A DNA stretch of 64,000 bases from Bigelowiella natans CCMP2755. Lineage: Eukaryota; Protista; Cercozoa. The position numbers and the translations under genes are program-made. The stretch covers positions 1 through 64,000 of the forward strand of contig ADNK01001625.1 in assembly GCA_000320545.1 (NCBI GenBank), given 5' to 3'. Below, in pieces: positions 1 through 64,000 of the stretch. The notes beneath the pieces were generated by a model. That model was not told the DNA's origin and ran no database searches. It saw only the letters and a list, made by a program, of their open reading frames with translations. How positions within the stretch are numbered: position 1 is the stretch's first letter; the number at the start of each line of letters is the position of its first letter.

Positions 1-116
1 CCCTAACCCTAACCCTAACCCTAACCCTAACCCTAACCCTAACCCTAACCCTAACCCTAACCCTAACCCTAACCCTAACCCTAACCCTAACCCTAACCCT
101 AACCCTAACCCTAACC
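1..116. repeat. Telomeric repeat (CCCTAA)n = TTAGGG-type telomere, left chromosome end
   Basis: 19 perfect CCCTAA units plus CC from base 1, with an abrupt junction to unique sequence at 117. Confidence 0.99.
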
Positions 117-462
117 GTTGTTTCTAGCTCATCATGTTTGAAAGTTTTCATGCGTGACTTGGTGTGGCTTGCAGTTGAATTCTGCTTTACCCAGCTAGAT
201 CCAGAACTTGTCACCGGGGTTCTGCTTGTTGTGTCATGGCGCAAGCGCACTGTGAAGCAATGGAGTAGGTAGTTTGCACAGATGAAAACAAAAGCACCAA
301 TGATGCGAACTTGAATGATCGACACATGCATGCCGACGCGCGCACGCACACAGACAGCAAAGAAGAATGACAAGCGTCAACGACAGCCTTGCAGCAAAGC
401 TTGTGCACTGATAGACGACTAAATGATGTGACATGTGACTATCATGTGGCAGAAGAAAGCTT

Positions 463-2048
463 TCAAAGTTTGACCATAGTAGTTTCACATCGTTCGAATT
501 TGTGCCAGTGGATCAGGAATGGAAGGACAATTATCCAAAAGAGCAAATTGGAATTGCATTGAGCTCTTTGTTTTCTCATCCCAGTATTTCCTGCTATTGA
601 AAATTGAAATAAGTATCCTTTTGGACCAACTATTGACTGACATTTGGTGAAGCACATAGTAGAACTTACTTGAAGTTGGGAAAGTGAATAATTGAACAGA
701 GCAAACTGTTTCCTTTTTGCGGTCATTTCTTTCTCGATAAGGTTTTTCTCATTCTGGATAATGAATGATATTTCTTATCACACAGCAACATTCGATGATA
801 TTTTAAAATCTATCTTGTTATCTCTCTACTACATGTTTCGATTGATTTTCAAAGTAAACACCCGATAACTACTACATCACCTTCAGTTTTTGCAGCTCAA
901 CGGTCTGCTTTTCAATCCGTCTAGAAGCAATCACACAACATGTGGTTCAAAATTGAATATTATTTCTTCTTCGTCTTGTGATTTAATTAAGATAATATTA
1001 CCTTTTAGTTTCGGTTCGTGTTGGCAGTTGGTTGATGAGTTTCGCCAAAGCAACACATTCCTCACGATGTGCCCTGGGAAATTTTATTATTTTGATGTAT
1101 GATTTTCCTAAATACGTCGTCTATCCATAATTCCAAATGTTTTATTACTTTTCCATCCGTTCATGTTCCAGCTCGACTTTCAACTTCTCAATTTGCTCCT
1201 AAACAAAGAAACACTGAATGATTCAAACTTCAAAGCTCAATTCTAGCCTTTACCTGAGTTTTTACGATTTTGTTCTGAATAAAATTTTCATTCTCTTCAA
1301 AAGTTTTTGTTTCACAGGCCATGGTTTCTACAGCCACTTTAGCCTTTAAAAACAATTAACTCACGCCGATATCTTGAGACTGCAGAAGGTCATCATATAA
1401 ATTGAAGGAAATGGTGGATGTTGTGCCGTCGATTCTTATATACCTTCGACATCCTGTGCTCGTAAAGAGCTAACTCCTTTAGGAATTCATTGTAGACAGT
1501 GTCGCTACAAATGAAAATCACAAGTATTTAAATACACAATTTTTGAAGTTATCCGAATAATACCCACCATTGAACCTTTTGGCCTTTCGCCGACAAGAGC
1601 TCCGCAAAATCCTGAAACTTAGATACTAAATTTTCCAACGGACCTTCAGCAAGTTTTAGTTCGGCTTGTTTGACCTAGTTTGTATTAAGGACATGAGGAG
1701 GAATCGGTAACAACGTCTAAGATGGAAGTGGACAAATTTCGGCTGAAGATTTTCTCACCAAGACGCGATTTGTCCATATTTCATCTGAGAAGAATTATCA
1801 TTCAGAAGGGGCCGTCACTCCAAAACATGTAGAACAGCACGACGAATTCAATTAATTGCCCAATAAATTTTCTTACCGAAGGTTCTAACTTTTTTTGGTT
1901 TTGGTCCATCTTCATTGTTAGGGTTGCTCTCTTTCCTCTTTAAAGGTGTATTCTTCTTGGCGGTCTTAGCATCAGGACTGCTCTTCCTCTTCTTTGTTTT
2001 GCCACCCGTGCTACGAGTATCTTCGACATCCATCATTTTCTTCTTCAT
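463..2048 (-). CDS. THOC7: THO complex subunit 7-like protein, multi-exon; 3' boundary approximate
   Basis: Spliced translation gives a Lys-rich N-terminus, then DEIWTNRVL...VYNEFLKELALYEHRMSK...EQIEKLKVELEHERMEKSNK...KIINFPRAHREE...EMTAKRKQFALFNYSLSQLQ. This resembles THOC7 (DEVIRKRL...YQRMLSTLSQCEFSMGK...KLELRRKQFHVLLSTIHELQ). Short GT-AG introns. Confidence 0.6.
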
Positions 2049-2309
2049 AGTCCTCTGATATTGCAGATACTTCTGTCCCTGTCGTTACCGAGCTGTGATT
2101 TCTACTATCGATGCTCCTCCTCCGCTATTCGGACACACGGACGAGCGATTGAGGGTGATGGTTGGAGCGGAGGGACGTGAGTTGTATCCGATAGTATCGG
2201 GTAATAACAAGCTAGTATCGAACTAAAGAAAAAGAGAGTGACGACAAGCTAGATCTAGTCTAGTAACAACGAATCCCCGTCCGTCATCATTCATCAGTGT
2301 TGTTACATC

Positions 2310-4061
2310 ATGTCAGGATGTCAGGAGAACAATCGTAGATCTAGGGAAGAAGAAACAAAGAAGAAAGAAAGAAGAAAGAAGAAGCTCACAACAATCACAA
2401 TGGCCTCCTCTCCCTCTTTCAAAGAACTGCATCATTATTAACAACCTTGAACATCTTTGGAGAGAGTACCAGCATGACAACAAGAATTCTCCAGGCTGCA
2501 AGGATTATCGCTAATGAAGGGAAGAATGAGGCGGTACTATAAAACCCCACACCGTATTCTATTCTTTAGCCTCAAGTTAACCCAACTACCGTAACGAAGG
2601 TCTTATCGGAGGCAAAAAAGGAGACAAATTTTAGCATGGAAGTGAGACTCTATCCTGTAATATATTTATGAAATAATTGATGAAACTATGGACGTATTGT
2701 TTAGCAAAGGAAGGAAGACAGTGATGAGAGGGAGAAGACCCTGGAGGTATTCCAGAATAATGCCAAGATGCCCATAGGTGATAACTTTGTCAGCATAATA
2801 GAAAGAGCATTATGTTTTTCCTGATTAATATAATAATCATCAGGATCTGCAATGACCTTTGTGATGCATATGTACCGCGCAGAAGTAGGAAAGCTTGCTG
2901 TATACCGAACAAGGTTCTATATCCGTTGTAGTCACATCATATTTTCATCTTCATCTCGGTTTTCGTGAATAAAAATGACGAGACATAAGTGTTAATAAAT
3001 TCTGTAGTATTCTTAAGTTTATCGGTGCAATTTCTTGCAATGAAGGGATTCATAAAACATCCATATTGAACATCGATCTTTGTCATTGCCAATCTCACAC
3101 CGCAAGACTGGACGCTCCTACAAGTTGGGCTCTGACAGTCTTTTCACTCGGGCTGAGTATACTATTCACAACAAGCCAAAGTGTGTAGTCGTAGTTGTTG
3201 TAATAGTAGTATTAGTAGTAGTATATAGGATTTATTGCTCACAAGCCAAAGTATATAGCAACCTTCGTAATAGTGGGTAGTATGGATTTATCACTACTAC
3301 TGCTACAACTACTATTGCATCAGAATATATTTGGCACGATGAAAACCCACATCATAATTACCGGCGTCAAAACAATCCTTTTATAGTTTCCAGAACCGAG
3401 GGTTATGCGCTTGCTAGAGTTTCGTTAGTACTACACACATGCATACTTACGCGACTATAACCATGATCTTATTGTTCGTAAAAAAATTATCGGATAATAA
3501 GGCAACGCGATTGTTCCTCTCCTTGTTATCGTTCTTATCTTCTTCAACCTTTTAGAGGTACTGGTACAAGTGGTATTTGTAGTGGTGGTAGTACTACTAG
3601 TAGTTGTTGTGTGATTGCACTGATATCGTTTCCTCTCGTTTAAAGAAAACAGGAAAATTATGCAAATTACATACATTCAAAACAATTCATATCCCATAGT
3701 TGATTAGTTATTACTTTTTATGTTCCTTGGAAATTTTGGTAGGTAGAGGTAGATAATGTTATGGTGGTTGGAAAATTAGGCACGTAGATACCGTGTGTTC
3801 AGAACCACACACTATCGTACGAGACTCTTGGAACGCGGTTTCTATGCTGAAGTTCTCGGTACGTGCTATGTAAGATGATGAACGACGATTTTACAATGAT
3901 GAGATAATGTGTCTAAAGGATTCGAGTACGAAAAGGGATGGCTGAAGAAGTTACATACCACTCTGATGGAAGAAGGCTTTCCAGTAACAAAAAACTAATA
4001 TACAGTATAGAAATTATACACAAATTGTTATGATTATACTGAAGTGATATAGAGAATATGT

Positions 4062-4104
<43 letters not shown>

Positions 4105-4809
4105 AGCATATATTTTTGTTTCATCCTTGATCATCTTACGATGGCGGCTGCTGCTGCTTTATTTCTGTTACTGGCGTTATGGTAGGTGACTAGATTCGAG
4201 GCATTTTGTAATCGAGCGTATCGTTCATACGCTGTATTATTACAACAATAACATTTGAATTTTCATTCTGAATACGAAACGTCAATCTGTATTTAACACA
4301 AATGGTTTTTCTCACATGATGTTGTAAAACTAAGTTTGTAATTCTATCCACAGACAATGATGGTAATTGCCATTGTTGCCTGGATAATAAGAATTGAAGG
4401 AGATAGCGAAATAACTTGGAAATCAAATGTGAGTGAAAAGTGGTGCAGTTTCAATGTTTCAATGAATCAAGATTAGATTTGTGTTTCCTTTCCCTTCTGA
4501 AAAGGCCGTTGCATTTGCTTTGACAACAACCGTTGTTCTCGTGGTGTGTATTGCTGCATACCTATACAGGTAGGATTAAGTCATATATACATTAAAAAAG
4601 TCAATTAGATGACATCAAAATTAAAACCAATTCTACGGAACAGTGGACGGTTTGCCTTATCTAGTGATTTTATCGACCACAACAATGCATACGACTTGTT
4701 CGCTTCAAAAACATTTGTCTACCCGTTTGTCTTTTTTTTAGGGGTGAACAAATCTATTAGTGTGAACGGTAGGAATACAGATTCACATTCAAAATTTGGA
4801 GATAGATGA
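2310..4809 (+). CDS. DUF2270-family predicted integral membrane protein, multi-exon; ends approximate
   Basis: Exons encode MHMYRAEVGKLAVYRTR-LDAPTSWALT (~2865-3140) and ARRYRVFRTTHYRTRLLERGFYAEVL (~3780-3858). These match the DUF2270 motifs HxYRGE...WRxRLDxTTNWA and EARRYR...RxRxxExxF. Confidence 0.7.
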
Positions 4810-4829
4810 TTATATCAAGTCACTAAACT

Positions 4830-5835
4830 GCATAGGCACTGTGATGCTGTGTGTGGGTGTCCGCCTAGACGAGAACTCCAATCAGTTTCTGATGCATCTT
4901 AGCTAGTTGTTGCAAAAACGGCACGCATGAGCAACAAATATTTAATCATTGCATGTGACTTCTACCCCGCACCTATCACGTATCGGCGAATTCAGCGTCG
5001 TAGTTGGATAATGCACTCTGTAGCATGCTGCAGTCAATGTCGACTGTGACTGCATTCCCATCCAGCCATGATCTAGTGATTACTAGATTAGCTACACTAG
5101 TACACTATTAGATTTTGTGCGTGGTCAGCTAGCTAGCTAGCGTCATGCTAGCATGGTCATAGTGGTGGACGGCTAATCATGATCACTACTTCTAGACTAG
5201 ATCTAGTGATTGGTGCAAATGTCTAGATGATCGATGTCAATGCAAAAGACTTTGAATTCTGTTTTGTTTCTTCTGGTCTTGTCAACTTGTTCTAGCTAGT
5301 GTTGCTAACATGCATGCTAGCATGTGCACGTTGGATCCCGCTAGCCCGGCGCATTGACTAGTTGACGAAACTCCTGGAATCTTCTGGAATGTTCTCGAAG
5401 ATTCTCGAACCTTCTCAGAAGTCCGGAGAACTTCTGCACGACATGCATATACGCGCCATGCTAGCATGCGCGTCACACGCTAGCACGCAATGGTGCAAAC
5501 GCTGGCGGCCTTTGCGTGAGCGACTATAAACTCGCAATCGGCCACGCATGTCGCGCTCATCAACGCAACTAGCTTGTGCATCATTTGTTAGCTCTTGCCC
5601 AGCATTTACATGCATATTTTGTGCTTTATGTTCTAGCATGAGCACTGCCTAGCTGCATTGCTTGCACTACTAGATTAGTGCATCACGGAAACATGCAAAA
5701 AATTTCACACATGTACACCAAACTTACAGGCTGTGCAGCATATCTTTGTTCTTAGAACTTAAATAAATCAACATTCTTCATCATTGAAGGGCATGGTGGT
5801 GTCCATTTAACAGGTCATCTAGTCACAGCTAGACA
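4830..5835. other. Intergenic island with dense NNNN-CTAG-NNNN scars and reduced TpA
   Basis: Examples: tgat-CTAG-tgat 5069-5080, atta-CTAG-atta 5079-5090, taca-CTAG-taca 5093-5104, cccg-CTAG-cccg 5337-5348, ttga-CTAG-ttga 5354-5365. Confidence 0.9.
5366..5415. promoter_or_regulatory. Heat-shock-element-like array of alternating nGAAn/nTTCn pentamers
   Basis: cGAAa cTCCt gGAAt cTTCt gGAAt gTTCt cGAAg aTTCt cGAAc cTTCt: 9 of 10 pentamers are perfect. Function is not shown. Confidence 0.45.
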
Positions 5836-5926
5836 GGCTGTGCAGCATAGCTTTGTTCTTAAAACTTAAATAAATCAACATTCTTCATCATTGAAGGGCA
5901 TGGTGGTGTCCATTTAACAGGTCATC
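5726..5926. repeat. ~94-bp direct duplication of the POLD4 3' end
   Basis: 5726-5819 and 5833-5926 are near identical and separated by a 13-bp spacer. Confidence 0.9.
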
Positions 5927-6860
5927 CCATGCAGCATTCTCATTGCCATGACCACATTTAATGAGTTGCAGAATGTCCTGAGGAGGATTTAATCCATGCT
6001 TTTTAGCTCGCTCCCACCTTTCTAGTCGTGTCAATCCCATACATGGTCCAAAATCGGCATTCATGTCAAACGTCTTCAACCGAGCCTCCACATCTATTAG
6101 GATTGGAAGCACAGAAACACTATCAAGCAACATGTAAGAGTATGAGCGAAAACAACGCTGTAAACGTATGTGTAAGGACACCTCTCAATTTAAGTGGTCA
6201 TAAATCTTTCTATATTTCATCCTCCCCCCGTCTCGAAGTAATCAGATCATTTTCGACCCTACACCTGGTTTGATAATCTTTGCCACGGATTTCTTCACTT
6301 TTGGTCCTACGATGTTGCGACCTTTTACACCATCCCCGATTTTGACACAACTCAATTTATTTTTTCCCGCCTTCTCAATTGAAATTTCTGACACAGATCA
6401 AATGTTAATCCGATCATCAATAGAAGCACATATAAGCTTCCTTCTTCTCGTCCTCGCCTCAAAAGACGTAGGACAATCCTCACTGTGTGGTCAACGAAGG
6501 TATTTTTGCTTGTAAGACGTGCAAATAGACGACCATAAACAACATTAACACAAACGAGCGCGTGTTTATTACACATGTGTGTACGTACATGGAATCTCGA
6601 GTATTATGAATGCGAATGTGTGCGAATGTGTGCGAATGTGTGCGAATGTGTGCGAATGTGTGTAATTACGTTGACCTGGTTTCAAATTCCTTTTTGGAGC
6701 GATGTCCTTCTTGTTCTTGAAACCGTACGCGGAGAGACTACCCTGGCGTACCATTCTACGCAGAGCTTTTTGTTCTGATTCATTTTGCATCTTTAAACGT
6801 TCTCGAGATTGGGATGGGGTAAGACAGGTAAGGGTAAGAGCTTCTGCCTCTTCTGCACGA
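5888..6860 (-). CDS. POLD4: DNA polymerase delta subunit 4 (p12) with N-terminal extension; 5' end uncertain
   Basis: The last exon encodes LKTFDMNADFGPCMGLTRLERWERAKKHGLNPPQDI, the POLD4 signature FD...GPC.G.TRL.RW.RA...GL.PP. Upstream Lys-rich exons lie at ~6200-6510 and ~6680-6860. Confidence 0.85.
6611..6662. repeat. Intronic 10-bp minisatellite (TGCGAATGTG)x5
   Basis: Five perfect tandem units. Confidence 0.95.
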
Positions 6861-7880
6861 TGATGAAATCAAGGAAAGGAAGATGATAAACTCTGTCGCA
6901 AAGATTAAATCCTTGCTATTTATGAAAGAATACTAGAGATCTTCTTTGTCTCTATGCAATTTTGCAAGACAATTCGAGAGTTCAAGGGATTCCATGTTTC
7001 CATCCAGAATTCATTGTCGTCCTGTATGTTTTCCAGTGAATTTTCCTTGTAAAGTAATACGTGGCAGTCCCAGATTTTAGCTCCATATCCGTTGAGATCC
7101 ACACGAAAAATTATTGAGTTGTTGGGTGTCAGATTTGATTTCGGTGCTTTTTAGGTAATTTGAGGTTTTGAATATCCAACGGCTACGGACATAAGTCAGA
7201 TTATAAAGCAAAAATTATCTATACAAGAGTCTCAAATACAGGCTAATAATTGATGACAAAGAACAAAGTGTGTGCCTTACAGCAAATTTTCTTTGAAAAA
7301 TCAATTGAAAAAAATCATTAATATGCATCTCGGTTTGCAGGCCTTCAACAAAAAAGGCTACTTTAACGACAGATAAAAACTGTAATTCGTTGTCGGAATG
7401 ATAATATGCAATCCCTTTACTACATTTCTCGCATGAGAAAGTCTGTTCAGTATGTTGGAAAACAGAAGGTTGATTCTTGGTATGAAAATCAAAATATACT
7501 AAAAAGGAAACTCAAATATTTGACGAAAGAATGAAGAATGGATAAGATAAGTTCTTTACGACAACAAGGACGAGATGCTTTAGCACTTAAATGCAAACAT
7601 TTATTTCGTGTTTCTTTGAAATTTGATCTAAGTGTCAAAATACGAAAGTGGGTCACCTGTCACAACACTCTCTCCCCCTCTCATCCTTTGTTGGGCCTAC
7701 GGTTCAATTTCATCAGCTTTTCTGAAATTGTTTCGATGATTGAAATCATTTATTATTAACCTTGATGCTGTATTATTATTACATCTCAATATTATTATTT
7801 ATGAGCTGAGTTGTTATTATGAACCTTCTTTCCCTCCTAGATAATTCATCCTCTTCAGTTCCAGGTCCCAGGTCCCAGCA

Positions 7881-10186
7881 ATGTCACTTCGCAGCAGGGT
7901 AATCATATCTCGATTAGATTTGGAATTTTAATCCACTTTATTGAGAGTGGATAATTGTTAGAACGCTACCACCGTCTTCGACGAGAACACTGCCAATGCA
8001 AAACGCTCCCGCTACGCAACTCGTAGCAAAACAGGAAAGCTTGGATCCAGATCGCAAACATCTCGTCGTGCACTAGGAGATATCTCCAACGCAAGGAACG
8101 ACTGGAAAGCAGAAAAAGGACTAAAGAAGGTTGATATCATTTGACCATGTTGCACCGTTATACTCCTTCATTTTATGAAAACACTACTTTCGATTTTTCA
8201 GATTTTCACATTAGTATTAAACATCAGAGTACTGTGGGCGGCGATTCCCGCAAAGCAGCAAGACCATTGGCTTCTCGAGGAGCTAGAATCACTCGAGCTG
8301 CCAAAAAAATTTCCGCTCATCAAGCTACTAATGCGCAGAAGAAGCAACAACCGGAGTGCAGCCGCCTCCAAGATAGCATCAAGGGAATGACTGATCTTCA
8401 CCTTTCTTCTGCGATGGAGATCGAAGAAGATGAGAAAACAACGTAAAAAACTTACGATTATATGCATTTTGTCTAACATATCGAGTGAACTAAAACCAAC
8501 TATTTTTTTTTACTATACAGCTTATGTTCTGTCGACCTCCGCAACTTGTCAAACCCTCAAATGTGTGTCGAGTACATTCATGAAATCATGCAGTACCTTA
8601 AGAGCATTGAGATGAAGTTTCGAGCTACTCCAAGATACATGCAGAAGCAACGGGATATCAACAGTAATTCCTTCGATTGAAAATTAATCCTTTTGGATCT
8701 CTTCTTACGGCAAATTTTGTAGGTCGTATGCGCGAAATCCTGATCGATTGGTTGAATGAAGTCCATCTCAAATTTAAGGTAATTCAGCAATATTCACACA
8801 ATTTTCCCAAAACTTGAAAAAAAAAAGTAAATGATTTTCCTATATTCTAAATATAGAGCGTGAAGTATACTCACACACATACACACACACACACATAAAT
8901 ATAATATTATATACCAGAACTCAAATTTTGTCAGCATACATGTATATTAAATATTGTGCATTATTCTCAAATGCCTTTAACGTTGCCACCGTAACATCCC
9001 ATGGTTATTTAACATCCCTTGATAATTTTTGAGTTACATTTCTTCTATCTCCATTTTATTATCATTCAGCTTCGAATCGAGACTTTGTACCTGACGATCA
9101 ATCTTATCGACCGATTCCTCTCTAAGCGAGCTGTTTCCCGGCAAAGGCTACAACTTGTTGGTTGTACAGCAATGCTTATTGCTTCAAAATATGAAGAAAT
9201 CTATGCTCCAGAAGTCCGCGACTTTGTCTACATCTCTGATAAGGCATACACGCCCGAAGAAATTCTTGTGGTAAGTATCATCCTCGATCTTGAATCCTGT
9301 TAATAACAATTTTTGTTCAAGAATAATGCCACCCAATCTTCAGAGTAATAAATCCTTCTTTGGATTTGCTTTTGTACATAATAGATGGAGTCTGCTATGC
9401 TCAGTGCTCTTAAATTCGACCTCACTGTGGCATACCCACTTCGTTTTCTGGAAAGATACATCCAGCTATGTGATAAAGACAAGATCTTCGGACACTTGGC
9501 AAACTTTCTTACCGAAATGACGCTCCAAAAGATTGACTTTTTGAACTTTGCACCTTCAATGGTAGTTGTCATAATAATAAGACACTAAGTGTGTATGTTT
9601 AACACTAACATGCAAGATGTATCTCTCATTATTTCTATAATTGCCCTTCATTAATGGATCAGATCGCTGCTTCAGCAATTTCTTTTGCTCGGCTTTTCAG
9701 AGGGATGGAAGATTGGAAGTAATGCATAAGAGTATACATCTGCCATTCAGCACAAAATAATGAAAACAATTTTGACATTGGTACAGTGCTCTTTTGGAAA
9801 AAGAATCCGGCTATTCACGAGAACAACTCAATTCATGCAAGGCAGAGATGATGAAACTTTTGCTTGATCAAAGGTCATATCAAGTGTTGTCTTTTGCTTT
9901 TCTTGCTCAAACTTATTTTATCAACGTGATTTGTTTTCACATAAATAGGCCAAAGTATATCGCGGTTAGGAAAAAGTACAACACCGAAAAATATGGAGAG
10001 GTATTCGAATTCTATCGCAGATGTATTGTATGGAATGTTAGAAACAATATTTTAGTCGTGAAGCTTTCAGGGGAAGTCACAAATTTGTACTATCAAATTC
10101 GTTGTCCCTGTGTTGATGTGCCGATGCTAATTCCGTAGGTTGCCGATTTTGCCCTCAAAAAGGCTATTGAGTGCGAAGACTTTTAG
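7881..10186 (+). CDS. Mitotic B-type cyclin, multi-exon
   Basis: ATG at 7881; destruction box RRALGDISN; cyclin box MREILIDWLNEVHLKFK/LRIETLYLTINLIDRFL...LQLVGCTAMLIASKYEEIYAPEVRDFVYISDKAY; last exon VADFALKKAIECEDF*, stop at 10184-10186. Confidence 0.92.
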
Positions 10187-10394
10187 GAAAAGTGTTACGC
10201 GATTTGCAATGTCAAAAGCCATTGCAAAGAAAATAAGAAAATAGATATCACTTAATGGAGTCAATATCTTCAGAACAATCAATAATCTACATGCTCCTGG
10301 AGAATCTGCATAAATACTTATTACAGTCAGCATAGTTGTAGAGGTTACATCCCAACTCAAATTGTCTCTATGCTCAACATACGACAAAATTCAG

Positions 10395-11030
10395 TAGCCG
10401 CGCGTGCAATTCCATGCTGCATGAAATTTCTATAGGCATCTAGCTAGCTAGGCATGGTAGCATGCGTGTGGACATCTAGCTAGCTAGACATCGCACATTT
10501 CTAGACTTCTAGACCTGCTAGGCAGCTGGGCTAGACTAGTTAGCTAGCTAGCTAGTACCAGCTAGCCAGAGTAGTAGAGAGTCGTAGTAACCTAGGTAAC
10601 AGCTAGCTAGTAGTGCTGAGAGTGCCAGTAAAATCGAGTGACGACCAATTTTCGGTGCACGCTGTCTACGCGCGCGCACAATTGCATCCGTGCAATAAAC
10701 TGCAAAAAAGAACCGCTTTCAAAAAAGTGCACTTCTAGACTTCTCTAGTTCTTGACTTGCTAGCTAGCTGCTAGCTTGTGAGCACGCATCAGCCCATGCG
10801 ATCCACTACAAGCCACAGCTACGACGACGCCGTCATCGCGAACAGCAACATGCACGCTCTAGCACTGCGCACGCTGGCTAGTAGAGCATGATCCAATGCT
10901 AGAATGAACCCACGATGTGCGACTGAAATTCAAACATTTCACAGCATGTGAAAATTTCGACACAGATCGAGATATCGAGATCAGTCTAGCAGTACGCGTT
11001 TCGCTCTAGCTGCTAGCGCTGCAGATTCAC
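10395..11030. other. Intergenic island with CTAG scars and reduced TpA
   Basis: gcat-(CTAG)3-gcat 10436-10455, acat-(CTAG)3-acat 10472-10491, plus ccag, actt, ttct, aatg and cagt duplications around CTAG. Confidence 0.9.
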
Positions 11031-11199
11031 GCTTCAAGCTTGAAATTTTGGCTGCATATTTTTCTTTTCAGCATCCACCTACAGAAAGAAATCATTTTGA
11101 TGGAAAAGACAAAGAGAAAATGGAGAGGGAAGTCAGGGACAGTGAAGCTGGCAAACACTGGATGCGAAATCCAAATCACAAAATAAATATTGTCGTCAT

Positions 11200-20400
<9,201 letters not shown>

Positions 20401-20715
20401 TTCACACTGATTCTTAGCATATCTATCGGAGCGATAAATGCGAATCTATGAGAAGCATCATCGTCACCACCATCGTCATTCTTCTTACATTGCTGTTACA
20501 CCCAATCTTCTTTCCTCACCTCTGCTTAGGCAGAAAAGAATGCAGATACTTTGAAGGATCTTCAGATAAAACAACACGAACTTGAGCAGGTCACAGTAGT
20601 GTGTAGCAACGAACATGTGCCGCTGCTTTAGTTTAAAAGGGAGAGAGAAGAGAAAGCAAGAACGGGATTAAAAGGAAGAAGAAGAAGAAGAAAGAGGAAG
20701 GGCATCATGCCTAGA

Positions 20716-20909
20716 TGGATGAAAGAGAGAAATTTGTTTCATGCGTACTATAACTATTAATTCTGATGCTGCTACTACCGCTGCTTCTCCATTGATGTTG
20801 TGCTACTGTATATAATACAACAGAAGAAAAAACAGAAAGCGAAGCTGGAATCACAAATTCGCTCGGTAATAAGTCGGTGGTCACAGAAAGGAGGAACGAG
20901 CGCCGTGAT

Positions 20910-20954
<45 letters not shown>

Positions 20955-22145
20955 ATTCTCATCATTGTGACTACTAATGGTAAAGGGTAATGCATCCTCC
21001 ATAGGTATGGAAACTGAAGGAGTCACAGCGTGTGTTGGACAAGCAATACATGCACAAGAAAGGTAATCACAAACAAACAAAAAACATTGGTGTTTACGCA
21101 ATACTAACTTTGACGGTGTGCATGATCACCATAAGTCTGCAGCAACATGTAGTCAACTTTTTACACAGCAGCAGTAGCTAGATCTGTGCTCCCTGTCGCA
21201 CTTTGTTGCTTGTTTTAAAATCTAACGGATGGTGCATCATGTGTACAATATATTGATGTTGCTTCTGGGCAGCCAAATTAGATCAAATGGAACACAATAT
21301 CCGTTCAATAGAAGGCGGAATTCGCATGTTTGAAGGAGAACTCAAAGTAGTAGTACCAATCTAGTCGTCATCAATTTTCGTCATTATAGAAGTTTTACAT
21401 TATTTGAGGGACATTTGTTGAATAATTTCAGTGGTTTTATACTTCTCTAGGAGGTGGAAATTTATTGATGTAGAGAGATTGTTGAATAATTTCAGTGGTT
21501 TTATACTTCTCTAGGAGGTGGAAATTTATTGATGTAGAGAGAACAAAGAAAAGATATTTGGATCATGATTATTTGCCTACCTCTTCTTCTTCACATGTCT
21601 TGATGATGATGAGGATGCAGAGTGATGTTTGATGGTGGTGGTCCAAAATGTATGAATGTACGTACAACATCAGGCTATAAGTGCATTGTCTGCTGAAGAA
21701 AGGCGGAAGATAGCATCTCCAAGGGAAATTAAGGAGCTTCAGCTTCGACTGGCAAAGCTAGTAAACACTACTACTTGATCAACTTCTTTATTCTCGTCCG
21801 TTCCTCTCCTCTCCTCCCCCCCTTTTTATTTCGATGCTCTATGTTTTATACCATCACACAAAAATATGGAGAATGAGTAGCATTTTGTTAAATATAAGAC
21901 CAAAAGACGCCAAAAGGTGGTGCTTGAACGCGATGCGTACGCAAAGAAGGTCAAACATGTTAATACTGAAGAAGAAGAAGAAGAAGGATTGGAGAATGCA
22001 TCTCATTTTCTCATTTTTGCCTCTCTCTCTCTCTAATTCCTATGGTCTTCTCTCTGTGCATTTTAACGTGTTGTTTGAAGGTGAATGCAGTGCAAGAAAA
22101 AGTTGAGGATACATCAAAGGTGCTTATTACCCACTGATATTAGCG

Positions 22146-22176
<31 letters not shown>

Positions 22177-22280
22177 CTACGAGATAAAAATGATGATGAA
22201 GAAATAAAAGGGAGAGGGTCGCTGCTGCAACTGTTCAATAAGAGATCGATGACACTGTCTTCGAATTCTCTCTCTCTCTC

Positions 22281-22316
<36 letters not shown>

Positions 22317-23295
22317 CCTCTTTCTCTCTCACTAATCATGATTATTAGCTACGCGAAGAAGCAACAAACGATATAGAGCAACTAGGTGGAAAAGAGTCGT
22401 GGGCAGGGCAGGTATGTGGTGCAAGCATGCAAGTGTGTGTGTGTGTGTGTGTAGTAGTAGTAGTAGTTGTTGTTGTTGTTGTAGTATTAGTATAGAATTT
22501 GTGAATAATAATTTTAGTAAAAGGTAGTGGTACTTGTTGTTGTTCTAGAAATCCATCCGGTGATAGTAGAAACTACGGTGTTTGTGCCTAATGCTTACCG
22601 ACACTGTTGCTTCTACTAGTACTGCTACATATTGAATGGCCACGAGCATGCATGTGTCATCTCAATACCGGCATCGTAACTGTATGTAGTATCTATCATT
22701 ATTTTGTTATGATTATATGTTGTATCAACATTAGAGCGAAAGGACATTAAACGACAAGCTTAGAGAGCTATCCTGTCAAGTCAAAAGTACAATGAGGGAA
22801 AGAACACGGTGATCAAATGATATGAGTTATATACCTCGCTTGGTAGCTGCTACTGCTACAGCTGCTGCTGCTACCACCACTATAATTATGGCTACTACTA
22901 CTACTACTACTACTACTACGGCTACATCCACATAATCGATGAGGATCAATCATCATATTTCAGGTCCGAGGAGTTCGTTCGCAGAGAAAGCGTAATCCTA
23001 GACAACATTCGCATGGAGATGGGTAATGATAACGACAACAACTACAGCATCCGTATAGAAATACCAGTCATATTCAAAAGATAAATTACATTATCATTTA
23101 TAGTGTTTAATTCCCATTCCAGAGGAGAGAATGAATGTATTGATGATTTGGTTTTTGACTGCATTTTTAGGTCAACTGGAGCAGAAGTACAACCAAATTA
23201 AATCTTTAAGAGAGGTGAATGGTTATCTTCCAGAAGTTTGATTGATTGTGGGCTGTTTCATAATCTTGTCGTCAACTTTCGTTGGTATTAATCAC

Positions 23296-23369
<74 letters not shown>

Positions 23370-25252
23370 CACCAGTTGTAACTGATCGTGGAATTAGCAG
23401 TGGTGGTTGTATTGATAGTAGAGTGATGATATTTGATGGTTGCTAGGGTGGTGAATAAGCATAGTCTTTACTGTTTGTTAAACAGGATGCAGCCAGGAGA
23501 GTATCGATTATCAATGTAAGTAAGGAGAGAAGGAGACGAAGAAGAAGAAGAAAAAGAAGAAGAAGAAGAAGAAGAAGAAGAGAGCCGCTATGATGTATTC
23601 GCTAGAGATGACGATGACGAGATTTCTATTGAATCATTAGCAGCATCGTCATCATAGCAAAGAGTAGTTTGATTTGGTTATCATAATTGTCACATATTCA
23701 GTCGCTAATGCCCATAATATCTTAGGAAGCACGTGAGGCGTTAAACAATCGAGTAAAGCGAATAGTAATGGCGACTACTCAAGTGGCAGCAGAGCAGAAA
23801 CAGAAAGACCAACACGAAGACAGCAAAGAGAAAAAATCTCCCATATTAGGGTATATTGTCAAATAAAAACATGATAAAAACAAGAATCAATAATTCTGAA
23901 TAGTAACAGGGCTGCAGTAAATCTCATATATAGTTAGTAGTAGCAGCAGCAGCAGTAGTACTAGCATCAGTACTAGTACTAGAAGTACTGGTGTAGTGTA
24001 TCAGTAGTAATAATTTGTGGTGTAACATGTTTTGTAGTAGCCTAAAGTAGTAATAGTAAAATAAACGTATCACTAGGTATTATTATTTTTGGTTGTTCTT
24101 CATTTTAAAATTTGAAATCCTATTCATGTATTTGCCTCTTTTTGTTGTTGTTGTTGTTGTTGTTGTTGCCGTTGTCGGTGATAGATATCCCTGTAGTATC
24201 CCTGTGCGCTGTTGCGAAACAAAAGAAGAAGAAGGAGGTGTGAAGGAGAAGGAGGAGGAGGAGGAGGAGGAGGAGGATGTTGAGAAAACCTGCTGTAAAC
24301 CGTCATCATCCGAAGAAAATATTAGGAGTACACATTATGATGCTGTTGTTGCTACTACTACTTACTACTTCAGTTATTATATCCTAAGTTGTTGATATAT
24401 TGATGTTAGTTCTTTCAGTGAGTGGTGGTGGTGGTGGTGAATGGTAATGATGATGATGATGATGACGATGCTCCTACTTACTACTACTGCAATTAAAAGC
24501 AGTAGTCAGTCACTCACTATAATAACAACAGGACGACAACGAGGAGGAATAGGAGGTGGAAATGTTGAATGTTTTGGAAAAGCTACTGTGACAGCATTTC
24601 TGTTCTTATTTGAGCAACAAGAGCCAGAAAGGACAATATCAAAGGAGGAGGAGGCGTCATCGTCGTCATCGTCGTCATCCACAACTGCTCCTGGTATTGC
24701 TGTTCCTTCAACTAAAACTAGAAACAAGACAACAACCAACTCGGTTACTACTTCGCAAAATAATCGATTTTGCGTTGATATGGAGGACATCGAGGCTGTA
24801 GACTGGTGACTTGATAGTAGTAGTAGTAGTAGTAGTAGTTGTTGTTGTATGGCAGCAACGATATAATAGTAGTAGTAGTAGTAGTAGTAGCAGCAGTTGT
24901 ATGGCAGCAACGATAAATATAGGAAACATTGGTGGTAGTAGTAGTGGTGGTGCTTGGTGGTGCTTGGTGGAGATATGCTCTCTTCTTGTTGTTCTTCTTG
25001 CCGATGATTTCAATAAATAATAACCCTGTTGTCCCCACCCACCTTCTGTATACTGGGAACTTTCTTGCATAGCATAGTAGTAGTGGGATTAGTGAATATA
25101 ATTCATTTGAAAGAAAGAAAAAGGGAGAAAGTAAAAAGAAGAAAGTGAGAAGGAGGAGGAGGAGGAGGACGATAATGATGCATCATGCATGCACGCTTGC
25201 TACTGCCAACAACCATGAATAGAACAAAATGCATAATAATATTAATATTATA

Positions 25253-25284
<32 letters not shown>

Positions 25285-25909
25285 TCAATATGGCATTGCA
25301 ACCACGTGGGCAGTGGCGCCATTATAGTTATTATTATTATTATTATTGATGTTATTATCTCTATACTGTAACTGCTGGTAATGGTGCTACATAATACAAC
25401 AAGAAGTTGTAGTAGTACTGAAGCAATGCTTAATTCTTTAACAAAGGAGGAATCCTGAGAAAAAGTCAAGATCCCATGATAGGAAAAATAGTATGTTGCG
25501 AGTTTCTATACGCAAGGTAGTAGCAGTAGTAGTAGTAGAAGAAGAAGAAGTAGAAGTGGTTGGAAGAAAGATATATGGTTTTATTATTGTTTGTGCGATC
25601 ATTCTTTGCCGCAACAATACTAACGTCTTCTCACAAGAATTTACCACATCTCTCATTCTCTCTCTCTCTCCCCCCTCTCCTTCCTATATATCAGGGACAT
25701 ACGAATCGTTTCGAGTCATCGTTTGTTCACGAGGAGGTGGGTTGATTTGTTGCTGGTGCTACTGTTGTGTACTATCACAAATGACTATCATCGTAGTCGT
25801 TGTAGTAAATTCTCTATAATAATGATAACAACAACAATAATAATTGTAATAATAATAATAATACACCGACTCGGTTCATCATCTGTAGACATTATCATCA
25901 TCACTTCAT

Positions 25910-25945
<36 letters not shown>

Positions 25946-26223
25946 CAGCATGTATTATATAATGATATTAGATTACGTGCTCAATACATTGCTGTGTCAT
26001 TCATTCTATTGTGGTGGTATTTCCATCCTCCTCATCCTCCTCCTCCTCCTCCTCCTCCTCCTCCTTCGTTCTCTCATTCTTATTCTAAATTCTACATTTA
26101 TAATAATAATAGAGTGACAAAAGCGGCGGCATATTAGAAGAAGAAGAAACTGAGGTGGGAGGCAATCCACGTCGGGTGATAGCGATTTTCTCCAGGTATT
26201 ATTTGTTGTTATTTGAGGTTATG

Positions 26224-26256
<33 letters not shown>

Positions 26257-26442
26257 AGTACTGTCTTAAATTATTTAACACGTGCTACGAATTAGAATTC
26301 GCATTTCTACATCTTGTTTATGCTACTTCTTCTATTTCAGTGAGAATGATGATGAGAGCCTGAACGAATTCTATGAGCTCCTCAAATTGGTAACAAAAAC
26401 AATAATTTAATGGTGTGAGAGGAATAATAAATAATTGGGATA

Positions 26443-26474
<32 letters not shown>

Positions 26475-27357
26475 AATGGGTAGTCGAGTAGTATTGGTAG
26501 TAGAAGCCATCCGCAACCCGATAGTTTGTATACATGACGTATTTATATATAATAATAATAATAATAACTAGCAATGGTCGTTGGAATTGGTTTAGAATCT
26601 TCCTCACACCCTCGATGATAAGACTAAATTTAGCGCTCCGCTTTCTTTCTCATCATGTCAAATTTATTCAAAATGGAAAAGGGACTGCTGCTGCATCAAG
26701 CGACAAAATCTGCACTTCCAGAAGATTACTCGATTTTCCCAAGGTTTTGCTGATGATATTATTTTAGATGACTCCGCTTCTTGGTGCTAATAATAATATT
26801 ATTATCATCATCATTATTATCATATGTTCATGTGATGATTGGTCTGTTTTTTTTCTATTTCAATTTTTTGGATTATGATTTATTAGTTTTTGGTATAATT
26901 GCGTGGTCAGTAATATTTCTAACAAGTTGAATGCGCGATCTATGCATCGTTACCATAATAATCAGAAACTCTTCAATAGAAGGAGGAGGAGGAGGAGCTG
27001 CTACGAATGCTGCTGCTGCACCATTGAAGAGCAGCTCATTAACCCAAAAAACAACTTCTTTTTTTACGGCTGGAGTGAGTTCTCTATTTGGTGTTGGTAG
27101 TAGTAGTAATAGTAGTAGTAGCAATGGTAATAGTAGCAGTAGAAGTAGAGATAGCAGCAGTAGCATCATCGGTAATAAGAAAAGCAAGAAGGACAAAAAA
27201 GATGCTTCAGGAGATGGCAATGGACAATTATCAAAGGTAAAAGTGGTTGGTAATTATGATACCATGATCATGACGATGATTAACACAATGGAGGAGGAAG
27301 AGGACAGAACAAGAATTGAAGCAAATAATGGCATTTGAATAGAAACAGATTATTTAC

Positions 27358-27429
<72 letters not shown>

Positions 27430-28260
27430 ACGTTGTTGTTTCTCGTCTTGTAAAAAAAATTGATGTACGTTATTATGATGGATGTATTATCTTTTGTGAT
27501 TTGTTAATAATTAGGAGTCATCATTATCAGCAGCACCATCCCCACCATTACCAGATCTTATTATTCAAGGTATGATGATGATCACACATGCTTATGATCT
27601 ACTACCGTTTTAGATGTTGCTTCTCCCCCTTCTTTTTCTTTTGTTTGCTTATGACATTAAATGTTATTGTTGGTGGTCAGAGTCGTAAATATTAGTTATT
27701 CAACCTTCTTCTATCCCAACATCATAACAATGCACGAATACGTACGTAGTACTACTACAACGGTGATGCTGATGATGAGTTATTTAATTGTTTCCTTTCA
27801 AAAAGATCAAATGAAACACATCTACATATAAGCCGCCTCCTTTTTCATATCGATACTACATTAGTAGTAGTAGCCGTCTCTAAAGTAAATCTTACAGTCA
27901 TAACTGCTTTCTTGCTACTCGCCTCTTCTGTTTTGGCCGCGATGAAGCAAACAGCCATAACCGCATTTAATTCACGATAACCACAATAATAGGAACATCC
28001 AAGATTGCCTCAGCCAATACTATCAGACGGGTAAACAACAGACAGATAAACTGACAGTTTTTCTTCAATTCGTAGAGATATATGATGCTTGTGTGTGTGT
28101 GTGTGTGTATAGATATTGTCATCTACGTTCACGTTAATTTGTAGTAGTTTCGTATGTGTTATATGTATGTGTGCTGCTGTTTATCGAATCTAGTAATGAT
28201 TGATCATAAGTAAATAAGGTAGTTTTGTAGCTACGGCTATACCTGCTACTACTACTACTG

Positions 28261-28293
<33 letters not shown>

Positions 28294-30151
28294 GATTCCA
28301 CTTCTTCTAAACCATTGCAGATCGTGAGTTTAGCTCCTACAAATCTACACATTGAAGATTGGAAGCTCTTTTACTCATTGCAAGTAGTAGGATTGATATC
28401 ATCATCATCAGTTGATTCTCTTCTGTATTAGCTGCTAGAGAATATTGAGTTCTCGTTACTACTGCAATTATTAATGACGGCTGCATAAATGAATGAATAG
28501 CAAGCAGCAGCAAATCTATGCATGAAGGTGCTGTTGATAAATTGGTACGAAAACTGCTAAAGTCATCATCCTCATCACCAAAAACATCAGGATGGAGCGG
28601 ATCTACAGAAAATGTATAGATCTGTGAGGGGAATGAGGGATACAATATTGCTGATTCAGGTATTTTGTTGTTGTTGATGATGTTGATGATGCTGATTGGA
28701 CTAATCATTCATACGAAGATGGCAATGTTATTGTCATCGTCACCATCATCATCATCATCACCATCATCCATCATCATCACCATCACCACATAAAGTACTC
28801 ATGATAGGATTCCAGCAGAAGCGTGTTTGGAGTCTTCAATTCAAGCTATTACACAGGTGAGGATGAATGCGAATAATGTCTTTCTCCTCTGATTGTTAAA
28901 CAGAAACAGCAAACAATGTTGATGTGTGCTGTTTTAAAATGGATGATGTATTATTATGTGGATGATAGTTGAAGATAACTACTATGGAAATGGTCTTAGC
29001 TTCGTTTTTAAGGTTATTGAAGAAGTAGTAGTAGTAGTAGTTCACATTGCTCGGGGGGACTTAGAATTATATTGTTTATATTGCCTTACTGCTGTATACT
29101 ATTGTCTTTTTTCGGGTGATACTAGTACTAACTCTTCCTCCTCCTCCTACTACTAATATAACTTCTCAGTGTAGTAGTAGCAGTGGTAAGTTCAGTCCTC
29201 CTAGTAGAATATCATCAAGACGATCTCGTTCGAATTTATGATCGATCACCATAATGCTATCATCACCATTTCCCCACATTATCACTACTACTTATTTAGA
29301 TAAAACTTTTGCATCTTTTTAGATTGAGAAGAAGGATAAAGACGTGGAAAGCAGAGGCCAAGCACCACTTCAAGAGATAAGGGTCATAAAATTGAGCAAA
29401 TAGAGAAGATAAAGATGATGATGATAATCATATAAAGACAACAATGAGAAAGCAGTCTAAATATCATCTAAGAATTATAATACTGATGAAACTACAGGTC
29501 AGAGAAAAGCCAATACAAAAACGATATTACTTTTTGCTTTTCCCCTATTTTCTTGTGGAATATCAAACAAATAATATGGTACAGGGTGTGGAGAAGTATG
29601 GATGGAGTGGTGATAACGAACTCTTCATCTTATGTAAAAGGTATTTAAAGTAACTCTCCGTAGTGGTAGTAGTAGTAGTAGTAGTCGTAGTAGTGATAAT
29701 AGTGACAACTATGCAGTCTTATAAAGAAGCAGTAGATGGAGTAATAGGTTTGCTTTTTCAAATTGATCTACCGACTATTTTCAAGAAATAAAGAGAGGGA
29801 TGTGTATTCTGAGCTCAGTAGGAGAACAACAATCGTTCAAATTTTGTATCAAAGCTTCATCAAAACTTTATAAAACTCATACATCTCATTCATCTAGTCA
29901 TTCTTTGGCGTTCGGCGGTGGTGGCGACGGGGGAAATGCAATTCGATTAGATAAGAATCTTTGCTCAGGGTAATGTCGTCGATCACAACATGCATGAGCA
30001 GCAGCAAACTTATTAATTCAAGTTGAGAATATTGCCACTTATTTCATGTAGGTCTACTGAGAAATGCGCTACTTTCTCCTCACCAGAACTTTCAGATGTT
30101 GCGGAGTTTAAAATATATAGAGTTGAACTTTGGGGACCTGCTCCCATGTAG
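20716..30151 (+). CDS. OXR1/NCOA7-like TLDc-domain protein with N-terminal coiled-coil region, multi-exon; 5' end approximate
   Basis: C-terminal exons are TLDc hallmarks: EDWKLFYSL, DNYYGNGLSFVFK, KYGWSGDNELFILCK, SLAFGGGGDGGNAIRLDKNL, STEKCATFSSPELS...FKIYRVELWG. Stop at 30149-30151. Upstream exons are heptad-rich (QMEHNIRSIEGGIRMFEGELK, EIKELQLRLAKL). Confidence 0.75.
21415..21542. repeat. Exact 64-bp tandem duplication
   Basis: ttgttgaataat...gatgtagagaga at 21415-21478 and 21479-21542. Confidence 0.95.
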
Positions 30152-30154
30152 GAG

Positions 30155-31260
30155 GCTAGCTAGGTGGTGGGGTTTTAGGTATTAGCGATCATAATCATCG
30201 AAGTATTCATATTACTCATTTAGTCTCGGAATGCATGTTGAGCATGAAACGGGTTCGTTATACAGAGCTAGCTAGCAGGGCTTAATAATTGGTTCTTTAT
30301 TCAATTAACATTTCGAGATTTATGTATAATAGCTAGATATGTATAGTGACGCGCGCGTGCAATGGCTGGAACGACACGATCATTCGCAATAATTTAGCAA
30401 TCTAGCAATTTGCATGCTGCGACGCGTAGAATCAATTAGACGACAACAGCTAGCGTTATTCGATTAAAAGGTGCCTCGGTGCGATGCGGGCGTCCTGCTA
30501 GCTGTGTGTCAGTTTTCGTGCTAGCAGCGCGCATGCTATGTACGTCGTAGCTGCGCTGCTGGCTCGCTCTGTCGTATAGCCTTGCGATGCGATGCTAGCA
30601 GCTAGATGACTGCACGCATCTGCGCTGATGCTAGTAGTGCGCTAGCTAGCTAGTAGTAGCCACTAGCATAGCTAGCATAGCTAGGCTACCTGCTACCTAC
30701 TATAACTATATACATCTAGATGTTGCTGCAGTAGGCCATCTAGCCGCCATCATGCTATAGCATGCATGCATGCGCATGCTACGTACGCTAACATGACGTA
30801 CATCATCCAATGATGCTATCTAGCTATGTTTCGAATCATCTCTATCTAGATCTGCACAACATATATCTAGCAGTGTGATAGAATGGCTGATGGGCTCTAT
30901 TATGAATGGTCATCAGCTAAGTTAGACATGCTAGCTACATCAGCCTATCTAGCTATAGGCGGACACCGCACTGCTCCAATCTAGCGCAATGTCAAATTTG
31001 TATCATGCACCGCGAACTAGCTAGGCGCATCAACCGGCACATACATCTAAACATGTCGATGTTCGTTGTATACACATTGCGACTGAGCCAATGGCAAGTT
31101 TCTACCGACACAGTTTGACACAGTTTGTCTTACAATTTGCTCACTCACATGTGTTCTCAACACATGATACAATTCGCCTACTACACAAAATGTAACTTAG
31201 AATGCTGACCATCGGTGTATAAAATTGACGTCTTGAACACTGTAATGGCTATGCTACAAC
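30155..31260. other. Intergenic island with CTAG scars and short duplications
   Basis: caat-CTAG-caat (~30397), ctat-CTAG-ctat twice (~30816, ~30945), (CTAG)n and (GCAT)n runs. Confidence 0.85.
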
Positions 31261-31310
31261 CCGCTGCCTAACTGGTTCGGGATGAGACCGACCTTGGTGA
31301 CTTAATCAAT

Positions 31311-34265
31311 TTAAACCTTATCAGAGTAGTCTTCGAGCAGAGGCATTATCAGTTTCAGACCCTTACGTTTACGTACTTCGAGTGCCTTCTCAACAGCAAA
31401 GCTACCCTCAATAGGCATCAACTTCTTGAGCTTAGGATCCTCAGCATACATTTCTCCGTTCATGAGCTGCCAGTGGGAGAAAATCATCTGTGGGAAAGCC
31501 ATACCGGAAGTGTTCTCACGGAGGAGTCCAGTAAAACCGAAGGACTCCAAGACAGGCAAGAAGGCCTTGATCTGTGTGAGAGGAGTTCCTGATCGTTGAA
31601 CTTCCTCGCTTACTTCACCACGACGCTGGGAAAGTGTGTTGTAAACTCCATTGAGACCATCCATAGGAACAGTGATATCGCAAAGGAACATAGGCTCCAT
31701 CAGGCGAGGACCTGAAGCAATCTGGCAACCGAAGATAGCACGTTTCATCGGAGGCATAATTTGTCCTGCACCACGGTGGATAGCATCGGCATGGAGGACA
31801 ACATCGTTAACTTCAACCATCATTCCTCGGATAGCCTCACCACACAAGACTCCTGCGCACATAGCTTGCTGGAATGCAGTCTTAGTGGAATCCTTAATTT
31901 CGTTCAAATAAGCGACTCCCTTAGTCATATCGATCAGCAAGTTGTTCTTAGCATCTTCGATACCAAAGGACCAAATCTTACGAGCAGATTGAAGATCAAG
32001 TTCTCCCTTGGTTTCATCTACGATAATGCGGGCACGTTTCTTGAAGTCCTGGTTTTGGGTGATCATACCCTCATCGATCAAGTCGACAAGAATTTTCGAC
32101 ATATTTCTTGCTGTGATATAGAGACGGTTGTGCTTGTTTGCAGACTTTCCAACAATATCCTTAGGTGTCTCCTTTGTGATGGTCTCACAGAACGAGACCA
32201 CAGGCTGCCCCTCGACAATCGGTGCCCCCTTCATATACTGTTCAGCAAGATCTTTCAGGCAAATCTGAAGGTGCAGCTCACCACATCCCGCGATAATGTG
32301 TTCTCCGGTCTTTGCAGTGTAGCATTGAACGAGAGGGTCGGACTTGGAGAGACGCTTAAGACCTTCCATTAGCTTGGGTAGATCAGCAGCGTTCTTCACG
32401 TCGACAGAAACCTTGACGACAGGAGAAACACTGTATTTCATATCGACGAAGTTGTGTGCCTTATCATAGGTAGTAATAGTTCCTGACTTGGTGAGATACT
32501 GGTCAACACCAACAAGACCACAGGTGTTTCCACAAGGAACATCAGGAAGCTGCTCAACGTAGCGTCCCATCATAAGAATGGTTCGCTGAATCTTCTTAAT
32601 GTGAAGATCGGTCTTACGTCCAGGGGTATAATCAGGACCCTGAATGCGAACCTCCATACCTGTAGCTACGGTACCGGAGAAAACACGACCAAAAGCGTAG
32701 AAACGTCCCTTTTCATTAGTAGGAATCATCTTGGAGATGTACATCATCAGAGGTCCCTTCGGGTTACAGGTGGAAATGGCCCTTGCAGCTTCGTCGTCAA
32801 GAGGACCCGAGTACAAGTTTGATACACGGTATTTCTGAGCCTTTGCTGGGGATGGGAGGAAATGAGCAATCATTCCAAGAAGTGCCTGAGCAGCTGGAAG
32901 CCAGGTTTGCATAATGCGCTTAAGAAGAGGCTTACGGGTTAGATCGCGGGCGTCCTTAGGAATGGTAATCTCAATGTTTTCAAGAATTTTGTCATACACT
33001 TCCTTCTTGTCATTCATTACTGCATCCATGAGTTCCCCAATAGGTTCCATGATCAGCTTGCAGAAAGCACGCTTTCGAGCCTTTCCAGTCTTCGAATTGA
33101 ACTGTTTCTTGAAGAACTTGTCTTTCTTTGACATGTAGTTCTCACCCCATAGCTTGTGCATAGTCTCCACACGAGACATGTTCAGCTTCTTAGAGTACAT
33201 GTGGGAGAACGTATGGGTAGTGAAACCCCAACCGTGAAGTCCAGATCCGAAACCAACAGTCCCCTTTTCTGGTGAAACGCTGATCTCTCCAAGAAGGTCA
33301 TCTTGGTAGTTCGCAATGATTACGTTTGCGGATTCGATAGCGCGGGAGAAGGATTGATAAGCTTCCTCAGCAGGCATATGAAGCTCCAAGAAGATACGGT
33401 CAAGTTTGTTCACCCAGAGAACTGGACGAATACGCTCTGCAATTGCTTGGCGGAGGACAGTTTCTGTTTGTACGCACACACCCTCGATGCAGTCAACCAC
33501 CACCAAAGCTCCATCCGTAACACGAAGAGCTGCTGTCACTTCGGAAGAGAAGTCAACGTGACCTGATAGTAGGTTTCAGGAGTAAATCCAGAAAGGAAAA
33601 GAAGGAATAACAAGGAAGAGAAAACGGATTAGCTTCACGGAGATGGGATGGTCTAGCAGTTCTCATCAAAATTTACCAGGGGAGTCGATAAGGTTAATAA
33701 GGAAAGGAACTTTTTCCTCGCCAGTTTTCTTCTCAGTGAAAGCTGCCTGGCATTCGGCTGGTTCCCACTCTTTGATGGCAGCCATCTTAGTTTTGTATTC
33801 TTCTCCTTCACGATCCTTTTTCTTCGTTTGTTCCTTAAGGTTTACTTTCTTAATTTCCTTCTGACGAGTAACGAAACCTTTCTTGGGCACGCTGAAGAAA
33901 AGGGAAACACCAGTGGATTTAATGGTGATGGTACGGTCCTGCTCATCCTCACGAGTGTCCATGAAACGGGTGTCACCAGCTTTCTTCTCCGCAATAATTC
34001 CGGCAGCACCGATAAGGGAGTCGGTCAAAGTGGATTTACCGTGGTCGACGTGTGCAATGACGGACAAACAACGAATGTTGTCGGACTTGGACATCATGCC
34101 ACGGATCTCATCGACAGTAAAGTTTACCTGTGAAAGGCAAACAACTTCAGGGAAGACGACTAAACAAAACTAGACACAGCAACATCCCTCCTCTTGACCA
34201 CAGATTATCGCTAAATTGATTAGATATCCAACACAGAGGGATCTTCAATGCGTATTGTTTACCAT
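31311..34265 (-). CDS. EEF2: Eukaryotic translation elongation factor 2; exons 34263-34265, 33677-34127, 31311-33562
   Basis: [52 protein letters not shown], diphthamide loop [15 protein letters not shown]. Two GT-AG introns at 34128-34262 and 33563-33676. Confidence 0.98.
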
Positions 34266-35601
34266 GTTGACGTAGATTTAGCCAGGTGTTCGTCCCTTTT
34301 ACGCTAATTCGAATAGGTGAGGGGGGGTGCGGAGATATAGGTGGTCCGAACTGCCTTTAGTGCCGTAGGCCGTAATTGAGACTTCCTCGTTGCTGCTGAC
34401 CACGTTCGCAGGCAACGTTCATTGTATTTTTACCGAGCGACAACACACAATTTTATCAATAATATTGATAATCTCTCGGCTTTTTTCCAATTATTACAAG
34501 CATATTTTTCTTATTACTGTACAAATATTCATAAATTAATTTCATTATTTAAGATAAGTAAGTTTTTTGTAATATATAAATCTTACTTAAATTTTGGATC
34601 GCAGTTATCAAATTGCATTCAATTTATCTTATTTGGAGGATTCGAGTTTGCTGGATGCATGTGGTATTCTACTCAGATAAATATCGATCAATAATTGAAA
34701 TAAAATATCCTTTTAAGACAAAATATACACTAATTTGAGTAAATATGAAATATATCGCAATATATTTAAAGATTATGAGCATTCTCGCTGCTGAAATACT
34801 AGCTTACTCGTAAAGAAATCGAAATATCAAATTAATATCAATACACTTAAATTTCCGAAATAAAAAATAGATGTATATCTAGCTCAATGAGAACGAAAAC
34901 AATGCAAATATGCTATTTATTTACGGGATCAACTATATTCTAACAAGATCCTAAAGGCTGAATTAGGGTTTGCACAGACCCAAAAGGATATGCAATGTCT
35001 CTTGCTACTCTCTTCAAAGTTATTTCAGATTCAAAATTAATATTTGTCTTCATAATGCCTGATATTTACCACAATATGTAGAATTTTTTGTAAATTTGAT
35101 ATTTTTAGAGGAATGTTTGTGGATAATGTTCAGTAAGATGTAATATATAAATCTAGAAAAAATATTACCGAGAAGGTTTGAGAAGCATATGCACTTCTAT
35201 TTTTTGTAAACAATGTGCTTGATACCCTATTTTCTTACAGGAAGGCAATGGTTTGAGAGGCACATCTCTTGATCTTCTTTTTTGTAGTTGGCTCGGCCGA
35301 TAAATTAAATACTTCATTTCCCCGTGGCTTCCTATTGTTGAAAATGTGGGAAATTTTTAGTCCAGGAGAAAGACCTGCAGATCGCGATTTAATTGGATTT
35401 TTCCAAAATAATATCCCAAAGTCGGCCGATAAGTTAATATCGGAGAATCGGAGAATTTGAGCAGGTGACGGTGGGAAGCGCTTGGTGTGGTGGGGGTGGG
35501 GATCCAAACTGGTTCTTTGTTATTGAGTCTGGTTCAGCATTTATAGCTCAATTATTTAGTCAAAGCAATGTATGTGATATATTAATAAATTTCTTAGAAA
35601 A

Positions 35602-36102
35602 ATGCCTCTTCCATCGTCGGACCTCAAGTGGCTTCTTATCCGCAAGCACAACTCTTTTCAAATCAAAAAAGACGGGATCACATTTACAACCGAGCCATGC
35701 AATCCAACAAACATTAGGTTCGGTTATATTAACACTGTTCTATTATGAAATTTCTTATTTTGTGTTGCGTTTAGCTCGTTCAAATTCTCTGGCCTCGCGA
35801 ATGACAAGTCTGTTAGCGTTTCCAGTGTTAACGGAGAGAAAAAGGGGATTGAACTCATTGTAAAAAGCAAGAACGGTTCCAAGCCAAAGCGTACATTCTC
35901 AAAATATGGTTTGAAACGCTACGGCAATAAAAAGAATGTTTCCGCCATTGAAAAAGCAACAAAACTTAACTACTATCGTGGGGATCTCACAAAGGCTACT
36001 GTCGCAAGATACTTGAAACTCAGAGCTGCACTTAACACCAAGCACACCGACATCAAAACCATAATTGCGGCTATGAAAGGAAAGGAAGATAAGGACGAGT
36101 AA
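35602..36102 (+). CDS. RPL28: 60S ribosomal protein L28 (eL28), intron 35718-35774
   Basis: MPLPSSDLKWLLIRKHNSFQIKK...FTTEPCNPTNISSFKFSGLANDK...YYRGDLTKATVAR matches eL28 (S.DL.W..IR.NNSF, EP.N..N..S.K.SGL, YYR.DL). Confidence 0.92.
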
Positions 36103-36199
36103 AATGGACAAATTCAATTTTTAGTTCAAGAAGCGCTTGCAGCCTGTCCTGCGTAAACTCTAGTGTCCTTTTTTATACACTCCCCCCCTTCATTCACAC

Positions 36200-36411
36200 A
36201 TTCTACTCGTATAGCATGCACGCGTGAATACACTTAGATGGAAACATCATGCGTAATCGACTTGACAATGATATGCGAGATCACGTCCATTGGATTCTGA
36301 GATCATGTACGTTCATTGAGACTCGCTTTGCGTCCACCTGCACGCAGGCAGATCTGGAGAGTACATGCATGCTCATACACCCATACACACAGTGTGCAAT
36401 AATGAGCAATG

Positions 36412-36448
<37 letters not shown>

Positions 36449-38000
36449 ACAGGCCTGATCTAGTGTTGCTACCATGCACATGCAAGCATCTGGCTACTAG
36501 GCATGTCTAGATGTGCATCTATGTTGGATCGAGAGTGCTGCATGCTGTCACAACGTAACTCCGTCAAACCCGGTGACGTCGGGGTTTTGAATGCTGCCAC
36601 AACTCCGGCAAACCCGGCAACGACCACAACTAGGCGAATGAAAGCGTGCAAGTGAGCTGCGCCGGCTCATTTGCAATGAATGCAAGCATGCACGTGTTTT
36701 TTTCGCGCAAACGCTTTGCATGCAATCTAGCAATGCTGTGGTTGTCATTCTGAACACACTGAAACGTGTTTTGACCAGTTGAAAATGTTCAGTTTTTTGC
36801 TGCATCGCGCGGCTGAAATGATGCCAAAACGACACCTCACTAGCTCAGAATCCAAGTCCATCCATGCCATGCGTCACTGACAGTGCTAGAGTGTGCACGT
36901 GTGCACCTAGAACTGGAGAAGACTGCAAATGTCCATATACTGCGACCACCACAAAAAATAGTCTAGGTGCAGTGTGACATGGACTTGGATTCTGAGGTGT
37001 CATTTTGGCATCATTTCAGCCGATGTAGCAAAAACTGAACATTTTCAACTGGCCAAAACTGGTTTCACTAGTTCAGTGTGTTCACAATGATCGGTATATC
37101 GGCGCCAAGCGCTCGCGCGAAAAAAACGCGTGCATCGCATGGCTCACATCTGTGCTTTGCGACATGCAACGCTAGAACGGTTCAGGCTGCTTGTCGCCAT
37201 TGAGTTCATCTTCAGATGTTGAAATTTTGGCTGTCTGTCCATCGCGACTAGGACATGATCGCAAACTGATGTGTGAACTGAATGCGTGTGCAGCAACGCA
37301 TCAGTTTCCAGGTTTGTCTGACTGGCCTAGTGGCGTTGCACCGAAATTTCCAGAAAACTCTGAAAAACACCCCGCATTTCAAACCACAAAAAATCGCACA
37401 AGTGTGGACTTTGCATGAGTTTTGGACCATGTCATGTCATCGAACCGACTGCAATCACGTGGCATGGTGGCTGTGTAGCTAGATGTGCGATGCAAGCAAA
37501 AAATGCAGCAAAGTACGGCGGCGTCCTGTTCATCTCAACCATGTCTTCACATGTGTCTGTTCTTGCACATCTAGACACACCTGATCTTTCATTTCTGCAC
37601 ATGAACCTCTAGCTAGCTAGACCTGGACTGTGAATGACGGGCTGCTCTGATGTCATCTAGCTATTTGGACAGACTCATCATCAGCCGCAAAAATACCTAG
37701 ATGTGTGTGTATACACGGGTGAGCAGTGCATTGTCGTTAACCATCTGCAATGCACTTGCTGACGCTGCACACTAAATAACCACTGTGACCAATGAACACG
37801 TCGCTGTCTAGCTAGCGCTAGAGCGTTCAATGTGACTATGCGATAGATCGTGCAACCAACTTGTCTCTACTACTAGTCTACTACGCGTGGAGTACCTATT
37901 CTGGTTGATGGATGTTGGCAGTTTGCGATCATGCTAAGTGATCATGCTAGCTACGCGCATGTGCAATGTGCACTGCGTGTGTAAGCATGCACAATGCTTA
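36200..38000. other. Intergenic island with strong TpA depletion and CTAG scars
   Basis: atgt, caat, ctca, agtg, ttca, aacg, tggc, acct and agcg duplications around CTAG; few TA outside CTAG. Confidence 0.9.
36686..37137. mobile_element. Degenerate foldback/MITE-like element: ~180-bp inverted repeat arms (~36686-36870 and ~36970-37137)
   Basis: Arm 1 gttttgaccagttgaaaatgttcagtttttt...ctgaaatgatgccaaaacgacacctca...gaatccaagtccat is the reverse complement of arm 2 atggacttggattctgaggtgtcattttggcatcatttcag...aaaaactgaacattttcaactggccaaaac. Confidence 0.75.
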
Positions 38001-38055
38001 GGTCGGTGGTACGTTTCATCCTTACGATATGATTTATCTTTGAAGATTTGGCGCT

Positions 38056-39636
38056 ATTATTTGTACCACACGAATAAGTAATCGCAATTGATTTTGACGT
38101 TTACTATTTCAGCCTTTGTTGAATACAGCAGGCCAATGCTTTTATTCACATTTTCCCCTCTGGAAGACGTGTTTGGGCAGCTGCCTCTTTCAAAGATTCT
38201 GCTCTTCGAACGTCGGGAGGTATTGACACTGACTCGAGGATTGCATTTTTTTCTTGCTCAATTTTTTTTTCTCTCTGCACCTGGATGCCTGACATGTCCA
38301 GCTTAAATTGATCCTCAGCGGCTTTTTCACCTTTTACAAGTTTCCGAATCTTCCGCTGGAATTCGGGCAAAAATTGATCGAAAAAGCTATCTATCCAACC
38401 GACGCTTGCATGTTGACCTCGATAAGCTGCAAGCTTCGAATGTCCATTAATTAGCCACATAGGATGCTCTGCGCCGTGAAGCTTATCTTTTTGACACGGT
38501 TGGCCGTTGCTTATACCAGCTTCAACATGTCCAGTATACACGTGAAAGGGGTTGTTACGCCATAGCATTACTCTGTAAACAGGAAGAACACAACTCTTAC
38601 TTAAAGTGTAACATGGATCTCCGGGTGCACGAAAATGTGTGGTGTGCACAAACATGCTCAGGTTATTTGATTGCTGCATTCCAATAGCATATTGTCTTCC
38701 TGGTGGAGGAAATGGATAGTGAGGAACGAATGTAGCACGATCCAAGCTTGTATCGTCAATTTCTCTTGGTTGTGTCCAAGAAATGACTCTCTGGAAATTT
38801 TTATCTATGTCTTTTAGTTCCATATCAGCCATACTCTCTCCGATCTGAGTTATGAATCTCTCACCTGTTATTCCATTATGTAAAGCAAAAAAACGAGTTC
38901 AGAAAGAGTAAGCATGATTTGTTCGTATTTACCGAGATCCATAGTATAGGGATTTGCTGTAAGCCAGTATTTGACCCAAGGAGTCAATAGAAAACCGACC
39001 GAAAAAGATTTTAAGAATCTCCAGTATCCACGACGCAGTTGCATTCCACCACAAGCAACAACACAATCGCTGAAGTGCAAGTATAAATTCGGACCAGATT
39101 GGTATGGGCGAAGATATTTGAAGTTATTCTTAATATTTCCGCATTTACAAGACAGAATACAGTAAATAATCCCTAATATAGTCATCGCCAGAATATCAAA
39201 AGCTAAGTTAATCATAATCAGAATCTGGGCAGGTAAACTCAGGAACCACTGCACAAGTACATGCAGCTTCCAAGAGAAAGATTCTCTAGAAATCATGGGT
39301 ATCGGCTTTGGTAGACTTCGGAAGAAGTAATAGTTTGTTGCAGTGGGAGGAATGAGGAACAGGATCAAAATCGGTAGAATTATGAGTAGTTTTGGAATCA
39401 CAAATATGAGTACGACACCTAAACAATGAACGATACATGAGAAAGAATAGCTATCATATTCATTTGCTTCAATCTATTACCTCCAGAATAGTAGTCTGTC
39501 CAACTAATCTTATGAACAAGCCATGGGCTATCACGGGAGGTATCAACCGTCTGATGAACAATTCGACTCATATGTTCTAATTGCTCCTTGGTCTCGCCTG
39601 TTTAGATAACGTGTGAGTAAGTGAGTGAGTGAGTGA

Positions 39637-39693
<57 letters not shown>

Positions 39694-39960
39694 AGAGAGG
39701 GAGGGAGAGAGGAAGAGAGAGCGAGCGAGAGAGAGAAAGTATATGTATACGTGTTGCTAAAAAAATATACATAGAGTTACACACTACATATTTCGAGGAA
39801 AAACGATGAGAAACTAGTCTCTCAAACGGCAGGCAAAAAGAACACCTCTTTTCGTGTCCACAGCGATTGGAAATACCGGATTTTTGTATGGTACTGTGTT
39901 ACACGGTGCATAGAGATTGAGGTTGCTCTTAAGTGGTATCTTTTCTTCGTGAGTGGACAT
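38056..39960 (-). CDS. Uncharacterised multi-exon protein with N-terminal hydrophobic (transmembrane-like) segments; 3' end approximate
   Basis: Long open exons at 38146-38860 and ~38930-39420 are bounded by GT/AG. ATG at 39958-39960 (MSTHEEKIPL). No family recognised. Confidence 0.6.
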
Positions 39961-41779
39961 GGTGGTGTGGTAGTGGTGGAGCACGGAATCTGGGTGTAGC
40001 ACTAGTCTGAAAGAAGACCCGATTTTCGGTCCGTTAGTGTCAGGGAATGGATGAATTGGGGGTTAAATCCATTGGTTCGTCAGTAGTTATCCTAGTCGCA
40101 TCGTTGACTTCCCATGGTCCATGCTCATTCACCGAAGATGTGATTTTCATAGTAGATCTAACCATAACAACATCGATTTGGGTTTTGAGGCAGCATGCAC
40201 CTCGAGATGCACCTACTAACTACCGACCCCCAGGTATGTACCAAAGCCAGTGCCGGCGCAGTCTAGGGTTGGCAATAAGATGCAGAACAAAGTTTTTGCT
40301 TGGAAGTCTGGCGAGGTGAACCAATTTGTGAGGACAAGGGAATTGAAAAAGGAGCTGGCAAAAACCCTGCTGGTTGGCTCCTGCTTGGAGTCGGCGATCT
40401 TGCCAATTATAATGGCATATACTGCTCCAAATACTTTCTTCGTTCCAAACAGAGCCTGTGCTGGGCCTGTTATGTTGGATCCCACATCAGGTTAAAATGC
40501 GAGGTGGGCGGTGTAGATGCTGTTAACAAGTGATTATGATGGCTATGGCATACACTAATTGCATGCGGCGATTAGATAGCTATAACATATGTTTCCCATC
40601 TTCTTCTACGATAATAAACACATCTACATCTTCACTAAAGCTCTTCATTGCAATATTCGTAAGGGTTATTAAGACAAAGAGAAACCTCTTGGGTACATAT
40701 GAGAAGTTGGGACGTTGCAGTCGATTCAACGTTGTACATTCGATGTGGGTGAGTGGACACGTGTTATGAACATTGAGAGGATTTAATATAACACTCAGCT
40801 TCTCCTTCCAATACGTTTATCACTAGGCCAGCAGTGCATGCAATCGGGGTGGACTCTTACAAGGAGATGATAGGAGATAAGTGAGGACATAGCATTTCCC
40901 CATATTCTGTCTTCAATCTTTATTTTTTCATGGCTACTCTTTTAGATTAATTTGCGGCTTAGGTATTTCGGTAAATATTATAAATTTCCACTGGCTGGTG
41001 TCGTAGGAGTGGCAATTTATCTGGGATACTGTCCAAGTAGTTCTTATTCTAAATATACACTGCTCTGAGCGTTTTGCAGTCTGACTAAAGAGTGATATCC
41101 ATGATTTTAGTTGCCGAAAATCAATTGTTGGTCGACGCAATAAGACGTGAACATAAACATCACTGCAGAGTATCAACTGACTCGATTATCTCACATGTTC
41201 GTAATAATCAGGTTCCTTGATAGCAGGAATAGTCGGAATTTCATTTAAGATACAAAAGGGGAAGGAAACCGAAGGCAGTGAAGAAAAGGAAAGGTGAACA
41301 AATAAGAAAACAGTTTTATATTTGCCAGGTAGCAGCCCCTTTTATTTGCTCATATGTTCCCAGCCATTGCAACACCAAAACAGCAAGATGGAGCCGTAGA
41401 TTTGGAGGTTCAGAGGCTGGATTTGAGACCTGGAAGACAATAGACACTGCAATTTTCGAGCCTACCACGATGAAAGATCCTTCTACGTCATGCGAGTCGA
41501 ACTTTCGCTTGAAAAGGTTGGTATAAAAATCTTAAGAGAAAATTACAAAGTGAGTGCACGCTACATTCCTCATCATGCAGTAAGCCAGCAAGTTTTCGGA
41601 TACATCTTACTTCAATTGATGCAGTGCGATCATGGGATTTTCAAGTGATTTGTGTACCATCTTTGTTCTTTGTTTGCTCTTTGAACTTCAGGTTGACAGC
41701 ATTCACCTCGTCCAAAAGAAACGGATTCATTGGTTGCCTAGCCTTGGAATGGAGCGAGGTGACAGAATTAGCAAAAACA

Positions 41780-42930
41780 GCAGATTCGTGCTGAGTCGGA
41801 CACATGGGTGTCAGCTATGCAATGGTCACGGCAGAACGCAGCTAGCAGATACCATGTGTCTGTCAGCATGAGAGCTAGAGAGAGAGATGTGGAGCTATCA
41901 TCACGTTGAACAAACAAATATGCGTTGTCAGCAGCACCAAGCATCGCAGTTGCGCGTCTTTGAGCAATTCACAGAAACACATGCAACACACAACACACAC
42001 GCTGCATGGCGGGCCCACATCGCTAGATTGCTAGATCGTTCATCATGCATGATGATCATGACTAGATGAGCACGCAACAAAATCAATCGAATTGGAAGCA
42101 CAGCTAGGTGGGCGTCATTCAGCCCGTTCTCAAGCCATCAAAGCACGAAGAAGAAGCTTTTGGTGCATCACATCGCACTGGTCTAGTAGTGGACGCTTGC
42201 CAGCTTGCACAGTGTCGTGGCGTGCGATGCACAACGACACTAGACATGCTGGCATGTTGTGTCAGACAGTTTCAGAATCTTGTTCTTTGTCAACGCACGC
42301 AAGCCAGGCATGTCTGGATGTGCCAGAGAGCTGCGCTTCAAAGTGCCACCACCGTCTAGACCGTGCTGAAGTCACATTGATCACACTTTTCGCATGCGTC
42401 CAACTTTTGGCGATGGCAACTTGTGCCACATCATCCACATCTGACACGCACGCCAGCACGCACTGTGGGCACGACAACTCTGTGTCTCGAGGCGGGCGGA
42501 TTGTCACTGACGACCAACAAGACGACCGCAGCGACGCAGGATGCCAATCAAGCAATGCTGACAGACAATGATGGGAGGACTCACATCTGCATGAGGCACT
42601 TTCCAGACTTTGATCATTGTGCATCTAGCTTTCTCACCATCAGGGAGCGTCAACTCACCACACCCCTTGCTCGTTCGAGTCACGTTGGTGCCAGAGATTC
42701 TCGGTGGTTGGCCAAAATGTGTCAGCAACAGGCATTTTGTGCGCACGATCGCGCAGTTGCTGCGACATGATTTCCCGCTTGTCTCACAGTCCAAATGCCC
42801 CATGATCGATTTCGACATTGTTCTGCGACTGTCAACTTGGTGCTGTGTTCGTAATGACTCACTGTTGCGTGGCACAACACAAGCGGAAGTCACATCATGT
42901 CCATTCCAACCCTTCCATCGGTGAGTCGTT
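41780..42930. other. TpA-depleted island with CTAG scars, possibly a hypermutated coding remnant
   Basis: Almost no TA outside CTAG; overlapping Cys/His-rich, Tyr-free ORFs in many frames; atga-CTAG-atga at ~42058. Confidence 0.75.
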
Positions 42931-42962
42931 TAGTTGTGTAAGTAATCTTGCACGGAGAGTCA

Positions 42963-44778
42963 ATGGCTAATGATGTTACTCAGCTCCCTGCACATGAGAA
43001 CGCTCCAGCTGGTGGAGCGATGCTGTTGCAGCTCTCAGGATGGCTCTGGAAGAAGAATGCTGTAAGATGAAGCCCAAAAATTGCAAAGGAGAAGAGGAAA
43101 CCATAGGGGCACGGAGCAGTGTTTCGTTTCCGACAACATAACTCTGAGATTGCCGAAATACCGTCATGATGCATGCTTCCAAATGAGCATTCTGTGAGCG
43201 AGGGATAAGGTAACTTTTGTTATTTTACAGCGAGTCGGATGGGTTAAGCGCTACACTGAGATCAACCATCATTGGATGGCCTACTATGGTAGAATCATCC
43301 AACACAGTGTGGAATGCCAAAATTGAAATCCTGGCAACAAACAGAAAAAACTGATCACGCATTCCCATTGGGATTCGTAAATTCTCAAGACATTGAATCG
43401 GTCAGTACTTGAATGTCGAAAAGCAGCCATATTGAGTGACCCTTTCAGGTGCAACCTGGATCAAGTAATGGTCGAAGATTCGATGTAGTTACTGAAGCCC
43501 ATGTGTAATACTATTTACTTCATAGTTTCCGGGGGGTGCATAGTACACGTGAGTCTTACTGAATTTTCGATGTAGATACTGTCTTTTGGCTCCGGATGAG
43601 GACACGATGAAGAAATGGCTTGCAACAATTATTAAAATAATCGAATACAATAGAAAATTGAAGGTATGCTTCTGTTACAGGCTAAGTAAATTCTCACATC
43701 GTTATTCGTGAACAGTCCTCAGGAATGCAAATGAAAAGATTGAGACTTCGTGGGACACCAAAATGGCTAAAATCATTCTGGGTACCAATCCAATGAACCA
43801 TAATAGCCTTCACAGACAGCTAACATTGAACTTCGGACAGGATGGTGGTAACCGGAAAAACGTGGCACCCAAAGCGCAACATACGTCCGCTTCGCTCAGT
43901 AGTCCTATCCTACCAAAGGAACGGAGGGTACCTAATCTAGTTCTGCCTTCGTATGCAATTGCAGTTAAGTTCGTTTGATATCATTAGATAAATGTGGCAC
44001 TCTATGATTGTGCAGTGGGAAATCCAGGCTTATTGAAGAAGGTAACGTTACAGCATAGTGTTTGTGCAGATAGATTAATTTTCACTCATCATGTACACAT
44101 TCTCTACTATTCTAGTTTATGGAGCTCTGCCCAGATGATTTGAAGGCACTAGGTTTAGTGATAGATATCTTGATTGCAAATGTTGGCACAAAGGTTTCGC
44201 CACCTATTTCCAGAAGGTCAGATCATGAAGCATTGTTTGCCGAACCACTGTTGCAAAAATACTTTTACTACTTCTTGCTCTATTGTTTTTGAACGCAGAG
44301 GGAGTCAATTAGGAGCATACCTATCATCATTCAAATCACGGCGGAGATTTTCGAGTACTGTCCAGCATTTTGTTGTGTGATTTTACTCTGAGCTGATATG
44401 GTCCGTAGAATCGAAAGAATTGAAACAATCCAGACATGGGAGTCCATCTCGAAGTAAGTACTAGAACTCCACATAGAAACAAAAGGCATCTGATTCACCA
44501 TTTTTTTAAAAAAGAATCTAAAGGCTCCAGACATGGAAGAATGAGCCCAACCCGTAGCCATCATGATTTTACAGATGACATGAAGAGTCATCAACGACAC
44601 GGAAGGGACCACATGAGCAGAAGAGGTACAAAAGCAAACTTTATATAGTTATATTTGTGTTGAGATACATATCAATACCATATTCAGGCCAACCAATAGA
44701 AACTTCTTCAGTTTCTAATTTCTCCGGAAAGCATATGTCTCCATCGTCACGGTGCATCCAAATGTGACATATAAACAT

Positions 44779-44826
<48 letters not shown>

Positions 44827-47800
44827 TCCCATATGTGTGTCACGCTTTCCTTACAAAATAATAAATAACGACATACGTAATAGGAGAAAAACATCTGTTA
44901 CGAAATCCCGTCATCGAAGAAGTTCTAGCGCTGGTTCGAAGGTGGGGTAATTTTTTGTATCATCAATGATATTTATGATATAACAGTTTCTGTAATTGTC
45001 CCAGTTGTCATGCGAAAAAAACCTCAGGTCTAAGCCAGAAAAAGTTGATTGTAAAGGTTAGGACCGCTTTGGAATGAATCATGTACCGTCTAATTTTCGA
45101 TCTTGCGCAGGAGACATAAAGTATAGTCCTCCACAGAAACATATAAGCGACCATTCACAAACTACGGGTTCAGCTTCAAATTCGGAAATCTCAAATGATA
45201 TGGAGCCCCTTATGCTGCGATTCAATTCAGTTAAAAGAAACAAGTTCGCTTAAAAGATGCAAGATAACAAATATCTCAAAACAGGAAGAGAAGGCTACCA
45301 TTGAGGCTTGGGTGAAAAGCAAAGTAGGAATAAAGGCTTTTCTTCGAGGTGTCAATTAAAGGAGGAGATTGTAAATACCTTATAATATTCTGATGTCTCA
45401 GAACTCAAAGCTCATGATCCGTTGACTCGCTGCTTCTGCTACCGAATACTGTTTCTAATTTATTCGCAAGCAAAGCATAATTTTTCTATGACTAGCCCCG
45501 GTTTGGCAATCGAGTTTGCTAATGTGGTGTGCTGTGCGCATTCTAGAGGTATTGGTCGTAACAACGACGAAGAATTAAAACTTACCCAGAGCTTCAATGA
45601 AAAGTCAATCCTTCAAAATCATGCCTTGCTTTCTACAATGCTAATGAACCCTATTGACGAGTGGAAGCCTTCCGAAAGCGAAGATATGTATACAATAAGT
45701 GGCAACACTTGTGTTCATCCAGCACTATGGTTTTCGTTGCTTTCCAATATGTATGGTACGAAAACAAAAGTTGTTGTTTCAATACTGAAAGCATGGATTT
45801 CTTACCAGCATACAATTACAGGGAGCCACGTGCATCCGAGATTGACATTCCTAAAGGATATCATGTATCTGCTTATTAATCGTCGGAACAACAGCGAATC
45901 ATTGGTAAAACTTGGGCCTTGGCAGGTAGGACTCGTATCTTTGATAATAATAAAGTAATGCCTGAGTCTTTCATTTGTTAGGCCTGGCTCATACCTTTGA
46001 TGTTTGACATACTGAGTGACAAGCGAGAATTACAGAGCAAAGGTGTGGCCAGCCATATCTAGTAGGAGATAAAATTAGTTGAACAATAAAGTTTATAGGA
46101 AATACCACGATTGGGGGTAAGTTAAAGACGTACGCAATGGGAATTCTAACGTCTGTACACTGGTATGCAGCACTGACACTTAGCTAAATTCAACTATTTC
46201 ATCTAAGTAACGAATTACAGGTTCTGTGCTAAGAGTATCAAAAAGGATTCCCTAATTCTTTTTGCTAGCCAGATTCGTCTATCGTTGGCATTATCGTTAG
46301 CCACAGGTTTGAAGATTGTACATCCAAATGCCATGAAATAATTCAAAGCTACCGATAGGATGCGAGCAGAGCCTCGACGTATGCTATTCAATTCTTAGTG
46401 CTCTTCTATCAAAGTTCAACACGGATCTCCCTCACCTTGTTTTAGTTCCAAACAGAAGGTCATGGTATTACCTTTTTGTTTTAAACTTAATGATAGTTGA
46501 TACTCTGCTAGAGATGGTACAAAGGAAGAGTTGGAAGAAACTCAAAAATTGATGGCACATAAATGGCAATGCTTGCATCAACTGGTAGCATAATTATTAA
46601 AAACATTAAAAACGTAAGTCGTCCGGCAAACTCCAACGAACTTTACTTGTTTAGATAAGGTTTATACTAATGTTCACGCTTCTTCAAAATATGTCTTTGC
46701 TACCTACGAGCATAGTCCCAGTTGACAAGACATCGAAAAGTAAGTTGGCTTAGAAATTAGTAAAAGCATTTGTTTTATACTGTATTTTATCAGGTATAAA
46801 CAGCTCAGTAAATAAGGAGTACGTTCAGTATATCAAAAAGAAAGCTTTAGCTCAGAAACAGGCTGCAAAAGAACCTCAGGCTCAAGATGAAAGTAGTTTA
46901 ATTGCTCATCTAATTTCAAAATTTACCTCACTTGCAAAGTACATTTTAAGGTATCACGAATGATGAATTTGGTCTTCAAGAATCAATATTATATGCTTCC
47001 AAAGAGGAAGAGAAACTTCACGAGGCTGTCTCAAAGCTTCTTCCATCTGATAAAGTTTTGACTCACATCCTAAGAGTTTTTTATAGCCAGCATAATGAAC
47101 AATGCGAAGATCCAACTGGATCGTGGTAATACGAGATGAGAGACTGTTCTTCATTTACTTGAAATGACAATGTAATGAAGGTCCAAAATGAGCTCAACTC
47201 AAAAGATCTTACGTGGAAATATGATCATGGAGGCATCGAAAGATGTAGAAAATTATCAGTTACATCTATTTCTGAACTGACATCAGAAATTACACAGGTT
47301 CGTATGACCCCGGGAGACGTTCTCCAGATTTACTTAAAACGGGTCGAAGAGGTCAAGATTTTAGAAGGGTGGGGTGGGCAAGTCTTGGAGGTAATGAAGA
47401 CCAGAATAGTCAACTTTATTTGTCATTGCGATGAAGCATACACTCGTTTAGAATGGCAACATTCCCGTCGGTCGATCTGCAGTTAAACTTGAATTCTATG
47501 GTATAGTTCTACCACAAGGCAGTGTAGCAAGATAGACCGATATTCACTGACATACAAACATAATCACGAACATCTCAGGTTCAAGCTGGAAAGCCCAACT
47601 TCCTGCTTCAATCGAGTAAGAAAAATATGGAGGGAAGAAGAGGGAATGAAGAGAAAACATGGTTTTTACAACTTCGTTGATATAAACAGGCTCATATCTA
47701 AACTACAAGCACTGCTTCATAACTTGAAAAGAAAAATGAAGACGGAAACGAAAGTGCGTTGTTCAAATAATATTACAATGAACCATATATCAACAAGAAA

Positions 47801-48460
47801 CATGTGCATTTTACAGACCACCTACAAACTATTTCTGAAAAGATCCATTGGTAATTATAATAGACTTGAAAATTTTCAGATGCACGTGAAGAAAATGTGT
47901 AAATATTCCCAGAAAAATGCCATGTAGTATTACGATCTCACTCAAATTATTCTTAGAAAACGTCATGTGCTATTATGACCTCATATCGGATACTGCGGTA
48001 TAATTGAAGCATAACATAGTATGCGATGATAATTTTACTCACAGCGCTGATAGTGTACAGTGCATACATATTCTTATCCTTTATCTTGCATACTGGAGTA
48101 GGCTTTTCTAAGGATGTTCGAGTCGCATTTATGGAAACAATTAAAAAGTGAAAGATTGGAACAGGTGCGCGTTTTATTTGCATATTTTATGCACGAGTGG
48201 TATTGAGAAATTTATTGAAAGGTAATGAACAACTTCGTGAAAGCGCAAGATCCTTACAGTCGAAGGAAAACTCTGCGGGGGTACTAAAAATGTACATCCG
48301 GGAAAGCATGTTCAATTTCAATAGGCTTTCTGTGAATATAACAGAATTCAACGGGAAAAGGACAGAGACGACAGAAAAACGTCGCGCATACTAGAGAGAG
48401 TACTCATCATAAATTACCAATTATGTATCCGCCTATCACAGTTTACTAAATGTAATTTTT
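42963..48460 (+). CDS. Long multi-exon helical coding region, probably the N-terminal part of the G-alpha gene; includes a segment resembling neurobeachin/LRBA
   Basis: Regular short GT-AG introns and open exons, e.g. ~45400-45925. RLTFLKDIMYLLINRRNNSESLVKLGPWQAWL resembles LRBA/NBEA [28 protein letters not shown] (similarity from memory, not a search). Confidence 0.5.
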
Positions 48461-51212
48461 ATACAGCAACTGAGTACAGAAAAAAAGTTTTTAGATAGCA
48501 CATACCAAATTTTACTTGCAGGTATAAAATTAATTTTATAAAATCGAGTTTATTAAATCAAATGTTATTCTCGATAAGGACCCGGTCAATCAGGGAAATC
48601 AACAATTTTTAAGCAGTTGGTATATTTGCATGGGAAAGGTTTTTCAAAAGAAGCAAGGTGATATTTGAGAGTAATGTTTATGTTTGATTTGGGCGTTTTA
48701 CATCCTAAATGTATCCTGTAGGGCGAAATACCGTCCAAGCGTGTACATTAACATAGTTGGGGCAATGAAAAGCCTCATATTCCACTGCCAAATGGCTGTT
48801 GAAAAAGAAGAGGAGGGTTTGTTCCATTCAAAAGTTTTAATTTTTAATTTTTGGATAGGAACATGAAGAGTTATTTACTAAATGTATTTGCAGCTGTGTT
48901 GAGGGAAGAAGGAAAAATTCTAAGGTCCATAGCAAACGATGCAGCAGTATCGGAGAGCAAAAAAGGTAAATTCTCTTCGATAAATTTTGTTTCATATTTA
49001 TATTTGATAATTTTTATCACTTAGATGATACAGTAGTCATCAAGGAATACCTGAAGAAAAGACATCTCATGAAGGTTATATGAGTTGATGACTTACACTA
49101 CAACTCTTTTAAGATCATTATGTTAATTTTACTTTAGAAACTGGATGAAGATTATTATCAGTTAATGGGAAAGGCGAATCAAATCGAAAATGTAAAAATA
49201 TAATAAAGCTCTATGGCTCATAGAAATCATAGAAATGAAGCGTTACGTACACTCCCCGTAATATGTGAGCAGAATATCTTTTTAGTATTGAAGGACAATG
49301 GTTTCTCGACATTTTTCCGTATACAGCACATATAGATAATGAATCAAAATTAGGCAATAAAGAAATCATCAGATTTGAGGAAGCGTATTGATATCCTTGG
49401 AGAAGAGATACAAAAAATGGAAACAGAAGTTATCAACGGGTTGTTCTTATGTTGTACTCTTAACGTGAGGCATGATAAATACTTATTTGTGATCTGGTGA
49501 TAAAAAATATTCAGATACACAGAAAGCTTCTATAAAATGTTCACTATACCTCAATCCCTATCAGAAGAGGTTATTGTAGTGCGATCGTAGATATTACGTA
49601 TCAAACTACTATCTCAATAAATTAGGTAAGCGATATCGAAGCTCAGGGCTTGCGTGAAGTAAGAATCTTCCTTCTAGATTTGATGGGAAAACTCTACATT
49701 TGAGTATTCACTTCTTAGGTGGACAACATTTTGATGACTGAGACATTGCATCGTGCAATAGTAGGTTTTTTTATCAAGTATTGTTTTTCCTCAAAAGGAT
49801 CTAGTCGAAATCTAATCCATTTAAATGTATATTTTTTAGATGAAGCTGTGGCAGACCGAAGCAATCCAAAAAACATTCAAGCTCAGGGCATCATTCAAAT
49901 ACTCTCAGGTGCGGTCAATTTTAAAACTCATTCATGAATGAACACTCAGTTGCTGATTTGGTTTTCTAAGTTGGATGATTGCTGCACTTACTTCCTCGAA
50001 GAGCTGGATAGAGTGTTGCCTCCATTAAGATTAGAGGAGCAACTTTACTCGGATCTTTATGTGCCTACTCTACAAGATGTTTTGAATTGTCGAAAGCGAA
50101 CTCAAGGCAATTCTACCCATAACAGTGTGCAGGGCACAATTTTATTATTGTCAATATACCATATCTATAAAGTACAAATATGTTGCCTAGGGGTGGTTGA
50201 AGGTCGATTCAGCATTCAGACAAAAACTGGAGAGCAGATATTCCGGGTTAGAATTGATAATGCAGTTAGTGGAAGGACACTGAGATCACTATCGTTGCTA
50301 TAGGTTGTAGATGTAGCTGGCCAGCGCGGTGCCCGTCGAAAATGGATTCCATTTTTCAGCTCCTGTGATGCGGTTGGTATTCGATATTAAAGTAATATCT
50401 TCCAGAACTAGTGTAATTTGGCATATCTCTATTTTAGGTGCTTTTCGTCATGTCGCTTGCAGGCTATAATCAATATCTACTTGAGGATACAGATGTTATC
50501 CGTATGCACGAGGTTGAAATAATTTCACTATCATAATTCGGTCAAATAATTCCAAATTCAATTAAGGCATTGAACCTATTCAAAGAAATGGTTAACCAGG
50601 TGCGTTAATTTTGATCATTTGACCATTTCAAATCTGCATTGCTACAGCCATTTGATGCGCATGTCTGAATAACCATGCTGGAAACAAAATTGAAAGCTAA
50701 TTCATTTTTCATCTACTTAGCCTGCCTTGAGGAAGACACCGTTCATCGTATTTATGAACAAGTCAGATCTATTTAAAACTGAACTGAAATCTACCTCAAT
50801 TACAAAATGCTTTGAGGATTACAGATTACCAGAGGTGAAGTTTACAAAAGCATGTCGTCCACGCTAAACATAAATATTGTAATGCCAGGTAATTCAAGTG
50901 GGAAGTTCCAAGCACGCATCTCATGCTGCGAAGTTTATAAAGCAAAAGCTTCAAAAGCAAATTGATTCAAATCGAGGGTAGACATTACGTGAATTCATTA
51001 CACAAATATCGTTTTAGATCAAAACTGTCTTGTTTCTTAGTGTGGAGACTTATTTTCACGTCACATGTGCCACAGATACCAAACAGGTAGAACTTTCTTT
51101 GGATCTACTCATCCTTTTCAAACTTTGCATTCTGTGCTAGGTTGACAAAATATTTTCTTCCATCACTGACATCATCATATCAAGAGGATTAGCTTCAGCA
51201 GGCTTGATGTAG
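48340..51212 (+). CDS. Heterotrimeric G-protein alpha-subunit domain, multi-exon
   Basis: G1 ILLAGPGQSGKSTIFKQ, G2 DVLNCRKRTQG, G3 DVAGQRGARRKW, G4 FMNKSDLF, G5 FHVTCATDT; C-terminus RGLASAGLM*, stop at 51210-51212. Confidence 0.93.
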
Positions 51213-51239
51213 GATGGTTTTGCGGATGCTGCATTGTCA

Positions 51240-51728
51240 TCGTTTAATTTTACGGCTTGTGAAACAAAAATGGCGGGATTGCACGTTGCAATGTGCGCTT
51301 GCCATGCATGCACATTGATGAAGGTGGAGCATGCTAGCACAGCTAGATGGTCAACACAAAGGTGACGTGCATGACCAGATGCCAGGTTGACAAAGTTGAT
51401 GTGTCACTTTGTCATTGAGTGATGACACGTCATGCACATCGATCTAGACATCCTTAGATCCATCACGCAACATCATTTTGTGATGTGTTCAAGACGACAC
51501 AGCACTGCAGTCTAGCAGCACAGCACGTGAAGCATGTCTGCTGCTAGCGATCTAGCGATGTCTAGATGTCTAGATGTGTGGCATGCATGCCCAGGTGCAC
51601 CTCTAGACCTGTGGCTTGTGTCGCGTGTGCCCCCCTCTAGCCCTAGCTAGCCTAGCCCCGCTAGCCCGCTAGTCCACCTGCTAGCCTGGCTGGCTGGCTA
51701 GCTGGGCGACACGTGCCAGAGCATGCTG
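51240..51728. other. CTAG-scar/TpA-depleted island, left flank of the retrotransposon
   Basis: cgat-CTAG-cgat and atgt-CTAG-atgt-CTAG-atgt at 51548-51577; also acct, ccct, cccg, cctg and ctgg duplications. Confidence 0.9.
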
Positions 51729-52150
51729 TGCAACGGCGGAAAATTCAAAGGAATTTGACCGTTGAAAGTGGTCAATCAAGTCAAGTTGATCCCGTTGAAA
51801 TGCCCTGCAGTTTTGGCAGTTTTGGGTTTGGTTGGTGCTGTTAGTTGATGAGCAAATTGAGTCATCAAATGGGAAGCAAGTGGTTTGGGAAAACCAAGTT
51901 TGTGTGCACGTAGCTGCCTCGATTAGTCAATGGCAGCGAACCCGCATCTGGCAGTCAGTTCGCTAGAAGTTTGAAAGCGGTCAGTGTGTTTGTTTGAGCG
52001 TGCACATGCGTGTGTTCTGAAGTCACCAATGTCATCAGGGTTTCATTGTTCATTGGAAAGTTTGATTGTTTTTGCTGAATGAGCGGCGACGAGCTTGCTA
52101 GTTTGGCAGAGACAGAAGCCGACACTGGGAGGATGCTCTCAGTGGTCGCA
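51729..52150 (+). repeat. 5' LTR
   Basis: Matches 57816-58237 except at 5 sites (7 nt). Confidence 0.96.
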
Positions 52151-55100
52151 GATGGCAGCGGCGCAGTGGAAGGAAAGGAAAAAGTGCCAGAGGTGATGCA
52201 CATTGAAACAGGAGGACCTGTTGCTGCAGGTGCTACAGGTGACTTGAAGGAATCCAATTGGCAGGAAGTTCTGCTCAGGATGGAAATTGACAAGTTTCGA
52301 ATGGTCCTGGAAGGGGTGTCCATCCAGGAGAAACTGGCGGTTGATTTCAACAAGGATGTCCGCAGCTTGCGAGACAATCGCAGTTCCCGCAGGTTCTTCA
52401 TGGATCGACATGGTGACAAAGGAGTGCCGGAGAAAACGTGGAAATGCTTCACAGAAAATCCGGAAGTAGCGGAGGACTTGACAGACGAGGAAGATGCAAC
52501 GGTAGCAGAGGAAAAGAAACAAAATGAAATGCGAGAACAAGACATCGGGGATCACCGAGGAATGTCTTGCAGAGCGAAAGCTGTGGAAATGTTCGGAAAG
52601 AAAATCAAGGTGAGGGGAGAACTAGACCCAGCCTTTGTTTGCCGTGAAAAGTTTCGGAAGAGGGTGAGAAGAATCCAGAGTCAAATCGCAGGGCACAGCG
52701 AACTCTTTGGAGCGGATGTGAGATTCGGATGCGAGTTCTTCCGAACGACATTGTCCCAGGATGCACGGGACAGATTCGACCTGCACGTTGAAAAACAGGA
52801 GAAGGAACGGCAACACCAAATGGATCATCGCGAGAAACTCGAACAAGGAATGCAACACCTGTGTGGCGAAGAGTCCCCGCAAGACACAAGGTTTGGGTTC
52901 AACAAGGAGTTTGACAAACTGCGAAAGGAGAAATTCAGATTTGTGGACCAAATGCATGGCAAACACAAACAAGTGTGCAGTCTGTTCCCGACATGCAAGA
53001 TTGACAGGTGCGACAGGATGAACCATTGCAAAACACCATTGCAAAACCACAGATGTGGTCGATCCCTACTCCTAGCCATGGCACATTGCGATGCCACGGG
53101 TGTGACTCCAGCCGAACTCTTCAAACAGCTGAGAATCAGAGAGGAAACAATTCAGGAGTCACAACCGAAACACAACAGTGTGAATGCAATTGGAATGGAA
53201 GGGAACAAGAAGAAGAAGATCTGCTTCAACTTCCACAAAAAAGGAACTTGTCGATGTGGAAATGAATGCAAATGTGGTCATGAGAAAGGAGGGAAGTCCA
53301 ACAGGCTGTGCAAACATGTCAGAGAGGGAAAATGCAAATGGGGCAAGAGATGTGGATTCTCGCACGACCTAGGGGACAAAGCGGCAAATTTGTCGAAGGT
53401 CACAGTGGATGCGAGTCACCCCAAAGTGAACCCTAGCCCCCATCCCTCTTCTGACACCTTGAACAGTGACTGGAGGGAATCCGGCAAGGACGTAGTGCAA
53501 ACTGTGGAAAACGATGTGACAGAGTTAGCAAAAATGAACATCCCACAGGTCAACATCGCCTCTGAGCCCCACAATGCAAATGAGTCTTTGCGCCAACGCA
53601 ATGTGCTGAGGGCATTTGTGGAAGGCAAGAGTGGACCTGCTGAGATGAAAGCACTCCTTGACGATGGATCGCAGCCTGCCACCATTGGCCTGCAAAAGAT
53701 CAAATTGCTCAGCAAGCTAGGTGCAAAAATGAAAAGGACAAAGATGAGTGGCCAGGTTGGAGGTTCAAGCACTACCTGTGTCCGCATGGAGGGTGAGGTG
53801 GAATTTGAGATGAGAGTGAAGTGCAAAACCGCTCGGGGGGGATGCGTGAGGCTCAGGATTTTTGCTGTGGTCCTGGATGGGAATGCAAACTTTGAATTTG
53901 CAATTGGCCAAGATGTGAGAAACCCACACCGCATCATGTCGCACCCAGACCCCAAACCCGAACACCGTGAAGTCACAATTGATGGCACACCTGTTTGCTC
54001 TCATCCCTGCACTTCTCACCTTCGAAATGCGAACTCACTCATGCTGGAAAGCAACTTGCTGGCCTCACCTGCAGTAGCCCAGGATGCGGGCATCAACGAA
54101 GGCAAACGAAACAAAGCTAAAAGGCCATCAAATTCATGTCTAGTCCATGAAACACTCGACCTGTTGGATGCAGCGGATTCCCGATTGAGAGAGTGCGACC
54201 ACGTCTGCGGTACGGGGGTACCTGATGAGGAAATTGAACACAGTCTCGGTGAGATCGCATCGCTCCAATGCGTCCACAGAGAATCAGAACGTGCCAATGC
54301 GGAACTTGCTTCGGGAGACTGCTTGCGCATGCTGAACAGAGCAGAGAAAGAGTTCCGCGCGGGTTCCACACTCATGACGTCAAGAGAACAATTTTGTTAC
54401 CTACGTCGTGTCCTGTGTCGTTGTTCGTCGCGATTTGTGGAAAACACACCTGAGACAGGAGAATCACGTGTGCCGAAACATGAAGTCCACGATTACCTTC
54501 TACCAGGAAAGAAATTTGTGCACCAAAAGGCTCACCGATTGCCCCCGGACAGATCAAATGCGATGGAGACCAAGTTAGAAGAACTGGAAAAACATGGGTT
54601 GTGTCACAAAGTGTCGAATGAAGAAAAAGTGATGGCCACTTCACCTGCATTTCCTGTCTGGGACAAAGGCAAGAGTGCCTGTCGGGTGGTTGTTGGCATG
54701 AAAAAGGTCAACGATGCTGTGGAATTGATGCACTTCGTCATGCCGACAACGGAAAACACCATGCGGAAAGTGATGACGAAAAACTGGGTGACATCAACCG
54801 ACGCTAAATCAGGCTGGCCACAGACAGGGTGCACAAAGAAAACGCAAATGACCTTCGTATTTGCAACTCAGAAATGTGCTAGATCAAGTTTGGGCCTACC
54901 ATTTGGATGTGAAAATGCTCCTCAGACATTTGCGTGGTTGATGATCCAAATCATCAAAGGACTCAACGACACTGTGGTTCATGTGGATGATCACTACAAC
55001 ATGGGGGACACGTTCATGGCAGCATTGTTGGAGTTCACCAGATTTGTGCAGAGGGCTGAGACCAAGAACTTGTACCTGTCTGCTAAAAAATTACAAGCGT

Positions 55101-57700
55101 TTCCAAAAGAGTCATCCATGGCAGGAGTCATCAGGAAAAATGGCAAACATTGCCCAGACCCGAAGAGGATGTGTCCCCTGGATGCACTCCAACCACCCAA
55201 AAAGGGAGCACGATTCCTCAAATCGGTGCAACGCATCATGGGATTGTTCATCTGTCATCTACGACATGTCAAAGACTTCTGGAATGTTGTTCGACCTGTC
55301 AGCATCCTGAATTCAAAAACAGCTCCACAAGTCTGGGGAAAAGAACAACAGATGGCTTTGGATGCTGCGAGGGATGTGCTGAAGTCTTCGTCTTTGTGCA
55401 TGCCTAAGTTCGAACACATTGCCCGTGAGAGTCCATTCCTTGTGGATGTGGATGCGTCTAAATGTGCTGGTGGAGCTACTCTGTCTCAAGTAGTTGATGG
55501 GGTGGAGCGCCTCACATGTTGCTTCAGCTTCACCTGGCGCAAACATCAGATGAAATGGCACGCAACAAGAAAAGAATTTGACAACGGTGCTAGGAGTCTG
55601 GACTGCTTCAGTGTCTTCATCAAGGGATTTCCAACGCGTGCAAGAATGGATGCAAAGGTTGCCATGCACATGGTGGCACATGGACAAGATCAATTGCGCG
55701 AACCTCACACCAGAATCTCCGCAGCTTGTGACTCGTGCATGCTAGTGGGTGTTGAATGCAGAGAGGGCCCGAGCCACAAAAATGCGGATTGCATTGGTAG
55801 GCCTGGACACAGTGTTGAAGATGATGCGGATGAAGAAACACTGGTCAATCTCTTCCCTCTCCACCATGCTTCGGCAATGCTCAAATGCTTTGGTGATGAA
55901 TTGAAAAATGGCACCTGCTTGAGCTGCAACCAACCGGCAGTTGGACACCATCCCACAGATGCAGAGGTTGAACTCACTTGCTCACAACTGTGTCATGATG
56001 TGGCGAAGAAGGTGGGCTTTGACGAGTCCAAGTTTCGCATCCTTTTCAAAAGGACAAACACAAAAAACAAATCAAACCAGAGCAAGCTCACTCCTGAAGT
56101 TGATGCTGCGCGCTTCGACGGGGACTCAATGATCCACCCGTGCTCCACGTTGGCGCATGAAGCAGATGAACACTTGGAGAACTGCAACACAATGGAACAC
56201 GGAATGGAGTTCTCACCTTCACAGTCGGACAGTGTGGAGGTGGAGCTCAAGTGCGATGTGTCATCTGAGCGCCTACCTGCAGAACAACGGGCAGAGTTCA
56301 CCAAAACATTCGCAGCTCTAGAAAACAAAGGCAATCCAAATCATGCTCTCACTACGGCACAATGCAAAATTGTGGACAACACCTTGTGCAAGTGCGGCGA
56401 CTGTGAGAACGACGACCACAGTGTCCCTTTGCTCATTGTGGTTCCTGATCAACATCGGACTGAAATCATGGACGCCTACCACATGACGAATCTTGCAAAT
56501 CACAGATGTGCAAATGACATGGCAACAAAAATCCTGCAAGTACATCACTGGAAAGGCTTGACGTGTTCATGCAAAAAACATGTTGCAACCTGTCAGGTGT
56601 GCATCAGAACAAAATCTCGCATGAAGCAATTGCCTTGCAAGCAGCTACAGATGAGAGGAGCAATGGAAGCCGCATCGATTGATGCCATTGGACGCACAGA
56701 AGGAAAGTGTCACTGCACACTGAATGCGTGCATCTTGTCGATAGGACATGTTTTCGCAAAATGCTGCAAGAAACTTGACGCTAAAGTCATGGCAGAGTTT
56801 CTGTTCGACTTCATTGTCGTGTTTGGTGCACCTCGCAAGATCCTTACTGACCAGGGACCTGAATTTGTGAACAGCGTCATGTCACACTTGAAGAACAGAT
56901 TCGGTTTTGCAAAACTCACCACATCGAGTAAATCCAAAACGGGCAACTCACTAATTGAAAGAAAGAATGGAGTGCTTAATGACGGAACATTGGCACAGCT
57001 CACACAACAGTCTGAATCGAGACACAATTGGCACAAAGAATTACCTCATGCTGTCTTCTCAGCTAATGCTTTGTTGCCTAATGCTCGAGGAAACTCGCAC
57101 GCTAAGCTCCTGTTCGGGTTTCAACCCAAGTTGGAAGGAGACTTAAACGGCAAACGTGCACCTGTGAGAGAGGAGAAAGTCGGAGACGACATTGACTCTC
57201 GCATTCAAATTGTGAAGAAGATGAGACAGTTGTTCCTGACGGACAGATCTGAATGGAGATTCTTGAAAAACTTTGAACGCAATGACAAGATGGGGCAACT
57301 AAAACGACACAAAGTGGGGGATCTAGTGTGGTTGCACCGTGATGAGGACCGCAAAGGGCATCGTGTTGCTCCGCATTTCGCGCTGAAAAAGACAGGCCCC
57401 GTCCTGATCACAGCGAGCATTGGAGATTCCAACACTCACAGAGTGGAAGATCCTGAAACAAGTCATCGAAACGCAGTTCATGCAAAGCACTTGTCTCCCT
57501 TTGGCACCTTCACAGCATCACCGGAAGCTGCAGTGCCACCACAGGATGAAGCGTCTTCGTCGGAGAGTGATCAAGATCTGTTCAATGATTCATCGGGGGA
57601 TGAGGAAGAAGAGGATGATGCTGACATCAGTGCACGCAACATTCTGATGCACACTCGTACCCGCAAGGCACTTGATCGTGGAGCCTTCGTGTCACATTGA
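52079..57700 (+). pseudogene. gag-pol ORF (1873 aa), open but probably non-functional
   Basis: Two CCCH fingers; protease ALLDDGS; RT LPFGCENAP...VVHVDD; RNase H VDVDAS...NADCIGR; integrase H..H..C..C, SIDAIG, ILTDQGPEF, NSLIER. Only about 5 Tyr; the YxDD Tyr is His. Confidence 0.88.
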
Positions 57701-57798
57701 ACTTGCAATGGAAGTCCAAGTTTCTGAGTGTTCCGTTCAGTTTGTGCAAGTGCACACAGATTGTTGCATCAAGTTAGTTTTGCGACGTCCGCAAATTC

Positions 57799-57812
57799 AA
57801 AAAAGGGGGGAA
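57799..57812 (+). other. Polypurine tract
   Basis: AAAAAAGGGGGGAA ending 3 nt before the 3' LTR. Confidence 0.85.
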
Positions 57813-57815
57813 TGA

Positions 57816-58237
57816 TGTGACGGCGGAAAATTCAAAGGAATTTGACCGTTGAAAGTGGTCAATCAAGTCAAGTTGATCCCGTTGAAATGCCCTGCAGTTT
57901 TGGCAGTTTTGGGTTCAGTTGGTGCTGTCAGTTGATGAGCAAATTGAGTCATCAAATGGGAAGCAAGTGGTTTGGGAAAACCAAGTTTGTGTGCACGTAG
58001 CTGCCTCGATTGGTCAATGGCAGCGAACCCGCATCTGGCAGTCAGTTCGCTAGAAGTTTGAAAGCGGTCAGTGTGTTTGTTTGAGCGTGCACATGCGTGT
58101 GTTCTGAAGTCACCAATGTCATCAGGGTTTCATTGTTCATTGGAAAGTTTGATTGTTTTTGCTGAGTGAGCGGCGACGAGCTTGCTAGTTTGGCAGAGAC
58201 AGAAGCCGACACTGGGAGGATGCTCTCAGTGGTCGCA
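57816..58237 (+). repeat. 3' LTR
   Basis: Direct repeat of 51729-52150, followed by TSD TGCTG. Confidence 0.96.
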
Positions 58238-59040
58238 TGCTGTGCCAGTGTGGCATGGCTAGATGGGGCGGAACACACACACAATGCTTGCTCCAGTGCT
58301 GATCATTTTTCTTTGAGCTCTGGAGCTGAGCTCTGCAGGCCACCTAGCTAGCTAGCTAGCTAGCTAGCTAGTCATGCTGGCATGATCTCTTGATCTGATG
58401 ACTGCCAAACTAGACGATGTCGTCGATCTGGACACGTGCTCGTGGTTGTGTGCGCCAGTCCAGCAGCGTGGTCGTGAAACAACGCATTGTTCACACGGCC
58501 CTCGTTTTTTGCAAAGGCCAGAGCGGCCGATTGACGCATCAGCGGAGGATTCATGAAGGTGCCGTTCCACTGACGTCCAGACGTGTTGATGTGTTCTGTT
58601 GTTTCGTGTGGTGCTCAGCTTGTGCACGCAGTGATCGCTATCAACCTGGCTGGCTAGCTGGCCTAGTGCCAGAGTGGCGCGCAATGCGAAGTTCAGTGTC
58701 AACACCCACATCACCAGAACACACCAACCTGGCAACCATGATCATCTCAATTTTCAATTTCAAACTGTGCACAAACTTCGCGTTTGTCTTGTCCGTGCGT
58801 CCCAGCGTTCTGGCGTTGCCTGGTTGTGCCAGTCTGGCAGCCTGCATGGCTCCAGGCGGTCTGTGCATGGCCAGCTGGAAGTCTGGAAGTGTGGCTCCAG
58901 TGTTGTCTCTCAGCACACGTGTGTGCAAGTCTGGAAGTTGTCAATTCACAGTGATGTTGATCCTCGCGACCATTTTTTTGTGCGCAGTGACGCATTGCTA
59001 GCTAGATCTAGCCAGATTGGTCACGTCCAGAGCCGTCAAG
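58238..59040. other. CTAG-scar/TpA-depleted island, right flank; includes (CTAG)7 at 58344-58371
   Basis: atgg-CTAG-atgg (~58255), ctgg-CTAG-ctgg (~58650); almost no other TA. Confidence 0.88.
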
Positions 59041-59115
59041 CCGTGATGGATGAACAAACCAGCAAGCCCTCCCAATTAGATTACAAGTGCTACAAATCTC
59101 GTAAAATCCCCTTTG

Positions 59116-59190
59116 TTTTCCATGAAAAAGTACGCGGATGTGTTGTCGTCACAATTTTCCATGAAAAAGCACGCAAATGTGTTGTCGTCA
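59116..59190. repeat. ~39-bp imperfect tandem duplication just upstream of the L9 start
   Basis: ttttccatgaaaaagtacgcggatgtgttgtcgtca and ttttccatgaaaaagcacgcaaatgtgttgtcgtca. Confidence 0.85.
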
Positions 59191-59216
59191 TTCAAAAGCC
59201 AGCCTTCTTAGCATTA

Positions 59217-60674
59217 ATGGCCGCCTCACTCATGCGAAGTGGTGCGTGTTTCCGCGTTCTTGGGAAAGCACGCGTAACCCCATTCGCATCCATTCCGGTT
59301 TGTTCCAACACAAGGGCGTTCAAGCGATTTTTTGCCATCAGTTTGAAGAAGGTGGACAAAACATTGGATGTCATACTGCTGGAGGTACCCTCACGTCAAA
59401 TAGCCGTCGTGCAGAACAATGCGAAATGTTAAACGTTTGCTTAAATCAGGAACAAAAAGGTTTCGGTTTTAAGGGCGAGCTCGTGAATCTGAAAAGAGGG
59501 TAGTACTCATAAACGGCAAAACAACCGCATGGAAAATCCTGAAATTGCTTTCAACTTTGCTCATCCCACCTCTCTACATATCAATTCAGACATGCTAGGC
59601 AATTGATTTCGCATCAGCAAGCTGTCTACGCTTCAGAATTCAACAGAAATAGATTTATGGTGGAAATTTCGGTGAGTGGAATGTTTCTAATGATGATATT
59701 GATGGTGACCCCCCCCAATGTGAATTATTATTTCATCAGAAGGAGGAACTGAAAGCCAGGGAAGAACGTGCATTTTTGGACTCGGTTCGATTTAAAATAT
59801 GTCTGCATCTGTACAATTACAGAAGTTCGCACCACCACTAAGCTTGATGATCCTCTAATTTTGATGCTTTTGCAGCTGAAACGTCGATTTTCCAAATTGA
59901 TTGTCAAGATAGACCGCGGTGCTGATCCATTGGATGGTAAGTAACACCATATCTAGTTACAGAGTGGCTATTACGCTAACTGATTGTATTTATGCCTCTT
60001 AGAAAAACGACATAAGCGTGGAGTTTCTCTCTCTGATATTCAGCGCCACATTGAATCAAAGTACTAGTTCTCACCTAGGCATGCCAATGGGATGGATAGT
60101 GCCTGTCAAATGAGAGGGTTTTCTTTCTGAGAGGAATTCAGTTTAAGGATACGATTTTCTAATTTTGAGTCATAACGCAGGTATTATGTTTTTAATATTC
60201 ACAAACATGACTTCAGGTTCAATATGGACATTCCAATAGATTATCTATTCTTGCCTGGGAAAGAGCCGACCGAGGAAGTTATTATCGAAGGAGAGAACCT
60301 TCCTAACCTGGAAAAGAAGGACACCAAAAAAGATGATATCAGTGAGGAAAGTTCAGAAGATATGGAGATTGAGGTGCATACTTAACTATTTGTGGGCTTG
60401 TTATTCAAGATGCGTTAACTTTCCTTTGCCTATAGGTCCCAGATGACCCAATGATTGCAGGGGGGAAAATACATGGGGTAATAAATACAGAAGCTAACAA
60501 GATACCAATGTTTATCACTAAGCTATCTATTTGTACTAGTTCGGCTCTTTCGAAATAAAGGTTAAAGTTGCTGGGTATCTGGTACCCCTTCAAGTTGTCA
60601 TACACAGATGGGAACCTCCAGAAGATGATGAGTTTCTTGAAGCAGCAGCAGCAGGAGACGCTGCGTCCGCGTGA
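59217..60674 (+). CDS. MRPL9: Organellar (probably mitochondrial) ribosomal protein L9 (bL9), multi-exon
   Basis: Arg/Ala/Ser-rich presequence, then LDVILLE-EQKGFGFKGELVNLKRG-HARQLISHQQAVYASEFN (bL9 consensus VILLEDV..LG..G..V.VK.GYARN.LIP...AV.AT..N) and C-domain GVSLSDIQRHIESKFNMDIPIDYLFLP. Stop at 60672-60674. Confidence 0.8.
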
Positions 60675-60824
60675 TCTAGTGGTAATTGTAGTGACGGGGT
60701 GCTCCAAAGCGCATACGTTTTCTGCAACATGCAGTGCAGATCGACATGAGTTGTAAAAATTAACTGAGTTGCAAAGAAAAGATCCATACGACAGGCGTAG
60801 CATTCTTACCTGAGTCTAGGAGTG

Positions 60825-61320
60825 TCTAGGTGTGTCCCATGCGCATGCACATGGTCTGTGCGATGCGCTGCGCTGCTAGCGGTACAGCTACGTACACATC
60901 TAGACATATACGTGCGTACGTACTAAGCTACTAAGCTAGTAAGCATGACATCCACTAGCTAGCTAGTCCAGACATATATGTAACTGGAGCACGCACGCCA
61001 CAGCACGCTTACATGCATGATCCATGCTACATGTAGCATAGAAATCACATGTTTTATCAATGCTAATGGCTAACGTGCCTATACGACGTAGATTGACAGC
61101 TGAAGCACACGTACAATCTAGTGTGCATGAGCTCTACTAGTCTAGAGCTGTCGACAGTGCTCGTGGAAGCAGAGACAAAGAGGACGGATCGTCACTAAAT
61201 GATGGGGTCACTCTCTATCTCTATGCTGCTCGCATTAAACCCAGTAAATTTCTTTTTGCACAAACATGGTTAACAAGTTCCAATCGCTAGATCGCATGAC
61301 AGTGTAGCAATGGCCTTCTC
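60825..61320. other. Intergenic island with CTAG scars
   Basis: gagt, gtgt, acat, tcca-(CTAG)3-tcca and atcg duplications; nested scar at 61130-61149. Confidence 0.9.
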
Positions 61321-61375
61321 AACGCCGATGATGAAATCAATATGTACCGTGACAGATGTGCAACAATAAATATAA

Positions 61376-63137
61376 TCATGAGAGTTTGGAGATCGTCTCG
61401 ATGGCTTCTTCTGCGCTGGAGACAAATTGGACCATCTGTAGCATCTGTTTTACAAAAAAATAATAAAGAATGAGTGATATAACTTCACTGTGACCTAGGG
61501 AACATGATGGAGGCAAATGATCAAAATTTAAAGTGTTGCTGTTTTTTCGGCTCCTGCTACTGGCGCTGCTGCTGATGATAATGGAGATTATGCTCATTGG
61601 GACCTGCTCTGGAATCTTTAATTTTGCTTGTACTCCCTGAATACAGTAGTAATGAGTCATCTATGCACACCATCATCATGATGCTTACTATTACTACTAC
61701 GACTACTACTACTGTTGTTGTCTTTCTCAATCAATCAATAACACCTTAAGAATATCCTCCCAAGGATCTTTGAAAGCTATAATAGGGGGGGGACTGCTCG
61801 CCGCCAGGTTGGAGGAAAGAGGGAATAGAGAGAAAGAGAGAAAGAAAGGAAGAGTAGAGTTGTACGTCAGCAGTACTTATATAGTTATTGTGTGAGTATT
61901 AAATAGTTGTAGCTGATTTTTTTTTTAATGCCATAAATGAATGAATCCGATAATTCATAACTCTTCGTCATCATACTTCTGTCCTGCAAGTGGTGCGAGC
62001 ACGGCCGTATTCCACGCCATTACTAATTCGGTCAAAGTGCCTAGAGACCCTGATGATTTTAATTTTATTACATCATAGATGATCGATGCTTGTGCAATCT
62101 GACGAAGGAAGCTCAAATAAAATCATTCCTTTTTTGGAACATATCGATGCTTTTTGAAATACGAATTCTTCATTTTCTGCGTTGCAATCATCATAATTTT
62201 CAATGGTTCATATCATCCTTTGTCGTCGTCGTTCTGCTGCTGCCTCCTCATGTCGCCCAATTGTTATTTGCTACTTAACTTCGCCTAGGCGACGACGACA
62301 TCATTATCATCATCATCATCATCATTTAACTGCTAAAGCTATTGTACCACCTGGGAGGACAACGAATGCAGAAGCTTTTCCAACTAGTGTTGCGAGTCTC
62401 TCCTACAACAAGAAAGTAATTTCACCACTTAATCTCGAAGATCTTGTTATCGGGGTCATCATCATCATTGCTCGCAATTGACACTAACAGGTAGCAGTAA
62501 TAGACTCGGGAATGATATATTATCACTACTACTACTACTACAAGCACCTCTATTGTGTCCTCCTCTAGCTTGTGAGTGAGATACTTGTTGCCTCCCTTGC
62601 GCATAGGAAATGCCTTGGGGACAAGAACGCCACGAATCTTTGCCCCCTCTACTTTACGGGCTCCTTTCGTAGTAGCCTCCATCAAACCCATGTATCCGCC
62701 ATTCATCTGAATCATGAGAGGGAGATGTGTATCATCACAATTATCCTCTTATTATTATTCAAAACATGATTTTCTTAGCTTTGCAGTAGTAGTTAATAAA
62801 TACGATATGGAATCCTTTCTTGGCCAAGGCTTCTCCAACTTTTACAGCCATTGCGTAGATGGGACTCTGTAGAAATGAACGAATAATTTAATTGTTGGTA
62901 GTTAGAAGATGTCGATTATTATATGAGATGATAATTCATGCCGAACAATTAAAGTACATCTTCCTTCAGGCCGCTGGAACCAAAGACTGAAACCGTGCGC
63001 TATTAGTAGGACGAAAGAGGATCGTGTTAATCAATAAAAAGGAAAGGTACAAATCACTTTTTGCAGCCAAATCATCATCACCATCATTTACATTTTTAAA
63101 TAACACAAACACACACAGAGACAGACAGACACAATGT

Positions 63138-63178
<41 letters not shown>

Positions 63179-63822
63179 TATGAAACACTGAAGATATCGT
63201 ATGTTATCTTTACAGATTTTGCGAAGTCCCCTTCCTTAAGATCCACATCGGAGTTGGAATTATTGGATGTTTGAGAAACAGACTGTTTTTTCTTTGGATT
63301 TAGAACCCTGAGTAAGTAGGATAAGAAGGGGAAACGATTCGGTGACATCCCTCTAATTTCTAACGATGGACGGACTAAGAATATGTAATATATCTTAATT
63401 TCAATTACCCGTGCGTTGTTATCAGTTGGGCAGCGGCTTTTTTTGCCTCCTCCGAGTTCTGAATAGTCTCTTCTCCTCCATTAGTAATGGAAACCTAGGA
63501 ATGCGACGATGTTAAATATTACCATCATTACCCTTCTAACCTCGTAAGAGTTGATGACGATGGCTATGATGATGAAGATGAAAATACTTGTGAATATTCT
63601 TTGATAATCATGACAAAGATAAAAATTATGTCTTATTGTCTAAAGCTTCCTCAAATCCTACTTCCCCTACCATCATCTTGTCCAACTTAGCATACGCTTC
63701 CTTTGCCTTTCCTGACAAAATTAATTCCACAATGAATACTGTATCATCATATTTTCAAGATCTAATGTATAAGTACCATAGGTATCAAGAAGGACTGCGC
63801 ACGTTTCCTCCAGAAGCTCTCG

Positions 63823-63860
<38 letters not shown>

Positions 63861-64000
63861 GTGTGGTTCTTCTTCCAATTGGTTGCTGAAAGCTTGTGAT
63901 TGTATTGTGCGTTATACTATCAACCTGAGTTTTGATTTTATATTTGTCAGCTTTCGAATCCTCAAGAGATTTGAGCCTTTTGATGTAATCATTCTTTTCT
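61376..64000 (-). CDS. LOG-family (lysine-decarboxylase-like Rossmann fold, nucleotide phosphoribohydrolase) protein; 5' part runs out of the window
   Basis: Exons TVSVFGSS, YAMAVKVGEALAKKGFHIV, NGGYMGLMEATTKGA, GSLGTLTELVMAW and FVSSAEEAI are LOG motifs (V.VFGS, GG..GLM.A...GA, PGG.GTL.E). Confidence 0.85.

Follow-up and report, generated by a model that had tools for sequence, protein, structure and literature searches.

We found that one copy of an old non-coding repeat in Bigelowiella natans, once in place, received no fewer than seven strikes of a single stereotyped 8-bp insertion, among them one in each arm of its inverted repeat. The process opens its target with a strictly 4-bp stagger, invariably leaves CTAG behind and strikes its own CTAG again. 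The resulting mark, CTAG together with a copy of the adjoining four letters, is present about 40,000 times in the genome. On the sequence evidence, we put the probability at about one half that these scars are the footprints of a cut-and-paste element with CTAG ends, which itself was absent from the approximately 300 kb examined. Here, the window is the whole stretch of DNA that was analysed (64,000 nucleotides, with a CCCTAA telomere at its base 1), and genome-wide figures are counts of fully specified patterns in the 91.4-Mb assembly.

The inverted repeat forms the inner foldback of the repeat copy, and this copy is part of a scar island shortly after a poly(A) site. Its main features, unstranded unless a strand is given here and below, are the following:
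36625-37543: copy of the ~920-bp non-coding repeat, with homology to eight other full copies from about 36624 to 37512-37543.
36686-36865, plus strand: arm 1 of the inner foldback, pairing through repeat pairs I1-I5, which are 88-100% complementary (about 94% overall outside indels).
36979-37137, minus strand: arm 2 of the inner foldback, pairing with arm 1.
36836-36847: scar CTCA-CTAG-CTCA in arm 1, a private insertion; the 4-mer is single and CTAG is absent in arm 2 and in all other arms that align there.
37064-37075: scar TTCA-CTAG-TTCA in arm 2, a private insertion present in no other arm.

The family of this carrier repeat has at least 12 genomic copies. Its left end reads CACAA-CTAGGCGAA, and the right terminus of other copies (...TTTCGCCTAG-TTGTG) is missing from the copy in the window. 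The ends of several copies are CACAACTAGGCGAAAAG and its reverse complement. The carrier is short and multi-copy, lacks coding capacity and has inverted termini as well as a long internal inverted repeat. In these respects it resembles foldback or MITE-like non-autonomous DNA elements, but it differs from them in having no identifiable target-site duplication (no consistent one of 2-5 bp was present in copies with both ends) and in the placing of its CTAG, which occupies bases 6-9 of each end and is internal rather than terminal. We also considered the carrier as the scar-making agent and rejected it, as it has no 4-bp duplication and its CTAG starts at base 6 of a longer inverted terminus (CACAA-CTAGG..., bases 6-9).

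Chance is excluded as the source of the arm match and the scars: the arms match each other with E = 3.7e-26, and the 452-bp stretch contains four perfect NNNN-CTAG-NNNN words, with about 0.02 expected. The original prediction had read the CTAG scars as insertions gained by the two arms independently once the element had formed, and this reading held. The filled site of arm 1 (36836-36847) faces an empty site in arm 2 with a single TGAG at 36993-36996, used by repeat pairs I2 and I5; reciprocally, the filled site of arm 2 (37064-37075) faces a single TGAA at 36760-36763 in arm 1. A few bases from the position of TTCA-CTAG-TTCA in the window, an unrelated copy (contig C940) carries a scar of its own, ATGT-CTAG-ATGT. 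All of the approximately 20 outgroup arms, taken from 11 other genomic copies, were empty at both sites, and therefore both 8-letter gains are true insertions that postdate the formation of the repeat. The alignment of nine full-length copies agrees with this. These copies hold 15 perfect scars, the +8 insertions with CTAG form a distinct class, and at each alignable scar most, if not all, of the other copies show a gap of 8 bp. The empty state is thus ancestral at homologous sites, as is the case for footprints of cut-and-paste excision, and the family consensus, which we checked for the CTAG and the duplication, contains neither. Among the nine copies, a few positions were struck independently in more than one, which indicates that the choice of target is guided by sequence. 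These comparisons show that the strikes at the arm locus are recent, independent and sequence-guided. The locus provides a clean natural experiment, in which the two arms and about 20 outgroup arms fix the direction of change.

Further scars were found within the repeat copy and elsewhere in the same island:
36723-36734: scar CAAT-CTAG-CAAT, in a segment of arm 1 that arm 2 lacks; no other copy has this scar.
36882-36893: scar AGTG-CTAG-AGTG, in the loop between the arms, where there is no alignable outgroup.
37168-37179: scar AACG-CTAG-AACG, in the repeat's unique right half, within a stretch of about 25 bp struck independently in five of the nine copies.
37304-37315: aged scar GTTT-CCAG-GTTT (CTAG with TA changed to CA), private; deleting 8 bp restores the family sequence.
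37323-37334: scar TGGC-CTAG-TGGC, private, opposite a gap in the eight other copies.
36503-36514: scar ATGT-CTAG-ATGT, beyond the repeat copy but still in the island.
37605-37624: ACCT-(CTAG)3-ACCT, a scar struck again within its own CTAG.
37814-37825: scar AGCG-CTAG-AGCG, at the right edge of the island.
36268, plus strand: poly(A) addition site of a transcript, marked by 13 RNA reads with loose A-runs behind this base.

The island begins about 230 bp downstream of the poly(A) site. RNA depth was 45-140 at 35868-36368 and about zero from 36369 to 38000, showing as a new observation that the island is situated just past the poly(A) site and is untranscribed. Contigs from three separately filed DNA runs span 36455-37418 with 0 differences and reproduce every scar. 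No scar polymorphism between strains or lines was detected in these runs over 35200-40200; since the runs are probably from the same strain, this is uninformative about activity.

The scars also decay in a characteristic way. One difference between the arms had been noted at a TA/TG site, and it proved to be real:
36801-36802: TG in arm 1, against TA in arm 2 (37026-37027); TA, CA or TG across 20 arms.
Ranked by frequency, scar cores are CTAG, then CTGG (40) and CCAG (31), over a background of about 9. Genome-wide, CATG-bracketed CTGG and CCAG occur 508 and 505 times, compared to 65 for CTAA and 62 for TTAG. The changes fall on TpA in both strand senses, as in the published TpA hypermutation. 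We conclude, as a further new result, that the scars age by TpA to TpG/CpA changes and that about a fifth have decayed so far, which means that the process has been running for a long time. The TA/TG difference between the arms would then belong to a separate process, the TpA hypermutation published for Bigelowiella natans (Mettrop et al., bioRxiv 10.64898/2026.01.13.699255). That process accounts for the arm difference, for TA, CA and TG among the copies and for the decay to CTGG and CCAG; it differs from the scars in being a base substitution, and the preprint mentions neither CTAG nor 8-bp insertions.

Exact 4-bp duplicated flanks surround 58 of the 285 CTAG in the window, with about one expected, and 141 of 896 in 264 kb. 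The duplication has a fixed length: the window has a peak at exactly four duplicated bases (55 cases, versus 6 for three bases and 5 for five), these 55 making up most of the 66 cases with at least four matching bases, and the tail at five or more is at chance level. CATG-CTAG-CATG (CATGCTAGCATG) occurs 3,828 times genome-wide, compared to 7 for the backwards control and 9 for CATGGATCCATG, and the excess of the filled pattern is 400-500-fold. In the 141 scars of the 264 kb, the first position of the target is C (.55), A (.28) or G (.05) and the fourth G (.47), T (.39) or C (.03), with C (.40) as the base before the duplication and G (.40) as the base after it. The target preference is therefore two-fold symmetric, (C/A)NN(G/T) flanked by C and G, a feature not described before for this mark and the one expected of a dimeric transposase or integrase. 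The join is precise, which is likewise new: the +7 variants CATG-TAG-CATG and CATG-CTA-CATG were found 108 and 105 times (controls: 20 and 26), i.e., at about 4% of perfect scars. CTAG itself is the commonest target (20 of 141 scars). Bracketed CATG-(CTAG)3-CATG occurs 60 times genome-wide (controls: 0), and five of the 13 (CTAG)3 in the sample are bracketed triples; the triple frequency of 1.6% is in keeping with the share of all CTAG sites that were struck.

It had also been proposed that there is a second stereotyped outcome, the target duplication alone (+4). Three short insertions in arm 1 bear on this:
36806-36811: (CG)3, versus (CG)1 in all other arms; a real insertion but not a target-site duplication.
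36856-36865: GTCCATCCAT, within a +11 difference located where the arms end on the inner side.
36717-36724: TGCA-TGCA, where the family has one TGCA; no other clean 4-bp tandem duplication occurs in the arms, and the original prediction did not list this one.
We could not confirm this outcome, since neither cited example is a clean 4-bp target duplication, there is no +4 peak and there is no enrichment in islands. The first example, atcgcgcggc at 36804-36813, does contain a true insertion that is missing in every other arm, but the insertion copies no neighbouring 4-mer in tandem. The letters of the second, gtccatccat at 36856-36865, are present, but the difference from arm 2 is +11 (CCATGCCATGC) and not +4, and it lies at the inner edge, where the arm homology ends. 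When indel lengths were tabulated in the nine full copies, +8 with CTAG stood out as expected, whereas +4 did not form a peak: private insertions of 1 to 8 bp numbered 11, 6, 8, 7, 4, 8, 4 and 5, in agreement with the arm alignment, and of the seven +4 among 61 private insertions one was a clean tandem copy. The density of 4-bp tandem duplications was 4.7 per kb in scar islands and 4.1 per kb outside; compared with a Markov expectation, there were 102 observed against 65 inside and 1018 against 682 outside, about 50% above in both cases. Published mutation-accumulation lines show that Bigelowiella natans generally gains short de novo insertions of 1-11 bp, and the +4 and other short additions would belong to this species' general background of short insertions and small duplications. 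CATG-(CTAG)2-CATG was found 76 times genome-wide, with zero in controls. Compared with the 60 bracketed (CTAG)3, this suggests that a +4 doubling of CTAG itself is about as frequent as a second +8 strike, and it remains a hint of a +4 event at CTAG itself only. Unbracketed (CTAG)2 was rejected as evidence for +4, as in about 16 of 26 cases a nearby CTGG, CCAG or similar word marks a decayed triple.

According to the reading to which we give about even odds, each scar would record one insertion-excision cycle of a low-copy DDE-type transposon with 4-bp target duplications and CTAG (or CTA...TAG) ends. When the element leaves, each flank would retain a single strand of the terminal CTAG, and the two self-complementary overhangs would anneal and be ligated to give the invariant TSD-CTAG-TSD. 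Because a cut-and-paste element does not multiply, about 4x10^4 scars could accumulate while the element stays at few copies, which would be why it has so far been unseen. Less novel than the host activity considered below, though still new, would be a CTAG-ended element that is hyperactive, present in very few copies and from a superfamily not yet described. Nothing in the approximately 300 kb examined, the window included, combined CTAG ends with inverted termini and a matching 4-bp duplication; CTAG pairs with matching 4-bp flanks and over-represented words starting with CTAG led only to tandem repeats and stacked scars. A search of the assembly with Pfam models gave 15 matches for Harbinger, three for hAT and two for pogo-like DDE families, whose usual duplications are 3 bp, 8 bp and TA, respectively, and not 4 bp. 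Among these low-copy loci are the two pogo-like ones, with equal scores, at C2661:202080-202535 and C2845:6046-6501, the hAT loci at C2149:11338, C2351:208686 and C2036:88857, and a Harbinger locus at C777:78413 whose open frame is 527 aa long. There was no Pfam match for piggyBac (the controls of this search were silent), Tc1 (DDE_3), mariner, MULE or IS4/IS5; Sola, Ginger, Academ and Chapaev have no Pfam models and fall outside the scope of the search. The 21 de novo indels published for the mutation-accumulation lines include no CTAG insertion, against a rough expectation of about 0.5-1 event; the scars would require, by a rough estimate, 2-4x10^-4 events per genome per generation. Tens of thousands of footprints with no visible element would be unusual for a transposon, and confinement to untranscribed DNA behind genes requires the added assumption of targeting or selection.

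Several known systems share parts of this behaviour. Excision footprints of Tc1/mariner elements (Minos, Sleeping Beauty) consist of a duplicated target around a few constant bases from the element's ends; in Minos, a member of the Tc1 family, the cut in the non-transferred strand falls 4 nt within the element, so that four terminal bases stay between the TA duplications. However, Tc1/mariner elements duplicate only TA, leave at least two footprint variants and are present in the genome, whereas the scars duplicate 4 bp of almost any sequence around a single palindromic filler and have no known element. Excision of the piggyBac type likewise has a stagger of 4 bp, and its self-complementary 4-nt overhangs are re-joined exactly, but it requires TTAA and is traceless. 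A piggyBac-like flap model (CTAG overhangs with off-target landing) was rejected, since it yields +4 without duplication, or no CTAG, and forbids scars at CTAG targets, yet CTAG is the commonest target. A hAT reading, in which the middle of an 8-bp duplication is replaced, was rejected as well: the target logo does not have the hAT pattern nTnnnnAn. Sola, which has been reported in protists, Ginger, Chapaev and Academ make 4-bp duplications of variable sequence, but no CTAG footprint is described for them in the literature searched. Likewise, we found no published description of the mark in the searchable literature on CTAG footprints, 4-bp duplications, Harbinger, Sola and Bigelowiella transposons.

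Somewhat unlikely, in our estimation, is an activity encoded by the host which, without any part played by mobile DNA, breaks untranscribed DNA behind genes with a 4-bp stagger and closes the breaks with a CTAG filler. Candidates for the enzyme would be a nuclease-ligase system, or a transposase or integrase that the host has domesticated. This explanation would fit the missing element in the ~300 kb, the strict location of the island behind the poly(A) site in DNA without RNA, the extreme uniformity of the join and the existence of a second targeted editing process, at TpA, in the same species; hAT-, Harbinger- and pogo-type transposases with intact long reading frames and low copy number are also present and would be candidate genes. 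However, an enzyme that adds a fixed tetranucleotide to a break is not known, and a constant filler is most simply explained by the ends of DNA that was once present and has since departed.

Misrepaired breaks of type IIA topoisomerase (Top2), filled in at both ends to give a 4-bp duplication, are improbable. The exact 4-bp stagger, the symmetric site preference and the position of the island behind a gene end speak for them, as Top2 accumulates between converging genes, and duplications of 2-4 bp are known from Top2 mutants of yeast and from human tumours. However, the Top2-induced duplications (yeast top2 mutants; human indel signature ID17) are plain and have no filler, so that the main product should be a plain +4. 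Plain 2-4 bp tandem duplications are not enriched at the affected sites, and the invariant CTAG has no source. The missing +4 excess therefore disfavours Top2.

Less probable still are abortive products of a retroelement integrase. An intact Gypsy-type element in the window (an open frame of 1873 aa with reverse transcriptase, RNase H and integrase zinc domain; LTRs 99% alike) has scar islands on either side and a flanking duplication readable as 4 or 5 bp. But its LTR ends are not CT...AG, integrases have no excision activity, and exactly four inserted bases would have no mechanism. That the long alleles are ancestral and the short ones 8-bp microhomology deletions has a negligible probability: the two arms alone do not give the direction of change, but the reading is refuted by the empty outgroup arms, by the alignable scars of the nine copies, which are all insertions, and by a genome-wide excess beyond what deletions make. 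Equally negligible is an assembly or sequencing artefact, for which nothing could be counted and which is ruled out by the three identical DNA runs and by the copy-specificity of the scars within the repeat family.

To summarize, one precise 8-bp insertion, in about 4x10^4 copies, has given rise to an entire class of intergenic DNA in this model chlorarachniophyte. Taken together, the symmetry of the logo, the stagger of 4 bp and the precision restrict the search to a dimeric enzyme, either a transposase or one like an integrase, and CTAG ends with a 4-bp duplication are concrete signatures for finding the agent responsible. If it is a host activity, this would be a new kind of genome editing, in which each scar brings a stop codon on both strands and a frameshift, and a second genome-marking system beside TpA hypermutation. 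If it is a transposon, it would be an extreme case, a mobile element known from its footprints only.

The two arms of the inverted repeat at 36686-37137 each carry one CTAG scar (CTAG between two direct copies of a 4-bp target, +8 bp) opposite a single target copy in the other arm, exactly as originally predicted. The sites discussed here are:

36836-36847, arm 1 (36686-36865, plus strand): CTCA-CTAG-CTCA, where arm 2 has one TGAG (36993-36996)
37064-37075, arm 2 (36979-37137, minus strand): TTCA-CTAG-TTCA, where arm 1 has one TGAA (36760-36763)
37304-37315, same copy of the repeat: aged scar GTTT-CCAG-GTTT
36717-36724, same copy: TGCA-TGCA, one of only two clean 4-bp tandem copies among the private insertions of the family (the other, CATG-CATG, is in another copy)

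Because two arms alone cannot give the direction of change, an alignment was built of 22 arms, which came from 12 copies of the carrier repeat, the family to which the inverted repeat belongs. Every other arm had the short state at both sites, which bears out the predicted insertion into already formed arms and shows that both scars are insertions made after the arms of the window copy were in place. The nine aligned full-length copies contained 15 perfect scars (exact flanks), and opposite every alignable one most or all other copies showed an 8-bp gap; in this alignment, the window copy has six perfect scars and one aged scar. Within the repeat, one ~25-bp stretch was struck independently in five of nine copies, and some targets were struck in two copies, so that sequence guides the choice of target. 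The number of scars per copy ranged from 0 to 7, and this large spread suggests that location matters too.

The inverted repeat is imperfect, its arm segments being 88-100% complementary (self-match E = 3.7e-26 in a search of the 91.4-Mb assembly containing the window). At least 12 copies occur in the assembly, and every one has both arms. Since homology of the window copy to the others spans ~36624 to 37543, the inverted repeat forms the internal foldback of a longer non-coding repeat of ~920 bp, and its reading as a stand-alone hairpin was ruled out. Other copies terminate in CACAACTAGGCGAAAAG and its reverse complement; the window copy is without the right end, and a search for a target duplication of the repeat found none. 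In each copy, the two arms have derived indels in common that are absent from other copies (window 36624-37543, loci L002-L028), such as an AAGTCCA stretch for the window copy and ACAAGATTG for contig C1597, suggesting that the two arms either co-evolve or come from different source elements. Immediately left of the repeat, a 22-bp direct repeat (AACTCCG.CAAACCCGG..ACG) occurs twice, 44 bp apart (36557-36622), and a 33-bp piece of this region was found again near two other carrier copies (contigs C2660 and C940).

The scars are no assembly artefact, since three DNA runs, filed separately, gave contigs that match 36455-37418 without difference. Identical 4-bp flanks were present at 58 of 285 CTAG in the window (~1 expected), with a sharp peak of duplication length at exactly 4 bases, and at 141 of 896 in a 264-kb sample. 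Genome-wide, CATG-CTAG-CATG occurred 3,828 times, the backwards control 7 times and CATG-GATC-CATG 9 times; as CATG makes up ~10% of targets, the total is ~4 × 10^4 scars.

The target logo (264-kb sample, n = 141 scars) was two-fold symmetric: duplicated base 1 was C (.55), A (.28) or G (.05), base 4 was G (.47), T (.39) or C (.03), and the flanking bases were C before (.40) and G after (.40). The top targets were CTAG (20/141) and CATG (14/141). Within the CATG bracket, +7 variants with TAG (108; control 20) or CTA (105; control 26) in place of CTAG amounted to ~4% of perfect scars. CATG-(CTAG)3-CATG was found 60 times genome-wide (controls zero), equal to 1.6% of CATG scars and similar to the proportion of CTAG sites overall that bear a CTAG-target scar; in the sample, the first duplication still bracketed 5 of 13 (CTAG) triples. 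Among cores flanked by 4-bp duplications, CTAG (121) was followed in frequency by CTGG (40) and CCAG (31; background ~9), and genome-wide in the CATG bracket CTGG (508) and CCAG (505) far exceeded CTAA (65) and TTAG (62). Scars therefore decay chiefly through TpA to TpG/CpA changes, and the process is long-running. This decay is the hypermutation reported for Bigelowiella natans in a 2026 preprint (bioRxiv 10.64898/2026.01.13.699255). The predicted TA/TG difference between the arms is real and has the same signature, the site being TA, CA or TG among 20 arms.

The original prediction had also taken two additions in arm 1 as a second, plain 4-bp outcome. The letters are present, but CGCG is a change from (CG)1 to (CG)3, and the CCAT addition sits where arm homology stops, the true difference being +11. 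Nor was there a +4 peak: private insertions of 1 to 8 bp in the nine full copies numbered 11, 6, 8, 7, 4, 8, 4 and 5, and the arm alignment concurred. Exact two-copy 4-bp duplications occurred at 4.7/kb in scar islands (stretches dense in scars) and 4.1/kb elsewhere; against a third-order Markov model (102 observed vs 65 ± 8 in islands, 1018 vs 682 ± 20 in the rest), the excess is equal, ~50%, inside and outside. Published mutation-accumulation lines had acquired 6 deletions against 15 insertions (1-11 bp) that arose de novo; of these insertions, three were +4 and none contained CTAG (bioRxiv 10.64898/2026.01.13.699255, Table S2). Together with the family insertion lengths, this shows that short insertions are a general trait of the genome, which is enough for the non-CTAG additions in arm 1. 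The 15:6 bias resembles the 49:7 of the family alignment. In the same table, the last letters are ACA in seven of the 15 insertions (AACA in several of them), and TGGC>AACA is listed as a multi-base change; these insertions may be tandem copies or another stereotyped filler. Scars do sometimes gain 4 bp by doubling of their CTAG, since CATG-(CTAG)2-CATG occurred 76 times (controls zero), a frequency similar to that of the triple; such doubling could reflect either variant fill-in during joining or simple cutting and filling at CTAG. Doubles without the bracket were mostly decayed triples in the sample.

From the base rate of 3.5 × 10^-10 per site (bioRxiv 10.64898/2026.01.13.699255) and the faster TpA decay, a perfect scar would last roughly 1-2 × 10^8 generations, so that ~4 × 10^4 perfect scars need, as a rough inference, ~2-4 × 10^-4 events per genome per generation. 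Taken together, the mutation-accumulation lines amount to ~3,100 generations (from 21 indels, 7.9 × 10^-11 per site and 85 Mb), for which 0.5-1 event is expected, and their zero CTAG insertions are thus uninformative.

RNA reads showed a plus-strand transcript polyadenylated at 36268, and RNA depth fell from 45-140 to ~0 across 36369-38000; the island is therefore untranscribed DNA directly after a gene end. A (CA)n microsatellite (36417-36447) separates the poly(A) site from the first scars. An ordinary host gene, an open frame of 742 aa encoding elongation factor G/EF-2 domains (31311-33539, minus strand), helps to place the island, and (CCCTAA)19 at window 1-114, base 1 of contig C2112, shows that the contig starts at a telomere. 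Scar islands in general are rich in CATG, TGCA and GCTAGC, and CATGCATG is ~4.5x over expectation in the 264-kb sample. Dense islands (51548-51694 and 58255-58650, with a (CTAG)7 run at 58344) lie on both sides of a Gypsy-type LTR retrotransposon (51727-58236) whose 1873-aa reading frame is unbroken and contains RT, RNase H and an integrase zinc domain; its ~300-bp LTR cores are 99% alike, and its flanking duplication is readable as 4 or 5 bp.

A dimeric enzyme of the transposase or integrase type is suggested by the strict 4-bp stagger, the symmetric target, the invariant palindromic filler and the precision of the join. The simplest account that covers all of this, to which we assign a probability of about 0.5, is an insertion-excision cycle: a cut-and-paste element with CTAG ends would enter, making 4-bp target duplications, and then leave; each flank would hold one strand of the terminal CTAG, and these overhangs, being self-complementary, would anneal and be ligated to a single product only. 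Since such an element gains no copies by moving, scars could become orders of magnitude more numerous than the element itself. The chemistry has precedents in the footprints of Minos, which consist of 4 terminal bases, and in the re-joining step of piggyBac. No element with CTAG ends and a 4-bp duplication was found in the ~300 kb examined. The DDE domains detected in the assembly by domain search (Harbinger 15 hits, hAT 3, pogo-like 2) count against this account; such elements usually make duplications other than 4 bp. PiggyBac, Tc1, mariner, MULE and IS4/IS5 had no match in the assembly, where for piggyBac and mariner control genomes were silent too, so that absence is not shown. The two pogo-type (DDE_1) matches (G000:C2661:202080-202535 and G000:C2845:6046-6501) score identically, have open frames 600 and 543 aa long, and could represent a young, low-copy, perhaps active DNA transposon.

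A host-run activity involving no mobile element is an unlikely source of the scars. Top2-type misrepair would account for the 4-bp stagger and the position, yet it leaves CTAG unexplained and its main predicted product was not enriched; we consider it improbable. That the scars are a by-product of a retroelement integrase is more improbable still.

The CTAG mark has no description in the searched literature, and this locus adds a well-controlled polarity test, a +4 test, a target logo, values for precision and decay, and independent read support. We group the mark with transposon footprints and see a real possibility that it represents something new.
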